NCBI GenBank assembly: GCA_945882655.1
Contig: CAMCWL010000001.1
Coordinates: 1-62,730 of the forward strand
Source of the DNA: Opitutus sp. GAS368
GTDB taxonomy: Bacteria > Verrucomicrobiota > Verrucomicrobiia > Opitutales > UBA953
Reading direction: 5' to 3'
Length of the DNA: 62,730 nt
Below are positions 1 through 62,730 of the stretch, one piece after another. The translations under genes were made by a program, and so were the position numbers. A model generated the notes under the pieces. It made no database searches. It saw nothing but the letters and a program-made list of their open reading frames with translations, and had not been told where the DNA came from. Within the stretch, counting starts at the first letter, position 1. Each line of letters begins with the position of its first letter.

Positions 1-41
1 TGGTCACTCTTTTAAGTGACTGCCCTTCAAGGGCTTAAAAT

Positions 42-119
42 TGGGTGCAGGGGTAGGATTTGAACCTACGACCTTCAGGTTATGAGCCTGACGAGCTAAC
101 CGGGCTGCTCCACCCTGCA
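42..119 (-). tRNA. tRNA with anticodon CAT (elongator tRNA-Met, or tRNA-Ile2 if C34 is lysidinylated); 3' CCA encoded
   Basis: The reverse complement folds as a complete cloverleaf. Acceptor stem is TGCAGGG/CCCTGCA, with U8. D arm is GAGC-AGCCCGGTTA-GCTC, anticodon arm TCAGG-CTCATAA-CCTGA, variable loop AGGTC, T arm GTAGG-TTCAAAT-CCTAC, then C-CCA. The anticodon stem lacks the three consecutive G-C pairs of an initiator tRNA. Confidence 0.85.
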
Positions 120-256
120 ATAAGTGGGAGGCGAAGGAGAAAGCGGCCAGGGCCCAGCCGCAAGCCATTTCTTACGCGAGTTCTCCCTCGGCGTTCTGGG
201 CAAAAAGGGTTGAAGCAGGCGGGGCAGAGGAGAAGATTGCCCACCCCCTTCTCGCG

Positions 257-2236
257 ATGACTGAAGAAACTCCCACGCCCCCTCCCGGCGATGTCCCTCC
301 GGCTGACCAGATCAAGGTCGATGCGGATTCGATCGTATCGAAGCGCCGGAAGCTCAGTCTCTGGCAGCGCATCGGGGCCAGCGGTCTTTCCGTCTCGCTA
401 GCGATCCACGTCCTGCTGGTCTTCGTGGCCGCAGCGTTTGTCGTCTCCACGGTCACCGACAACGCCAAGAAGGCCCCCAACACCTTTGCCACGGGCGCCG
501 GCGGCGGTTCGGGCGGCGAGCGCGTGAAGAGCACCGAGCGCAAGGTCAAACCCAAGAACGTCAAGTCCCTCGCCAAGACGACCACGCGTATCACTTCTAA
601 GAGCGCCTCAGCTTCAATCGCACTCCCCGACATGCCGAACTCGGCTTCGGCTTCCTCGATGATCTCCGGCGCGATGGCGGGCGGCTCGTCCAAAGGTTTC
701 GGCGGCGGCTCCGGCGGCGGCATCGGTACCGGCCGCGGCATGGGCTCTGGCGGCGGTAAGAACTTCGTCGCTCGGCCGGTCATGGGCGCGAACATCTTCT
801 CGCAGCGCCTGGCGGTCTACTTCGACGCCTCGGCCTCGATGCTTCCTTATCTCGACCGCGTTGAAGCGGAAATCCGCGACAAGTTCCCGGATGCCGACGT
901 ATTCCTCAGCAATGGCGTCTTTATCGACGTCCATGACAACGAGATCGTCGGTGGCGATAAATTCAAGGGTGCTCCGTTCCTGAATCGCCCGACTGGCAAC
1001 GGTTCCAAGAAGAACGCCAAGGGTGAACTCGTCCCGACCGAGACCAATGTAAACAAGCTCACCCCTGCCGGGCGAAATATCTACAAGAAGTACGCCCCCA
1101 ACTTCAAGACGGGCTCCGTCGGCGGTTGGATTGACATCCTCAAGGATGAACGGGCATACGACGCGCTCATCATCTTCTCTGACTTCCAGGACGGCGTCCG
1201 CCAGATCCGCACCAAGGCCATCGGCAACGTCTCGGCCTACAAGCCCGACAAGGGTATGCGTGCCGACCCGCCCGTCGTCTTCTCCGATCGCACCAATCAG
1301 GGTGGAGGCTTTGCCCGTTCGGTCACCCTCATCGCCAGCGGTGGTGCCTCTGGCCAGCCGGTCGTGCAGTGTAAGGAAACCACGGGCCTGATCGTCGGCA
1401 TGGTTGCCCTCGGCTCGGGCATCCCTCCAGGCACGACGGTCATCGAGATCAAGGATAACGTTAGCTTCACCCTCAGCAAGCCCCTCACCGCCGCCCCCTC
1501 CGGCCGCGTCGTCTGTAACAATGGTGGCGATAAGCGCTTCCCCGAAGAGAAGAAGTGGGAAGACGAGTGGGAGAAGGCCTTCGCCGGTGCCCGCGAGAAT
1601 AAGGGACCTCGTCTCTATCTCATCAGCACCTCGCGCGCCTACGGCAACAAGCCAGGCACCATCCTTCAGCGCTGCGTCTCCGCTTCTGACGGAAGCGCCA
1701 TCATGGTCAAGTTCGGCAACGCCAAGAAAGGTACCAATACGGTGAATGACCTGCATAACTATGACGATCTTTACGTCGGTATGCCGGTGAGTGGCCGCGG
1801 GATTCCCGAGGGCGTTACGCTTGTGGCGATGCCGACCTTCAAGGAAATCATCGACCCCGAGGATCCGGAGAAGAAGCGCAAGAAGCGCGTCGTCGACAAG
1901 CAGCTCACCATTTCCGCCCCGGTGCTCGAAGATTCCACCAACGCGGTCTTCGCCTTCACTCCGCTTATCCAGGCCGTCGGCACGCTCGCCAAGGCCGCGA
2001 AGACCATCGAAGACGTCTCGGGTTCAATCGACCTCAAGCCGGGCATGATCGTCGTGGATGGTCGTTTCCCGGTCGGCACCAAGGTGATTTCCGTGACCCC
2101 TAACAAGGCCGCCGTTGGTTTCTTTACGGTTGAAATGTCGGCGCCCTCTAACGCCGCCGCGGCTAACGCGGTCCTGCGTTTCCGTCCGGCCGCTTCGACC
2201 ACGGGCAATGCCCGCAGCGCCGCGCCTACTCGCTAA
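257..2236 (+). CDS. Membrane-anchored envelope protein, paralog 1 of 3: TonB/TolA-like SxxxH TM anchor, basic and Gly-rich linker, divergent vWA/MIDAS-like module, three beta-rich repeats
   Basis: ATG at 257, 659 aa, strong GC3 bias in this frame. One TM helix (about aa 38-65) contains S47-x3-H51 (LSVSLAIHVLLV). A Gly-rich tract spans aa 140-167. DASAS (aa 190-194) and YDALIIFSDFQDG are shared with the next two ORFs. Repeats of GM-V-G-GIP-GT type lie at aa 372-420, 501-567 and 589-642. A hairpin terminator follows. Coding status is solid; the function is inferred. Confidence 0.7.
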   Translation: MTEETPTPPPGDVPPADQIKVDADSIVSKRRKLSLWQRIGASGLSVSLAIHVLLVFVAAAFVVSTVTDNAKKAPNTFATGAGGGSGGERVKSTERKVKPKNVKSLAKTTTRITSKSASASIALPDMPNSASASSMISGAMAGGSSKGFGGGSGGGIGTGRGMGSGGGKNFVARPVMGANIFSQRLAVYFDASASMLPYLDRVEAEIRDKFPDADVFLSNGVFIDVHDNEIVGGDKFKGAPFLNRPTGNGSKKNAKGELVPTETNVNKLTPAGRNIYKKYAPNFKTGSVGGWIDILKDERAYDALIIFSDFQDGVRQIRTKAIGNVSAYKPDKGMRADPPVVFSDRTNQGGGFARSVTLIASGGASGQPVVQCKETTGLIVGMVALGSGIPPGTTVIEIKDNVSFTLSKPLTAAPSGRVVCNNGGDKRFPEEKKWEDEWEKAFAGARENKGPRLYLISTSRAYGNKPGTILQRCVSASDGSAIMVKFGNAKKGTNTVNDLHNYDDLYVGMPVSGRGIPEGVTLVAMPTFKEIIDPEDPEKKRKKRVVDKQLTISAPVLEDSTNAVFAFTPLIQAVGTLAKAAKTIEDVSGSIDLKPGMIVVDGRFPVGTKVISVTPNKAAVGFFTVEMSAPSNAAAANAVLRFRPAASTTGNARSAAPTR

Positions 2237-2258
2237 GCGCAGTTTCATCGGATCAAAA

Positions 2259-2287
2259 GGCGAAGCCCTCTGGCTTCGCCTTTTTTG
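2259..2287 (+). terminator. Rho-independent terminator after paralog 1
   Basis: GGCGAAGCC-CTCT-GGCTTCGCC hairpin (2259-2280) followed by TTTTTTG. Confidence 0.85.
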
Positions 2288-2373
2288 TGCTTAGGGCAAA
2301 GTCCCCATGCGAAAAAAACATAATAAAGTTCCAATGTCCCGCTCCCGCTCGCATCATTCATTCATCCCCGCCC

Positions 2374-3132
2374 ATGAACACCCCAAAAATCTTCACGATT
2401 TTCGTCCTGACCCTATTGGCTGCTTTCGCCCATGCAGCTAAGTCTGGCGGCGGGACGGTAGGCGGCGAGGGTGCGGCTCCGCGCATCGCGGTCTACTTGG
2501 ATTGCTCCAGCTCCATGGTCCCCTACCTCGACGCCGTCGAGGCCGAGGTCCGGAAGCAGTTTCCCGACGCCGACGTGTTCAAGGTGCCCGCCATCAAGGT
2601 CTGGGTCGATGGCGCCGTCATCCGCGGCGGCGCGACCTCTGTGCTGCCGCATAAGCCCGCGGCTTCGGGGCCAACGGTGTGCCTAGACACCAGTCGCCTC
2701 AGCCCGACCGGTAAGGCGATCCTGGCCCGCTATGCGGGCAATTTCGAGAAGGGTTCCGTGGGTGCCTGGATTGACATCCTTCGGACCGAGAAGCGTTACG
2801 ACGCGCTGGTGATCTTCTCCGACTTCAACGATCAGGTCCTACAGGTACGACTGAGCAAACCTCCCGTGCAGACTTACGTCGACGAAGCTGGTCAGCGCCA
2901 CTTACCAGAAACGCAACTCTCGGACGACCGTACCGTCACCGAGAAGGCGTGGGAAGACACCTGGGTCGGTTCATTCGATCTGGCCAATGCGGGCAAGGCG
3001 CCCGTGCTCTATCTTTTCTCCACGCATAATCCGGCCAGCCGTATCTTGCAGAAGTCGGCCGATGTCTCGGGCGGAAAGTTCAAGCTCATCGATTGGCTTC
3101 GTCCGGATGGCCCGCCCAAGCCTGCGAACTGA
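2374..3132 (+). CDS. Secreted vWA/MIDAS-like module protein, paralog 2 of 3
   Basis: The likely start is ATG 2374, giving the signal peptide MNTPKIFTIFVLTLLAAFAHA. The ORF-track start at 2287 adds an AT-rich extension that does not look coding. Shares RIAVYLDCSSSM..YLDAVEAEVRKQFPDADVF, GSVGAWIDIL, YDALVIFSDFND and APVLYLFS with the flanking ORFs. Confidence 0.7.
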   Translation: MNTPKIFTIFVLTLLAAFAHAAKSGGGTVGGEGAAPRIAVYLDCSSSMVPYLDAVEAEVRKQFPDADVFKVPAIKVWVDGAVIRGGATSVLPHKPAASGPTVCLDTSRLSPTGKAILARYAGNFEKGSVGAWIDILRTEKRYDALVIFSDFNDQVLQVRLSKPPVQTYVDEAGQRHLPETQLSDDRTVTEKAWEDTWVGSFDLANAGKAPVLYLFSTHNPASRILQKSADVSGGKFKLIDWLRPDGPPKPAN

Positions 3133-3203
3133 GGCCTATCCCTAAGGGGAATCAGCGGCCGGGATGCAGGGTGAACCTGTGAGCCCGTTCGCTTGAGTTC
3201 GAC

Positions 3204-3229
3204 CATGGCCCGCTAACCTGCGGGCCATG
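3204..3229 (+). promoter_or_regulatory. Perfect 10-bp inverted repeat enclosing the ATG of paralog 3
   Basis: CATGGCCCGC (3204-3213), loop TAACCT, GCGGGCCATG (3220-3229). The right arm contains ATG 3227-3229, and the tail TCTTTTCT follows. Confidence 0.5.
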
Positions 3230-4306
3230 TCTTTTCTGGAGCCTGTCGTGGCGCCTCGGCGCACCGTCCGTTCGTCCCGAGCGCTGCTGCTCTCGGTGGC
3301 TGTGCATGCCTTGATGGTCATCGCTGCCTGCTGGGTCGTCTTCCGTTCTCCGCCTTCGCCTCCACGGCAGGAGTTCACTGCGCATACGGTGGCGGGGGGC
3401 AAGTCGGGCGGCCCGTCGAAGACGCACCCCATTAACCGTAAGCCCAAGGTGCCGACGCCCCAGAAACGTCTGACGTCGAAGTCTGCCAGCGCGACCTTGG
3501 CGTTGCCGCCGATGAAGGCGATGACGCCGGATATGGGCTTGGCTGGATTGTCCGGCGGGCAAGGGAAGGGCGGCTTCGGGCGCGGGCTCGGCTCCTTCGG
3601 CGGCAATGGTCTCGGCGCGGGCTTGGGCAATCGCACCGGCTTCGTCGGCCGTCCGGTGATGGGCGCCTTCATCCGCGCGAAGCGTGTCGCAGTCTATCTC
3701 GATTGTTCGGGTTCGATGCGTTCCTATCTACCGCGCGTCGAGGCCGAGATCCGGAAGCAGTTTCCCGATGCGGATGTCTTCCGTTTCGATGGCGCCCGGG
3801 TGGTGGGCTTGGGGGACATGGTGGTCTTCGGTCGACGGTTCCGCGGCGAAGCCCCGCGTCTACGCGAAGGTCCAACGCAGACCGCGCTCGAGACGCTGAC
3901 GCCCAACGGGCGTTCCGTGCAGGCCAAGGTCCGGACGGCCTGCGAGAAGGGCTCGTTGGGCGCGTGGATGGATCGGCTACTCGCGGAATCTTACGATGCC
4001 CTAGTCGTATTCTCTGATTTTCAGGACGGCGTCCGTTTGTATGAGTCGAAAAAGGGTGAGCCGAAGATGGTCTATTCGGATAGCTCTTACCACAAGGTCG
4101 GCGGCGTCCAGAAAGGGCACACCCGTTGGCAGCGCGAGTGGCTGGAGGCCTTTGCCAAGGCCCCGCAAGGCGCTGGGCCGAGGCTTTATCTATTCACCGT
4201 CCAGCAGGAGCCGCAGGCCTTCCTCCAGGCATGCGTGGCGGCCTCCGGCGGTGCCTCGACTTCGGTATCTTGGCTGAAGAAAGGCGGCCGGAAGGCGCCG
4301 CCTTGA
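3227..4306 (+). CDS. Membrane-anchored envelope protein, paralog 3 of 3: TonB/TolA-like SxxxH TM anchor, Gly-rich linker, vWA/MIDAS-like module
   Basis: 359 aa. The TM helix LLLSVAVHALMVIAACWVV has S23-x3-H27. It shares the motif TSKSASATLALPPM with paralog 1. A Gly-rich tract spans aa 108-135. Also carries RVAVYLDCSGSM (classic DxSGSM), FPDADVF, GSLGAWMD, YDALVVFSDFQDG and GPRLYLF. GTG 3248 is an alternative start. Confidence 0.7.
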   Translation: MSFLEPVVAPRRTVRSSRALLLSVAVHALMVIAACWVVFRSPPSPPRQEFTAHTVAGGKSGGPSKTHPINRKPKVPTPQKRLTSKSASATLALPPMKAMTPDMGLAGLSGGQGKGGFGRGLGSFGGNGLGAGLGNRTGFVGRPVMGAFIRAKRVAVYLDCSGSMRSYLPRVEAEIRKQFPDADVFRFDGARVVGLGDMVVFGRRFRGEAPRLREGPTQTALETLTPNGRSVQAKVRTACEKGSLGAWMDRLLAESYDALVVFSDFQDGVRLYESKKGEPKMVYSDSSYHKVGGVQKGHTRWQREWLEAFAKAPQGAGPRLYLFTVQQEPQAFLQACVAASGGASTSVSWLKKGGRKAPP

Positions 4307-4331
4307 CGGTTGCACCCTTCGGCGGGACGGC

Positions 4332-4763
4332 TTGGATAGGCGCATGGTCCCCTTCACGGCAGAATACCGCGCTCATTTCTCCGACACCGACGCCGCGGGC
4401 ATCGTGCATTTCTCCACGATCTTCTTCTGGGTTGAGGCGACCGAGGAGGCGATTTTCCGTCAGCTCAAACTGCCGTTCCTACGCACCGAAGGCACTAAGC
4501 TGACCGGATTTCCCCGTGTCCGAGTCGAGTGCGATTTCCTTTTCCCGATTTACCGTGATGACATCGTCACCGTCTCCCTTACGCCGATCGAGATCGGCGA
4601 CAAGAAGCTTGTCTGGGGCTTCGCCGCCGCGGTCGGCGAACGTGCCGTCGCGAAAGGCGCCCTGACGACCGTGTATGCCTGGCGCGAAGCGCAGGGGCCG
4701 ATGTCGGCTGCGCTCGTGCCGCTCGACATCAAGACGGCGTTGCAAAAGCACTTCGGCGTGTGA
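4332..4763 (+). CDS. Acyl-CoA thioesterase, 4HBT hot-dog fold (YbgC-like)
   Basis: The N-terminal motif HFSDTDAAGIVHFSTIFFWVEATEEAIFRQL is typical of YbgC/4HBT thioesterases, and the size (about 140 aa) fits. The start may be ATG 4344. Confidence 0.7.
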   Translation: MDRRMVPFTAEYRAHFSDTDAAGIVHFSTIFFWVEATEEAIFRQLKLPFLRTEGTKLTGFPRVRVECDFLFPIYRDDIVTVSLTPIEIGDKKLVWGFAAAVGERAVAKGALTTVYAWREAQGPMSAALVPLDIKTALQKHFGV

Positions 4764-6157
4764 TGGCTGACGCGGCGAACCAGTCGGGCACGGTCTCCCG
4801 TATCGGCTTGGTCGTCGTCGTCCTCGCCGCCTTGCTCTGGTCCGCGCTGAGTTTCGTGCCTCCAGGGCCTTTACATGCGGACGAGGCGGTCCAGTGGTCT
4901 CTCGCCAAGGAGCTCTCCGAGGGCACGCCCTATAGTGCTCATCAGGACAAGTTCCACGGGCCGACGCTGGCCACCGTCCTGCTCATCTCGGCCAAGCTGA
5001 CGAGTACCGCACCGATGGAAATGAACGAACACTATCTCCGCAGCGTCGTCTCGATCTTCCTCGGCCTCATGGCGGCCGCGGCCCTCATCCTTCCGGGTGT
5101 CGGTCGGTCGGCCCGTTACGCTACCGCAGGATTCGTCGTACTGACGGGAGGCTGCACTCCGTTCGGCTATTACTTCGTCCAAGAGATGCTCTTGGTGACG
5201 AGCTTCGTCTGGGGCGTCGCCCTGTGGATGCGCGCCGAAGGGTCGCCGCCGGATTCCCGTTGGTGGATGCTCTCTGGCGCAGCTTTCGGTTTCGCCCTCG
5301 CCTGCAAGGTCACCGCGGCGGCTTACCTATTCTTGTTCATCGTAGGCTTAATACTCCTCCGCCGTTTCGTTGCCGACCGGCGCTGGCTCCGTTTTGGCTT
5401 CGGCTTGGTCGCATCGTGGGTCTGCTTCCAGTCCGTCGGCTTCACGGATTTCCGTGGCCTGGAGACATGGTGGGTGCAACTGGCGCGTTCTCTTGGCGTC
5501 GCCAGTGGCCAATCTGAAGACACCTTGCTCGCCGTCAGCCTGGCGCCATGGGGCTGGGCCGCCGCTTGGTTGGCGGTCTTCGCGTTCGCTCGTTCTGGTC
5601 TATCGCTAGTCGGTTGGCGGAGCCGTCATGAAGCCGACCTGCCGTGTCTGGTCTCCTTCCTTGTCTTCCTGTTTCACCTCGCGCTGCCCTACAAGACTCC
5701 TTGGCTCCTGCTGCTGGTCTTTTCTCTGCCCCTGACGCTCGCGTTGCCCTATCTCCTCGTCGGACGCACCGTGCGGGCGCTGGTGCTTACCCCCGCCTTG
5801 GTGACGGTCGCGCTGATGGCCCAGGCGTCGCTGTCTTCCCATTCACCGACAATCTCGGAAATCCTTCACTTCCAGAAAAAGGTCGCGAACCTCGCCAAGG
5901 CTTACGGGGCTAAATTCTATATCGCTGTGGAAGGGGGGCATTATTGGCCTCTCCCCTATTATCTTAGGGCGCATCGGGTCGGCTACGAAGACTTCCCGCA
6001 GGCCGCGAAAGCGCCCCTTCGCCTCATCCCCGCTCACGATGCCAGCGAGCCGATGGTTCCGGGTTATGTGGTCTCCAGCCTTACCCTCCGCACCGGCGGC
6101 GATCGCTATTGGGTGCTGGTTGCCAAAGACTACGAAAGCGTTTTTATCAATAAATAA
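4760..6157 (+). CDS. Polytopic membrane protein, glycosyltransferase-39/ArnT-like (TIGR03663-like)
   Basis: About 11-13 hydrophobic helices. The first periplasmic loop has the motif HADEAVQWSLAKEL..YSAHQDKFHGPTL, which resembles the DE...HGP loop of PMT_2/TIGR03663 proteins. The start is GTG 4760 or ATG 4763, overlapping the thioesterase stop. Confidence 0.5.
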   Translation: MMADAANQSGTVSRIGLVVVVLAALLWSALSFVPPGPLHADEAVQWSLAKELSEGTPYSAHQDKFHGPTLATVLLISAKLTSTAPMEMNEHYLRSVVSIFLGLMAAAALILPGVGRSARYATAGFVVLTGGCTPFGYYFVQEMLLVTSFVWGVALWMRAEGSPPDSRWWMLSGAAFGFALACKVTAAAYLFLFIVGLILLRRFVADRRWLRFGFGLVASWVCFQSVGFTDFRGLETWWVQLARSLGVASGQSEDTLLAVSLAPWGWAAAWLAVFAFARSGLSLVGWRSRHEADLPCLVSFLVFLFHLALPYKTPWLLLLVFSLPLTLALPYLLVGRTVRALVLTPALVTVALMAQASLSSHSPTISEILHFQKKVANLAKAYGAKFYIAVEGGHYWPLPYYLRAHRVGYEDFPQAAKAPLRLIPAHDASEPMVPGYVVSSLTLRTGGDRYWVLVAKDYESVFINK

Positions 6158-6160
6158 GCC

Positions 6161-7096
6161 ATGGAAGACACCCCTATCATCCACAACTTCTCACACGAGG
6201 CCTTCGGCTCTCGTTTCTGGGTCCGTATCGCCGCGGAAGATGGCGTCTACGCCCGCAACGCTGCTGAAGCGCTTTTCCAGCTGCTCGACGACCTTGATTT
6301 CCAGACGGACCGTCGCCACGACAGCGGACCGGTCGCTTCGATCAACCAGATGCCTGAAGGGGCGATGGTTGCCTCCTCCGAGCACGTGCAGGCGCTCTGG
6401 AATTTCTCGAAGGACGTGAGCGCCGACACCAATAAGGCCTATGATGCCACCGCCGGCGCTTTGTTCGGCTATTGGAAGAATCGTGGCGACATGCCTTTAA
6501 ATCCTGATGACCTCGCCTGGACGCAGGTGATGTCGGCCTACCGCGAAGGCGAATTCCGCCTCGATGGTTGCGAACTGCACTGCGTGAAGTTCGGTTGCGC
6601 CGTCGACTTCGGCGCCATCGTCCGCGGTTACGCGCTCGACCGCATGGCTGACATGCTCGAAAGCAGCTGGGGTATCCACCGGGCCCTGCTGATGGCTTCG
6701 GGTAGCGTCACCCTCGCCCTCGATCCGCCCGGCGAATCCGCTGGCTGGCGCATCGGCGTCGGGGCCAGCTCCGAGATCAAGCTCTGCCGCTTCGCCATGG
6801 CCAGCAAGACGGCGGACACCACGCACGGTAATCTTGTCGACCCTCGCACAGGCCAGGTGATTTCCCTTGCGGGTCCGGTGCGTGCCATCGCGACTTCTGC
6901 CCTCGAGGCAGAGGGTCTGGCTATGGCCGGCGCTGTCCTCAGCGCCTCTGAGGCCGAAGAATTCGTCAACCGCGGCTGCAGTCGCGGACTCTGGCTGCCG
7001 GACGGCACCAAGCTAGGCTCCGTGACTTATTTTGAAGTGACCGATCGCCCGGCGCCCGAAGAGAAACCGACTTCGTCGCCCGAAGTGGCTACTTGA
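6161..7096 (+). CDS. ApbE-family protein (FAD:protein FMN transferase-like), no signal peptide seen
   Basis: Motifs line up with ApbE: AYDATAGALFGYW (FDPT..L..W), VDFGAIVRGYALDRMADML (DLGGIAKGYAVD), GWRIGV, GNLVDPRTGQ (HIIDPRTG) and AIATSALEAEGLA. Confidence 0.6.
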   Translation: MEDTPIIHNFSHEAFGSRFWVRIAAEDGVYARNAAEALFQLLDDLDFQTDRRHDSGPVASINQMPEGAMVASSEHVQALWNFSKDVSADTNKAYDATAGALFGYWKNRGDMPLNPDDLAWTQVMSAYREGEFRLDGCELHCVKFGCAVDFGAIVRGYALDRMADMLESSWGIHRALLMASGSVTLALDPPGESAGWRIGVGASSEIKLCRFAMASKTADTTHGNLVDPRTGQVISLAGPVRAIATSALEAEGLAMAGAVLSASEAEEFVNRGCSRGLWLPDGTKLGSVTYFEVTDRPAPEEKPTSSPEVAT

Positions 7097-8843
7097 GCTG
7101 GGTTTCGATGTCCCGCAGCAAGGTCTCCCGGTTGCCAGAAAACAGGTAGACGTCTGAGCCGAGGCGCCGCAGCGCGGATTGGAGGACTTCCTTCGAAGGT
7201 CGACGGTTTACCATCAGGCGGCGTAGGTAGGTCTCGAGGTCGGCCGCGATGCGGGGATGGTCGAGTTTCAGTTGCACAATCTGTTGCAGCACGGCTTGGC
7301 TGCTCTCGTTCTGAAGATGGGCTTGGATAAGGACGTCGTTGGCCTCGTCGAAGCGCTTAGCGATGATGAGTTTACGGCTCGCCGAAATCAGCACCTGCGG
7401 GGGCACCTTCCGGTTCTGCATTAGTTTCTGTAGGTTGATGGAGCCAATCTCCGTCTGGCCGTCGGCAAAGTAGGCGATGGTGCGCAGGGCCTCGAAGGCC
7501 ATCCGCGTCTCGGCGACCCACTGGTCCCGCTCCGCCTGCTTGTAGAGGTCATCCACGAGCAGGATGGTCTCCCGTGCGCGGCCGGCGTTCAGTAGGCATT
7601 CTACGTGGACGAGATCGAAGCGGACGCGATTGGTGAAGCGGCGGTCTTTGGCGAGTTTCGCCAAGCGGGCGGTGAGGGTGACATCGGCGGTTTCGTTGCC
7701 AAAGCGTGCGAGGTCGAGCATCGCTTGCTCTTGGTTGCCGTAGCGGGCGACGACTTTTTCCACGATGGCCGATCGGGCGGAACGGTTGGCTTCGCCGGGC
7801 AGGAGGTGGAGCGACTGGATGAGTGGCCCGGGTTTGTCCGGCAGGCTGATCGTCAGTAGGTCGAGGCAATCCTTGGCGCGCGAAAGCTCGCCGTTTTCCT
7901 TCAGCCAGCGGGCCTTCATTTCGAGCAGCCTGATGCCGGCAGGATAGGCCGCGAGGGCGGCGTCGATTTCAGCGAGGGCGCCGCTGCGGTCGCCGCTCTC
8001 CCAAAGAATCTGGCAGTTGAGCAGGTAGCCATCGGCGGTCTGGTCGAGGCGGTAGTCCTTGATGAACTTCAAAGCCTCGGTGAAGTTGCCGCGAAGGAAG
8101 TGGGCCTGGGCCACCGCGATTTGGAGGTCCGCCAGGATTTCGGGCGAGACTTCCTTGTCCCCCAGATACTTGTCCGCGGTTGCGATCAGTCGTGCGTCTT
8201 GATCGAGCATGAAGCAACGGGTGATGTACTGGCGGAAATAAACCGGATTCTTCTTGGCGAACACGAGGGACTCCTCGAGCAACTGATAGGCATCGACGGG
8301 TCTTTGGAACTGGAAGAAAAGATCCGCGCAGAGCCGCTGGGCATCGAGGTTGGCCGGGGCAAGTTGCGCCCCCGTGCCGATATATTTGGCGAACTCGGCG
8401 TAGTCCTGTCGCCCGAGCGCCGCCTTGGCGACGCTGATGAAATACTCCCCCTTGCGGTAGAGATGCGCCGAGCGGCCATACGAATCCTTGACCGTGAGGA
8501 GCTTCGCGCGCTCCCGGAGGCGGATCTGTTCCTTGTCGTAGAAGAGGTTGGTGGCGGAGTTGACCACGGTATCCGGCAGATAGAGATACATGTCAGCCCG
8601 GCGCGTGGTCGGGATGCCGTTCATGTAGCGCTCCTTGAAGTAGTTCGCTTCCGATAAGGCTACCCACAGCGTCAGGAGGAAGATTGGGGAGAGTAGGGCG
8701 ATTCGCTTCCAGTTTGGGCGATACTTGCGCTCCTTGTAGCCGATGACCTCGACGATGACCATCCCCAGCAGGATAGGGTAGCTCGAGCGTGAACTCTGCC
8801 CTTGGCCGTAGACGTAATGGGGGTCGGCTGACATGCCTGCCAC
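7089..8843 (-). CDS. Membrane-anchored TPR-repeat protein, function unknown
   Basis: 584 aa. Two N-terminal hydrophobic helices are followed by helical-repeat sequence resembling TPR throughout. The start is GTG 8843 or ATG 8834. Confidence 0.6.
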   Translation of the reverse strand: MAGMSADPHYVYGQGQSSRSSYPILLGMVIVEVIGYKERKYRPNWKRIALLSPIFLLTLWVALSEANYFKERYMNGIPTTRRADMYLYLPDTVVNSATNLFYDKEQIRLRERAKLLTVKDSYGRSAHLYRKGEYFISVAKAALGRQDYAEFAKYIGTGAQLAPANLDAQRLCADLFFQFQRPVDAYQLLEESLVFAKKNPVYFRQYITRCFMLDQDARLIATADKYLGDKEVSPEILADLQIAVAQAHFLRGNFTEALKFIKDYRLDQTADGYLLNCQILWESGDRSGALAEIDAALAAYPAGIRLLEMKARWLKENGELSRAKDCLDLLTISLPDKPGPLIQSLHLLPGEANRSARSAIVEKVVARYGNQEQAMLDLARFGNETADVTLTARLAKLAKDRRFTNRVRFDLVHVECLLNAGRARETILLVDDLYKQAERDQWVAETRMAFEALRTIAYFADGQTEIGSINLQKLMQNRKVPPQVLISASRKLIIAKRFDEANDVLIQAHLQNESSQAVLQQIVQLKLDHPRIAADLETYLRRLMVNRRPSKEVLQSALRRLGSDVYLFSGNRETLLRDIETQLK

Positions 8844-8886
8844 GATGTTCCCGCTCCCCTCGGGGCGGGCAAGAGCGGATTGCCCG

Positions 8887-10890
8887 TCAGAGGCTCGCCG
8901 CCGCCTCTTGGGCGGTCTGGACGGGCGCGAGGCAGGTCTGGCCTACGCAGACGGCAAAGCTGGTCGTAGCAGGCTCTGAGATAAGAAAGACAGGCCGGTA
9001 GGGTCGCGTCTGCGGGGCGGTCCGTTCGTCTCCGTTGAGGGCAACTCGCAGTTCATCCCATCGGCCGGACGCTTTGACCGTCGCATGACCGATGGCGAAG
9101 CGGGCGATACCATCTAGGGCGTGGGCAACGCCGTTGGGCACGTTCTTGCAGAGGCCTCCGTAGGCGGTGGAAAGGTCGGCGAACTCACGCGCCCAGCGGG
9201 TATCCATGGAAAGCATCTGGATCTGCCCGAAGCCATGGAGGAGCGAGGAGTTGCCCGCGGGGACGGCGTTGTCGAACCAGTCTTTCTGGCGGACGGAAAG
9301 GTCGTCACGGTCGGCCGGGACGACGAAGGAGCCGACGGAATGCGGATCGCCGAATAGAGTCTGAGAGGCCAACAGGAGGCGCTCGGCTCGGTCGGCGTAA
9401 GGATGGGACAAACCTGGGCGGACCCAGTGGGCGTAGGCGGCCAAGGCGAGCTCCGCTTCGACGAGCCAGGCGTAGTCGCTCAAGTTGCCATCGAGCGTGA
9501 CCTTTTCGCCGTGGGCGACGGAGTGAAGCCGCAGGTCGTCTCGTCCGGCGAAGCGTGTCCACAGGTTCGCTTCAATCTCAATGGCGAGTTCGACCCATTC
9601 CTTGCGCCCGAGGATCCAGCCGGCCTTGGCGAGATTGCCGACGAGCAGGGCGTTCCAGCTCAGGAGATTCTTATCGTCACGGGCAGGCTGCGGGCGCTGA
9701 TCGCGGAGGGCGAGGAGTTTGGCTCGCGCAGCGGCGAAGCGTTGCCGCGCCGCATGGTCGCCCTTGAGCTTAGGAATGTTCTTCCCCTCGAAATTACCCT
9801 TATCCGAAAGGCCGTAGGCCTGGGCGAAGGCGAAGGCTTCGTCGCCGAGGGCGGCCGCTACTTCCGGCGCGGTCCACACGTAGGTAGTGCCTTCGTGGTG
9901 ATCGGTATCGGCATCGAGCGAGGCGGCGAACAGTCCGTTGGCGGTGCGCATCTCACGGAGCATCCAGTTCACGGTCTCGATGCAGACGTCGACGTAGAGC
10001 GGATCGCGGTAGCGGGCCCAGGCTTCGGCGTAGGTGCCGAGCAACTGGGCGTTGTCATACAGCATCTTCTCGAAGTGCGGGACGGTCCAGTCGCGGTCGA
10101 CGCAGTAGCGGTGGAAGCCGCCGCCGACCTGGTCGAATAAGCCGCCGCGGGCCATGGAGCCGAGCGTGATGGTCAGGACGGCATCGATGCGGGAGGCGAG
10201 CGCGCGGTCGGCTTCGACCGCTGCGGCGCCGCGCAGGCCGAGTAAAAGGTTCAGGGTGTGCGGGGTGGGGAACTTAGGTGCGGCGCCGAAGCCTCCGAAG
10301 GTGTCATCATGCTGCTCGCAGATTCGTCGGGCGGCGGCCACGAGGTCATCAGGCGTGGGGGCGTTGCCATCAGCGTCTGGCGCACGCGTGAGGTGCGTGA
10401 GGTTCTGCGCGATGGCGTCGGCGTTGGCGGCGAGCTCGGACTTGTTGCGATGGTAGAAGTCCGACACGCGCATGAGCAGCTGAGGCCAAGGGACCTGACT
10501 GTGCCCGCGGTCTTCGGGCGGGAAGTAGGTACCGCCAAAGAAGGGGCGTCCGTCTGGCAAGCAGAAGCAGTTGAGCGGCCACCCGCCGTGGCCTTGGATC
10601 ATCTGCACGGCGTCCATCATCAACTTGTCGACTTCAGGGCGTTCCTCGCGGTCGACTTTAATGCAAACGAAATGCTGGTTCATCAGGTCAGCGATCCAGG
10701 GCTGCTCAAAGGATTCGCGGGCCATCACGTGGCACCAGTGGCAGGAGGAGTAGCCGACCGACACCCGTACGGGCTTATCCTTGGCCTTGGCCTCCGCGAA
10801 GGCCTCGGCGCACCAGGGCCACCAATGCACGGGGTTGGCCTCGTGTTGGCGGAGGTAGAGCGAGCTTTCGTGGGCCAGGCGGTTCGACAC
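8887..10890 (-). CDS. Thioredoxin-domain protein of the YyaL/DUF255 family (thioredoxin-like N-terminus, six-hairpin C-terminus)
   Basis: Carries [59 protein letters not shown], the hallmark of the family. The proposed start is GTG 10890 (VSNRLAHE). The ORF-track start at 11247 would overlap mutL by 190 nt. Confidence 0.75.
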
Positions 10891-11056
10891 GTCTGGAAGG
10901 TTGGCATCCTTCGGCAGGGTGCAACAAAGACCGTTTCCGAGCCGTTCGACTTGCAGGGGAGGGGGCGAAGGGCAAAGGTTCGCGGGTGCCTTCCGTCCGC
11001 CCCAGCCGCGTCCTCGGCCGTCCCCTCGGACGGTCTGCGGCCAAGCCTGCCTGACC

Positions 11057-12787
11057 ATGTCGACCATCCGCATCCTTGAGCCGACAGTGGCCAACCAGAT
11101 TGCCGCCGGTGAAGTGGTGGAACGCCCGGCTGCGGTCATCAAGGAACTGCTGGAAAACTCGCTCGACGCCGACGCGCGTCGCGTGACGGTCGATTTCTCT
11201 CGGGGCGGCAAGGCCCAGATGATTGTCGAGGACGACGGGAAGGGCATGACGGGCGATGAAGCGCTGCTGAGCCTTGAGCGTCATGCGACCAGCAAGATCC
11301 AGGTGGCTTCCGACCTCGACCGCATCGCGACCTTCGGTTTCCGCGGAGAAGCGCTTCCCTCCATTGCGAGCGTGGCCCGCTTCACGATGCAGACCCGTCC
11401 GGCCTCCGCGCCTTCGGGCACCGAAATCGCGATCAATGGCGGTAAGCTGGTGCACCGGCGTGACCATGGGATGGCGCCAGGTACGCGCATTGAGGTTTCC
11501 AATCTTTTCCATCCGGTCCCGGCTCGGCTGAAGTTCCTGAAGTCCGATGAGACCGAGGCGGCTCATATCGTGCGTCTGGTGCGTCTCTACGCCATCGCTC
11601 ATCCTGAAGTCGGTTTCCTTCTGCGCGAAGGCGGCCGCGAAATCTTCCGCTCGCCGGGTAATGCGCCGCTACTGGATCGTGTCCGCGAAATCTGGGGCCG
11701 TCAGGTAGCCGAAGAGGTCACGATTATGCCTTCCTTTGCCCGTCCAGGCATGCGCCTCAGTGGCCTACTGGGCAAGCCGGGCGTGAGTCGTGGTACGCGT
11801 CAGGATCTGGTCACGGTCGTCAACGGCCGACCAGTCGATAGCCGCACGATGGCCTTTGCGCTGACCGAGAGTTATCACACGCTCATTCCCAAGGGGCGTT
11901 ACCCGCTGGCGTTCGTCTTCCTGGAGATGGATCCGGCGTGGGTCGACGTGAACGTCCATCCCGCCAAGCGTGAGGTACGTTTTCGCGACGAAGCCAAGGT
12001 GCGAAATTTCCTGATCGAATCCGTCCTCGCGGTCCTGCGCGCCCGTGCTGACGACGGTCTGCCGGCTACAACGATTCCGTCTGTGTCCACGGCGACGCCG
12101 CTGACAGCTCCCGCTGTGCCGACGCTGAGCTCGCCGGTCTCAGCGAGCGGAACGCCGGCAGCGTACGTGCCGCCTTCTGCCGTTCCAGCTCAGCCGAATC
12201 ATGCGCCGGCGGTCCGCCTCGGTTGGCGCCTGCTTTCCCGTCTGCGCGAAGAGCGGGCCGTTTTCGAGACGCCCACGGGCTTGGCCATCCTCGACATCGG
12301 GGCAGCGCACCAGCGCGTGCTTTACGAATCCATCCTCGCGCAGTTCACCGCGCAGAAGCCGGTCAGCCAGCCGATGCTCGTGCCGCTGAGCATCGAGCTC
12401 GAGCCGTTGCCTGCCGCGGTGCTCAAGGAACGGATGCCGCTACTATCCTCCGCTGGTTTCGATTTTGAAGAATACGGCCGCAACTTCTGGCGGATTCAGG
12501 CTCTCCCTGCATGGCTCGAGCCAGAGGACGCCTTGGCCTTCGTCCGCGACTTGCTGGCCGAGATGGCCCGCCGCGAAGGCGACTTCGGTCGTCCCTCGCT
12601 GGCCTATGATGCCCTCGCCAAGATTGCTGTCATCAAGGCTCGCCGCAAGGGCGACAGCCTTTCGGACGGCGAATTGATGGAGCTCGTGCAGGCGTTGTTC
12701 CATACCGTCCAGCCCGGCAGTTGCCCGCGTGGACGTCGGACCTATGTCGAGTGGACGGATGCCGACCTGACGCGCCGTTTCGGCTGA
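11057..12787 (+). CDS. mutL: DNA mismatch repair protein MutL
   Basis: [38 protein letters not shown] begins at ATG 11057. The GHKL ATPase motifs and C-terminal dimerisation region are present. Confidence 0.95.
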
Positions 12788-14773
12788 TCAGCGGTGGCCC
12801 TTGTGGCGCTTCGGCGAAGCCGGCTTGCCGGTGCGCAACGCTTCAATCTGGTCGCGTAGATTCGCCGCGCGTTCGAACTGAAGTTCGTCCGCCGCCGCCA
12901 GCATCTCGGTTTCCATGTCGGACAGGACGCGCGCGATGTCGCGGTCGTCGGTGCCTTCGGCCACCGCGAGGGCTTCGTCGGCTTCGAGGTCCACGAGGCT
13001 TTCCTCGATCTTACGGCTCGTGCTCTTCGGGGTGATGCCGTACTTCGTGTTATGGGCTTCCTGGCGCTTGCGGCGGTCGCCGCAGATGGTGAGCGCACGC
13101 GTGAGGGATTTCGTCATCACATCGGCGTAGAGCAGGACCTTGCCTTCGACGTGGCGCGCCGCGCGGCCGGAGGTCTGGATGAGGCTCGTCTCGCTACGGA
13201 GGAAGCCTTCCTTGTCGGCGTCGAGGATACCCACGAGCGCGACTTCGGGAAGGTCGAGGCCTTCGCGGAGGAGATTGACGCCGACGAGGACGTCGAAGGA
13301 GCCGGCGCGCAGGCGGCGGAGAATCTCGACGCGTTCAATCGCATCGATGTCGGAGTGCAGGTATTCGACCTTAAGTCCGCTATCCCGCATGAAGTTGGCG
13401 AGGTCTTCGGACATCCGCTTCGTGAGCGTCGTGACGAGGGTACGGAAGCCGCGGGAAGCGACGGCTTTGGCCTCGCCGATGATGTCCTCGACCTGACCCG
13501 CGATCGGGCGCACTTCCATGACCGGGTCGAGCAGGCCCGTCGGGCGGATGACCTGCTCAGCGATGACGGACGAAACCTTGTATTCGTGCGGCGCAGGCGT
13601 GGCGGAGACGTAGACCGCCTGGTCCACAATCACGTCGAACTCTTCTGGGCGTAGTGGCCGATTCTCGAGGGCGGAGGGCAGGCGGAAGCCGAACTCGACG
13701 AGGCGTTCCTTGCGAGCGCGGTCGCCGTGGTACATCCCGCCAATCTGCGAGACCGAGACGTGACTTTCATCGATGAAGACCAGCTTATCTTTCGGGAAGA
13801 AGTCCAAGAGGCAGTGCGGGCGTTCGCCAGGGCGGCGGCCTGACATGTGCATCGAGTAGTTCTCGATACCAGGGCAGAAGCCCGTCTCGCGGAGCATCTC
13901 GAGGTCGTGCTCCACGCGCATCCGGATACGTTGGGCTTCCACGAGGCGGTTCGTCTTCTCGAAATGATCGACGCGTTCTTCGAGCTCGGCGCGGATAGCG
14001 GCCGCGGCAGCTTTCACCCGACCCGGGGCCATCACGTATTGGTTGGCCGGATAGAGGTCGAACTTCTGGAGCTGCTTGCCCGGCTTCACGCTCACGGGAT
14101 CGAGCTCACGGATAGCCTCAAGCGTATCGCCCCAGAATTCCAGGCGGACCGCGGACTCCATGTAGGCCGGCCAGACATCAATCGTCTCGCCGCGGGCGCG
14201 GAAGTTACAGCGCTCCAGGATGGCGTCGTTGCGGACGTATTGATTGGCGACGAGTTTCGCGAGGAGTTCGTCGCGGCGCATCGTCATGCCGGTCTTAAGC
14301 GCGATCATCGCGGCCAGGAAATCCTCGGGTGAGCCGAGGCCGTAGATGCAGGAGACCGAAGCGATTACCACGACGTCGCGGCGGGAGAGCAGGGCGCTAC
14401 TGGCGCTGATGCGCAGGCGTTCGATGTCCTCGTTGATGGCCGAATCCTTCTCGATGAAGGTGTCCGTCGACGGCACGTAGGCTTCCGGCTGATAGTAGTC
14501 GTAGTAGCTGACGAAGTATTCGACCGCGTTCTCGGGGAAGAAGTTCTTGAACTCCGAGTACAGCTGCGCGGCCAGCGTCTTGTTGTGCGAGATGATGAGC
14601 GCCGGGCGCTGCTGCTGCACAATCAGGTTCGCCATCGTGAACGTTTTACCCGAACCCGTCACGCCGAGGAGCGTTTGGCGCGCGTTGCCAGCACGCAAGG
14701 AGGCTTCGAGCGCGGCGATTGCGGTCGGCTGGTCGCCCATCGGGCGGTAGTCGGATTTGAGACGGAATTCCAT
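12788..14773 (-). CDS. uvrB: Excinuclease ABC subunit B
   Basis: 661 aa. Has [10 protein letters not shown] (Walker A), helicase motifs and the C-terminal UVR motif [13 protein letters not shown]. Confidence 0.97.
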
Positions 14774-14774
14774 C

Positions 14775-15440
14775 TCAGCCTAGGCGTCCGCGGGCGAGCC
14801 ACTGCGGGTCGACCTCCGAAAGGTCCTTCACGATGCGATGGGCGCCGACGGGCTCCAGCTGTTCGCGGGTATTGGTCGTCGCGAGGGCGATCGTGATGAA
14901 CCCGCCGGAGAGGCCGGCCTGCAGGCCTGAGAAGGAATCCTCGAAGACGAAGGACGTCGCCGGGTCGCCGCCGCCGAGGGCGCAGGCCTTGAGGAAGACT
15001 TCTGGGTCGGGCTTACCCTTCGTGACGTCTTCGCTGGCCACCGCACCGGCGAAGAAGTGGCCGATGCCGAAGAGCTCGAAGGACAGCGCGAGGTTCTCCT
15101 TGTGCGTCGAGGTACCGATTACGCAGGGGATGCCGAGGTCGTTGAGCGAGCCGCAGAGTTCGCGGACGCCGGGGAGCAGGCGGACATGGCCGGTGCGCGC
15201 GATGTCGCGATAGAGGGCCTCCTTGCGATGAGACAGGCGCTTCACTTCGGCCGGATCGCGCGACCAATTTAGGATGTCGGGGATAATCAGCTCGTTGCGC
15301 TTGCCGAAGCCACGTTTGAAATGATCAGCTGGCAGGGGGAGGTTCTCTTCCTTGGCCAAGGCTTCCCAGGAGCGTTCATGGGCGACGGAGGAGTCGATGA
15401 CGACTCCGTCCCAGTCAAAGACAGCGACAGTGCGGGGCAT
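14775..15440 (-). CDS. HAD-IA family hydrolase (beta-phosphoglucomutase / phosphoglycolate phosphatase-like)
   Basis: Has VFDWDGVVIDS (DxDG motif I), GTST (motif II) and KGKPDPEVF...FEDSFSG (motifs III/IV). Confidence 0.8.
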   Translation of the reverse strand: MPRTVAVFDWDGVVIDSSVAHERSWEALAKEENLPLPADHFKRGFGKRNELIIPDILNWSRDPAEVKRLSHRKEALYRDIARTGHVRLLPGVRELCGSLNDLGIPCVIGTSTHKENLALSFELFGIGHFFAGAVASEDVTKGKPDPEVFLKACALGGGDPATSFVFEDSFSGLQAGLSGGFITIALATTNTREQLEPVGAHRIVKDLSEVDPQWLARGRLG

Positions 15441-15443
15441 GGA

Positions 15444-16922
15444 TCAGTGCTTGTCCCAAGGCAGCGTGACCTTGATCGGACGATGCTCCCAGACATTGAA
15501 GGGTTCGAAAATCTGGCCGGGTGCGAGGATGCCGTTCGGGTCGAGGGCCTTCTTGATTGCGAGCATCGCGCCGATTTCGGCCGGCGTGTGCTGCAGGCTG
15601 AGGAACGGGGACTTCGCGAGGCCGATACCGTGTTCACCCGTGATCGCGCCGCCGAGCTCGACGACCTTTTCCATGACTTCGCGGATGGCCAGCTCGGCCT
15701 TGCGACAGTGCTCTGGATTGAAGCGATCGTACATGATGTGCACGTGGAAGTTGCCGTCCGCTGCATGTCCGAAGGTCGGTGTCGCCAGACCGAAGCGATC
15801 GCGGACCTCGCGGGTAAAGCGGAGGAGGGCGACGTAACTGCGGATCGGCACGACGACGTCCTCGTTGAGCTTAGCATCGCCGAGGGCGAACATTGCCTGC
15901 GAGCAGGTGCGACGGAGTTCCCAGAGCGATTCGGCTTCCGCTTCTCCTTCGGGGGCACGGAAGGCGACTGCATGTCGCTTGGCCCAGGCGATGACCTTGA
16001 CCGCATCATCGGAGAGGGCGGCGGGGTGTCCGTCGATCTCGACGAGCAGCGCCGCGTGCGTCTCGGCGGAGCCGGCCAGTTCGCTGTCGGTTAAGACGCG
16101 CTGGCCGCGGCGTTTCTCCGTGGCGGCGACCGTCTGGACGTCGAGAAACTCGAGCACCGAAGGGTTCACGCGCAGAGAGATGAGTTCAATGGCCGCTTCG
16201 AGCGCAGCTTCATCGGTGCGGAAGGCCAGCAGGAAGGTGCGCCGGGCGGCGGGCAGGACGGAAAGTTTGAGGGTCGCTTTGGTGATGACGCCGAGCGTGC
16301 CTTCGGAGCCGATCCACAAGTCGCGCAGGTTGAGGCCGCTGACGAACTTGCGGAGCGGGGCGGCCCAGCGGACCTTCTCGCCGGTCGGGAGGAAGCCTTC
16401 GAGGGCGTAGACGTGGTCGCGGACGACGCCGTATTTGGCCGCGCGTAGGCCGCCTGCATTAGTGGCGATATTTCCGCCGATGCTACAGTGCTTCACCGAC
16501 GACGGGTCCGGCGGAAAGAAGAGCCCGTGCGGAGCGGCGAGATCGTTGATGTGTGCCGTGATCGCGCCGGGCTGCACCGTCGCCATCGACGAGACCGGAT
16601 CGATCTCAATTTTGTCCCAGTGGTCGAGGTGGATGACCCAGCCGCCCTTGATGGGGGCGCAGGCACCGGTCGTGCCGGTGCCGCGGCCGCGGACCGTAAC
16701 CGGGACGCGGTGTTCGTTGGCGAGCTTCAGCGTGATGGCGATATCGTCTTCCGTCGCCGGGCGGACGACCGCCTCGGGCATGAAAGACAGGCGCATGTTA
16801 TCGAACGAGGCGGCGAAGCACGCGGCTTCGTCGGTCAGGACGACCTGCGGACCCAGCTTCGCCAGGAGGGCCTGGGTGGCGGCGGGATGCGTCTGCGCGG
16901 AAGGGCTCACGCCTTCCATCAA
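15444..16922 (-). CDS. FAD-binding oxidoreductase, GlcD/D-lactate dehydrogenase family
   Basis: 492 aa. Has the FAD_binding_4 signature RGRGTGTTGA..GG and the C-terminal GGAITGEHGIGLAK motif. Confidence 0.85.
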   Translation of the reverse strand: MMEGVSPSAQTHPAATQALLAKLGPQVVLTDEAACFAASFDNMRLSFMPEAVVRPATEDDIAITLKLANEHRVPVTVRGRGTGTTGACAPIKGGWVIHLDHWDKIEIDPVSSMATVQPGAITAHINDLAAPHGLFFPPDPSSVKHCSIGGNIATNAGGLRAAKYGVVRDHVYALEGFLPTGEKVRWAAPLRKFVSGLNLRDLWIGSEGTLGVITKATLKLSVLPAARRTFLLAFRTDEAALEAAIELISLRVNPSVLEFLDVQTVAATEKRRGQRVLTDSELAGSAETHAALLVEIDGHPAALSDDAVKVIAWAKRHAVAFRAPEGEAEAESLWELRRTCSQAMFALGDAKLNEDVVVPIRSYVALLRFTREVRDRFGLATPTFGHAADGNFHVHIMYDRFNPEHCRKAELAIREVMEKVVELGGAITGEHGIGLAKSPFLSLQHTPAEIGAMLAIKKALDPNGILAPGQIFEPFNVWEHRPIKVTLPWDKH

Positions 16923-16928
16923 GCAGGG

Positions 16929-18893
16929 TTAGCCCAGTTCGGCAAGCCACGCCGTCGCCTCGGCGTCGGAAGGCATGCGCCAATCGCCGCGGGGGGACAG
17001 GGCCAGCGAGCCCACCTTGGGGCCGTCCGGCATGGCCGAGCGCTTGAACTGCTGGCTGAAGAAGCGGTTCAGGAAAGAGCGGAGCCAGTGGCGGATCTCC
17101 GCCTGATCATATTTCCCGGCAAACGCGTGCTCGGCGATCCAGAGGACCTTCGAGGGGCGGAAGCCGTTGCGGATGATGTGGTAGAGGAAGAAATCGTGGA
17201 GCTCGTACGGTCCGACCAGCATCTCCGTCTGCTGGGCAATCTCGCCATCGTCGCCCGGAGGCAGCAGCTCAGGGCTGACGGGGGTCGCCACGATGTCCTC
17301 GAGGATGGAGCGTTCGGTGCCGACGTGGCGGGCGTGGGCGGCCCAGCCGACGAGGTGCTTCACCAAGGTCTTTGGCACGCCGATGTTCACGTGGTACATC
17401 GACATGTGGTCGGCGTTGAACGTGCACCAGCCGAGCGCGGCTTCGGAAAGATCGCCGGTACCGATGACGAAGCCGTGGCTCTGGTTGGCGACGTCCATCA
17501 GGATCTGCGTGCGCTCGCGGGCCTGGGCGTTCTCGAAGGTGACATCGTGCTTGCCGGGCGGATGCTGGATGTCGCGCAGGTGCTGCTCGACGGCTTCGTT
17601 GATCGGGATCTCGCGGGCGGTGATGCCGAGCGTCTCCATCAGGCGCATCGCGTTGACGCGCGTGCGGGCTGACGTGCCGGGGCCGGGCATCGTGAGTCCG
17701 ATGATACCCTTGCGGTCGAGGCCGAGGCGATTGAAGGCTTCGAGCGTGACGAGCAGGGCGAGCGTCGAATCAAGGCCTCCCGAGACACCGATGACGACGT
17801 GTTTGAGGCCCGTGTGGCGGATGCGGCGAGCGAGGCCCGTGGACTGAATCGCGAAGATTTCCTGACAGTTCTCGTCGCGACGGTGCGGGTCCGACGGTAC
17901 GAACGGATGTTGGCTGTAACGGCGACGCAACTTAGGTGTCTGGCCGGTCGGCACGCCGAGGGTGAAGCCGATGACGCGTGGGCGGACGGCCACGGGGGCG
18001 CCGAAGAAGGTGCTATTACGACGGCGTTCAGCCGCGAGGCGGTCGAGGTCGATCTGTGAGACGATCAGCGCGAGATCGAAGCGGAAGCGCTCGGATTCGC
18101 CGAGGACGACGCCGTTCTCAGCGATGAGGCCGTGACCGCTGTAGACGATGTCGGTGCTCGATTCGCCGGCGCCGGCGGCGGCGTAGACGTAAGCGGCGAG
18201 GCAGCGGGCAGACTGCGACTTCACTAGGTCGCGGCGGTAGGCGGCCTTGGTGAGGAGCTCGTCGCTGGCGGAAAGGTTACAGAGCAGGGTGGCGCCGGCG
18301 AGGGCTTGGGCTCCGCTCGGAGGTTCGACGGCCCAGAGGTCTTCGCAGATCTCAATGCCGAGCATGCAGTCTGGCATGTCGGTCGCCTGGAAGAGGAGGT
18401 CGGTGCCGAAGGGCACCTTCTGGCCGAGGAGTTCGATTTCAGCGACCGGGGCGACCCGGGCTGAGGCGAACCAGCGCTGTTCGTAGAATTCCCCGGTGTT
18501 CGGGAGGTGGGTCTTCGGGACGACCCCGAGGATCTTGCCGCGGGAGACTGCGACGGCCACGTTGAAGAGGCGTCCATTGACCTCCAGAGGGGTGCCGACG
18601 AGGGCGGTGAGGCCAAGCTTCGCGGTAGCCTCGCAAACCTGCCCTAGGGCCTTTACGGCGCCGTTAAGGAGGGTCCGCTGGCCGAAGAGGTCACCACAGC
18701 TGTAGCCCGTGAGGCAGAGCTCAGGGAGAACGACAATTTCCACCCCCTCTTGGGCGGCTTTTTCCAGGGCCTGGATAATCAGGGTGGCGTTGGCCGCAGG
18801 GTCCCCCAGGCGGAGGGCCGGCGAGGCGGCCGCCACGGTCACAAAACCGTTCTGGTGGATGCGGTTGGACATCAAAGGACTGGTAACCGTCAT
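16929..18893 (-). CDS. nadE: Glutamine-dependent NAD+ synthetase (long form: nitrilase-like plus synthetase domains)
   Basis: An N-terminal CN-hydrolase domain (EICEDLW) is followed by the SGGLDS PP-loop. The start is trimmed to ATG 18893 (or 18872), because the ORF-track start at 19232 overlaps thrB. Confidence 0.9.
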   Translation of the reverse strand: MTVTSPLMSNRIHQNGFVTVAAASPALRLGDPAANATLIIQALEKAAQEGVEIVVLPELCLTGYSCGDLFGQRTLLNGAVKALGQVCEATAKLGLTALVGTPLEVNGRLFNVAVAVSRGKILGVVPKTHLPNTGEFYEQRWFASARVAPVAEIELLGQKVPFGTDLLFQATDMPDCMLGIEICEDLWAVEPPSGAQALAGATLLCNLSASDELLTKAAYRRDLVKSQSARCLAAYVYAAAGAGESSTDIVYSGHGLIAENGVVLGESERFRFDLALIVSQIDLDRLAAERRRNSTFFGAPVAVRPRVIGFTLGVPTGQTPKLRRRYSQHPFVPSDPHRRDENCQEIFAIQSTGLARRIRHTGLKHVVIGVSGGLDSTLALLVTLEAFNRLGLDRKGIIGLTMPGPGTSARTRVNAMRLMETLGITAREIPINEAVEQHLRDIQHPPGKHDVTFENAQARERTQILMDVANQSHGFVIGTGDLSEAALGWCTFNADHMSMYHVNIGVPKTLVKHLVGWAAHARHVGTERSILEDIVATPVSPELLPPGDDGEIAQQTEMLVGPYELHDFFLYHIIRNGFRPSKVLWIAEHAFAGKYDQAEIRHWLRSFLNRFFSQQFKRSAMPDGPKVGSLALSPRGDWRMPSDAEATAWLAELG

Positions 18894-18956
18894 GTTCACC
18901 GTTGACCGATGGGGAGGCAACCCGAAAGGTCTGCCCACCCCTGTTAAAGGGGCCTT

Positions 18957-19910
18957 ATGTCCGCTCAGCCGCTCAAAGAAGTCCGTATCTTTTCGCCTGC
19001 CACCGTGGCCAACGTGGCCTGCGGTTTCGACGTCCTTGGCTTCTGCATCGATGCCCCGGGCGACGAGATCGTGGCCCGCTTCTCGACCACCCCTGGCCTG
19101 CGCATCACCAAAATCACCGGTGACGACGGCCGCCTGCCCCTCGATTCGAAGAAGAACACCGCTGGCGTCTCCGCCCATGCGTTGCTCCGTCATCTCGGCA
19201 AGAGCGACCTCGGTATCGAGATGGAGATCCACAAGAAGATGCCCTTCGGCAGTGGCCTCGGCTCCAGCGCCGCGAGCGCGGTCGGCGGTGCCTTCGTCGT
19301 CAATCGTCTCCTCGGCGACCCGCTGACGCGTCTGCAGTTACTCCCTTTCGTGGTCGCCGGCGAAGCCGCTGCCGATGGAGCCTGGCATGCCGATAACGTC
19401 GGACCTTGTCTCCTTGGTGGCATCACCCTCATCCGTTCTAACGCTGAGCTCGACGTCATGGACGTCCCGATCCCGGAGCGTCTCTGGGCAGCCGTCGTTC
19501 ACCCTGATATTGTTGTGCTGACCAAGGTCGCCCGCGAGATCATGCCTCGCCAGATTCAGCTCGAGACTTCCACGCAGCAGAGTGGCAATCTCGGTGGTCT
19601 GCTGTGCGGCTTCTTCAAGAGCGACTACGCCCTCATCGGTCGTTCACTTCACGACCTTATCGCCGAGCCCCACCGCCACCGCTTGATTCCTGAGTTCTAC
19701 CGCGCCAAGGCTGCCGCCATGGCTGCCGGCGCGCTGGGTTTCTCGATCTCCGGCGCCGGACCAAGCGTGTTTGCGCTCTGCGACGGCGAGGAGACTGCCC
19801 GTAAGGTCGCCGCTGCCGTCGCCGCCGTGTTCGCTTCGGTGCCGATCAAGGCCACGCCTTACGTCTCGCGCATCAATCCCAAGGGTGTCCATGTCCTCTC
19901 CGAGTCCTAA
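18957..19910 (+). CDS. thrB: Homoserine kinase
   Basis: Has PATVANVACGFDVLG and the GHMP kinase motif PFGSGLGSSAASAV. Confidence 0.93.
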   Translation: MSAQPLKEVRIFSPATVANVACGFDVLGFCIDAPGDEIVARFSTTPGLRITKITGDDGRLPLDSKKNTAGVSAHALLRHLGKSDLGIEMEIHKKMPFGSGLGSSAASAVGGAFVVNRLLGDPLTRLQLLPFVVAGEAAADGAWHADNVGPCLLGGITLIRSNAELDVMDVPIPERLWAAVVHPDIVVLTKVAREIMPRQIQLETSTQQSGNLGGLLCGFFKSDYALIGRSLHDLIAEPHRHRLIPEFYRAKAAAMAAGALGFSISGAGPSVFALCDGEETARKVAAAVAAVFASVPIKATPYVSRINPKGVHVLSES

Positions 19911-21225
19911 GTTGGAATTCGTCTCTACCGTCGATGCTTCCTGTCGCGGTTCCCTGCGTGACGTGCTGCTTTCGGCCATACCCGCTAAGGGCGGCCTCTG
20001 GGTGCCCACGCACATCCCGCAAATCGCGCCCGACTTCGTGGAGCGCCATCGCGACGCTTCCTATGCCGACCTCGCCGAGGCCGTCGTGGCCCCCTATTTC
20101 GCCGAAGTCCTTGGACCGGCCGTCCTTCGTCAGCTCTGTCAGGAAGCTTTCAACTTCCCGGTGCCACTCGTGCACCCCGAGGGATTCAAGGGCACACCGG
20201 CTGAACGCATCGCCGTCCTTGAACTCTTTCAAGGCCCGTCCGCGGCCTTCAAGGACTTTGCTGTCCGCACCCTCGTGCGCGTCACCGCGCGTGTTCTTGG
20301 GGACGAGTTCCCGCAGTTGACCGTCCTCGCCGCGACTTCCGGTGATACGGGCGCCGCCGTCACGGAAGCTTGTTCCGGCGTCCCCGGCGTCCGCGCCGTG
20401 GTGCTCTATCCGCGCATCGGTGTCAGTGGCGTGCAGGAATCGCAGATCGCCCGCGCCCGTCCCGGCGTGGTCGCGCTGTCTGTCGATGGTACGTTCGATG
20501 ATTGCCAGGCGATGGTGAAGCGCGCGCTCGCCGATGAATCCCTGCGCCGTCGCCGCCCATTGCTCACGGCCAACTCCATCAATCCGGTCCGTCTGATCGC
20601 CCAGGTTCCGTTCGCCTTCCACGCCAAGCGTCTGTTGGCTCCGGGCCGCCGGATGGGCATCGTGGTCCCTTCGGGTAATCTCGGTAACGTCGGCGCCGTG
20701 CAGCTCGCCCGCCGCATGGGTCTCGATGTCGCCGCCCTTATCGCCGCGACCAACACGAATTCACCCTTACCCGAGCTTTTCGCTACCGGCGAATATCGTC
20801 CGCGCCGCGCCACGCCCACGGCCTCTAACGCCATGGACATCGGTGACCCGAACAACCTCAGCCGCCTGCTTGCCTGGCGTGAGGGTGGCCCGTCGGTCAG
20901 CGCCGTCACCGTCGACGACAAGGCCACGCTCGATGCCATGCGCCGCGTTCGCGACGCGGGCGGTTATATTCTTTGCCCGCACTCCGCGGTCGGCTGGAAG
21001 GCCGCGGAGGATCTGCTGGCTCGCGACGGCGATAAGCTCGACGACGTCATCGTCTTCGGTACCGCGCATCCGGCCAAGTTCCCGGATGTGTTGCGGGAAG
21101 CCTTTGGGGACGCCCACGCTTCGCGTTTCCCAGGTGAGCTGCCCGCGCCCGCACCGATCAAGATCGGCAACGACTTCGAGGCCGTCCGTAAGGTCCTCGA
21201 ATCTGAAGCCGGTTTCGGTCGCTAA
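19891..21225 (+). CDS. thrC: Threonine synthase
   Basis: Has the PLP-lysine region GPSAAFKDFA and the ATSGDTGAA motif. The start is trimmed to ATG 19891, a 20-nt overlap with thrB. Confidence 0.9.
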   Translation: MSSPSPKLEFVSTVDASCRGSLRDVLLSAIPAKGGLWVPTHIPQIAPDFVERHRDASYADLAEAVVAPYFAEVLGPAVLRQLCQEAFNFPVPLVHPEGFKGTPAERIAVLELFQGPSAAFKDFAVRTLVRVTARVLGDEFPQLTVLAATSGDTGAAVTEACSGVPGVRAVVLYPRIGVSGVQESQIARARPGVVALSVDGTFDDCQAMVKRALADESLRRRRPLLTANSINPVRLIAQVPFAFHAKRLLAPGRRMGIVVPSGNLGNVGAVQLARRMGLDVAALIAATNTNSPLPELFATGEYRPRRATPTASNAMDIGDPNNLSRLLAWREGGPSVSAVTVDDKATLDAMRRVRDAGGYILCPHSAVGWKAAEDLLARDGDKLDDVIVFGTAHPAKFPDVLREAFGDAHASRFPGELPAPAPIKIGNDFEAVRKVLESEAGFGR

Positions 21226-21228
21226 GGT

Positions 21229-21375
21229 TTACTTCGACGCGCTGTCCGGATTCGGCTTGGCTGCGGCCTTCTTGGCGGGCGCGGCTTTCTCGGCGGGCGC
21301 TTGTTCGATCACGATGATGCAGCCCGAGAGGGTGAGGCTGGCGAGGGCGAGGGTGGCTACGAGGGCGGTCTTCAT
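21229..21375 (-). CDS. Small putative lipoprotein (48 aa)
   Basis: MKTALVATLALASLTLSGC has a clean lipobox (LSGC), followed by an Ala/Lys/Pro-rich tail. The only evidence is the signal sequence. Confidence 0.45.
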   Translation of the reverse strand: MKTALVATLALASLTLSGCIIVIEQAPAEKAAPAKKAAAKPNPDSASK

Positions 21376-21412
21376 GTCTGGGAGCATGGGCTGCGGATTG
21401 GCTGGGTAAATC

Positions 21413-21446
21413 CGCAAAACAGAAAGGCCGCCCAGAGGCGGCCTTT
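21413..21446 (-). terminator. Rho-independent terminator ending the TPR-exbB-exbD-exbD operon
   Basis: AAAGGCCGCC-loop-GGCGGCCTTT hairpin (21423-21446). On the minus strand it is followed by CTGTTTTG. Confidence 0.7.
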
Positions 21447-21468
21447 GTAAGCGGTCCTGACGGAGCGC

Positions 21469-21912
21469 TTATTCCGTGTCGGACACCGCGAACGTGACGT
21501 TCGAGATGTTCGCCTTAGCGAGGCAATCGAGGACATTAATCACTCGTTCGTAGCGGGCATTCTCTTCGGCTTGGACCGTGATGAGGAGCTTCGTCTTGGA
21601 CTGCTCGGCGGCCTGTCCCAACTGCTTCATTTGGTTATAGAGGTTCTCGAGGAGCTTGTCGCCAGGGGGGCCGACGGGGTCTTCATTAAGGGTGATTTCG
21701 CCGGTCTCGCTGACGCCGATGGTGACTTCGTCGGGGAGCTCGGTCTCCTTGGCGGTCTCGGCGTTGCCGGGGAGGGTGGTCTTCAGCTCATGTTCGACCT
21801 TCACGGCGCCAGCCATGACCATGAAAAAGAGCATGATCACGAAGACCACGTCGATCATGGGAGCGATCTGGAAGCCGGGATTAGAATCGGCCTGTTCGGG
21901 GGCTTGTTTCAT
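21469..21912 (-). CDS. exbD: ExbD/TolR-family biopolymer transport protein (copy 2)
   Basis: The N-terminal FQIAPMIDVVFVIMLFFM carries the conserved TM Asp. Size is 147 aa. Confidence 0.88.
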   Translation of the reverse strand: MKQAPEQADSNPGFQIAPMIDVVFVIMLFFMVMAGAVKVEHELKTTLPGNAETAKETELPDEVTIGVSETGEITLNEDPVGPPGDKLLENLYNQMKQLGQAAEQSKTKLLITVQAEENARYERVINVLDCLAKANISNVTFAVSDTE

Positions 21913-21915
21913 GGC

Positions 21916-22356
21916 TTATTCTTCGTGGTTGAGGCCGGAGAAGGCGATGTTGTCGATGCCGGCTTCGGCGCCCCATTCGAGGGCCTTAGAGATGTACTTC
22001 GCGTGGCATTCTTTGTCGGCGCGAATCAGTAGGCGGTACTTCTCGTTCGTGCCTTTGCGGTCGGAGAGTTCTTTCGCGATGCCTTCCTTGTCGTTCGGGT
22101 CGATCTCGCGATCGTCGATCTTGTACTTGGCCTGGCCCGTGGTCTTATCCCAGGAGATATTGATGAGTCCCGCAGCGGCCTTGTCGTCGCGCTTGATGCC
22201 GTTGGAGGCGACCGGCAGAGAGATGTTCTTGTCCACCTTGAGCACCTGCGCCGAGGTGATGGACATGAAGAAGATGAGCAGCACCAAGAGCACGTCGATC
22301 ATCGGCGCGACCTGGAACTCCGGTTCCCCTTCTCCGCCTCCTCCTCCGCCTGCCAT
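21916..22356 (-). CDS. exbD: ExbD/TolR-family biopolymer transport protein (copy 1)
   Basis: FQVAPMIDVLLVLLIFFM carries the conserved TM Asp. Size is 146 aa. Confidence 0.88.
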   Translation of the reverse strand: MAGGGGGGEGEPEFQVAPMIDVLLVLLIFFMSITSAQVLKVDKNISLPVASNGIKRDDKAAAGLINISWDKTTGQAKYKIDDREIDPNDKEGIAKELSDRKGTNEKYRLLIRADKECHAKYISKALEWGAEAGIDNIAFSGLNHEE

Positions 22357-22388
22357 GGCTGTGCTTTTTGGTTAGGGGTGGAAGGGAC

Positions 22389-23180
22389 TTACGACTGGAA
22401 GTTCGAGGACGCGTTCCAGTCGGGCTTGGCGGCGTAGATTTCTTCGTCGCCGACCTTACGGCCTTCAACTTCTTCGTAGGGGAAGGCGCGGAACAGGCCG
22501 GTCACGATCTCGGTGATGTCGTGGATGCCTTTGTTAATGCGGTTCGCCAGGAGGTAGTAGGAGATGAAGGCCGGGATCGCGATGAAGAGACCGGAGGCGG
22601 TCGCCACGAGCACTTCACCGATAGCGCCAGAGAGCTTGGAGGGGTCACCCACACCGGAGGTGCCGAGGGTTTCGAACGCGCTCATCATGCCGGTCACGGT
22701 ACCGACCAGGCCGATCATCGGGGTACAGACGCCGATCACGGAGAGGTAGGAGGAACGGCCCTTGAGCTCGGCTTGGACTCGGGTGATTTCGGAGATGATG
22801 GCTTCTTCGGTCATGGTCTTGCCATCCGGGGTGAAGGCGACGCCCGCGCGGACAACGTCAGCGACGGGAGAGCCGGCGGTCTTAGCGAAGGCATAGGCAC
22901 CGACGTAGTCACCTTTTTTGAAGAGCTCGCGGAGCTGAGTGACATGGTCGACGGGGTAGAGCTTACCAGCGCTCGTGCGGATGTAGCCGTCGACGATAAA
23001 CCAGATCATCGCCACGGAACAGGCGGTGATCGGGTACATGACCCAGCCGCCCTCAATGAAGAGGTCCATGAGGGTCTTACTACTGTGGGCGCCACCGGCG
23101 GCTTCCTGGGCCGAGGCTGCGATGGTCATCAGGCCGAGGAGGACGGCGCTGAAGGAGGTATTGCGGAGATTCATCTTCAT
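22389..23180 (-). CDS. exbB: MotA/TolQ/ExbB proton-channel protein with N-terminal signal-like extension
   Basis: Has IGLVGTVTGMMSAF and AIGEVLVATASGLFIAIPA, the two signature helices of ExbB/TolQ. Confidence 0.9.
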   Translation of the reverse strand: MKMNLRNTSFSAVLLGLMTIAASAQEAAGGAHSSKTLMDLFIEGGWVMYPITACSVAMIWFIVDGYIRTSAGKLYPVDHVTQLRELFKKGDYVGAYAFAKTAGSPVADVVRAGVAFTPDGKTMTEEAIISEITRVQAELKGRSSYLSVIGVCTPMIGLVGTVTGMMSAFETLGTSGVGDPSKLSGAIGEVLVATASGLFIAIPAFISYYLLANRINKGIHDITEIVTGLFRAFPYEEVEGRKVGDEEIYAAKPDWNASSNFQS

Positions 23181-23232
23181 GATGATGGGGTGTAGGTTGG
23201 TTTTAGGTTAGGTTTTGGAAAGGGGCAAGGAC

Positions 23233-24249
23233 TCACTTATTGCCTTCGACCTTCTCTTCGGCGGCAAGTTTAGGCTTAGCCATGATGACGCCGTCCGGGA
23301 GGGGGCCGCCGGCGGCGATCTTCTTTTGATCGGCCTCGGCCTTGGCACGTTCTTCCTTGGGAAGCATCTTCTTGGCTTCCTCGGCCTCCTTGGAGACCGG
23401 GTAGGAGACGATGATGTCGTAGAGATAGCGATTGGAGATGGCCTCGAGCTTCTGGTCGCGGAGGGCTGGGCTGTCCATGCCGCGGAATGAGCGGGCGGCG
23501 CCCAGCATAGCTTTGGGGACGATTTCCGACTCGGAGCCGAAGAAGACCGGCACGCGGAGGTAGGTGGTCATCGCGGCCTCGTACTTCTTGGAGGCGAAGA
23601 GCGAGTTGCCTTTGACGAGGTGGAGGCGGGCCTGGAGTTCGGCGGTGTCCACCTTGGTCAGGAGTTCGGTCGCTTCTTTGACGACCGCGTCGTGGTCTCC
23701 CTTGCGAGCGCGCTGCATCAGGCGGGCGAGCTGAATCTGGGTGGCGACTTCGGGGAGCTTAGCGGCCTCTTCCTTCTCGAAGGCGTTGAGGAATGCTTCC
23801 GTGGCGGCATCGTTCTCGAGGCGGTCGAGGGCGTCGAGTTTGACGATGGACGCGCGGGCCCACCAGGAGCCGGGGACGTTCTTGATCGGTTCGAAGAACT
23901 TCAGGACGGCTTCGACGTTATCGAGGGCCTTGGCGGGTTCGCCCCGGCTCACGTTGGCTTGGGCTTCTTGAAGGCGGGAGGGCATGGGCCAGATCACTTC
24001 GGTGACTTCAGACAGCTTGCGGGTGATGGTCGCATCGAAGCCGGCGGCGCTGCTGACTCGGTCGATGGTACCTTTGACGACGTTGATTGTGCCTTTCTTG
24101 GCGTCGACGACCGGCTTGGGTGGGATGGAGTTATCCATCTTGAACGGGTCATTGATTTCCCAGCGTTCACCTTTGAAGACGAAGGTCTGGGCCGGCGACG
24201 AGGCGGCGGCGAGGAGCGCGAGGGCGGGGAAGAGGAGGGAGAGGCGCAT
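23233..24249 (-). CDS. Secreted TPR-like helical-repeat protein (338 aa)
   Basis: Signal peptide MRLSLLFPALALLAAASSPAQ. Helical-repeat content. The gap to the upstream gene is 5 nt. Confidence 0.65.
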   Translation of the reverse strand: MRLSLLFPALALLAAASSPAQTFVFKGERWEINDPFKMDNSIPPKPVVDAKKGTINVVKGTIDRVSSAAGFDATITRKLSEVTEVIWPMPSRLQEAQANVSRGEPAKALDNVEAVLKFFEPIKNVPGSWWARASIVKLDALDRLENDAATEAFLNAFEKEEAAKLPEVATQIQLARLMQRARKGDHDAVVKEATELLTKVDTAELQARLHLVKGNSLFASKKYEAAMTTYLRVPVFFGSESEIVPKAMLGAARSFRGMDSPALRDQKLEAISNRYLYDIIVSYPVSKEAEEAKKMLPKEERAKAEADQKKIAAGGPLPDGVIMAKPKLAAEEKVEGNK

Positions 24250-24254
24250 GGCGA

Positions 24255-27200
24255 TTAGAGTCCGAGGAGGAAGGCTTTGGCTTCTTCCGCTTCGCGGGTA
24301 TCCTTGATGCGATCCTTCTCGAGCATCTCCTTCAGGAGCACCTTAGCAGCGTCCTTCTGGTTGAGCTTCGTGGCGAATAGCTTGGCGGAAGCGAAATAGG
24401 ACTTAGCGGCCCAGACCTCATATTTCTTCCAGGTCATGAAGCAGCGGCGGTAGTAGGCGATGGCCTCGTTATAGCCCTTCTCGTCGGTCGCCTGGCGTTC
24501 GGCCATCAGGCCGAGCCAATAGAGGGAGGCGGCCGTCTTTTCGCCGCGCCATTCCTTGGTCTTGGCGATTTCTTCGAACTCTTCCTTGGCTTCCTTGTAC
24601 TTGGCGAGCTCGGCGAGGGCGCGGGCGCGGGTGAAACGGAGGTCGAGCTCCTTCGACATCAGGATGTTGTTGTCGATGGCCTCGTTGCAGAGCGAGAGGG
24701 CTTCGGCGTACTTCTTGTTGGCGAAGGCGATCTCGGCCAGACCGGCGAAGCCGTAGTCGGCGTATTCCGAGGAGCGGGAATGCTCGAGGATGTAGGCGAA
24801 ATAATCGGCGGCCTTCTTGTTGTCGCCCTTGGAGAGGAGGCTGTCGCCGACGAGTCCGAGGATCGTCGGGTTGAGTTCCTCGGCCTTGTAGTTGGCGGCG
24901 ATCTTGGCGAAGTTGGCGGCGGTCTTCTCGGGTTCGCGGGTGAAGATAGCGAGTTCGCCGAGCGCGAAGAAGCCGCGGGCTTGCGCGACGAGGGAGTTGC
25001 GGTGCTCTTCGAGGCGGAGCAGCTTGACCATCTCCTTTTCGGCGTCGGCGCTGGTGTAGGCGCCGGGTTCGGGCTTGGCGCCCGGCTTCACGCGCTTGAC
25101 CTTGCGGGCGAGCTTCTCGGCGAGGAAAACGATGAGCTTCTCGGTGCCTTCCTGGGTGCGGTCGTTGATGGATTCAGAGACGGCATCGGAAAGAATCTTG
25201 AGCGCGCGCTTCTTCTGGTCGGCGATGGAGGTCTGGCGCTTGGCCTCGACCTTGGCGAGTTCGGCCTCGAGTTCGGTGGAGAGCTTCCGGACGGCCGTCT
25301 TGGCGACGTCGATCTCGGGTTGGGTGACCCCCTGCTTACGCTCGAGTGTGTCGACGGCCTTACGGGCGTCGGCGAGTTGGGCGCTGAACTTCTTGCGGAT
25401 CTTCTCGGATTCGGCAGCGAACTCAGGCATGTCGCCCATGCGTTCGGTGGAGCGGATGACCTCGTAGAGGTAGGTCATCGCCTTCGGGTCGTTGTGGTTC
25501 CAGTCGAAGATTTCCTTGAACAGGTCGCGCATGCGCTTGTGTTCGCCGCGGCCGGGGAGGAGTTTGCGGAGTTCGCCGAGCACGAATTCGAGGGCCTGCG
25601 GATTGGTGCGAGCGCTCTTGGCGGCGGCTTCGTAGGCGTCGATAGCCTTATTGGTGACGGCTTCCTTCTCCTTCTCAAACTTGGTCCTAATCTCGACGAA
25701 TTTGGCCTTGTCGGGGGTCTTGGCGTTGACGCGGACGTCGAGGTCAGCGGCCTTGACCTTCTTGTCGATCTCGTCGGCAAGGGCGATGTTGGCGTCGCCG
25801 ATCAGCGTGTAGACCTCGGGCATCTGGGAGATGACTTCGTCGGTGTTGGTCTTGGCGTAATCCTTGATCCAGTCTTCGCAGAGCTTGATGGTGCCGGGGA
25901 TATCGCGCGGGCTGGTGCCGAACTTGACGATGGCCTGGCGGTAGCGGACGTCGGGGATGAACTGACCCTTCGGGTATTCCTGCTCGTACTTGTCGAAGTC
26001 GGCCTTGGTCTCCTTGTACTTGCCCTGGAAGAACGAGCAGAGCGCGTTCATGTAAAGCACCTGCTGGCGGACCGGGGAGCGTTCGTGCTTCTTGAGGAAC
26101 TCCTCGAATGCTTTCTGGGCGGGCGCCCAATCGACCTGAGAGAAGAGGCAAGCCGCGATGCGGAAGTCGATTTCTTCGATGACCTCGGGGGTGAGAGTCT
26201 TTACGTTGCTCAGGACCCACTTGTAGTGGGTGATGGCCTCGGGGAACTCTTCGCGTTCCTGAGAGATGTCACCGAGGATTAGGGCTATGGGAGAGACCTG
26301 ATCATCCTTCGGGAACTTCGCGATGAACTCCTTACACTTCGCCTGGGCCTCGTTGTTGCGGCCGATGCGGCGTAGGGCGAGGATGTGGTAGTAGTAGGCT
26401 CCGGAGATCCGGCTGAAGCTGGGGCTATTTTCAAAGATATCAAGGAAGGCCACGTGGGCTTCCCACGGGCGATTCAGTTCGAGGAGACAGAGGCCGATGC
26501 GGTAGGAGATGAACGCGTCGTAGTCCTTGTTGGCGTTGAACTCTTCCTGGATCTTCTTGAACTGCACGACCTCCTGTTTGGTCTTCTCGAGATTGGCGGC
26601 CTGTTCGGGGTTCGGCTTGGGGAAGTTCTTCGTCATCGTATCGACCTCCGCCTGCTTGGCCTCGATGGCGCGACCGAAAGAGCTGCTCAGGTTAGCGCGA
26701 CGCAGCGTACCCTGGTAATTGGTGAGGGCCTGACGATAGAAGTCGCCGCGGAAATTCTCGTCGGCGGCCGTTTCGGCGGCGGAGAAGCGGGCGTCGCCGA
26801 TTTCGAGGCGCTGAAAATTGGAGCGAACGACTTCGACGGGTGAACCGGTGCTCTTCGCGTCGATTTCGTTCTTCAGCTGGGTCGCTTCCTTGGTCAGGCC
26901 AAGCTTGGTGTACATGTCGACCAGCTTGTAAGCGGCCTCACGGCTTTCCGGGGTGCTGATGCCGCCGGCGGTCGCTTGCTTCAGGAGAGTGATAGCCTGG
27001 GCGAAGGCCGCGCGCTTGACTTCGTCCGGCGAGCTCTTGGCGCGGTCGACGAGGATTTGGGCGGAAAGGGTGAAGGCGCTGACGCGCTCTTCGGGGCGAG
27101 CGAGTGTGTTGGTGCGAATCTTCTCAAGGCGGGCGAGCGCGAGCTCCCATTTGCCCTGCTTGGAAAAGGCTTCGATGAGCAGAAGTTCGGCGGTGCCGCG

Positions 27201-27593
27201 GCGATTATCGGTATCAGACAGGAAGTCCTCCGTGCCCTTGGGGAACTTGTCGAGGAAGGCGGTCAGTTCGGTTTCAGCCCGCGGCCAATCCTTGATGAAG
27301 AAATGACAGAGCGATTTCTGGAACGAGACGACGGCCTTCAGCTTCGGCTCGACGTCGACGGCTTTGGCGTCGAGATCCTCGAACAGTGCGAGGGCCTCCC
27401 GGTACTTCTTTTCTTCAAGGTTCTTGATCGCATCCTTGTAGAGGAGGGACAGCGGGTCCTCTTGGGGCTTCTGAGCGGTGGGCAGCGGGCGAGTCTGCGC
27501 CTTGAGGTCGCCGCTGACAGGGGTCAGGGCAATGAGGACGGCGAGCAGGGCGGCCTTGGCCAATTTATAGGTGCGGGACTCTTTGATAAGCAT
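24255..27593 (-). CDS. Large secreted TPR-repeat protein (about 1112 aa)
   Basis: The start is trimmed to ATG 27593 (MLIKESRTYKLAKAALLAVLIALTPVSG, a signal or anchor). There are many TPR-like A-x-Y/F...G...A-x repeats over the whole length. Confidence 0.7.
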   Translation of the reverse strand: MLIKESRTYKLAKAALLAVLIALTPVSGDLKAQTRPLPTAQKPQEDPLSLLYKDAIKNLEEKKYREALALFEDLDAKAVDVEPKLKAVVSFQKSLCHFFIKDWPRAETELTAFLDKFPKGTEDFLSDTDNRRGTAELLLIEAFSKQGKWELALARLEKIRTNTLARPEERVSAFTLSAQILVDRAKSSPDEVKRAAFAQAITLLKQATAGGISTPESREAAYKLVDMYTKLGLTKEATQLKNEIDAKSTGSPVEVVRSNFQRLEIGDARFSAAETAADENFRGDFYRQALTNYQGTLRRANLSSSFGRAIEAKQAEVDTMTKNFPKPNPEQAANLEKTKQEVVQFKKIQEEFNANKDYDAFISYRIGLCLLELNRPWEAHVAFLDIFENSPSFSRISGAYYYHILALRRIGRNNEAQAKCKEFIAKFPKDDQVSPIALILGDISQEREEFPEAITHYKWVLSNVKTLTPEVIEEIDFRIAACLFSQVDWAPAQKAFEEFLKKHERSPVRQQVLYMNALCSFFQGKYKETKADFDKYEQEYPKGQFIPDVRYRQAIVKFGTSPRDIPGTIKLCEDWIKDYAKTNTDEVISQMPEVYTLIGDANIALADEIDKKVKAADLDVRVNAKTPDKAKFVEIRTKFEKEKEAVTNKAIDAYEAAAKSARTNPQALEFVLGELRKLLPGRGEHKRMRDLFKEIFDWNHNDPKAMTYLYEVIRSTERMGDMPEFAAESEKIRKKFSAQLADARKAVDTLERKQGVTQPEIDVAKTAVRKLSTELEAELAKVEAKRQTSIADQKKRALKILSDAVSESINDRTQEGTEKLIVFLAEKLARKVKRVKPGAKPEPGAYTSADAEKEMVKLLRLEEHRNSLVAQARGFFALGELAIFTREPEKTAANFAKIAANYKAEELNPTILGLVGDSLLSKGDNKKAADYFAYILEHSRSSEYADYGFAGLAEIAFANKKYAEALSLCNEAIDNNILMSKELDLRFTRARALAELAKYKEAKEEFEEIAKTKEWRGEKTAASLYWLGLMAERQATDEKGYNEAIAYYRRCFMTWKKYEVWAAKSYFASAKLFATKLNQKDAAKVLLKEMLEKDRIKDTREAEEAKAFLLGL

Positions 27594-27672
27594 CGGTTGA
27601 GGGGAGCGTTTAGCTCCGCATCTGGGGGTATGTAGAATTAGCCTAGCCGGCCGCAGATTGCCAAGCAATAAG

Positions 27673-27702
27673 CCCCTTTTGAAAGACAATCATTCAAAGG
27701 GG
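27673..27702 (-). terminator. Probable terminator after the ArsR-methyltransferase gene
   Basis: CCCCTTTTGAA / TTCAAAGGGG imperfect hairpin. On the minus strand it is followed by CTTATTGCTT. Confidence 0.45.
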
Positions 27703-27732
27703 GATACCCCAAGGATGGCCCCTGTGAATAAC

Positions 27733-28671
27733 TCAGGCTCCGGGCTTCATTCCGGTCGCCAGAATGGTCTCAAAACACGGCTCTTTTACCTCTTTGGCGA
27801 CGACCCGGACCTCGGATTGGCGGAAACCCGCCTCCTCGATCCAGTCATGGAGTTCGTTTTCTTTGAATCCGAGCCAGCGGTCAGCGTAAAGCTCGCGGGC
27901 TTTCTCGAAACGATGGGCGCGGAGGTCGAGGATAAGTAAGCGGCCGCCGGGCTTGAGGATGCGGAAGGCCTCCGCCAGAGCCAGTCGCGGGTTCTCGGCG
28001 TGGTGCAGGGCTTGGCTGAGCAAGGCGAGGTCGATGCTCCGATCGGGTAGGGGGACCTTCTCGATGTTGCCAAGGATGTAGGTCAGGTTGCGGAGGTGCT
28101 CTTTCTTGGCCAAGGCGCGACCGACCTGGACCATCCGGGGGGAGTTGTCGACGCAGTGGACGCTTTCGGCTTGGCGGGCCAGCAGGCGCGAGAGCGTACC
28201 GTCGCCGGCGCCGAGGTCGGCGATGCGTACCCGGGGCGTAAGCAGGAAGAGCATCTGGCCGATCGCTTCCCAGGAGCGACCTGGGCAGTAGTTACGGCCG
28301 AGGCGGTCGGCCACGAGGTTGAAGTGTTGCTCCGCTTTTTGGCGGCGCTTCTCGATGATCCGCTGCAAGGAGCGCTGGTCCGCGGCGGACTTGGGCTCGC
28401 GGGCGCTGGCGGCGAGGGCGGCGTCCACGATGCCGGCGACGCTCACCGGCAGGTCGCGGGCGAGCGAGTAGAACGATTTCTTACCGTCGCGTCGGTCGTG
28501 CACGAGCTGGGCCTTGCGCAGTAACGCGAGGTGAGTCGAGATGCGTGACTGGGGGAGGCCGAGGATTTCCTGGAGTTCGCCGACAGCCAGCTCGCCGCGG
28601 TGAAGCAGGTGGAGCATGCGGGACCTGGTCGGGTCGGCCAGGAGGCGCAGGGTTTCCCAAGGGTCGGACAT
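27733..28671 (-). CDS. ArsR/SmtB-family wHTH regulator fused to a class I SAM-dependent methyltransferase
   Basis: The N-terminus LADPTRSRMLHLLHRGELAVGELQEILGLPQSRISTHLALLRKAQLV is an ArsR HTH. The C-terminus has IADLGAGDGTLS (SAM motif I) and LKPGGRLLILD. Confidence 0.85.
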   Translation of the reverse strand: MSDPWETLRLLADPTRSRMLHLLHRGELAVGELQEILGLPQSRISTHLALLRKAQLVHDRRDGKKSFYSLARDLPVSVAGIVDAALAASAREPKSAADQRSLQRIIEKRRQKAEQHFNLVADRLGRNYCPGRSWEAIGQMLFLLTPRVRIADLGAGDGTLSRLLARQAESVHCVDNSPRMVQVGRALAKKEHLRNLTYILGNIEKVPLPDRSIDLALLSQALHHAENPRLALAEAFRILKPGGRLLILDLRAHRFEKARELYADRWLGFKENELHDWIEEAGFRQSEVRVVAKEVKEPCFETILATGMKPGA

Positions 28672-28703
28672 GCGGGCAGGTTGGGGCGCGCCGGGCCCCG
28701 TGT

Positions 28704-28733
28704 CAAAAGAGGAAGCCCCGTTTCCGGGGCTTC
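28704..28733 (-). terminator. Rho-independent terminator after the long greA-like gene
   Basis: GAAGCCCCG-TTTC-CGGGGCTTC hairpin. On the minus strand it is followed by CTCTTTTG. Confidence 0.7.
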
Positions 28734-28757
28734 GTCAGCAGGCCATTTAGCAGGGGC

Positions 28758-30752
28758 TTAGCGCTTATCGACCCAGCGGGTGATGCGGATGACGGTCCAG
28801 TTCTCGGCCTTGCCGTTGATGTTCGTCGTGAAGGTCTCGCCCGTCTTGTGGTTGAGGAACTGCTTCGCGAGGGGCGAGATGTAGGAGAGGATGTTCTTCT
28901 CCGGTTCGCCGTCCCAGGCGCCGAGCAGGTCGTAGGCGATCTCAGCCTGGTCGGAGCCGCGGCGGAGGACCACGCTGGAGCCGACGCTGATGGTGTCCGT
29001 GTTGGCTTCCTTGAAGTCGGTGACTTTGGCCTTCTTGAGGATGCCGTCGAGCTCGGCGCGGCGGGCGGCGAGGGTGTCATGGTCCTGACGGGCCATCTTG
29101 TATTCGGAATTTTCCTTCAAGTCGCCGTGCTCCTTGGCAATCTGGATGGCTTCCTTGACCGCGGGGAGGCGCACCTTGACGATGTCCTCGAGCTCGCGCT
29201 CCTTTTCTTCCTTCGAAAGCTTGGAGACGAGGAGTTCCTTTTCCTCGGCTTCGGAGCCCGAATGCTTGGACTTGGCGAGGCGCTGGACGTGCGGCTCGAT
29301 CTTGGCGAGACGTGAGAGGAGCGCCTTCTTGGTCATCTCGTCGAAGCCCTGGCTGCTCATCATCGTGCGGGTCAGGTCGAAGATGGTTTCGCTGTCGGCC
29401 TTCTTGCCGTCGGCGGGGATGAGGATGTTAGCGATGAGCTCCTTGTCCTTGATGAGTTCGTTGGCGAGCGGGATGCGTGCCGTGGAGTTGGACTCGAGGG
29501 ATTCGGTGTCGATCGAGGAGAGGATGGCGCCGAGCAACGAGGGGTTGATCAGGCGGCCGACGATGTCGGCGTACTTCTTCGAGTCGCGGTTCTTGATGAC
29601 CCAAATGATGACCGGGGCGCGCAGTTCGCGGGTCTCGAGCCACTGGGCAAAGCGGGCGGAGACGGCGGCGGCGAGTTCCTGGTCGCAGAGGTAGGCAATC
29701 GATTCGGAGACGAGCTTGGCGGAGCCGCTCTTGGTGCCACCGATATCGCGGTTACGGAGTAGGTCGAAGGCGCGTTCGGACCAGTTGTCGCCGTGGTGGG
29801 CGCGCACGAGGTCGAGCAGGCTGCGGATCTTCTCGGTAGTATGCGGGATGTTCAGTGCGACGAAGGCGAGGTCGCTTTCGGTGCAGAGGGCGATGATTTC
29901 CGAGGCCGTCGGGCTGACGGTTTCGACGTTTTCCACCGAAGAGCGGAAGAACTTATCGCGATTCCAGATGCCGCCGAGGATGGCGGGGAGATTGTCGCGC
30001 TTGCGGGCGGTTTCGAGTTTCTTGATTTCCTTGGCGAGGTCGGCGGAGACTTTCTCGAGGTTGGCGGCGGTGGCGGCCGAGCGTGTCTCCGAGGAGGCGC
30101 AATCGGCGAGTTCTTCGAGGAGGACGAGCTTACGTTCGAAATTAGGGGCGCCTTCGTACTGGGCGAAGAGATCTTCACCGAGGTCCTTGGGGGCTTCGAG
30201 TAGGGCGTAGAGGCCGCCTTTACGCTCGGGGACGAGGATGGCGCGATCCTTGCGGAGGGCGGCGCGGGCCTTGGTCCACCAGGCCTTGAAGGAGGTGGCG
30301 CGATCCTTGCCGGCAGGCAGGGAGGCGAAATAGACGCGGTCGAGGTTGGCTTCGAGGGCGTAAGAGGTGCACTCGCCAGTGGGGTATTCGGCGAGGAGAG
30401 CCTTCACGACGCCGGCAGGGTCGTTGGCTACTATGTTGGCGATCGCGGCCTTGGTGGTGTCGCCGTAGGCCTTGGCCACGACGCCGTTAGGATTGATGAC
30501 CTCGATCTTGCCGAGGAAGAAGGCGGCATCCATGACGTGGGCCTTCTTGTTCTGTTCAGGGAAATCGACGGTGAGGCGCTTGGTGGCTTCGTCGTAGGCG
30601 CGGATGACGCCGATACCCCAAGCTTGGTGGAGGCAGAAGGCCGGCTGACCCGTGGCGACCAAGTCGATGGCGGCCTGCAGGGAGTTGATTTTACCACCTT
30701 GTGGGTTGAGTGCCTTGTTGCTCATTGCAAAAGTGGGTTTTGGGCATAACAA
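28758..30752 (-). CDS. greA: Long-form GreA/GreB-family transcript cleavage factor (about 500-aa N-terminal extension)
   Basis: The C-terminal 150 aa carry GDLKENSEYKMARQDHDTLAARRAELDGIL, VGSSVVL and ILSYISPLAKQFLNHKTGE, matching GreA coiled-coil and C-terminal domain motifs. The start is ATG 30752 or 30725. Confidence 0.8.
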   Translation of the reverse strand: MLCPKPTFAMSNKALNPQGGKINSLQAAIDLVATGQPAFCLHQAWGIGVIRAYDEATKRLTVDFPEQNKKAHVMDAAFFLGKIEVINPNGVVAKAYGDTTKAAIANIVANDPAGVVKALLAEYPTGECTSYALEANLDRVYFASLPAGKDRATSFKAWWTKARAALRKDRAILVPERKGGLYALLEAPKDLGEDLFAQYEGAPNFERKLVLLEELADCASSETRSAATAANLEKVSADLAKEIKKLETARKRDNLPAILGGIWNRDKFFRSSVENVETVSPTASEIIALCTESDLAFVALNIPHTTEKIRSLLDLVRAHHGDNWSERAFDLLRNRDIGGTKSGSAKLVSESIAYLCDQELAAAVSARFAQWLETRELRAPVIIWVIKNRDSKKYADIVGRLINPSLLGAILSSIDTESLESNSTARIPLANELIKDKELIANILIPADGKKADSETIFDLTRTMMSSQGFDEMTKKALLSRLAKIEPHVQRLAKSKHSGSEAEEKELLVSKLSKEEKERELEDIVKVRLPAVKEAIQIAKEHGDLKENSEYKMARQDHDTLAARRAELDGILKKAKVTDFKEANTDTISVGSSVVLRRGSDQAEIAYDLLGAWDGEPEKNILSYISPLAKQFLNHKTGETFTTNINGKAENWTVIRITRWVDKR

Positions 30753-30825
30753 TTCTCACTTGCAAGCAGGAAGGCGGGGGGCTTTGGGGTCTATGCCTCG
30801 ACAGTCCTCCTGACCTGCGTCCCAC

Positions 30826-31956
30826 ATGGCCTTTAAGCCCGAAAAACCCTCAATCCACGGCGAAACTCCCGAGACCCTCGGCGAGCGGTTGGTCGCGGAC
30901 GGCCACCCCCGCTACCGGGCCGGTCAGGTCTTCGAATGGCTGTACCCGCGCCGGGCCGAGACCCCGGAGGCGATGACCAACCTCCCCGCCAACCTCCGGG
31001 CCTGGCTTCTGGCCAATTATGACTTCGAGGCGACCAGTCTAGTTCAGCGTAAGGCCTCCTCCGACGTCACCCAGAAGATCCTCCAGCGCCTCCGGGACGG
31101 CTCCCTCATCGAGACCGTCATCATCCGGGCCCCGATGGAAGGGGTGGGGCAGGAGAAGTCCCGCCGGACGATCTGCATCTCGACCCAGGTCGGCTGTGCC
31201 TATGGGTGTAAATTCTGCGCCTCGGGTCTCGAGGGCTGGAAGCGCGATCTCTCGATCGGCGAAATCGTCTCCCAGCTTGTTCAGGTCTGCCGGATTGAGG
31301 ACAAGACGGATCCCGCCCGCGCCGCCGAAGGCCTGGCGTCCTTCGACAATATCGTGGTGATGGGTATGGGTGAGCCGCTGGCCAACTACGAGAACCTGAT
31401 GTCCGCGCTCCGTATCGTGAACGCGCCCTGGGGCTTCGGCTTCGGCGCCCGTCGCGTCACGATCTCCACTTCGGGCGTGGTCCCCAAGATTCTCAAGCTC
31501 GCCGAGGAGCCACTGGGCTTCCGCCTCGCCATCAGCCTGCACGGCGCGACCAACGAGGTCCGTAACCAGATCATGCCGGTGAATAAGAAGTTTCCGCTCG
31601 AGGAACTCATCCCCGCGGCAAAGGCTTTCGCCCGTAAGCACGGCCGTATGCTGACCTTAGAGTTTATCCTGATTGAAGATATCAACGACTCGCTGGAGCA
31701 GGCCAAGAAGCTCGCGGTCATCGCCCGTGAACTCCACGCGCACGTCAATCTCATCCCGTATAACAAGGTCGAAGGTCTACCGTGGGTGCGCCCGTCTCTG
31801 ACGCGCCAGGATCGCTTTGTGAAGGAACTCCGCGCGCTCGGCGTGACGGCAACGCTCCGTCGCGAGAAGGGGCACGATATCGACGCGGCCTGCGGTCAGT
31901 TGCGCCTCCAAACGGAGAAGGCCCAGAGCGCCAATCCCCCGCCCGCCGCGGCTTAG
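30826..31956 (+). CDS. rlmN: 23S rRNA/tRNA (adenine-C2)-methyltransferase, radical SAM
   Basis: Has CISTQVGCAYGCKFCASG (CxxxCxxC), GMGEPLANY and the C-terminal DIDAACGQL. Confidence 0.93.
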   Translation: MAFKPEKPSIHGETPETLGERLVADGHPRYRAGQVFEWLYPRRAETPEAMTNLPANLRAWLLANYDFEATSLVQRKASSDVTQKILQRLRDGSLIETVIIRAPMEGVGQEKSRRTICISTQVGCAYGCKFCASGLEGWKRDLSIGEIVSQLVQVCRIEDKTDPARAAEGLASFDNIVVMGMGEPLANYENLMSALRIVNAPWGFGFGARRVTISTSGVVPKILKLAEEPLGFRLAISLHGATNEVRNQIMPVNKKFPLEELIPAAKAFARKHGRMLTLEFILIEDINDSLEQAKKLAVIARELHAHVNLIPYNKVEGLPWVRPSLTRQDRFVKELRALGVTATLRREKGHDIDAACGQLRLQTEKAQSANPPPAAA

Positions 31957-32612
31957 GCCGTCAGTGCGGCGGCGAAGGCCTTGCGGTCCGGCGCCTTGAA
32001 GAAAGCCGTGCCCGCGACGAACGTATCCGCGCCCGCCTCGCGGCAGCGGAGGCCAGTCTCGACGTTGATGCCGCCGTCGACCTCGAGGCGGAAGTTCGCG
32101 CCGCGCTTGGCGCGTTCGGCGGCGAGGAAACGGATGCTGTCGAGAACGGAAGGGATGAACGACTGTCCGCCGAAGCCGGGGAAGACCGTCATGCAAAGTA
32201 CGAGATCAACGGAGTCGAGGTAAGGCAGCAGGCGGCGCGGATCGGCATCGGGGTTCATGGCGATGCCGGCTGAAAGTCCCGCGGCCTTGATGGCGGCGAT
32301 GGTCTTGGCGACGTCGTGGTCGGCCTCGACATGCACCGTAAGGCGTTCGGCTCCGGCCCGGGCGAAGGCCTCGACGTAGCGGTCAGGATGGCTGAGCATC
32401 AGGTGCACATCGAAGTGCAGCTTCGTCAGCGGACGAAGGTCGGCGACGACCTGCGGGCCGAAGCTGATGTTGGGCACGAAGTGCCCGTCCATGATGTCGA
32501 TGTGCAGCCAGGTCAGGCCAGCTTCCTCCACCGTGCGGACACCCTGTGCGAACGCGCCGTGGTTGGCGGCGAGCAAGGAAGGGGCGACGACGGTGGGATT
32601 CATGCTTACCAA
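31953..32612 (-). CDS. rpe: Ribulose-phosphate 3-epimerase
   Basis: Has APSLLAAN, HIDIMDGHFVPNISFG, DVHLM and PGFGGQSF. Confidence 0.95.
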   Translation of the reverse strand: MVSMNPTVVAPSLLAANHGAFAQGVRTVEEAGLTWLHIDIMDGHFVPNISFGPQVVADLRPLTKLHFDVHLMLSHPDRYVEAFARAGAERLTVHVEADHDVAKTIAAIKAAGLSAGIAMNPDADPRRLLPYLDSVDLVLCMTVFPGFGGQSFIPSVLDSIRFLAAERAKRGANFRLEVDGGINVETGLRCREAGADTFVAGTAFFKAPDRKAFAAALTA

Positions 32613-33094
32613 GCGGTGGTCGCGGCTTCGCGAATCTGCGAAGCGATGTCGCCGAAGAGCGTCGGCCCGAGGCTGAGTTCCTCGGCAGCGGGATCACCAG
32701 AGACCTGAAGGGTGGCGATCGATTTAAAGGTACGGTCCTTGAAGAGCACGCGCTTGCCGCCGTCGGTCGTCAGGGTGCAGCGCACCTCGAAGCTCACGCG
32801 ATAGCTCGTAAAAGCGTAGGCATCACCGGTCTTGGTGGTGAAGCCGTCGCGCTGATAGCGCGTGACTTCGGTCTCAAGTCGGGCTTCGCCAGGGCCGACC
32901 TTCACGCGAGGGTCGCCGGCGAGGGCTTCGACAATCTTGCTGTGCAGCACGGCGTGCGTACCGGTGCGGGCGGTAGAGTTGCGGATGGCAGCGACTTCGA
33001 CGCTGCGGAAGGCGGGCTTGGGGCCGCCGAGGCGATAGGCGGAGCAGCCGGCGAGGACGGTAGCTGCAATGAGCGCGACGAGAAATCGCTTCAT
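32606..33094 (-). CDS. LptE-like outer-membrane lipoprotein (162 aa)
   Basis: The start is trimmed to ATG 33094, a 4-nt ATGA overlap with the upstream gene. Has the lipobox MKRFLVALIAATVLAGC and a GCSAYRLGG start. The size and strand pattern resemble LptE. Confidence 0.5.
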   Translation of the reverse strand: MKRFLVALIAATVLAGCSAYRLGGPKPAFRSVEVAAIRNSTARTGTHAVLHSKIVEALAGDPRVKVGPGEARLETEVTRYQRDGFTTKTGDAYAFTSYRVSFEVRCTLTTDGGKRVLFKDRTFKSIATLQVSGDPAAEELSLGPTLFGDIASQIREAATTAW

Positions 33095-34212
33095 CGGCGA
33101 TCTCCTCCCGTGGCGGGCTTCGGCTCTTCCTTCTTGAAGCCGAGACCGTCGAGGTCTCCACCGACGACCTGCGGCTTGACTTCGGCGGCGGTGCGCGGGC
33201 GCGGATAGGAGCCGAGCAGTCGGTCGGCAAAGGTCTTCGGAGGATTGGGGTCCTTCTGGATGCGGGCGAGAAGTTCTTCGGCTTCCTTGGATGCGGCCGA
33301 TTCCGGAGCGATGTTGCGGCAAGCGTTGGCCATCAGCTTGGCGGCTTCCGGATTATTGCGGTCGAAGAAGTAGAACTTGGCGAGATTGAGGCGGGCGCGG
33401 GCGGCGCGATCGCGGAGGAGGGCGATCTGTTCAATGGCTTGCTTGGCGCGCGGGTCGTTGGGGAACTGGTCAGCCAGCGTGCGCCAATGGTCGGCGGCTT
33501 CGATCGTGGTGGCTTGGTCCCAGGCTGGTCCGAGTGACTCCTTGGAACGCATCGTAGCGAGCATTTCGAGGCCTTCGGCGGCGAACTTGGAGGTGGGATA
33601 ATCGCTGACGAGACGTTCGAGGGCTTCGATCGTCTTCGCATCATTGCCGCCCTCTTGGCCAAGGCGGGCTGTGCGGATGAGGCTTTCGTCGGCGTACGGG
33701 CCATTGGGCGCGAGGCGTAGGGTCTTCTGCCAGAGGGCAATCGCGCCTTGGGGGTCGCGGAACCAAGGGAACCAACCGCCGAGCTTGCGGCGTTCGCCAG
33801 CGGCAAGACGGTTCGCGATCTCGAACTGCAGTTTCACGGCATCGCCGAAACCAGCGAAGCTCGAGTGGCGCGCGTAGAGGTCGTCAATCAGTTCGGTAGC
33901 AGTCTCGAATTCATGGCGCGCTGCATAGAGGCGGGCGCGCTCGAGGATGGCGACGGCCTCAGCTTCGGTGCCGGCGTTGGCTTCGCCGATGACGGACCAT
34001 TCCTTGATGGCGGTGCCTGCATTGCCGTCTTCGGCGGACTGGGAGGCGCGGTTCATCGCGAGCAGCACGATGGGCAGGCGTTCAGCGGGGATGACGTCGT
34101 TCGTCGTGCCGGGCTTGACGCGCCACGTCCCCTCGAAGTGGACGTATTCCGCTTGAGCGATGGGGCCGTGCAAGAGCGCGACGGCGAGGAGGGTTTTAGT
34201 GAGGTGGTTCAT
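33091..34212 (-). CDS. BamD/YfiO-like TPR protein
   Basis: Signal peptide MNHLTKTLLAVALLHGPIAQA. LVSDYPTSKFAAEG and LLRDRAARARLNLAKFYFF..NPEAA resemble the BamD repeats and terminal helix. Confidence 0.5.
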   Translation of the reverse strand: MNHLTKTLLAVALLHGPIAQAEYVHFEGTWRVKPGTTNDVIPAERLPIVLLAMNRASQSAEDGNAGTAIKEWSVIGEANAGTEAEAVAILERARLYAARHEFETATELIDDLYARHSSFAGFGDAVKLQFEIANRLAAGERRKLGGWFPWFRDPQGAIALWQKTLRLAPNGPYADESLIRTARLGQEGGNDAKTIEALERLVSDYPTSKFAAEGLEMLATMRSKESLGPAWDQATTIEAADHWRTLADQFPNDPRAKQAIEQIALLRDRAARARLNLAKFYFFDRNNPEAAKLMANACRNIAPESAASKEAEELLARIQKDPNPPKTFADRLLGSYPRPRTAAEVKPQVVGGDLDGLGFKKEEPKPATGGDRR

Positions 34213-35209
34213 GCCAGCGGAGAAGGGTTGCGCCCCAGGTGAGACCGGCGCCGAAGGCGACGATGAGGACGAGGTCGCCGTGCTTGATCTTGCCGTCTTT
34301 CCAGGCTTCTTCAAGCGCGAGAGGGATTGAGGCCGCGGACGTGTTGCCGTAGCGCTCGAGGTTTGAGGGGAAGCGGTCCATGCCCACGTTAAGCTGGCTC
34401 GCGACGGCCTCCAGGATCCGGCTGTTCGCCTGGTGGGGGATAAACCACGCGACCTGTTCCGATTTCACGTCGCACTTGGCGAGGACGCGTTCGCAGGATT
34501 CCGCCATGACGCGCACGGCGTGGCGGAAGACTTCCTTGCCGTTCATCCGTAGGAAGTGCTTGCCGTCGCGGAGGGAGTCCGCGGTCGCGGGGGCGGCGGA
34601 GCCTCCGCCGGCGCAATGCAGGAGCTCGGCGTTATTGCCGTCGGCTCCGAGCAGGTTTCCGAGCAGGCCGACGTTCTTCTCCGGGGTGGTCTCGAGCAGG
34701 ACGGCGCCGGCGCCGTCGCCGAAGAGCACGCAGGTTGTTCGGTCCGACCAATCCACCACGCTGGAAAGTTTCTCGGTGCCGACGACGAGGGTGCGGCGGT
34801 AGGCGCCCGAGCGCATCATGTCCTTGGCGACCTGGAGGGCATAGACGAAGCCCGAGCAGGCGGCGGAGACATCGAAGCAAGGGATGTCACGGCGGAGGCC
34901 GAGTTTGGCCTGAAGGAGGCAGGCCGTGGACGGGAAGGGTACATCCGACGTCATCGTGGCGACGATGAGTAGGTCGACGTCGGCCGGGGTTAGTCCGGCG
35001 CGTTCAAGAGTCTTGGCGGCGGCCTTCGCACCCATGTCCGAAGGGTTCTCGCCCGGGGCGGCGATGCGTCGTTCGGCGATGCCGGAACGTGTCTTGATCC
35101 ACTCGTCGGAGGTATCCACCATCGTGGACAGTTCGGCATTGGTGAGCTTGCGTTCTGGAGTGTGGACCCCGATGGCCCGAATGAAGACTGAAAGCTCAGC
35201 GCTGCTCAT
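34196..35209 (-). CDS. fabH: 3-oxoacyl-ACP synthase III
   Basis: Has the active-site region FDVSAACSGFVYAL, plus HQAN and GNTSAASIP. Confidence 0.95.
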   Translation of the reverse strand: MSSAELSVFIRAIGVHTPERKLTNAELSTMVDTSDEWIKTRSGIAERRIAAPGENPSDMGAKAAAKTLERAGLTPADVDLLIVATMTSDVPFPSTACLLQAKLGLRRDIPCFDVSAACSGFVYALQVAKDMMRSGAYRRTLVVGTEKLSSVVDWSDRTTCVLFGDGAGAVLLETTPEKNVGLLGNLLGADGNNAELLHCAGGGSAAPATADSLRDGKHFLRMNGKEVFRHAVRVMAESCERVLAKCDVKSEQVAWFIPHQANSRILEAVASQLNVGMDRFPSNLERYGNTSAASIPLALEEAWKDGKIKHGDLVLIVAFGAGLTWGATLLRWHEPPH

Positions 35210-35257
35210 CGATGCGTGAGAAAAGACCCCTTGGGCGGGGAAGGGAACACTAAAACC

Positions 35258-36328
35258 TCAGGCTTCCTCCGGGGTGGAGGAAATCACCGCATTCGCCTCG
35301 GCCAGCGAGGTCAGCATGCGATGTCCGGCGCCGTGGCCAAGGGCTTCTAGGCCTAGGCGGATGGCGCTGGAGATACCTTGACGGTTGCTTGAACCGTGGG
35401 CCTTCATGACGAGTCCGGTGAGACCGAGTAATGGTGCTCCGCCGTAACGTTCTGGCTTCAATTTGCCTTTGAGGTCGCGCAGGAGGGGGAACATGGCGAT
35501 GCCTCCAGCCAGGTAGACGGGATTGCTCTTCACCTTGCTGCCCACCATGTCGCGGACCATATAAACGAGGCCTTCGAGGGTCTTGAGGATCACGTTGCCC
35601 GTGAAGCCGTCGGTCACAACAACATCGCAGGCGTCGCCAAAGACGTCGAAGCCTTCGACGGGGCCGACGTAATTGATGCGGTCGCCCAAGGCCTTCAGGA
35701 GGGCGTGCGTTCGATTGATACGCGGGCCGCCTTTGCCTTCTTCGGTCCCGACCGAGAGGAGGCCGACGCGTGGGCTGGCGATGCCGAGGGCGCTCTGGGC
35801 GTAGATGGAGCCGAGGACGGCGTTGTGTACCATCTGGGCGGGCGTGGCCTCGGGGTTGGCGCCCACGTCGAGCATGATGAAATGGCCTTCGCGTCGCGGC
35901 ATGATGGCTGCGAGGGCAGGGCGTTCGGCCCCTTCCATAGGACGAACTTTAATGGTTCCCGCGGCGACGAGGGCTTTGGTGTTGCCGGTGGAGACGACGA
36001 CGTCGACTTCGCCCGCCTTAAGCATCTCAAGGGCGATCACCATCGATGAGTCGCGCTTCGACTTGAGCACGGCCATCGGGGCGTCGTCCGGAGCCACGAT
36101 GCTGGCGGCGTGGCGGAAGCTGACGCGGCTATTTCTGAGCGCACGATGCTCGATCGCGAGCATGCGGAGATTGTCTTCATGGCCGACGAGCACCAGGGCG
36201 TCGTCTGGTCCGATGATGCCATCCTTAAAAGCGACGGCTGCGGCAGCCACGGCTTCCGAAGGGCCCATGTCACCGCCCATGCAATCAAGGGCGATACGAT
36301 GACCTTTCTTCGGAGGGACGTCGCTCAT
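35258..36328 (-). CDS. plsX: Phosphate acyltransferase PlsX
   Basis: Has IALDCMGGD, GNTKALVA and GLVMKAHGSS. Confidence 0.95.
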   Translation of the reverse strand: MSDVPPKKGHRIALDCMGGDMGPSEAVAAAAVAFKDGIIGPDDALVLVGHEDNLRMLAIEHRALRNSRVSFRHAASIVAPDDAPMAVLKSKRDSSMVIALEMLKAGEVDVVVSTGNTKALVAAGTIKVRPMEGAERPALAAIMPRREGHFIMLDVGANPEATPAQMVHNAVLGSIYAQSALGIASPRVGLLSVGTEEGKGGPRINRTHALLKALGDRINYVGPVEGFDVFGDACDVVVTDGFTGNVILKTLEGLVYMVRDMVGSKVKSNPVYLAGGIAMFPLLRDLKGKLKPERYGGAPLLGLTGLVMKAHGSSNRQGISSAIRLGLEALGHGAGHRMLTSLAEANAVISSTPEEA

Positions 36329-36353
36329 GAGGTCGGGCTAAGCCCGGGGGAGC

Positions 36354-36533
36354 TTAAGCTCCGGTGTCCAGCACCTGACGACCGCGGTACTTGCCCGTGG
36401 TGGGGTCGACGCGGTGGGAGCGACGAAGAGCACCAGATTCGGCGTCTTTGACGAGTTTCGGGGCGCGGAACTGATTGGCGGCACGACGGAGTCGGCTGCG
36501 GCGTTTGGACTGTTTACGTTTCGGATTGGCCAT
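36354..36533 (-). CDS. rpmF: 50S ribosomal protein L32 (59 aa; below the ORF-track cutoff)
   Basis: Hand translation of the minus strand from ATG 36533 gives MANPKRKQSKRRSRLRRAANQFRAPKLVKDAESGALRRSHRVDPTTGKYRGRQVLDTGA, ending at TAA (36354-36356). It sits in the canonical position upstream of plsX. Confidence 0.9.
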   Translation of the reverse strand: MANPKRKQSKRRSRLRRAANQFRAPKLVKDAESGALRRSHRVDPTTGKYRGRQVLDTGA

Positions 36534-36636
36534 GGTTCTACGCTTGGATGAGGGTCGGTTCTACCCCTCCCGCCCCCTCGGTCAAGCCCCCTTTCCATTC
36601 CCTTGCGATTGTGGGCGGGTTTGTTTGGCTGGCCTG

Positions 36637-37185
36637 ATGCCCGGCCATCCCGCCCTTTTCCTCGATCGAGACGGTAACCTCATCTTTGACCACCACCATA
36701 CCTGCCGGGAGGATCAGATTGAGCTGATTCCGGGGGTGAAGCCCGCTTTGGAGGCCTGCCTTCAGGCCGGCTACCGCCTCTTCGTGCTGACCAATCAAAG
36801 CGGTATCAACCGCGGCATCTTCACCTGGGCACAGTACGAAGCCTGCAACCGGCGCATGCTCGAGCTGCTGGCGCTACCCGCCCCTGGCATCTTGGAAATC
36901 AAGGCGGCACCGGAGCGTCCCGATGAACCCTCGCTTTACCGCAAGCCTAGCCCTCGCTTCATCTTGGAGAAAATCGCCGAACATGGACTGGATCCGACGC
37001 GCTGTTGGATGACGGGCGACCGCGTCACGGATTGGGAGGCCGGCCTCAATGCGGGCATTCGCTCCTGTGCGATGCGCAGCGGCGCAGCCAAGCCCGAGGA
37101 GCTTTTAGAGGCGGCCCGCCGTGGTTTCGCGGTACACGATGATTTCCCTGCTTTCGTGCGCGCGGAACTGAAGCTGACTTTCTAG
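36637..37185 (+). CDS. HAD-IIIA phosphatase, D,D-heptose-1,7-bisphosphate phosphatase-like
   Basis: The start is trimmed to ATG 36637. Has ALFLDRDGNLI, VLTNQSGINRG, YRKPSP and TGDRVTDWEAGLNAG. Confidence 0.7.
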   Translation: MPGHPALFLDRDGNLIFDHHHTCREDQIELIPGVKPALEACLQAGYRLFVLTNQSGINRGIFTWAQYEACNRRMLELLALPAPGILEIKAAPERPDEPSLYRKPSPRFILEKIAEHGLDPTRCWMTGDRVTDWEAGLNAGIRSCAMRSGAAKPEELLEAARRGFAVHDDFPAFVRAELKLTF

Positions 37186-37193
37186 AGAAACAA

Positions 37194-37221
37194 AAAGGAC
37201 GAACCGGGTGGTTCGTCCTTT
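37194..37221. terminator. Bidirectional hairpin terminator between convergent genes
   Basis: AAAGGACGAACC-GGGT-GGTTCGTCCTTT. An A-run precedes it and a T-run follows, so it can serve both strands. Confidence 0.8.
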
Positions 37222-37241
37222 GATCGCCTGGAGCGAGGAAA

Positions 37242-37499
37242 TTAGGCCTTCGGCTTTTCCTTATCGCAGGGGCACTTGCCGTCCTTCTTCTCTTCGCCGG
37301 CAGCAGCCTTCGGCTTTTCCTTGTCGGACGGGCAACCGTCGCACTTCTTCTTTTCTTCAGAGACGAGGGAGGCCTTGGGCTTTTCCTTGTCGGACGGGCA
37401 GCCGTCACACTTCTTCTTTTCTTCGGCGCTGACGAAGGCGGCGGAGAGAGCGAGGATACCGACAGTGAGGGTCAGGAGTTTGAGGAACTTGGAGTTCAT
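37242..37499 (-). CDS. Small secreted Lys/Glu-rich protein with three Cys-pair repeats (85 aa precursor)
   Basis: The start is trimmed to ATG 37499. The signal peptide is MNSKFLKLLTLTVGILALSAAFVSA, followed by EEKKKCDGCPSDKEKPKA twice and EEKKDGKCPCDKEKPKA once. Confidence 0.7.
   Translation of the reverse strand: MNSKFLKLLTLTVGILALSAAFVSAEEKKKCDGCPSDKEKPKASLVSEEKKKCDGCPSDKEKPKAAAGEEKKDGKCPCDKEKPKA
37245..37424 (-). repeat. In-frame tandem coding repeat (three units of 51-54 nt separated by 9- and 12-nt spacers)
   Basis: Units 37305-37358 and 37371-37424 differ at 4 of 54 nt, and all four differences are synonymous third-position changes. Unit 37245-37295 is a diverged copy. Confidence 0.9.
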
Positions 37500-37572
37500 G
37501 ATGGAAATACATGGTTGGTGAATTCTAGCCCAAGTCAATCGGCCGGAGGTCATTCCGGTCAGTGAGTTTACC

Positions 37573-38367
37573 CTATTGGCCGATTGCGTTGCGGATGCGG
37601 ATAATTTCGTCCAATGACTTCGTTAAACCACTGCCAGGCAACCAGTTGCTGCCGCTATTGACCTGATAGATGTGCTTGTTTTTAACGCAGCCCAGGTCTC
37701 GGACTCCCGGGATCCGGCCCATTTCAACGGCTTTTTCAGGGCTGGTCGTGATGAGGCTGTCCGTTCCGGAATTCTGGATCCAGAGCACGGCGTCCGGCTT
37801 TGCGGAGACAAGGAGCTCCCAGTCGAACTTGATCCAGGCGCCGCGTGACAGGGCGGATTGCAGCCCGGCTGCGGCCAAAGGTTCGGCCAGATAACTATCG
37901 GGGCCGGCCATCACTCCATCCCAGATAACGATAATCCTGCGCACGGTCATCGCCGGACGACTTGAAAGCAGCGTGGCGATTTTCTTTGCGGCATCGGTGC
38001 GCCCAGTCGCTTCGCCGACGAGAAGGATGTCCTTGCTGACGGAGTCGCGTGACTCCGGGTTTAGCACGAGCGTACGGAGGCCGGCCTTCGCGCACTTCTC
38101 GGCCCAGAGCGGATTGGCCATGCGCGGGAGAATCACGAGGTCGGGCTTTGCCCCGAGCAGTCGCTCGAGGTCAGGCATGAAGACGTCGGCATCGCGTGCG
38201 GCGGGATGATCCTTCGGTAGCGGGCACCAACGCGTGGCCATGACAATCTCGGCGGAGCAGCCGAGATCGATCAACGTCTGCGTCGCGCCCGGGCTGTAGC
38301 TGGCGATACGATGACCGCCGGCGCTCAGCGTCAGGCAGGTCGCGAGCCAGAGGAAGAGCGTGCGCAT
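37573..38367 (-). CDS. Periplasmic substrate-binding protein, BtuF/TroA-like (cluster A helical-backbone type)
   Basis: Has a signal peptide, RIASYSPGATQTLIDLG and LERLLGAKPDLVI. The start shares one nt with the pdxA stop (TGATG). No permease or ATPase gene is nearby. Confidence 0.6.
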   Translation of the reverse strand: MRTLFLWLATCLTLSAGGHRIASYSPGATQTLIDLGCSAEIVMATRWCPLPKDHPAARDADVFMPDLERLLGAKPDLVILPRMANPLWAEKCAKAGLRTLVLNPESRDSVSKDILLVGEATGRTDAAKKIATLLSSRPAMTVRRIIVIWDGVMAGPDSYLAEPLAAAGLQSALSRGAWIKFDWELLVSAKPDAVLWIQNSGTDSLITTSPEKAVEMGRIPGVRDLGCVKNKHIYQVNSGSNWLPGSGLTKSLDEIIRIRNAIGQ

Positions 38368-39269
38368 CAGGCCGAAAGCAGGCGCGCAAGGCGCATCGCC
38401 GAATCGAAGCTGCCGCGGTCTGCCTTGCCTTGCCCGGCGATTTCGTAGGCGGTGCCATGGTCGGGGCTCGTGCGCACGTGCTTTAGACCGAGACTCAGGT
38501 TCGCTGAAGTCGAGAAATCGACGGCCTTCAGCGGGGCGAGGCCTTGGTCGTGATAGATCGCGGCGACGGCGTCGAACTCACCCTGGAGGTGACGGTGGAA
38601 GACCGTGTCGCCGGGAAGCGGTCCGCTGACCTCGTGCCCTTCGGCGCGTAAGGCTGCGATGGCGGGCCTGATAATCGCGTCGTCTTCCTTGCCAAGTAGG
38701 CCGCCTTCGCCGGCGTGAGGGTTCAGCCCGCAGACGGCGATGCGTGGCCGACGGTCGCCGAGCTTCACACGGAGTGAAATGAGCGCGAGCACCGTGCGAC
38801 GAATATCCGCGGCGGTGACGTTGCGCGGCACATCGGCGAGCGGGAGATGCCAGGTGACCAGTCCGACGGTCATCTTGCCGCCAGCAAAGGCCATCACGGG
38901 CTCGCCACTCCAGCGCGATGCGAAGAATTCCGTCTGGCCGGGAAAGACATAGCCCACGCCGGCGAGGCCCTTCTTGTTTACGGGGCCAGTGACGACGGCG
39001 GCGAAACGCCCACCGGTCGCGCCGCGTGCCGCCATTTCCATCGCTTCGATCGCGATGAGGTGACCGGCCTCATCGGGCTGGCCCGGGCGGGTGACGAAAT
39101 CTTTCGGACCGACGGCAATGCCTTGGCCGAGTTGCGCAATCCAATCGGCCGGGCCGATGGGCACGACAGTGTCTGCCGATTCGGGATGCGCATTAAGCCA
39201 GCTGGCGATGAGTTCCGGTCCCACTCCGGCCGGATCTCCGCAGGTGACAGCGATGGGCAAGGTGCTCAT
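38367..39269 (-). CDS. pdxA: 4-hydroxythreonine-4-phosphate dehydrogenase
   Basis: The start is trimmed to ATG 39269 (ATGA overlap with lpxA). Has MSTLPIAVTCGDPAGVGPEL, GLNPHAGEGG and YHDQGL. Confidence 0.9.
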   Translation of the reverse strand: MSTLPIAVTCGDPAGVGPELIASWLNAHPESADTVVPIGPADWIAQLGQGIAVGPKDFVTRPGQPDEAGHLIAIEAMEMAARGATGGRFAAVVTGPVNKKGLAGVGYVFPGQTEFFASRWSGEPVMAFAGGKMTVGLVTWHLPLADVPRNVTAADIRRTVLALISLRVKLGDRRPRIAVCGLNPHAGEGGLLGKEDDAIIRPAIAALRAEGHEVSGPLPGDTVFHRHLQGEFDAVAAIYHDQGLAPLKAVDFSTSANLSLGLKHVRTSPDHGTAYEIAGQGKADRGSFDSAMRLARLLSA

Positions 39270-40045
39270 TCGGGCGAGACGAAGCGGCCGCGCTTGCCGC
39301 CGAGGAAGAAGTTCAGGAAATCGCGCGCCTCCGGGGTCTGGTAGCCACCTTCGTTGAGGGCCTTCTGCGCGAGCGTTGCGCAGGCACCGTGCGTGGCGTA
39401 GACCGCATGGTAGGCCTGCTTGATTTCCGCGACGGCGGGGGCCGTTACGGCGCGCCGGCGAAGGCCGATGAGATTGAGACCAGAGATGAGGTTGCGTCCG
39501 TGGGCGAGCGCGTTGGGCGGGACGTCTTCGGTGATGACGGCGTTGCCGGAGACGAGCGCACCTCCGCCGATACGGCAGAATTGGTGTACCGCCACTCCGC
39601 CGCTGATGAAGGCCTTGTCTCCGACCAGAACGTGGCCACCGAGCATACAGCCATTGGCGAGGATGACCTGATCGCCCAGCACGCAATCGTGGGCGACATG
39701 GCTGCCGGCCATCAGAAGGCCGTCCGCACCAATGAGGGTGCGTGTGCCGGCCTTGGTGGCGCGGTGAATCGTGACGTGTTCGCGGATGACCGTGCGGTCG
39801 CCGACGGAGGTACCAGAGTCCGTGGTCGGGTCGAAGGAAAGATCCTGCGGGTCTCCGCCGACGACGGCGAAGTGGTCGACACGCACGCCGACGCCGAGTT
39901 CGGCCCGCGCCTTCACGATGGCATGAGCCGCGATCTGGCAGCCGGCCCCGAGGGTCGCGCCGGCCTCGATAATCGCGAATGCGCCGACCGCGACATCGGG
40001 GGCGAGTCGGGCGGACGGATGGACCTGGGCGGAAGGGTGAATCAC
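39266..40045 (-). CDS. lpxA: Acyl-ACP--UDP-N-acetylglucosamine O-acyltransferase
   Basis: MIHPSAQVHPSARLAPDV followed by hexapeptide repeats throughout. Has the C-terminal helical domain. Confidence 0.92.
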   Translation of the reverse strand: MIHPSAQVHPSARLAPDVAVGAFAIIEAGATLGAGCQIAAHAIVKARAELGVGVRVDHFAVVGGDPQDLSFDPTTDSGTSVGDRTVIREHVTIHRATKAGTRTLIGADGLLMAGSHVAHDCVLGDQVILANGCMLGGHVLVGDKAFISGGVAVHQFCRIGGGALVSGNAVITEDVPPNALAHGRNLISGLNLIGLRRRAVTAPAVAEIKQAYHAVYATHGACATLAQKALNEGGYQTPEARDFLNFFLGGKRGRFVSPE

Positions 40046-40653
40046 TTCGGAGGGTTGGCGCTGCCGAACAGTTCGAGCTGGGCGGCTTTGACCATATCGT
40101 AGACGCGAAGCAGGCGGAGCAACTGCAACGTATCGGATTTCGCGTAGCTCTGGTTTGATTCGACCGCCTGGACGAGGTTCTCGAGGATCGTCCGGAAGGT
40201 CAGCACGTGGTCGACGCCGCTTTCGCGGAGGAGGGTGATGCTTTCGGAGCGCTGCGGCTCCGTGGCTGGGATGCCCGGTAGCACGAGGATTTTCGCCATC
40301 GGCTGGCCTTCGGTTGGCGTCAGGTCGGCGAAGGCCTCCTTGGCTGCCTCGACGGCTTCCTTGCGGACGAACTCGAGCAGGTCACCCTTCTTGATCATCG
40401 TCGGCGTGATGGCCTTGGTCGTGTGCCAGGCTTTCACCGCGACGACGGCGGCGCTGATTTTCGGCAGGTCCGAGCTGAAAAGCTGGAAGGGGGCTTCGGT
40501 TCCACGCAGTGGCGATGGATTGATGACCAGCAGGTCACCTTCTTCATCGGCGCGTTTCCTGCGGGATTGGACGGCGTACTTGCGCGACTGCCGCACAAAG
40601 AAACCGTTCATCTCGAAATACTCGCGGACCAGACTGTCGTCGAAACCCGCCAT
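40042..40653 (-). CDS. Hypothetical protein (203 aa) translationally coupled to lpxA
   Basis: Good GC3 bias and a 4-nt overlap with the lpxA start. I recognised no family. The N-terminal helix plus three strands (LVREYFEMNGFFV..GDLLVIN..AVVAVKAW) faintly resembles a PD-(D/E)xK fold. Confidence 0.6.
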   Translation of the reverse strand: MAGFDDSLVREYFEMNGFFVRQSRKYAVQSRRKRADEEGDLLVINPSPLRGTEAPFQLFSSDLPKISAAVVAVKAWHTTKAITPTMIKKGDLLEFVRKEAVEAAKEAFADLTPTEGQPMAKILVLPGIPATEPQRSESITLLRESGVDHVLTFRTILENLVQAVESNQSYAKSDTLQLLRLLRVYDMVKAAQLELFGSANPPK

Positions 40654-40708
40654 TGGCCGCTAGGATGCGGGCGAGGGGGCGGTCTGGTCAACCCGCGATA
40701 AAAGGGCG

Positions 40709-41437
40709 TCAGAGGGCGAATCCTGCCGGAGCGATCGCCACAGTGAACTCACCCTTGAGTGAGCCCGCCTTCAGCGCGGGCACCAGTTCCGCCAAGGCGG
40801 AGGTGCGAATCGTCTCATGCAGCTTGGTGAGCTCGCGGCCGACACAGACGACCCGTTCGGGCCCCAGGATCTCGAGCATCTCGTCTAGGAAGTCGCTGAT
40901 GCGATGGCAGGATTCGTGGAGCACGACAGTCTCATCGGCCTCCTTGAGGCCTTCCAGGAAGCGGCGGCGGGCAGCGGATTTCGGCGGCAGGAAGCCGACG
41001 AAGCGGAACGCGTTGGTCGGGAGTCCGGAGGCGGACAGCAGCGCCACAATCGCGCACGGGCCAGGCAGAGGGGTGACGGTTAGGCCGCGCCGACGGCATT
41101 CGCGGGTGACGCGAAAGCCGGGGTCACTGATGCCCGGCGTGCCGGCATCCGTGATCAGGGCAATCTTCGCCCCGCCGGCGATCTTGTCGGCGATGAGGAT
41201 GGCGGCGTCCTTCTCGTTGTGCTCGTGGTAGGCGAGCATCGGCTTGGAAATCGTGAGGTGGCGAAGCAGGCCCCCGGTCACGCGGGTGTCTTCGCAGGCG
41301 ACCAGGTCGCACTCCGCGATGGCCTCACGGGCGCGTACGGTGATATCGCCGAGGTTACCCAATGGCGTAGCCACGACCCAGAGCCGTCCGGCCGGTCCCT
41401 GCGGACGGCCAGCAGCACCTACGTCGGCAGGGGGCAT
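40709..41437 (-). CDS. rsmI: 16S rRNA (cytidine1402-2'-O)-methyltransferase
   Basis: Has LWVVATPLGNLGDITVRAREAI..DLVACEDTR and the tetrapyrrole-methylase fold motifs. Confidence 0.9.
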   Translation of the reverse strand: MPPADVGAAGRPQGPAGRLWVVATPLGNLGDITVRAREAIAECDLVACEDTRVTGGLLRHLTISKPMLAYHEHNEKDAAILIADKIAGGAKIALITDAGTPGISDPGFRVTRECRRRGLTVTPLPGPCAIVALLSASGLPTNAFRFVGFLPPKSAARRRFLEGLKEADETVVLHESCHRISDFLDEMLEILGPERVVCVGRELTKLHETIRTSALAELVPALKAGSLKGEFTVAIAPAGFAL

Positions 41438-41607
41438 TAGCGTCGGTAGCCGGAACCCGGCGTCGATACGCCCGGGAGGCCGCCCTGCCAGCTGGAAGGC
41501 TGGGACTGAGGGAGCATGGAGTCGGCCGGCTTCTCGACGGTCTCACAACCCGCTAGGCCGAGGATGCAGGCTAAAGCGGTGAAGGCGATGAGGGTGCGTC
41601 CGAACAT
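41437..41607 (-). CDS. Small lipoprotein (56 aa; below the ORF-track cutoff)
   Basis: Hand translation gives MFGRTLIAFTALACILGLAGCETVEKPADSMLPQSQPSSWQGGLPGVSTPGSGYRR, with lipobox LAGC. Its ATG overlaps the upstream stop (ATGA), and its TAA overlaps the rsmI ATG (TAATG). Confidence 0.65.
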   Translation of the reverse strand: MFGRTLIAFTALACILGLAGCETVEKPADSMLPQSQPSSWQGGLPGVSTPGSGYRR

Positions 41608-42548
41608 CAGTTGAGAGCGAGCTTAGTGGAGGGAACGAGGGACACCGAGCTGGCCTTGGAGATCGCGCGGATGTCGAGTTCCTTGTCAGGCTGGAGCTGG
41701 CCAAAGGAGAGTACGCCCTTGACGGTCGAAATCTGCACCTTGCCGACCTTCTTGCCGGCGATTTTTACGTCGAAGACAGCCTTTTCCTTGATGCCATTGG
41801 CTTCGCCGACCGAGAAGGCGACGATGCCGGAGTCGGAGTCGAGGGCGAGGACGTTGGTCAGGATGCTTTCCGAGGCGGCTTCAACGGCGGCGACGGCCGG
41901 GGCGACATCACCAGGCTTGGCGGGCTCGCCGAGAGGGTCGCTGGGGAAGCCGAAGGGGGCCGGGTTATTTTCCATCGCGCGGGAAACCTTGGCGTGGAGG
42001 GCGGCGTACTTGCCGCGGATGAGCTCGGATTTTTCTTCCGCCGCGGTGGCCTTGGTTTCGCTTTCGGCGAGCTGTTCCTTGGTGAACATGCCGGCGGCCT
42101 TTTCGGTGGCCTTGACGAGTTCTTCCTTGGCGCTGGCGAGGGCGGCTTCGGCGCCATCCTTCTTGCTGTTAGCGTCGGTGAGCTGGGCGGCGAGTTCGTC
42201 GCGCTTACGGGTGAGTTCGGCGCGTTCGCCTTCAAGGGTGGTGTTGGCGGCGGTGAGGCCTTCGATCTTGGTCTTCTTGTCGGCGACGTCGGCGACCAGG
42301 TCTTTCTTCGCGAGTTCGAGGTCAGCGATGGCCTTGCGCTTAGTATCGAGGAGGACGGGAAGGGTAGCGAGTGAAGCCATGCGGGCGTCGAATTCCTTAC
42401 CGGCTTTGACTTCAGCGTCGGTCACTGCCCAAGCGGTCTTGGTGAGGGCAACGTCCATCTTGCCCTTCAGGAGGAAGGCGAAGACACAGGCGGCGACAGC
42501 GGCGACGACGGTCAGGATGCGGAGGAAGGCATTAAGCTTCTTGTTCAT
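41607..42548 (-). CDS. Membrane-anchored coiled-coil protein, function unknown
   Basis: An N-terminal TM helix (ILTVVAAVAACVFAFLL) is followed by about 170 aa of Ala/Glu/Lys heptad-like sequence and a beta-rich C-terminal region of about 80 aa. Confidence 0.65.
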   Translation of the reverse strand: MNKKLNAFLRILTVVAAVAACVFAFLLKGKMDVALTKTAWAVTDAEVKAGKEFDARMASLATLPVLLDTKRKAIADLELAKKDLVADVADKKTKIEGLTAANTTLEGERAELTRKRDELAAQLTDANSKKDGAEAALASAKEELVKATEKAAGMFTKEQLAESETKATAAEEKSELIRGKYAALHAKVSRAMENNPAPFGFPSDPLGEPAKPGDVAPAVAAVEAASESILTNVLALDSDSGIVAFSVGEANGIKEKAVFDVKIAGKKVGKVQISTVKGVLSFGQLQPDKELDIRAISKASSVSLVPSTKLALN

Positions 42549-42566
42549 GGGGTAGGGTAAAGGGGG

Positions 42567-44144
42567 TTAAGAATGACTGAAGAGGGTCTTCCCGGGATCA
42601 GGAGATTCCTGACGGGAGATTGCACCGGGGTTCGACGAAACGTGCAGGAGAACTTTAAACACCAATTCTTCCTGCCCCTCAAGTGCAATTTCCTCGCAAA
42701 CCTGCGAGACGGAGAGCCATTTGCCCTTGGACTTGGCCAGGGTGGCGAGGGCGTCGGCCCGGATTTTGAGGGTCTCGGAAGCGGCCTTCTTGCCGGCCTC
42801 GACGCCAGGCTGGTGGTAGGCGTTGATGCCGAGGAGGTTGGCGTACAGGCCGACCGCTCGTTCGAAGAGCGCGATCAGCATGCCCACGGAACGGGCGTCC
42901 ACCTGATTGATGGTAATAGTAATATTAGCTCGGCCGCTGCCGGAAAGGGCTTCGCGGGTGCCGAGGAGGAAGGCTTGGAGGTAGTCGCCTGAGGTAACCC
43001 CGGGCTCCACTTCAAGCGAGCTGCCTTCGCGGTCCTTCAGGACTTCGATGAAGACAGCGAAAAAGTTATTCACACCATCGCGAAGCTGCTGCACGTAGGC
43101 GTGCTGGTCGGTCGAGCCTTTGTTGCCGTAGACGGTCAGGCCCTGAAGGACTTTGCGACCCTGGAGGTCGAGCTCCTTGCCGAGTGATTCCATGACGAGC
43201 TGCTGAAGATAGCGGGAGAACAGGAGCAGGCGGTCCTTGTAGGGAAGCACGACCATGGCCTTGGTGCCGCGTCCTTCGGTGAGGTGGTGCCAAGCGAGGG
43301 CAAGCGAGGCGGCGGGGTTCTTCTGCGCATCGGGCACGCGGGTCAGCGCGTCCATCGCGCGGGCGCCGTCGAGGAGTCCGCGGATGTCGATGCCTTGTAA
43401 TGCGGCGGGCAGTAGGCCGACCGGACCGATCTCGCTCGTGCGGCCGCCGACCCAATCCCACATCGGGAAACGGGCGAGCCACTTCTCGGCGACGGCAACC
43501 TTATCGAGCTGGCTGCCTTCACCGGTGACGGCGACGGCGTGGGCGGCGAAGGAGAGGCCGGCCTGCTTCCAGCGGAGCGCGGCTTCGAGTTGGCCGTTGC
43601 GCGGCTCTGGCGTGCTGCCGGACTTCGAGGTCACGATTGCGAGCGTGGTGCCAAGGCGCGCACCCAGCGTATCGAACACGCGGTCGATGCCGTCGGGGTC
43701 GGTGTTGTCGATGAAATGAACCCCGAGTTTGTCCGCCTTGCCGCCGAGCGCGTCGGCGACGAACTGCGGGCCGAGGGCCGAGCCGCCGATGCCGATGCAG
43801 AGGAGGTCGGTGAACTTGCCAGCGGAGCCTTTGACCTGGCCGGCGTGCACCTGTGCGGCGAAGCCGGCAATGGCGTCGATGGCGGCCTTCACTTCGGCGG
43901 TAATCTTCGCGTCGGGCGCGAGCTCAGGAGTACGCAGCCAGTAGTGGCCGACCATCCGCTTCTCGTCTGGATTGGCGACGGCGCCTTTCTCGAGCGCAGC
44001 CATGTCGGCGAACGCCTGGGCCATGGCCGGGGCCATCTTCTCGGCGAAACCAGCCGGGGCTGGGGCACGGCTGAAGTCGAGCGCGATGCCGAGTTCGGGG
44101 AAGTTCTGGAGTTGCTTCCGGAAGAGGTCGAAGGAGTTGGCCAC
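42567..44144 (-). CDS. pgi: Glucose-6-phosphate isomerase
   Basis: Has [29 protein letters not shown] and [14 protein letters not shown]. The start is proposed at GTG 44144, because the ATG 44219 extension contains the ilvD terminator hairpin. Confidence 0.85.
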
Positions 44145-44182
44145 GGTAGGACAGTTTTTCCCGCCACTGCCCTGCTTGGCAA

Positions 44183-44216
44183 CAAAAAGGGCGGGCCGCC
44201 GAGGCGTCCGCCCTTT
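44183..44216 (-). terminator. Rho-independent terminator after ilvD
   Basis: AAAGGGCGG (44186-44194) pairs with CCGCCCTTT (44208-44216). On the minus strand the stem runs into TTTTTGTTG. Confidence 0.65.
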
Positions 44217-44238
44217 CATTTCCGCTCAGGTGAAGACC

Positions 44239-45927
44239 TTAGTCGCCGTCGGTGATGGCGCCCTCGGAGGCCGAGGACACGAGCTTGGCGTATTTGGCCA
44301 AGGTGCCGCGCTTCTCCTTGCAGGGGGAGGCCTTCCAGGCCTTCAGGCGGTTCGCGATCTCCGCGGCCGGTACGTCCAGGTTGATCTCGTTCTTCTGCGA
44401 ATCGATGGTGATGGTGTCGCCGTTCTGCACGACTGCGAGCACACCGCCGACGGCGGCCTCAGGCGTGATGTGGCCGACCACGAAGCCGTGGGAGCCACCG
44501 GAGAAACGTCCGTCGGTGATGAGGGCGACAGTCTTGCCGAGGCCCTTGCCCATGACGGCGCTCGTGGGGCCAAGCATCTCGCGCATGCCCGGTCCGCCCT
44601 TGGGGCCTTCGTTGCGGATGACGATCACGTGCCCGTCCTTGACCTCGCCGTCGAGGATACCGCGGAGCGACGCTTCTTCAGATTCGTAGACGATGGCCTT
44701 ACCGGTGAAGGCGTTGCCTTCCTTGCCGGAAATCTTGGCGACGGAGCCTTCCGGGGCGAGGTTGCCACGCAGGATGCGCAGGTGGCTGTCGGCCTTGATC
44801 GGATTGGAGAAAGGACGGACGACGTCCTGGTCGGCGGCGTAGCTGCCGACGTTCGCGAGATTCTCCGCGACGGTCTTGCCAGTGACGGTCATGCAATGGC
44901 CGTGCAGGAGGCCCTTATCGAGGAGCATCTTGAGCAGCGGCTGGAGGCCGCCGATACGGACGAAGTGCGCCATGTTGTACTTACCGCTCGGCTTGAGGTC
45001 GGCGAGCACCGGCACGCGGCGCCCGACGCGCTCGAAGTCCTCGAGGGTGAGTTTGATGCCCGCAGAATGGGCCATCGCGATGAGGTGGAGCACGGCGTTC
45101 GTCGAACCGCCGAGGGCGATGACCACGGTGATGGCGTTCTCGAAGGCGTCCTTGGAAAGGATATCCGAAGGACGGATGTTCTTCTTGATCAGTTCGAGCA
45201 CGGCTTTGCCGGCACGCTCGCAGTCCTCGAGCTTGGCTTTGGAATTCGCGAGCTGCGCGGAGCTATCCGGCAGGCTGAGTCCGAGCGCTTCAATCGCGGA
45301 GGCCATGGTGTTGGCGGTATACATGCCACCGCACGAGCCTTCGCCGGGGATGGAGCAGACCTCGATTTCCTTGAGCTCGCTCTCGCCGATCTGCTTGCCG
45401 GCATGCTTGCCGACGGCTTCGAAGACGGTGACGATGTCGGCCGACTGGCCACGGTGCAGTCCAGGGACGATCGTGCCGCCGTAGACAAAGACGGAAGGGC
45501 GGTTGAGGCGAGCCATGGCGATGGCGCAGCCAGGCATGTTCTTGTCGCAGCCACCGATGGCGACGAGACCGTCGAAACCTTCGGCGCCGGTCACCGCTTC
45601 GATGGAATCCGCGATGATCTCGCGCGAGACGAGCGAGTAGCGCATGCCAGGGGTGCCCATCGAGATGCCGTCTGAGACGGTGATGGTGCAGAAGATGACC
45701 GCCTTGCCGCCGGCCGCGTCAGCCCCCTTGACGGCTTCGTCTGCCAGCCGGTTGATGTGCATATTGCAGGGGGTGACCATCGACCAGGTCGAGGCGACGC
45801 CCACGACGGGCTTGGCAAAGTCGGCGTCGGTGAAGCCCACGGCCCGGAGCATGGCTCGGCTGGGGGCGCGGTCGGGGCCGTCTACGACGATGGCGGAGTG
45901 TTGGCGGCAGTGGTTGGCGTCAGTCAT
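44239..45927 (-). CDS. ilvD: Dihydroxy-acid dehydratase
   Basis: The start is trimmed to ATG 45927 (MTDANHCRQHSAIVVDGPDRAPSRAMLRAVGF). Has CDKNMPG and TDGRFSGGSHG. Confidence 0.95.
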   Translation of the reverse strand: MTDANHCRQHSAIVVDGPDRAPSRAMLRAVGFTDADFAKPVVGVASTWSMVTPCNMHINRLADEAVKGADAAGGKAVIFCTITVSDGISMGTPGMRYSLVSREIIADSIEAVTGAEGFDGLVAIGGCDKNMPGCAIAMARLNRPSVFVYGGTIVPGLHRGQSADIVTVFEAVGKHAGKQIGESELKEIEVCSIPGEGSCGGMYTANTMASAIEALGLSLPDSSAQLANSKAKLEDCERAGKAVLELIKKNIRPSDILSKDAFENAITVVIALGGSTNAVLHLIAMAHSAGIKLTLEDFERVGRRVPVLADLKPSGKYNMAHFVRIGGLQPLLKMLLDKGLLHGHCMTVTGKTVAENLANVGSYAADQDVVRPFSNPIKADSHLRILRGNLAPEGSVAKISGKEGNAFTGKAIVYESEEASLRGILDGEVKDGHVIVIRNEGPKGGPGMREMLGPTSAVMGKGLGKTVALITDGRFSGGSHGFVVGHITPEAAVGGVLAVVQNGDTITIDSQKNEINLDVPAAEIANRLKAWKASPCKEKRGTLAKYAKLVSSASEGAITDGD

Positions 45928-46044
45928 GATGGGTGTGAAAAGTCTGCGGTTGTCAGTCGGTGAGCGCCCCCTAATAAGAGGGCAGGGAGCGGACTGTGAA
46001 CCGCCCCGTCGCTCCCGACAACCCGATTTAAGCCTCCCCGTCCC

Positions 46045-46830
46045 GTGGAATTCAACCTCAAGAAAATCATCAAGGCCCTCCTGTTCTCGACCTCCGAGGC
46101 GGTGTCCATCAAGGACATCCAGAAGGTCGTACAGCGCTACCACGCCCAGGCGGCCGCCGAGCGCCAGCCCGACCTGCTCGAAGGAGCCGGCGAACCCACG
46201 ATTGTGCCGGCCGCTCAGCCCGTCCAGGAAGTGATCCAGGACATCATCGACCAGGTTCCTACTTTGCTCACGGCCACCCAGATTCGTGAAGCGGTCGACG
46301 CTCTTGAAGCCGAGATGCGCGACGCCAATGACGCCTGCCGGATCTTGCAGGGTCCTGAAGGATTCCGCCTGGTGATCTCTCCGGCCTACGCCGATTGGGT
46401 CCGCCTGCTCCGCGGCGAGCCGCGGCCGCAACGCCTCAGCCCCGCCTCGCTCGAGACGCTCTCGATCGTGGCTTATCGCCAGCCGGTCACCCGCTCGGAG
46501 ATGGAAGCCATCCGCGGTGTCTCCGTCGATAGCGCCCTCAACCGTCTCCTGGAACTCGAGCTCGTCGCCGTCACTGGCCGCGCCGATCTGCCGGGTCGTC
46601 CTATCCAGTACGGCACGACCGACAAGTTCCTCGATTTCACCGGCCTGCGTTCGCTCGGCGAGCTGCCCGCCTCCGACGTCCTTTCGCCCGCTCAGATTTC
46701 CGAATGGATCACCCGTGCGACCACCCCGGTCGAAGTCGGCGATTCCGAAGTCGGCCTGCCGCTTGAAGATCAGTCCTCCGCCGCCATCGCGACAGAGACT
46801 CCGCCCGAAAACGAGAAGCCTGCCGAATGA
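46045..46830 (+). CDS. scpB: Segregation and condensation protein B
   Basis: Has LETLSIVAYRQPVTRSEMEAIRGV and GRADLPGRPIQYGTTDKFLDFTGL. The start is GTG. Confidence 0.88.
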   Translation: MEFNLKKIIKALLFSTSEAVSIKDIQKVVQRYHAQAAAERQPDLLEGAGEPTIVPAAQPVQEVIQDIIDQVPTLLTATQIREAVDALEAEMRDANDACRILQGPEGFRLVISPAYADWVRLLRGEPRPQRLSPASLETLSIVAYRQPVTRSEMEAIRGVSVDSALNRLLELELVAVTGRADLPGRPIQYGTTDKFLDFTGLRSLGELPASDVLSPAQISEWITRATTPVEVGDSEVGLPLEDQSSAAIATETPPENEKPAE

Positions 46831-47894
46831 GCCTCGAAGAGCACCGCCGCGAGGTCGATCGCATCGACCGCGAAATCCTCAAGCTGCTCGGAGAGCGCTT
46901 GCAGGTGGCCCGTGCCATCGGCGAAGCGAAGCTGAAGTCGGGCGCGCCGGTCTACGCTCCGCAACGCGAAGAACAGCTGCTCCGCTCCATCACCGAAGCC
47001 GCGCCGGCAATTCCGGCCTCCGGACTCCGTGCGGTCTACCGCGAGATCATCTCCCTTTCTATCGGGGCCCAGATGGCTAATCCGGTCGCCTACCTCGGGC
47101 CGGAAGGCTCCTTCACCCAGCAGGCTCAGATCCGCGCCTTCGGCACCAGCGTGCCGTCGCTCCCTCTGCGCGCCATTGGCGATATTTTCGCCGCAGTCGA
47201 ATCCGGCGAAGCCTCTTACGGTGTCGTGCCGGTCGAGAACTCCACCGAGGGCGTCGTCAGTCACTCGCTCGACCTGCTCGCCGAATCCGAACTCAAGGTC
47301 GTGGCCCAGGTCACGCTCTCCGTCGAGCAGTGTCTCGTTGGCCAAGGCCCCCTCGACCAAGTGAAGAAGGTCCTCTCGAAGGATATCGCCCTCGCGCAGT
47401 GTCGCGGCTGGCTCTCCCGCCACGTCCCAGGCGCGGCGCTCGTCGAGACTGACAGCACCGCCGCTGCCGTGGAAATCATCGCCCGCGACCCGCAAGGTCA
47501 GGCCGCCGTCGCTTCCGCCACCGCTGCGGAATCGCGCGGCGTCCCCATTCTTGCCCGTGGCATCCAAGATCGCCGCGATAACGCCACGCGCTTCTTCGTC
47601 ATCGCGAAGACGGCCAACACCGTCGGCGCCAAGGATGAGGTCACGAGCGTTGTGCTCACCCTCAAGCATGAGCCGGGCGCGCTCCAGGGCGCGCTGGCCG
47701 CATTCTCCGATCGCGGCATCAACCTGATCCGCATCGAGTCCCGCCCGAGCCATCGTCGTGCCTGGGAGTATCTCTTCTTCATTGATTTCCCAGGTCACTG
47801 GGACACCGCGGCCGTGCAGGCCGCCGTCACCGAACTCAAGGGTCGCTGCGAAGTGGTGAAGTGGTTGGGCAGCTATCCTCAATCCGCCGGATGA
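46827..47894 (+). CDS. pheA: Bifunctional chorismate mutase / prephenate dehydratase
   Basis: An N-terminal CM_2 helix (REVDRIDREILKLLGERL) is followed by PDT (VAYLGPEGSFT, VPVENSTEG) and a C-terminal ACT domain (ESRP). Confidence 0.92.
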   Translation: MSLEEHRREVDRIDREILKLLGERLQVARAIGEAKLKSGAPVYAPQREEQLLRSITEAAPAIPASGLRAVYREIISLSIGAQMANPVAYLGPEGSFTQQAQIRAFGTSVPSLPLRAIGDIFAAVESGEASYGVVPVENSTEGVVSHSLDLLAESELKVVAQVTLSVEQCLVGQGPLDQVKKVLSKDIALAQCRGWLSRHVPGAALVETDSTAAAVEIIARDPQGQAAVASATAAESRGVPILARGIQDRRDNATRFFVIAKTANTVGAKDEVTSVVLTLKHEPGALQGALAAFSDRGINLIRIESRPSHRRAWEYLFFIDFPGHWDTAAVQAAVTELKGRCEVVKWLGSYPQSAG

Positions 47895-48829
47895 GCCGTC
47901 GCGCCCTCGGAGGCATGATGCTAACCGTCCTCGGCGTGGCCGTGCTTTGGTCGGGCTATTCTTGGTGGCGCGCTTGGTCGGCTCCTCTCGTTCACGTGGT
48001 CTTTCGCCCATCCTTCTCGGTTCAGGGCATCTCTTCCGGTACGCCAGTCCGCGTGCAGGGTGTGACGGTCGGGCAGGTGACTTCCATCGGCCTCGATGCC
48101 GACGCCGAGGGGCGCCTCCGTCCGGTCGTCCGAGTGATTCTCGATCCGGGGACCTTGGAAGACCGCGGCTTCGCCGACCGGTTACGCGGTGATCGTCTGC
48201 GCACCGAAGTCGCCAACGGCCTGCGGGTCCGACTCGTCTCGGTGAGCCCGGCGTCCGGCATGCTCCAAGTCGAATTGATATGGGATGCCTCCGCTCCCGC
48301 GCCTACGGAACCCTTGGCCGCCGACGAGATTCCTCCGCTCAGCACTCATCTCCAGAGCAAAATTGCCGGTTTCGTCCAGCAACTGCAGGACATCGCGGAA
48401 AAAGACTTAGTCGGCATCGCGGCCGAGCTCGAGCGCGACTTGGACAGTTTCTATGATGCGACGGACCCCGAGCGCGCCACCCGTTTCTCTGCGATGATCG
48501 TCCGACGGACAGGCGCAGTCCTTGAGGCCACGGGCGACGGTAAGCTCAACGCGCAGAGCGCTCGACTTATCGCCGCTTGTGCCCGCCTTCGTGAAACGGT
48601 CGAGCAGGCTGACCGCAAGATGGATAATGAGACGCTGGCTCTCCTGCAGGTAAGCCTCGCCGACGCCGCCGCGGCGCTGGCCTCCTTTTCTACCTCCCTC
48701 GAAGGTTCGCAGACCCGCATGAACGCCGCTTCGGCTGAATTCTCCGAGCTCTTCCGTGCCGTCTCCGAGGCAGCCCGGACGTGGTCCAAGAAGGCGGCCG
48801 GCCTGACCACGGAACCCCGCCCCCGCTGA
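47891..48829 (+). CDS. MCE-domain (MlaD/PqiB-like) membrane protein with helical C-terminus
   Basis: The start ATG 47891 overlaps the pheA stop (ATGA). A TM helix is followed by GISSGTPVRVQGVTVGQVTSIGLD....VVRVILDP, which looks like an MCE beta-barrel motif. Confidence 0.65.
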   Translation: MSRRALGGMMLTVLGVAVLWSGYSWWRAWSAPLVHVVFRPSFSVQGISSGTPVRVQGVTVGQVTSIGLDADAEGRLRPVVRVILDPGTLEDRGFADRLRGDRLRTEVANGLRVRLVSVSPASGMLQVELIWDASAPAPTEPLAADEIPPLSTHLQSKIAGFVQQLQDIAEKDLVGIAAELERDLDSFYDATDPERATRFSAMIVRRTGAVLEATGDGKLNAQSARLIAACARLRETVEQADRKMDNETLALLQVSLADAAAALASFSTSLEGSQTRMNAASAEFSELFRAVSEAARTWSKKAAGLTTEPRPR

Positions 48830-48885
48830 GGGAACAGGCTTGCGGCGGACCCCCGTAGCGGGGATAGGTTTGGGCCTTACCAGCC

Positions 48886-50388
48886 ATGGCCGACCCGACC
48901 GACAAGATGGAATCCATCATCAACCTGTGCAAACGCCGCGGGTTCGTCTTCCCCTCCTCCGATATCTACGGCGGCTTCAACGGCTTCTTCGACTACGGCC
49001 CTCTCGGCGTCGAGCTGAAGAATAATATCAAACAGGCCTGGTGGCAGGACTTTGTCCACCGTCGCGACGATATCGTCGGCCTCGACTCCTCGATCATCCA
49101 TCACCCGACGACCTGGAAGGCCTCGGGCCACATCGAAAATTTCACCGACCCGCTCGTCGACTGTAAGGAGTCGAAGATGCGCTACCGCGCGGACCAGCTG
49201 TTCTTCGCTCCGGTGCGCGTCGCCGGCGAGACCATCGGTTACGTCTCCGTCCTTGAAGACGACGGTATGCAGGCCAAGGCCGAAGAGATGGCCAACGACA
49301 TGAAGCGCAAGCTCGCCAAGCAGGGCGCGCTCGAGCCGGTGGTACTCAAGGACTACACCGAGTCCACGATTGAGGAGCATGCGCTCATCCCTTCACCTGC
49401 CACCGGCAAGCCGGGTTCGCTCACGCCGCCCCGCTCGTTCAACATGATGTTCCAGACTTACGTCGGCGCCATGCAGGACGCTTCGGCCACGGCCTATCTC
49501 CGCCCGGAGACCGCCCAGGGTATCTTCATCAACTTCAAGAACGTCGTCGACACGGGTCGCGTGAAGCTGCCTTTCGGCATCGCCCAAATCGGTAAGGCTT
49601 TCCGCAACGAAATCAACCCACGCAACTTCATCTTCCGCTCCCGTGAGTTCGAGCAGATGGAGATCGAATACTTCATCTCGCCCTCCTCCGATTGGGCCAC
49701 CGCCCACAAGGATTGGATCGAAGGCTGTCTGGCCTGGTTCGAATCCATCGGTATCCCGCGCGCCAAGCTCTCCCTCTACCCGCACCCGACCGAGAAGCTC
49801 GCCCACTATTCGAAGGGCACTACGGACATCATGTTCGAGTTCCCCTTCGGCGTGCAGGAACTCCAGGGTGTTGCCGCTCGCGGCGACTTTGACCTGACCC
49901 AGCACAGCAACGTCTCGGGCCAGAAGCTCGACTGGTTCGACGAAGTGGCCAAGGCCCGCTATATTCCCCACGTCATCGAGCCCTCTGTTGGTGTCGACCG
50001 CGTGTTCCTCGCCCTCCTGACCACGGCCTACCACGAGGACGAAGTCGAAGGCGAGAAACGCGTCGTGCTTCGCCTGCCGGCTCGCGTCGCTCCGTTCAAG
50101 GCTGCCATCTTCCCGCTGGTGAAGAATAAGCCTGAGCTCGTCGAACGCGCCGAGGCTCTCTACCGCCGCCTGAAGAAGCGCCACAACGTGTTCTATGACG
50201 CTGCTGGGGCCATTGGCCGCCGCTACCGTCGCCAGGACGAGATCGGTACGCCTTTTGGTATCACGATCGACTTCGAGACCATCGAGAAGGGCGCCGGCGT
50301 CACGGTCCGCGACCGCGATACATTGGAGCAGGTGCGTATGACCGAAGACGAGGTCGTCCGCTTCCTCGACGACAAGGTCAACGGCTGA
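48886..50388 (+). CDS. glyQS: Glycine--tRNA ligase (alpha2 homodimeric type)
   Basis: Has [16 protein letters not shown], the class II motifs (FRNEI.PR, GVDR) and a C-terminal anticodon-binding domain. Confidence 0.95.
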
Positions 50389-52069
50389 CCTTCGCCGGCG
50401 CGCCCGCGAGATCTTCTGCTAGCTTGGCGATGCGTCGCTTCCCGCAAAGGGAGGCGGCGATCGTCAGGTTGCGTAGGCCTTGGGGTAGGTGCGCCAGGTA
50501 TTCCGTACGGCCCTTCTTATGGCCGAGGAAGCCGTAGGCGCCGCAGGCCTGCAGGAGGCGTTGCGTCGCAGCGACGTGGAAGAGGTAGGAGAATTCGTCG
50601 CTGGAACCTTTCCAGTCGGAGACCTCACGTGCATGGTCCTCGATCTCAATACGCCACAGGTCCATGTCATTGCGCGTGAGGTAAGGGTCGAACGCGAGGG
50701 AGGCGAAGTCGTAGAACATGCAGCCATGGCGCAGGCCCTGCAGGTCGATCAGCCAGGCGGAATCGTCGCGGACCATGATGTTTTGCGACTGGAAGTCGCG
50801 ATGGATCGTGACGACGGGCTGACCCATGAGTTCCTTGGCGAGCGAGGCCATCTCATCGGCGACAGCTCGGTCGGGCTTACGGCCGCCGAGGGCGTTGTCC
50901 TGGAAATACTGACGCTCCCACTGATAGAGATTCGGACCGAATGACTCCATGAGCGTGACGCCGGAGCCAGCGAAGGCGTCGACGCCGAGTCGATGGATAC
51001 CGGCGACTTGTTCGAGGGCCGAGGCGACGGGCGCCCACGGGAATGCGGAGCCTTGGGCGAGCGACCAGAGGTTAGTGTCACCGAGGTCTTCGAGGATGAG
51101 CACGCCCGTGGCCTTATCTTCGGCGAGCACCTGCGGGACCTGGACGCCAATCTTGTCGCGCAGCACGCCCGCGATGGCGCCATAGAGCTGGTTCTCCGGA
51201 CGTGAATCATCGTAGACGCACAGTACGGCAGACTCGCCGGAGGTATTGCGCATGCGGTTGAACTTACGGCCGGAGCCACCCTTGAGCACTTCGCCGCCCG
51301 CGGTCAGTTCGTAGCCATAAGCCTTGGCGGCGTCGGCGCCGGAGATTGCCCCACGTACGGGCTTTTCGTGCTCGGCCTTCACGGCCTGATATTCTTCGAC
51401 GGTGCCGAGGTCATGCCAGCTGGCGGAAGCGTCGAGGAATCCTTGGATGCTATTGGGCTCGGCTTGGAGACGGCGCAGGAAATGTTCGACCAGCGATTCG
51501 ATCGTGGCGGGAACGCCTTGGACGAAGGCCTTGGTGACGACGCAGATACCGGTGTACTGGTAGGAGGGATCGGTCTTGCCGAGGCGGTCGCGCATATCGG
51601 TCACGAAGCCTTCATCGGTGATGCGGACGTTACGGTTGGGGCCCTGTTCGCGGACGACAAGCGTCGCGGCGCCGCCATTGGCGAGGTGGTGCGCGTAGGC
51701 TGCGGCGATGTCGCAGCCAGAGAGGATGTCGCCATTCCAGAGGATGAGGTCCTTATCGTCCTCGCCGAGCAGGCCGGCGATGTTCGCGAGGCCGCCGCCG
51801 GTCTCGAGTAGCACGGGCTCATGCACGAGCTTCACTTCGGCGTCGCCGAAGCGACCAGAGGGGAAGGCGAGCGTCCAGGCTTCGGGGCAGTGGTGCGTGT
51901 TGATGATGAAACGGCGCGTACCGGCGGCATGGAGCTTTTCCATCGCTTGCACGACCATCGGCCGTCCGCCGATCGGTAGCAGGGGCTTGGGGCAGTTTTC
52001 AGTGAGCGGACGCAGGCGCGTGCCGAGGCCAGCTCCGAGGAGGAAGGCGGTACGAGGGAAATCAGGCAT
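50378..52069 (-). CDS. Fusion protein: sugar-1-phosphate nucleotidyltransferase (MurU-like) plus anomeric sugar kinase (AmgK-like phosphotransferase)
   Basis: The N-terminus has [27 protein letters not shown] (NTP-transferase G-loop). The C-terminus has the APH-fold motifs [20 protein letters not shown] and LIDLQG. Confidence 0.75.
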
Positions 52070-52538
52070 GAGAAGATTGGGTGCAGGCCGGGCAGATGCC
52101 GTAGATCTCCATGATATGGGTCAGTTCGGCATAGCCTTTGGTGCGGGCGGCGGCTTCGAGCCGCGAGGTGTCGCAGCCGGGCAGTCGGTCGATTCGGCCG
52201 CAACGGCGGCAGATGACGTGGTGATGATGGTGGCCAGGCGAGACGAGGGCGTAGAGGCTACGGCCGCGCTCGAGCGGGTGACGCTGGACGATGCCGGCGT
52301 CGTCCATGGCGCCAAGGCTTCGGTAGATCGTGACGAGGTCCAGTTTGTCGTCGCCGGCCGCCTCATGAACCTGTTCGGCGCTGAGGGGGTGTTTCGCCGC
52401 CGCGAGGACCTTGAGCATGGCTAACCGAGGGGAAGTGACCCGCATGGCCTTCTCCTTCATGCGGAGGACGGCCGCTTCGATGCGATCGTCGGAGCCCTGC
52501 CCGCAGCATCCTTCCTCATGGCGGTGGCCTTGGGACAT
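52062..52538 (-). CDS. Fur-family metalloregulator (Zur/Fur/PerR-like)
   Basis: Has a wHTH (RVTSPRLAMLKVLAA..PLSAEQV), HHHHHVICRRCG and the C-terminal CPAC. The start is uncertain: ATG 52538 gives a His/Cys-rich extension, while an internal Met gives about 132 aa. Confidence 0.8.
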   Translation of the reverse strand: MSQGHRHEEGCCGQGSDDRIEAAVLRMKEKAMRVTSPRLAMLKVLAAAKHPLSAEQVHEAAGDDKLDLVTIYRSLGAMDDAGIVQRHPLERGRSLYALVSPGHHHHHVICRRCGRIDRLPGCDTSRLEAAARTKGYAELTHIMEIYGICPACTQSSHA

Positions 52539-52625
52539 GTCCCGTAGGTTTGGGCTCGTTTATGACGAGGCAACAACGAATGGCCACTTGCCTCCCGCCC
52601 GGGTCTGGTTTGGCTGGATGAGTCC

Positions 52626-53750
52626 ATGTCCGACCGTCTGGCTAATCCGACCTCCGCTCGCGAGCTCTGCCCGGTCTCGTTCCGCGACTTTGTCTCATCG
52701 GAGCCATTCAAACTCGAGTTGGGCGGCGAACTGCCGTCCTTGACGCTCCGCTACGAGACCTACGGAACTCTGCTGCCCGACAAGTCTAACGCGATCCTGG
52801 TCCCCCATGCCCTCAGTGGCGACCATCACGTGGCGGGCCGTTACTCCGCTGAAGACCGTAAGCCGGGCTGGTGGGATTGCTTTGTAGGCCCGGGCAAGGC
52901 CATCGACACCAATCGCTTCTTCGTCATCGGCGTGAACTGCATCGGCGGCTGCCGCGGTTCGACCGGCCCGCTCTCGACCGACCCTCGTACGGGAAAGCCT
53001 TACGGCGGTTATTTCCCGGAGATTACCCTTGGCGATATCGTCCGCGCCCAGCGCTTATTGGTCCGTCATCTCGGTATCGCAAAGCTCCATGCCGTCGTCG
53101 GCGGCTCGATGGGCGGCATGCAGGCCCTCATCTGGTGCGCCGATTACCAGGCCGAGGTTGGCCGAATCGTGGTGCTTGCCGCTGGCCTGAGCCAGTCGCC
53201 CATGGCGATCGCGCTGAACGCTGTTTCGCGCGCCTGCGTGGAGCGCGACCCGAATTTCCGTGGTGGGCATTATGTCCCCGGCGAAGGGCCCGACTCGGGC
53301 TTGGCGATCGGCCGCATGATCGCGCACATCAGCTACCTCTCTTCGGCTTCGTTTGAGCAGAAGTTCGGCCGCGCCAAGGTCCCGGGCGCTGGCTCCGGCG
53401 ATGCCGTGCACTGGCAGGTCGAAAGCTACCTGGAACATCAGGGGAAGTCGTTCGTCCAGCGCTTCGACGCCAATAGCTGGCTGCGGATCACCCGCGCTGT
53501 CGATCGCTTCGATATGACCGCCCGAGCTTCATCCGGTACGCTCTTCACATCGGACGGTCCGGATGTACTCGCAATCGGCTTCTCCAGCGACTGGCTCTAT
53601 CCGACGAGTGAGCTGCGCATGCTCCTCGCCGCGGCCACCGCGGTCGGGGTCAACGCCGCCTATCATGAGGTCGTGACGGATGCTGGCCATGACGGCTTCC
53701 TGCTGCCCGATACCGGGCTATCGGTTCGACTGCACGCCTTCTTGGGCTGA
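52626..53750 (+). CDS. metX: Homoserine O-acetyltransferase
   Basis: Has the alpha/beta hydrolase nucleophile elbow VVGGSMGGMQAL, HALSGDHH and DAGHDGFLL. Confidence 0.92.
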   Translation: MSDRLANPTSARELCPVSFRDFVSSEPFKLELGGELPSLTLRYETYGTLLPDKSNAILVPHALSGDHHVAGRYSAEDRKPGWWDCFVGPGKAIDTNRFFVIGVNCIGGCRGSTGPLSTDPRTGKPYGGYFPEITLGDIVRAQRLLVRHLGIAKLHAVVGGSMGGMQALIWCADYQAEVGRIVVLAAGLSQSPMAIALNAVSRACVERDPNFRGGHYVPGEGPDSGLAIGRMIAHISYLSSASFEQKFGRAKVPGAGSGDAVHWQVESYLEHQGKSFVQRFDANSWLRITRAVDRFDMTARASSGTLFTSDGPDVLAIGFSSDWLYPTSELRMLLAAATAVGVNAAYHEVVTDAGHDGFLLPDTGLSVRLHAFLG

Positions 53751-55196
53751 TTAGAGGAGTGGCGAGATTACCTTTGAGACCGCTTCGATAATCCGGCCGG
53801 TCAGTGTGCGGCTGCGGCGGTAGAGGTCCTCGGTATAGCGGGTTGATTCCGTCTCCCAGCCCGCGATGAGCGCGCCGACTTCGGCGACCGCCGCGGGATC
53901 GCGCACGACTGCGCCAATCTCGTAATTCAAGAAGAGCGAACGCATATCGAGGTTCGCCGAACCGACAACGAGCTGCGCGTCGTCGACGATGACCAGTTTG
54001 GCGTGCAGGACGTCGGGCTTGAAGAAGAGGATTTCCGCGCCGGCCTCGCGCAGGGTTCGCAGATACCAGCGGCGGGCGAGGTCAAGGAGGCGATGATCCG
54101 AGCGGCGCGGCACCATGATTTTTACGTGACGGCCCGCGTGGGCGGCGGTGACGAGTAGCGTGAAGAGCGTGCGGTCGGGTACGAAGTAAGGTGTCACGAC
54201 CGTGATCGATCGCTTGCAGTTGGAGAACAGCTTCACGTAGGTCTCCCACAGGGGATCGCCTTCGCAGTCGGGGCCCGAGGAGACGACCTCGACGCGCGCC
54301 TGGCCGACGTGAGGCGGGCGCTCGCGTAGCAGCGTCGCGAAAGTCATCGGTGGCTCATCGGTGGCCTGGCACCAGTCGGCGATGAAGACGCGTTCGATGG
54401 CGGCTGCGGTCGGTCCTTCGATCAGAAACGAGCAGTCGCGGAAGCGACGGTTTGAGGGCTTATCGCCCATGTAGCGCATGCCGAGGTTCTGGCCGCCGAT
54501 GACGGCGAACGTCCCGTCGAAGACCGCGATCTTGCGATGGTTACGCCAGTTGGCTGAGCCCTTGCCTTGCGTCGGCAGGGCTGGGTTGAAGCGGGCCACC
54601 TTGCCGCCGGCACGTTGGAGCGGTCGGCAGAGACGCAGCGGGATGCCGAAGCTGCCGATCGCGTCGACGAGTAGGCGGACCTCGATGCCTTCTTTGGCCC
54701 GGGCGGTCAGTAGGCTCACGATCTCGCGGCCAACGGCATCATCGCTGAGGATGTAGGTCGAAAGGCTGATGCGTCGTTTGGCGCCTTTGATCTGCCGACG
54801 CAGTTCCTCTAAAGTGTCGCGGCCTTCGCGGTCGCCCAGGAGGCGGAAGCGGTTGCCGCCAAAGTCTGGTTCGTCGCTCAGTCGCCAGGCGACGCGGTTC
54901 ACTTCCTTCTTCGCATCGGCGAGTGAGGAGTGCTTGCGTCCGCCGAAGATGAAGTGGAGGAGGGCGGTCGAAAGGGGGAAGAACCAAGCCAGCGGCCCCC
55001 AGAGTAGGAGATAGGCAGGGGAGACGCGGGCCCGCATCACGCGTAGTAGCACGTAGATTTGGCAGCCCGTGTGCACGGCCAGCATCGTTTTATCTGGGAG
55101 CAGGTCCGCCCACTCCGCCAAGAGGATCACAGCCGCCGTCAGCAGCGCCAGCGTGGTGCTGCGCGTCAGTCGGCCGTATCCTTGGAACGGAACCAT
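53751..55196 (-). CDS. cls: Cardiolipin synthase (PLD superfamily)
   Basis: N-terminal TM helices are followed by two HKD motifs (HRKIAVFDG....GGQN and HAKLVIVDD....GSANLD). Confidence 0.9.
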   Translation of the reverse strand: MVPFQGYGRLTRSTTLALLTAAVILLAEWADLLPDKTMLAVHTGCQIYVLLRVMRARVSPAYLLLWGPLAWFFPLSTALLHFIFGGRKHSSLADAKKEVNRVAWRLSDEPDFGGNRFRLLGDREGRDTLEELRRQIKGAKRRISLSTYILSDDAVGREIVSLLTARAKEGIEVRLLVDAIGSFGIPLRLCRPLQRAGGKVARFNPALPTQGKGSANWRNHRKIAVFDGTFAVIGGQNLGMRYMGDKPSNRRFRDCSFLIEGPTAAAIERVFIADWCQATDEPPMTFATLLRERPPHVGQARVEVVSSGPDCEGDPLWETYVKLFSNCKRSITVVTPYFVPDRTLFTLLVTAAHAGRHVKIMVPRRSDHRLLDLARRWYLRTLREAGAEILFFKPDVLHAKLVIVDDAQLVVGSANLDMRSLFLNYEIGAVVRDPAAVAEVGALIAGWETESTRYTEDLYRRSRTLTGRIIEAVSKVISPLL

Positions 55197-55232
55197 GTCG
55201 TTAAACTAGTCGCGCCGGCTGGGATTGGGCAC

Positions 55233-55260
55233 AAAAAAAGACCCCGGTTGCCCGGGGTCT
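55233..55260 (-). terminator. Rho-independent terminator after rpsA
   Basis: AGACCCCGG-TTGC-CCGGGGTCT hairpin. On the minus strand it is followed by TTTTTTTG. Confidence 0.85.
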
Positions 55261-55283
55261 GTTTGGTTCCTGTGCAGGACAGC

Positions 55284-57002
55284 TTAGTTGCCGGCCTTGT
55301 CGAGGAGGTCGCCGAGACTGTTGAAGTCTCCGCTGCCCGACGACGAGGAGGACGAACCGCCAGCCGTGGGGGCCGGGGCGCCACCGGTGGACGGACCCTT
55401 GATGCGGTCGTAGCTGCTGATTTCCGCCTGGAGGCGTTCGGCGTCGTAGTTCGCGGCCTTGATCGAGAGACCGATGCGACGGTCTTCCTTGTCGATCTTG
55501 ATGACGCGAGCGGTGACATCCTGGCCGACCTTGACGACGTCCTTGACGTTCTCAACGCGCTGTTCGGCGAGCTGGGAGACGTGCACGAGGCCGTCGATTT
55601 CGTCGGACAGTTCGATGAAGGCACCGAAGTTCGCGATCTTGGAGACCTTGCCAGAGACGAGGTCGCCGATGCGATACTTGCGGTCGATTTCGCTCCACGG
55701 ATCGGTCTGGGTCTGCTTGACGCCCAGGGAGATGCGCTGCTGATCGACATCGACGTCGAGCACGATGGCTTCCACGTCGTCGCCCTTCTTCATGACTTCG
55801 GCCGGGTTGTTGATGCGGCGGGTCCAGCTCATGTCGGACACGTGCACCATGCCGTCGATACCATCTTCCAGTTCGACGAACGCACCGTAGTTGGTGAGGT
55901 TGCGCACCTTGCCGCGGACGCGGGCGCCCACCGGGTAGTTGTGGCGGACCTTTTCCCACGGATTGGTTTCGAGCTGGCGGATGCCGAGCGAGATCTTCTG
56001 TTCTTCCTTATTGAAGTTGAGGATGATCGCATCGACTTCCTGGCCGACCTTGAGGATGTCAGACGGCTTCTGGACGCGCTTGGTCCAGGAGAGTTCGGAG
56101 ACGTGCACGAGGCCTTCGACGCCGCCTTCGATTTCGATGAACGCACCGTAGGCGACGAGGTTGACGACCTTGCCGTGGACCTTCTGGCCGACGGGGTAGC
56201 GCTTCTCGATGCCTTCCCAAGGATTGGGCTGGGTCTGCTTGAGGCCGAGGGAGACGCGTTCGCGCTCGCGATCGACTTCGACGACCATGACGGTGATTTC
56301 TTCGCCGACTTTGACGACTTCGCTCGGGTGGCCGATGCGGCCCCAGGACATGTCGGTTACGTGCAGCAGGCCGTCGAGACCGTCGAGGTCCACGAACGCG
56401 CCGTAGTCGGTGATATTCTTGACGATACCGCGACGGACGACGCCGGGCTTGACCTCCTCGAGGAGCTTGCGACGGCTTTCGCCACGCTGTTCTTCGATGA
56501 GTTCGCGACGGGAGACGACGAGGTTCTTCTTCTCCTTGTTGATCTTGATGATCTTGAAGTCGAAGGTCTGGCCCACGAACTGTTCGAGGTTCTTGGGGGG
56601 ATTGACGTCAATCTGAGAGGAGGGCATGAACGCGTCGACGCCGACGGAGACGATGAGGCCTCCCTTGACGATGGACTTGACGCGGCCTTGGACGATGGAG
56701 CCTTCCTGGCAGGTGGCTTCGATGATTTCCCACTTCCGGATTTGGAGGGCGCGATCGTAGGAGACGGTCGGGGTGCCGTCCTTGTTCTCAAGCTTTTCGA
56801 GGTAGACCTCGAGCTGCATGCCGACCTGGACTTCGGCCATGTCGGGGAATTCGCCCTGGGGGATGAAACCCTCGGACTTGCCGTTGATGTCCACGACGAC
56901 GAATTTGTCGTCACGGATTTCGGTGACCGTGGCGGTGATCACGGAGTGTTGCTTGAGCGCGCCGAAATTGGACTCGGCGAGCAGTTTTTCCATTAGGCTC
57001 AT
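55284..57002 (-). CDS. rpsA: 30S ribosomal protein S1
   Basis: Six S1 OB-fold repeats (G.V..I...GAFV.L....G..H.S). The start is trimmed to ATG 57002 (or 56993). Confidence 0.95.
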   Translation of the reverse strand: MSLMEKLLAESNFGALKQHSVITATVTEIRDDKFVVVDINGKSEGFIPQGEFPDMAEVQVGMQLEVYLEKLENKDGTPTVSYDRALQIRKWEIIEATCQEGSIVQGRVKSIVKGGLIVSVGVDAFMPSSQIDVNPPKNLEQFVGQTFDFKIIKINKEKKNLVVSRRELIEEQRGESRRKLLEEVKPGVVRRGIVKNITDYGAFVDLDGLDGLLHVTDMSWGRIGHPSEVVKVGEEITVMVVEVDRERERVSLGLKQTQPNPWEGIEKRYPVGQKVHGKVVNLVAYGAFIEIEGGVEGLVHVSELSWTKRVQKPSDILKVGQEVDAIILNFNKEEQKISLGIRQLETNPWEKVRHNYPVGARVRGKVRNLTNYGAFVELEDGIDGMVHVSDMSWTRRINNPAEVMKKGDDVEAIVLDVDVDQQRISLGVKQTQTDPWSEIDRKYRIGDLVSGKVSKIANFGAFIELSDEIDGLVHVSQLAEQRVENVKDVVKVGQDVTARVIKIDKEDRRIGLSIKAANYDAERLQAEISSYDRIKGPSTGGAPAPTAGGSSSSSSGSGDFNSLGDLLDKAGN

Positions 57003-57192
57003 GTTGTTTTGACTGTTTGTCCTGGCCGTCGCGGAGGACGTTTCCAGGGTTTGGTTGGTTTTTGGGTTTCCCGTCGGAGGGTCCACTGACAGATGCCAGC
57101 GGGCCGATAGGAAGGTCTAACGAACCGTCCGCCTGCCCGGTTGGCAAGAGGAATGTAGGCTCTAAAGGCCTCTTCGTGCCGCCAGCCTGGGC

Positions 57193-58155
57193 TTATTTGC
57201 CGGCTGGGCGGGCCCGGACCACATAATCCACGATCCCGGCGGCGATGGCCTCGGCAATCTTCTGGCGGTAGGCGGCGTCGGCAATCAGGGCGGCTTCCTT
57301 GCGGCTCGACATGAACCCCCCTTCGATGAGGACGCCGGGGCAGGATAGGGTGCGCAGGACGGCGAAGCGGGCGCGCCGCACGCCGCGGTCGTCGGCGCCG
57401 GTGCTCTTGACCAATCGGCGCTGGACACCCCAGGCGAGCGCCATGTTGGCGGTATCAAAACGGTTCCCGGGTTCGGTACCTGTGGTCGACTTGGCCTTGC
57501 CGGCGTTTGTCGATCGCTGGCCAGCCGGGGTGAGGCAGTAGGTCTCGATGCCGTCGGCGGTGGTGTCCCCGGTGGGCCCGGCGTTATAGTGCAGGCTGAT
57601 GAAGAGGTCGGCCTTAAGGGATGTGGCCATGGCGGCGCGGTCATCGAGGTCCAGGAAGACGTCCTTGGTGCGGGTGAACAGGACCTCGAAGCCTTGCTTC
57701 TCGAGCAGAATCTTCAGGCGAGCGGCGGTGTCGAGCGTGGCGGCCTTCTCGGTGTACTTGAAGTGACCGCTGACCTTGCCGGTGTCCTTGCCGCCGTGGC
57801 CGGGATCCAAGACAATGCGCCGAACGGGGTCCTTGGGTAGGTCCCAGAAAAGCGGGACGAAGACTTTATCGTAGTCACGCTTGGAGACGGTGAGGTGGCC
57901 GCGCTGCGAACCCACTGCGTCGTCGAGCATGACCTTCACGCCATCGACTAGGATGAACTCCTTGCTGTATTCTGCGAAGAGGGAGATGCCGCTACGTGAG
58001 ACATAGCGTTCGGAACTACGGCCATCGCCCGCCTGGCGCGCGGCGTCGCGCAGGCCGAGCTGGCGTACGGACTCACCGAGGTAATAGTCGGTCGAGGCTG
58101 CAGAAAGCATCGCGCCGACGCCGAGCAGCAGAAGTATCGCTGCGAAGCGCCGCAC
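57193..58155 (-). CDS. N-acetylmuramoyl-L-alanine amidase (Amidase_3 family)
   Basis: Has a signal peptide, VLDPGHGGKDTG, ADLFISLHYNA and GVLIEGGFMS. The start is GTG, 4 nt after the infC stop. Confidence 0.88.
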   Translation of the reverse strand: MRRFAAILLLLGVGAMLSAASTDYYLGESVRQLGLRDAARQAGDGRSSERYVSRSGISLFAEYSKEFILVDGVKVMLDDAVGSQRGHLTVSKRDYDKVFVPLFWDLPKDPVRRIVLDPGHGGKDTGKVSGHFKYTEKAATLDTAARLKILLEKQGFEVLFTRTKDVFLDLDDRAAMATSLKADLFISLHYNAGPTGDTTADGIETYCLTPAGQRSTNAGKAKSTTGTEPGNRFDTANMALAWGVQRRLVKSTGADDRGVRRARFAVLRTLSCPGVLIEGGFMSSRKEAALIADAAYRQKIAEAIAAGIVDYVVRARPAGK

Positions 58156-58159
58156 GTTC

Positions 58160-58888
58160 TTATTCGGCGTCGTTCTCGCCGTTGTCTACCGCGGAGTCGT
58201 CCTCGCCATCTTCTTCTCCCGGGGTCTCGTTGTGCACGAGCTTGCGCTTATTCTGCTGGACGGGCGTGAGGCCGACGACGATCGCACGGCCGCTCCGCTT
58301 GGGCTCATTGTCGCGCGTGCTGATGTGCGCCAGGGCCTCGATGGCCTTGGTGATCGTGGCGATACCGATTTCCGGGTGCTCGAGCTCACGATAGCGATAC
58401 TGGAGCAACAGCTTGATCTTGTGGCCGTGAAAGAGGAAGTTCTCGGCGCGGCGGACCTTGATGAAGAGGTCATGCACATCGATGCGCGGACGGAGTTTGA
58501 TTTCCTTAACTTTCGTCGCGGTCTTCTGGTGCTTGTTCTTCTTGGCTTCTTCGTAGAGGTACTTGCCGTATTCCTGCAGCTTGCAGACGGGCGGAACGGC
58601 GGTCGCGGCGATCTCGATGAGGTCGACGCCGAATTCACGGGCGAGGTCGAGCGCCTGCTGCGTGGGCATCACGCCCATCATTTCTCCCTTGGGGGAGATG
58701 ACACGCACTTCGGTCGCACGGATGCGGTCGTTGCGCTTGGGCCCTTTGTCTTCTTTGCGGAAGTTGCCGCGATTCTGTCCCGCGTTGTTCTTCGGGCGGG
58801 GGCTTTTAGGACGATAGGGCGAAGGCATTAGGTACTGCGGAGGTGTCTGGTCGATAAACTCCCCGTTTGTCGTCGATGGTTCAAGCAC
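58160..58888 (-). CDS. infC: Translation initiation factor IF-3 (start codon uncertain)
   Basis: Has RIRATEVRVISPKGEMMGVMPTQQALDLAREFGVDLIEIA and the C-domain KEIKLRPRIDVHD. It has basic N-terminal and acidic C-terminal extensions. The start could be GTG 58888, ATG 58828 or an unusual codon. Confidence 0.85.
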   Translation of the reverse strand: MLEPSTTNGEFIDQTPPQYLMPSPYRPKSPRPKNNAGQNRGNFRKEDKGPKRNDRIRATEVRVISPKGEMMGVMPTQQALDLAREFGVDLIEIAATAVPPVCKLQEYGKYLYEEAKKNKHQKTATKVKEIKLRPRIDVHDLFIKVRRAENFLFHGHKIKLLLQYRYRELEHPEIGIATITKAIEALAHISTRDNEPKRSGRAIVVGLTPVQQNKRKLVHNETPGEEDGEDDSAVDNGENDAE

Positions 58889-58922
58889 CGATTATCAATG
58901 CCGCGCCGCCTGCGCCGTCGGC

Positions 58923-59399
58923 TTACTTCGCCGCGGCGATCGCTGCGAGGAGTTGCTTGCCGTGCTCGGCGGCCTCGACCTTAGGGACGATGCCGACGAG
59001 TTTGCCATCGCCGTCGAAAAGGTAGGCGGCCCGGAGCGGTCCGAGGTACTTCTTCCCGTACATGGACTTTTCGACGATGGCATCGAGGGCCTTCGAGAAG
59101 AGGTCTTCCGGGTCCGAAACCAGGGTGAACTTATACCCGTGCTTAGCGGCGTACTTGGTGTGGGACGTGCAAGTATCCCGGGAGACGGCAATCAACCTAA
59201 AACCTTGTCTGACAATGGCTTTCTCGTTTTTACCCATCTCGGCGGCCTGTTTGTCGCAGGCCGACGTGTTGTTGCGCATATAGACGGAAACGATGGTCGG
59301 ACCGTCAAAAAGGTCAGCAAACGTCCCATTGATGGGCTTACCGTCCACTAAGGCATCTACTTTGAAAGACAGTTTAGGCTTTTTTCCGAGGGAAAGCAT
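58923..59399 (-). CDS. Peroxiredoxin/redoxin-fold protein (Bcp-like, single Cys)
   Basis: The start is trimmed to ATG 59399. VSVYMRNNTSACDKQAAEM matches the peroxiredoxin TxxC region. Size is 158 aa. Confidence 0.65.
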   Translation of the reverse strand: MLSLGKKPKLSFKVDALVDGKPINGTFADLFDGPTIVSVYMRNNTSACDKQAAEMGKNEKAIVRQGFRLIAVSRDTCTSHTKYAAKHGYKFTLVSDPEDLFSKALDAIVEKSMYGKKYLGPLRAAYLFDGDGKLVGIVPKVEAAEHGKQLLAAIAAAK

Positions 59400-59561
59400 G
59401 GTTTTTAGGTTTGGTTGTAGGGCAGGGGAGCGGGCTTGGCCCAGATTGTCAAACGGCCAGCCCGATCCGTCGCCCGCCAGAAAGTGAGCCCATCTCCGCT
59501 CCCTCGGCCCTTTCCCCTTTACAAGTCCCCTCGGACGCCCTTTGTTCCGACCCTTTCCGCC

Positions 59562-59753
59562 ATGCAAAAGACCCGCAAGTCAGTCTCCAAGCGCTTCAAG
59601 GTGACCGGTACCGGCAAAGTGATGCGCCGTTCCCCTAATGGCCGCCACCTGTTGAGCTCCAAGTCCCGCAAGCAGCGTCGTCGCGCCAATAAGTCCAAGC
59701 GCGTCGACTCCGGCTTCGAGAAGAAGATGCTGGCCAGCATGCCTTTCGCCTAA
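59562..59753 (+). CDS. rpmI: 50S ribosomal protein L35
   Basis: MQKTRKSVSKRFKVTGTGKVMRR..GRHLL, starting at ATG 59562. Confidence 0.93.
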   Translation: MQKTRKSVSKRFKVTGTGKVMRRSPNGRHLLSSKSRKQRRRANKSKRVDSGFEKKMLASMPFA

Positions 59754-59837
59754 ACCGGCGATCCACTTTTTGGCCGAACGGGTGTTCATTAAGGCGACCC
59801 CGAGGCCATCTAACCAAAACCAAAACCAAATACCAAC

Positions 59838-60194
59838 ATGCCTAGAGCAACCAATGGCCCGGCCACCAAGGCCCGTAAGAAGCGCGCGATTAAAGCCGCT
59901 AAGGGCTACTTCGGAAACAAATCCCGTCTGTACGTCTACGCCCTCGAGGCCGTTCAGCGCGCGCAGAAGTTCGCTTATCGCGACCGCCGCAAGAACAAGT
60001 CGACGTTCCGTCAGCTTTGGATCGTGCGTCTCAACGCCGCCTGCCGTCCCCTCGGCATTTCCTACAGCCGTCTGATCTCTGGTCTGAAAAAGGCCAACAT
60101 CACGATGGACCGTAAGAATCTGAGCGAACTGGCCATCCATGACGCCCCCGCTTTCGAAGCGATCGTCAAGAAGGCCCAGGCCGCGCTCGTCTAA
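59838..60194 (+). CDS. rplT: 50S ribosomal protein L20
   Basis: Has MPRATNGPATKARKKRAIKAAKGYFG and FRQLWIVRLNAA. Confidence 0.96.
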   Translation: MPRATNGPATKARKKRAIKAAKGYFGNKSRLYVYALEAVQRAQKFAYRDRRKNKSTFRQLWIVRLNAACRPLGISYSRLISGLKKANITMDRKNLSELAIHDAPAFEAIVKKAQAALV

Positions 60195-60215
60195 GACGAT
60201 TTAACGTCCCTTCAC

Positions 60216-60247
60216 GAAGCCCCGGCCCTCCGGGGCTTCTTTGTTTT
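60216..60247 (+). terminator. Hairpin terminator/attenuator between rplT and pheS
   Basis: GAAGCCCCGG-CCCT-CCGGGGCTTC followed by TTTGTTTT. Confidence 0.8.
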
Positions 60248-60295
60248 ACGGTGCTTTCGCTTGCCGATTATCCCCTCCAACGCACAAATCAATCC

Positions 60296-61336
60296 ATGCA
60301 GCAGCAGCTCGCCCAACTTGTCGCCGCCGCCACCCAGGAAGCCTCCGCCGTCGCCACCCGCGCCGAGCTCGAAGCCTTCAAGGCGCGCGTCGTCGGCCCC
60401 AATGGCTCCCTGACCCAAGTGATGAAGGGGATGGCCACCCTCTCGAAGGAAGAACGCCCAGTCGTGGGCAAGCTCATCAATGAGGCGAAGAAGTCCGTCG
60501 AGGAACTCCTCGCTACACTCTTGGTCAAGGTCGAGAACGCCGAGATCGCCGCCGCCCTCGGCACGTCCGTCGACCCAACCCTCCCAAGCCCCGATGCTCC
60601 GGCTGGTTCACTCCATCCTCTCTCCCGCACCCGCGAACGCATCCTCGCCTCCTTCCGCAAGCTGGGCTTCGTCGTCGCCGATGGTCCTGAGGTCGAGACG
60701 GAGTGGCATTGCTTCGACGCGCTCAACACGCCTGCCGATCACCCGGCTCGCGACATGCAGGACACGCTCTACATGCCGAAGGCGTTCCGCTCCGCCGACG
60801 CGCCCCGCAAGGCCGACGAAGCAATCCTTCTCCGCACGCACACGTCCAGCGTGCAGGTCCGGACGATGCTCTCGCGCAAGCCGCCGTTCCGCATCGTCGC
60901 CCCGGGTCGCTGCTTCCGCCGCGATGCGGTCGACGCAACGCACTCCGCTAACTTCCACCAAGTCGAAGGGCTCTGGATCGATCGCAATGTGACGCTCGCC
61001 GATCTCCGCGGCGTGCTCGACTTCTTCGTGAAGGAGACCTTCGGCGCCGATGCTGAGATTCGCCTGCGCCCGTCGTTCTTCCCGTTCACGGAACCGTCCT
61101 TTGAGATGGACCTCCGCTCGCCTAACCTGGGCCGCCTTTCCAATCGCTGGCTGGAAATCATGGGTTGCGGCCTCGTCGACCCGAAGGTGCTCGAACTCTG
61201 CGGCCTCGATCCGAACGAATGGTCGGGCCTCGCCTTCGGCCTCGGCCTCGAACGCATCACGATGCTGGTCCATGGCATCGACGACATCCGCCACTTCTAC
61301 AACAACGACACGCGCTTCCTGCGCCAGTTCGCCTAA
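60296..61336 (+). CDS. pheS: Phenylalanine--tRNA ligase alpha subunit
   Basis: The start is trimmed to ATG 60296, downstream of the terminator tail. Has HPLSRTRERI, the class II motifs (FRRD, GLGLERI) and HPARDMQDT. Confidence 0.95.
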   Translation: MQQQLAQLVAAATQEASAVATRAELEAFKARVVGPNGSLTQVMKGMATLSKEERPVVGKLINEAKKSVEELLATLLVKVENAEIAAALGTSVDPTLPSPDAPAGSLHPLSRTRERILASFRKLGFVVADGPEVETEWHCFDALNTPADHPARDMQDTLYMPKAFRSADAPRKADEAILLRTHTSSVQVRTMLSRKPPFRIVAPGRCFRRDAVDATHSANFHQVEGLWIDRNVTLADLRGVLDFFVKETFGADAEIRLRPSFFPFTEPSFEMDLRSPNLGRLSNRWLEIMGCGLVDPKVLELCGLDPNEWSGLAFGLGLERITMLVHGIDDIRHFYNNDTRFLRQFA

Positions 61337-61339
61337 GCC

Positions 61340-62730
61340 ATGAAAGTCTCTTTCCAAGCCCTCTCCCGTCACCTCGATCTCGGCGGCATCACCGCCGAGC
61401 GCGTCGCAGAAGTCCTCCCGATGCTCGGCCTCGAGGTGGAGTCGGTTACGACCTTCGGCCTCGCCCCGATGCCGCTCGTGGTGGTCGGTGAAATCAAATC
61501 TTTCGAGAAGCACCCGAAGGCCGATCGTCTCAGCGTCTGCCAGGTCGACGTCGGCGACGGCGCCATCCGCCAAATCGTCTGCGGTGCGAAGAATTTCAAG
61601 GCGGGCGACCGGGTGCCGGTGGCTCTCCCGGGCACCGTGATGCCGAGCGGTTTCGCCATCTCGGTCTCGAAGCTCCGCGACGTCGACTCGGCGGGTATGA
61701 TGTGCTCCTCCGAAGAACTGGGCCTCGGCAAAGGCGAGGACGGTCTGCTCATCCTGACGCCGCGCCAGCCGGCCCTCGGTGCACCGCTCAATTCTCTTTT
61801 CGGTGCGCCGGATACGGTGCTCGAAATCTCGGTCACGCCTAACCGCGGTGATTGCCTCGGTATCCGCGGCGTCGCCCGCGACCTCGCCGCCGCGCTGGGC
61901 CTCACGCTCAAGCCGCTCACGGTGAAGACCGACGCCGGCTTCGTCGCCGCGCCTTCAGCCACCGATGCAGTGAAGTTCGTCCGCTCGTCCTCCGAGTTCT
62001 GCCCTTACTACACGCTCCGTACGTTGAAGAACGTGAAGGTCGGCCCGAGCCCGGAATGGCTCCGCCGCGACCTCGAGGCCGCTGGCCTCCGTCCAATCAA
62101 CAACGTGGTCGATATCACGAACTGGGTGTTGCTCGAGCTCGGCCAGCCGCTCCACGCGTTCGATGCGAAGAAGGTTTCCGAAGGTATCGAGGCCCGCCCG
62201 GCCCGCGAAGGCGAAGAGATCGTGCTGCTCGACGGCAAGAAGGTGAAGCTCGAGACTGGCGTCTGCGTCATCGCCGATGCCCAGCGCCCGCTCGTCGTCG
62301 CCGGCGTGATGGGTGGCGTCGATTCTGGTGTGGCCGATTCCACGACCGACATCCTGCTGGAAGCCGCTTGGTTCCGCCCTGGCGAAATCCGCCGCGTCGC
62401 CCGCCGCATTGGCGTGTCGACCGACTCTTCCCATCGCTTCGCCCGTGACGTGGACCCGGCCGGCGTCGAGCTCGCCTCGCGCCTCGCCACGGATCTCCTC
62501 ATCGAACTCGCTGGTGCTCAGGTATCCGGTCCCGCCGTCGCCGTCGGTAAGCCCCCGCGCGCTGACGTGACGATCGAGCTGCCCGCTGGCTATGTCGCTG
62601 CGAAGCTCGGCACGCCGATCGCCGACGCCGATGTCTCCGCCGCCTTTGCTCGTCTCGGTTTCACCGTGAAGCCTTCCGCCACCGGCTTCTCGGTGCTGGT
62701 GCCTTCGTTCCGCTCCGACGTGACCCGTCC
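61340..62730 (+). CDS. pheT: Phenylalanine--tRNA ligase beta subunit (3' partial, runs off the window)
   Basis: Hand translation from ATG 61340 gives MKVSFQALSRHLDLGGITAERVAEVLPMLGLEVESV...GEIKSFEKHPKADRLSVCQVDVGDG..IVCGAKNF (tRNA-binding OB domain). The frame stays open to the window end. Confidence 0.92.
   Translation, partial: MKVSFQALSRHLDLGGITAERVAEVLPMLGLEVESVTTFGLAPMPLVVVGEIKSFEKHPKADRLSVCQVDVGDGAIRQIVCGAKNFKAGDRVPVALPGTVMPSGFAISVSKLRDVDSAGMMCSSEELGLGKGEDGLLILTPRQPALGAPLNSLFGAPDTVLEISVTPNRGDCLGIRGVARDLAAALGLTLKPLTVKTDAGFVAAPSATDAVKFVRSSSEFCPYYTLRTLKNVKVGPSPEWLRRDLEAAGLRPINNVVDITNWVLLELGQPLHAFDAKKVSEGIEARPAREGEEIVLLDGKKVKLETGVCVIADAQRPLVVAGVMGGVDSGVADSTTDILLEAAWFRPGEIRRVARRIGVSTDSSHRFARDVDPAGVELASRLATDLLIELAGAQVSGPAVAVGKPPRADVTIELPAGYVAAKLGTPIADADVSAAFARLGFTVKPSATGFSVLVPSFRSDVTR

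Follow-up and report, generated by a model that had tools for sequence, protein, structure and literature searches.

Gene organization of the locus

The window (the whole 62,730-nt stretch of DNA that was analysed) originates from a freshwater Opitutae bacterium. Its left end carries three consecutive ORFs, designated p1, p2 and p3 (Table 1). They are tandem paralogs, as the original prediction had proposed: a module of ~220 aa is common to all three, with pairwise BLASTP E values of 2e-35 (p1-p2), 8e-44 (p1-p3) and 4e-39 (p2-p3) and 42–47% identity, and the five conserved motif blocks listed earlier were found in each protein. The 32-nt block reported as shared by p2 (2536–2567) and p3 (3737–3768) was also recovered, with one mismatch. 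Recent gene conversion was considered for this block and ruled out, since the surrounding 99–100-nt stretch is only 73–76% identical, the block codes for the most conserved peptide of the module (VEAE[VI]RKQFPD) and the GC3 of the genome is ~0.75; the near-identity therefore reflects protein constraint.

Both p1 and p3 have a transmembrane (TM) helix with the predicted S-x3-H signature, and in both the shared motif TSKSASA[ST][IL]ALP (aa 113–124 and 83–94, respectively) is followed by a Gly-rich linker. The family profile (A7) matches p1 with E=6e-143 and p3 with E=5e-140. In p1, the module is split by an insertion of ~100 aa and followed by a C-terminal extension of ~170 aa, the module profile (A4) matching aa 167–322 and 422–490; a search of the extension for matches to known families found none. 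For p3, 571 homologs were detected (78–99% identical among the 120 matches listed). When p2 is translated from the ATG at 2374, it begins with MNTPKIFTIFVLTLLAAFAHA, followed by AK, a putative Sec-type signal peptide by the AxA rule. An alternative start (GTG, 2287) abuts the strong hairpin and T-run downstream of p1, and the start at 2374 is favoured because p2 orthologs are 249–250 aa long. These data agree with the earlier description of p2 as the module alone behind a signal peptide. The p2 gene is missing from many relatives.

Table 1. Positions of the features in the window
Feature	Position	Strand	Remarks
p1, 659 aa	257–2236	+	42-aa cytoplasmic tail, S-x3-H TM anchor, linker, vWA-like module
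p1 TM helix, GLSVSLAIHVLLVFVAAAFVVST	383–451	+	aa 43–65; Ser47 at 395–397, His51 at 407–409; hydropathy and motif
p1 post-TM motif, NTFATGAGGGSGG	479–517	+	Phe77
p1 motif, TSKSASASIALPDMP	593–637	+	contains invariant Pro (P124)
p1 Gly-rich flexible linker	638–763	+	sequence; Gly columns nearly invariant in A7
p1 module part A (β1 to β4 hairpin)	764–1222	+	DASAS 824–838; SDFQDG 1178–1195
p1 insertion within module	1223–1519	+	alignment gap versus p2/p3; split A4 match
p1 repeat copy 1, GLIVGMVALGSGIPPGTTVIEI	1385–1450	+	inside module insertion
p1 module part B (α4-β5-α5-β6)	1520–1729	+	module profile A4
p1 C-terminal extension	1730–2233	+	repeat copies 2 (1769–1831) and 3 (2033–2095)
Terminator-like hairpin 3' of p1	2255–2284	+	13-bp stem, then T-run
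p2, 252 aa	2374–3132	+	signal peptide 2374–2436, module alone; DCSSS 2500–2514; SDFNDQ 2818–2835
Hairpin between p2 and p3	3204–3229	+	10-bp stem; overlaps p3 ATG
p3, 359 aa, minimal anchored form	3227–4306	+	tail, TM, linker, module
p3 TM helix, ALLLSVAVHALMVIAACWVVF	3281–3343	+	aa 19–39; Ser23 at 3293–3295, His27 at 3305–3307
p3 post-TM motif, QEFTAHTVAGGKSGG	3368–3412	+	Phe50
p3 motif, TSKSASATLALPPM	3473–3514	+	family-conserved columns (A7, A10)
p3 Gly-rich linker	3515–3640	+	sequence
p3 vWA-like module	3641–4291	+	DCSGS 3701–3715 in β1-α1 loop; SDFQDG 4013–4030 directly after β4
4HBT hot-dog thioesterase	4332–4763	+	Pfam/NCBIfam; syntenic neighbour in Opitutales only
ExbD2	21469–21912	-	Pfam
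ExbD1	21916–22356	-	Pfam
ExbB	22389–23180	-	Pfam
Secreted TPR-type partner, 338 aa	23233–24249	-	upstream of motor; conserved with motor cluster
Secreted TPR-type partner, 1144 aa	24255–27689	-	upstream of motor; conserved with motor cluster

Conservation of the anchor and the family

The Ser and His residues proved to be conserved in orthologs: all of 40 diverse anchored members have His27 (p3 numbering) and at least 90% of them have Ser23, and 27 of another 28 members retain S-x3-H, among them those with cytoplasmic extensions of 130–350 aa. The TM His is invariant in profiles A7 and A10, the post-TM Phe is nearly invariant in A10, and invariant residues were also found in the ALP motif (L93/P94 in A7; P124 in A10). 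Within the anchored family the heads are only 33–45% identical; DxSxS and the post-β4 SDFxDG are invariant across the whole family. With 130 clusters at 50% identity, the family is a small one; its members occur only in Opitutia and, in public sources, are called 'hypothetical protein' at most, where named at all.

The vWA-like head

The shared module had been described as a divergent vWA/MIDAS-like domain. It gave no match in Pfam, NCBIfam or PDB sequences; Pfam VWA models did not match p1 to p3 even at E<=1, and of 83 family members just two gave a match to VWA_4, a weak one (E 0.006). The AF2 model of the p3 module (pLDDT 93.8, pTM 0.92) has the order β1-α1-β2-β3-α-β4-α-β5-α-β6, which is the strand/helix order of vWA domains. 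Such domains dominated the top Foldseek matches in two libraries (CLCA1, Sec23/24, Rpn10, ANTXR1, PitA and vWF-A1 in PDB; VWFA proteins in BFVD), at probabilities reaching 0.95–0.99; the matches are weak (E 1e-3 to 1e-2, TM 0.35–0.45, rmsd ~8 Å; best PDB E 7e-3), none in PDB having E<=1e-3. Thus the element order, the invariant DxSxS and the acidic motif just after β4 are in line with the earlier description, while the fold match itself is weak.

Compared with canonical vWA and integrin I domains (Pfam VWA, VWA_2 and VWA_3; CLCA1 VWA 6pyx, ANTXR1, Rpn10), the head has the same Rossmann-like β-α-β order, with DxSxS after β1 and an acidic residue after β4, but it adds an N-terminal hairpin, a 26-residue helix and a β-hairpin after β4, and its invariant FPDAD and YDAL are atypical of vWA. 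The DxSxS...D residues may form a putative MIDAS-type site that binds metal.

The motor cluster and motor-adjacent transducers

The ExbB and ExbD genes noted earlier at 21469–23180 were confirmed as one exbB and two exbD genes, lying 17 kb from p1 to p3. No transducer gene follows exbD2 in the window, where the opposite-strand thrC ends at 21225, and the three closest relatives of the cluster (79–90% identical) likewise lack one. The 1144-aa TPR protein, ExbB, ExbD1 and ExbD2 each have their best match in the positional counterpart of Tichowtungia (E 1.5e-20, 7.5e-37, 7e-13 and 4e-29, respectively), where the gene order is TPR-262aa-ExbB-ExbD-ExbD-T1-T2. By sequence comparison, the two TPR-ExbB-ExbD-ExbD clusters are orthologous and colinear. 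In metagenomes, 48 loci with the five-gene cluster of the window were found, 16 of them with ExbD2 at least 41% identical. In 11 of these 16, and in 19 of all 48, the ORF directly after exbD2 matches the p1/p3-family anchor/linker or the Tichowtungia profile; the A7 profile matches ORFs in this position with E 6e-13 to 5e-26. Some of these motor-adjacent transducers have Pfam VWA heads above the gathering score, to which the p3-family module aligns over β1-α1-β2-β3 (hhalign 82.8%, E 9.4e-6).

The original prediction did not recognise the architecture as a described system, but vWA 'force transducers' of Tichowtungia aerotolerans and other PVC bacteria have already been published as a class proposed in silico only, the same mechanism being proposed independently from AF3 models (Mol Biol Evol 2025;42:msaf138, PMC12204202). 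An hhalign comparison (probability 97.7%, E 1.9e-12) aligns 232 columns of the Opitutia family with the Tichowtungia family, beginning at the TM helix and ending at β4, and p3 matches Tichowtungia T2 with a BLASTP E of 4e-7. Phe77 of p1 aligns with Tichowtungia F58, which is invariant in the Tichowtungia profile (A6) and lies within the published stator/motor box at about residues 55–60 (PMC12204202 supplement), and TSKSASASIALPDMP aligns with Tichowtungia RMASVSQASFSLPDM. By these alignments the anchor, the linker and the N-terminal two-thirds of the head are homologous in both families. The two groups share i) a short cytoplasmic tail, the S-x3-H helix and the post-TM Phe segment, ii) a Gly-rich tether that follows a basic stretch containing ...S.S.AS..LP.M and leads to an α/β head whose first residues are (K/R)xxVFxxD, and iii) several heterologous copies per genome together with a motor of the type TPR, ExbB and two different ExbD. 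They differ in that the Tichowtungia genes directly follow exbD, that the heads have diverged beyond the reach of BLAST, with DASKxM and CSGWG in place of DxSxS and SDFxDG, that the window adds the secreted anchor-less p2 and the inserted repeat domains of p1, and that the p1–p3 family is restricted to Opitutia.

In topology and in the S-x3-H anchor, p1 and p3 resemble TonB (ExbB-ExbD-TonB) and TolA (TolQ-TolR-TolA); a disordered linker spanning the periplasm and a predicted reliance on a 5:2 motor of the MotA/ExbB type would be further common features. The linker of p1 and p3 is rich in Gly, not Pro-rich or helical, the TonB 'SHLS' is only partly kept (Ala and Val at the Leu and second Ser positions), and TonB_C and TolA domain III are absent from p1 to p3 (Pfam, NCBIfam), the target presumably being neither a TonB box nor TolB/Pal. 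GltG and GltJ of the Myxococcus Agl-Glt gliding machine, which are likewise non-canonical TonB-like anchors on a TolQR-type motor, keep TonB_C-type domains, unlike p1 and p3. Long cytoplasmic N-terminal domains in some Puniceicoccales family members are a further likeness to GltG/GltJ. Cytosolic motifs of GltJ have been described for Myxococcus gliding. The locus showed no glt, agl or cglB genes.

Alternative explanations

The proteins could instead be passive binders in the manner of vWA proteins of the BatA/BatB or YfbK type, p1 and p3 being periplasmic vWA-like domains tethered to the inner membrane and p2 a soluble one; they would have a common origin with motor-coupled transducers but have given up motor use, and the S-x3-H helix would be a signal anchor or oligomerisation helix only. 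No exbBD genes were found beside family members in 80 genome loci and 7 more distant ones, all of the Opitutia family, so that the expected adjacency gains no support from synteny within the family. The existence of the anchor-less p2, which implies that the head can work untethered, and the hairpin that apparently terminates each gene point the same way. However, a helix that served as an anchor only would not readily account for the conservation of His, Ser, the post-TM Phe and the Pro of the ALP motif despite the divergence of the heads, and the window motor has no transducer of its own, yet its orthologs elsewhere carry p1/p3-like ones; we consider passive binding rather unlikely.

PilY1-type proteins carry vWA domains, and p1 to p3 could be periplasmic or adhesin-like accessories of type IV pili or type II secretion. 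This reading is based on gene position in Opitutales: in relatives the conserved order TilS-FtsH-CoaE-PilB-PilT-PilB-PilC is followed, after a gap of ~500 bp within which the window starts, by p1. An opposite-strand tRNA-Met (42–119) lies in this gap, and since synteny extends over everything between FtsH and MutL/UvrB, the adjacency may be inherited gene order. Pilus genes are lacking in the vicinity of more distant members (L084, L085, L087–L091) and of the Tichowtungia homologs, and neither a prepilin leader nor Pfam similarity to PilM/N/O/P/Q or PilY1 was found, which makes a pilus role improbable. Least credible is a remnant or variant Tol-Pal system with p1 and p3 as TolA analogues and the thioesterase as YbgC. 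Weak matches of TIGR02794 (tolA_full) to the p3 anchor (aa 18–56, E 0.058) and of TIGR02799 and TIGR00051 to the thioesterase, as well as the p3-thioesterase adjacency kept in Opitutales, are compatible with it. The neighbour is a 4HBT thioesterase as first described, but it scores 30.4 bits against the YbgC equivalog cut-off of 141.35 and 27.6 against 68.7 for a second model, and the tol-pal link suggested by it was not upheld; no thioesterase adjoins distant family members. TolB, Pal, CpoB and TolA domain III are absent from the window, and, as the original prediction had noted, no TonB_C, TolA, TolB or Pal/OmpA match was obtained in any window ORF scanned with Pfam (for a few obvious housekeeping ORFs, the sequence was inspected by eye instead). 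The motor cluster also departs from tolQRA in having TPR partners and two distinct ExbD/TolR genes. The thioesterase probably lies outside the transducer system.

Proposed function

We favour, as a reasonably probable explanation, that p1 and p3 are motor-docked transducers of the TonB/TolA type with metal-dependent vWA-like heads, and p2 a free head. The proposal of PMF transducers with an adhesion-type head thus appears largely right: the Ser/His conservation and the homology to motor-adjacent transducers speak for it, and the missing exbBD adjacency within the family and the weak fold match speak against it. In this model p1 and p3 would be N-in, single-pass inner-membrane proteins that transduce force or energy in the periplasm. 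Their TM helix, with the invariant His and the Ser four residues upstream, would dock on the ExbB pentamer of the 21469–27689 cluster, which is likely their cognate motor and may have lost its own downstream transducer genes, and the short Phe segment after the helix may touch the periplasmic domains of ExbD as a 'motor box'. The basic stretch, the ...S.SA..ALP.M motif and the Gly-rich tether of ~45 residues would carry the diverged head, which may hold a periplasmic or outer-membrane partner metal-dependently through its MIDAS-type site; p2, free in the periplasm, would probably partner or compete with the tethered heads. On sequence grounds, p1 to p3 would belong to the putative class of PMF transducers proposed in 2025, and their coupling to the motor and their ligand may serve envelope tethering, uptake or surface motility in the cell.

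Three paralogous genes and their products

Three same-strand genes of the window, p1, p2 and p3, encode paralogs sharing a module of about 220 aa (42–47% identity; BLASTP E-values 2e-35 to 8e-44). All motif blocks listed for this module in the original prediction were found in the sequence, as was a near-identical 32-nt DNA block. Since this block codes for the best-conserved peptide and lies in a DNA stretch merely 73–76% identical, it is attributed to protein constraint and codon bias; the same flanks led us to reject recent gene conversion. The window belongs to a freshwater Opitutae bacterium; its p3 module shares 98% identity with 'Opitutae bacterium BS6'.

As predicted, the N-termini of p1 and p3 consist of a short cytoplasmic tail and a single hydrophobic helix that carries S-x3-H (S47/H51 in p1, S23/H27 in p3). 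A segment containing a Phe comes next, and after it a basic stretch. The motif TSKSASA[ST][IL]ALP then leads into a Gly-rich tether, which carries the module; between the transmembrane (TM) helix and the head there are about 100–110 aa. A profile search of the window found no anchor-bearing ORFs besides p1 and p3. p2 likewise proved to be the module behind a putative Sec-type signal peptide. Its start was placed at ATG 2374 rather than at GTG 2287, because a hairpin with a T-run (2255–2284) abuts the GTG and the orthologs have 249–250 aa. This hairpin, after p1, is strong and terminator-like. Another, with a 10-bp stem, takes in the p3 start codon and might terminate the transcription of p2 or block the start of p3 translation.

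According to the profile match, some 100 inserted aa interrupt the p1 module, and a C-terminal extension of about 170 residues comes after it. A short segment (L.VGM.V.G.GIP.GT.V..., each time followed by ...T[LIV]S.P) is present in p1 in 3 copies, one within the insertion and two in the C-terminal extension. These repeats had no Pfam or PDB match and BLASTP self-comparison of p1 gave no statistical confirmation of them; a search of PDB sequences with the C-terminal extension found nothing.

Coordinates of the genes and other features (positions in the window, unless a locus of a relative, L, is named)
Feature	Position	Strand	Length or match
tRNA-Met	42-119	-	
p1	257-2236	+	659 aa
p1 repeat segments	1385-1450, 1769-1831, 2033-2095		
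Hairpin with T-run after p1	2255-2284		
p2	2374-3132	+	252 aa
Hairpin between p2 and p3	3204-3229		
p3	3227-4306	+	359 aa
Multi-pass membrane protein	4760-6157		465 aa
ExbD2	21469-21912	-	E 4e-29 to Tichowtungia positional counterpart, 6e-9 to other ExbD
ExbD1	21916-22356	-	E 7e-13 to positional counterpart, 4e-9 to other ExbD
ExbB	22389-23180	-	E 7.5e-37 to positional counterpart
Secreted protein	23233-24249	-	338 aa
TPR1144	24255-27689	-	E 1.5e-20 to positional counterpart
pil cluster upstream of p1 in relatives	L001:774-6533, L082:3764-9525, L083:3685-9436		
Gene beside distant family members	L087:11352-12686, L089:2728-4062		444 aa
Anchor with PA14 head	L106:5329-6534, L096:9486-10727, L155:10376-11833, L114:2621-3892		
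Anchor with cyclase-like head	L155:8679-10307, L109:4910-6460, L108:995-2572		

Extent of the family and conservation of the anchor

When 1.84 billion representatives were searched exhaustively with the family profile, 130 clusters reached E≤1e-3 and 52 of them E≤1e-30. Relatives are encoded in 164 stretches (one genome per species). Almost all of the best 80 of these 164 loci are labelled as Opitutae, Opitutales or Verrucomicrobiota MAGs, with a few evident mislabels, and Puniceicoccales are the source of longer forms. Where family members have a public name, it is 'hypothetical protein' only.

Conservation of the S-x3-H motif, expected from the original prediction, was borne out, the helix motif being present in almost every full-length anchored member. 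In the 40-sequence alignment of A7, a profile of the anchored p1/p3-type family, the TM His is invariant, as are Leu and Pro in the ALP motif, and the Ser is conserved in at least 90%. In A10, which aligns 13 anchors drawn from all the sources considered, the TM His and the Pro of ...ALP are invariant and the Phe after the helix is nearly so. The Puniceicoccales members have 130–350 cytoplasmic residues ahead of the S-x3-H helix. In four of them (P0163, P0139, P0140 and P0147) the extensions appear helical or coiled-coil-like, and that of P0163 has a zinc-ribbon-like CxxC...CxxC motif. They recall the cytoplasmic domains of GltJ, a TonB-like protein of gliding motility.

The vWA-like head

No Pfam family, including the VWA clan, matched p1, p2 or p3 at E≤1, and VWA_4 was matched weakly by 2 of 83 family members (E 0.006). 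NCBIfam returned, at E≤1, nothing except a sub-threshold TolA-anchor match on p3. PDB sequence searches with the three proteins singly and with the family profile also found nothing, the matches of p1 being to low-complexity Gly.

An AlphaFold2 model from the 3-sequence alignment (pLDDT 63) was not trusted and was redone with 128 sequences (pLDDT 93.8, pTM 0.92). The predicted order of elements, an N-terminal hairpin and then β1-α1-β2-β3-long α-β4-hairpin-α-β5-α-β6, is vWA/Rossmann-like. In vWA domains the MIDAS, which binds a divalent cation, brings together the DxSxS...T...D residues at the C-termini of strands β1 and β4. In the model, DxSxS lies in the β1-α1 loop and SDFxDG directly follows β4; D159, S161, S163, D264 and D267 (p3 numbering) are invariant throughout the family. 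With this confident model Foldseek found no PDB match at E≤1e-3. The best was the VWA domain of CLCA1 (E 7e-3, probability 0.95, TM-scores 0.35/0.45), followed by Sec23/24, Rpn10, ANTXR1, PitA and vWF-A1, and the top BFVD matches were nearly all VWFA proteins (best E 9.7e-4, probability 0.98). Topology and top Foldseek class of the module are those of vWA domains; however, p1–p3 have no Pfam VWA match, and the model no PDB Foldseek match at E≤1e-3. We regard the module as a vWA-like domain that has diverged strongly and appears to retain a MIDAS-type motif.

Two more invariant acidic motifs, FPDAD (p3 aa 179–183) and YDAL (p3 aa 256–259), are atypical for vWA domains. The model places FPDAD at the N-terminus of strand β2 and YDAL at that of β4, both on the other side of the domain from the MIDAS-type site.

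Homology to published vWA force transducers

The original prediction regarded the architecture as not described, but vWA force transducers were proposed in 2025 from AF3 models only (Mol Biol Evol 2025;42:msaf138, PMC12204202). They are defined by a TM helix at the N-terminus that bears the Ser/His of an SHLS motif and a C-terminal globular domain of vWA fold, connected by a disordered region with a 'motor/stator box', followed by a domain II some 100 residues long. In PVC bacteria their genes are 'often' downstream of those for a TPR protein, a TolQ-like protein and two heterologous TolR-like proteins, an arrangement that is frequent, not obligatory. The supplement prints two transducers of Tichowtungia aerotolerans, here called T1 and T2. 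The paper considers vWA heads only; Opitutae, MIDAS, metal, PA14 and cyclase do not occur in it (PMC12204202).

p3 and p1 are collinear with the Tichowtungia proteins from the helix to the first head strand (BLASTP E 4e-7 and 3e-6, respectively). Comparison of the two families by hhalign extended the homology to these motor-adjacent transducers over 232 columns, through β4 (Prob 97.7%, E 1.9e-12), where YDALVxFSDF of our family pairs with ADNIFVLCSGW. The anchor Ser/His of p1 and p3 align with S31/H35 of the Tichowtungia family, and their conserved Phe segment with F58 of T1/T2, which is the box position in the published description (PMC12204202). The Tichowtungia family has lost DxSxS and the acidic motifs, whereas the Opitutia family retains both; moreover, the Tichowtungia-type transducer genes follow exbD, whereas p1–p3 lie 17 kb from the motor genes of the window. 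New with respect to the published proposal (PMC12204202) are i) a distinct Opitutia subfamily invisible to Pfam, ii) the apparent retention of a MIDAS-type motif, iii) the separation from the motor, iv) the secreted paralog and v) the inserted repeats in p1.

Gene neighbourhood

Among the best 80 of the 164 genome loci, the order p1-(p2)-p3-thioesterase-(membrane protein)-ApbE-TPR, the last on the opposite strand, is conserved; p2 is frequently absent, and p3 is the only one of the three paralogs at a few loci. The membrane protein between the thioesterase and ApbE is multi-pass, has no Pfam or NCBIfam match, and is kept in most, not all, syntenic loci (41–87% identity). In Opitutales relatives, a pilB-pilT-pilB-pilC cluster (MshEN/T2SSE/T2SSF) lies about 500 bp upstream of p1. 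The window starts inside this pil-to-p1 gap (1–256), which contains a tRNA-Met gene. Two distant members are paired with a neighbouring gene whose 444-aa product has no Pfam match and is perhaps another, diverged paralog of the transducers. Neither exbB nor exbD was found up to 10 kb away from family members at these 80 loci or on 7 contigs of distant members.

The TPR-ExbB-ExbD1-ExbD2 cluster

The likely motor genes of the window form a five-gene cluster that is also present in metagenomic loci. It resembles the Tichowtungia locus (TPR938-262aa-ExbB-ExbD-ExbD-T1-T2, with a third transducer of 781 aa nearby), and TPR1144, ExbB, ExbD1 and ExbD2 each have their own positional counterpart there as best match. 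The two clusters are orthologous. No gene follows ExbD2 in the window, since thrC converges from the opposite strand.

A metagenome scan seeded with ExbD2 gave 80 loci, and counts were restricted to those in which 900 nt or more followed the ExbD2 match. The ORF directly after exbD2 matched our or the Tichowtungia anchor/linker profile in 19 of 48 loci, and in 11 of the 16 with ExbD2 at least 41% identical to that of the window (E 6e-13 to 5e-26 with A7). The three closest relatives (ExbD2 79–90% identical) had, like the window, no transducer ORF after exbD2. In L096, L123 and L134 the transducer heads match Pfam VWA above the gathering score, and our module aligns with such Pfam-positive heads over its first 57 columns, through β3 (hhalign 82.8%, E 9.4e-6).

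Other genes have an anchor and tether homologous to those of p1/p3 in combination with PA14 heads (26.2 bits in L106; cut-off 24) or squalene-hopene-cyclase-like α/α-toroid repeats (36.6 and 33.1 bits; cut-off 26.1). Their loci contain the TPR-ExbB-ExbD-ExbD cluster, and they are often in tandem with a VWA-headed gene. Such heads on a common anchor beside the motor hint at a modular system.

Possible function and alternative explanations

p1 and p3 are probably transducers of the orphan TPR-ExbB-ExbD1-ExbD2 motor encoded 17 kb away. What we infer of physical coupling, metal binding, ligand and physiological role is the following. The p1/p3 helix would dock on ExbB via its His/Ser face, as in TonB and TolA, and the Phe segment after the helix may serve as an ExbD-binding box. 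The Gly-rich tether would give the vWA-like head access to a partner in the periplasm or outer membrane, to be held by a metal-dependent MIDAS-type site. p2, dispensable in many relatives, may act as a free head that partners or competes with the tethered ones.

The main rival, which we consider rather unlikely, is that p1 and p3 are tethered binding proteins working independently of a motor; it would account for the complete absence of motor synteny in the Opitutia family, but the strict conservation of the anchor residues argues against it. Local synteny is the one argument for two further readings. A role of p1–p3 in type IV pili is improbable, and the more distant members of the family are not neighbours of pil genes. 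A Tol-Pal role, hinted at by a supposed YbgC-type thioesterase, is the least probable. The thioesterase turned out to be a generic 4HBT protein scoring far below the YbgC cut-offs, its adjacency is limited to one order, and, in agreement with the original prediction, no TonB_C, TolA domain III, TolB or Pal was found among the Pfam-scanned ORFs of the window; on these grounds the tol-pal reading was dropped. The sole TolA-type match was that of the p3 anchor to TIGR02794 (12.6 bits; cut-off 59.45). TonB_C is the domain that binds TonB boxes; it matched none of p1–p3 at E≤1 (Pfam, NCBIfam), and the fold of the head differs.

Beyond the transducer function favoured for p1 and p3, it is possible, though as yet a tentative idea, that the TPR-ExbB-ExbD1-ExbD2 cluster of Verrucomicrobiota/PVC bacteria represents, next to Ton and Tol, a third general type of envelope system driven by the PMF, one motor serving interchangeable transducers with a common anchor and tether and different heads. 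The heads observed are MIDAS-type vWA-like (window), Pfam-typical VWA, PA14 and squalene-cyclase-like α/α-toroid domains. In freshwater Opitutia, the transducer genes would have been dispersed from the motor and a free periplasmic head, p2, added. If so, the system would be a trans-acting network, perhaps regulated by competition between tethered and free heads.

To our knowledge, TonB and TolA are the only well-understood routes by which inner-membrane PMF energy reaches the outer envelope of diderms. The abundant freshwater Opitutia have motor and putative transducers unlinked, a case that operon-based searches miss. The head with its intact DxSxS...D motif lends itself to clear point mutants and a test of metal dependence, the anchor-less p2 is a natural soluble reagent or competitor, and the PA14 and cyclase-like heads on the common anchor suggest modularity. 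If the coupling is real, it would provide a handle on how these bacteria use the PMF at their envelope.
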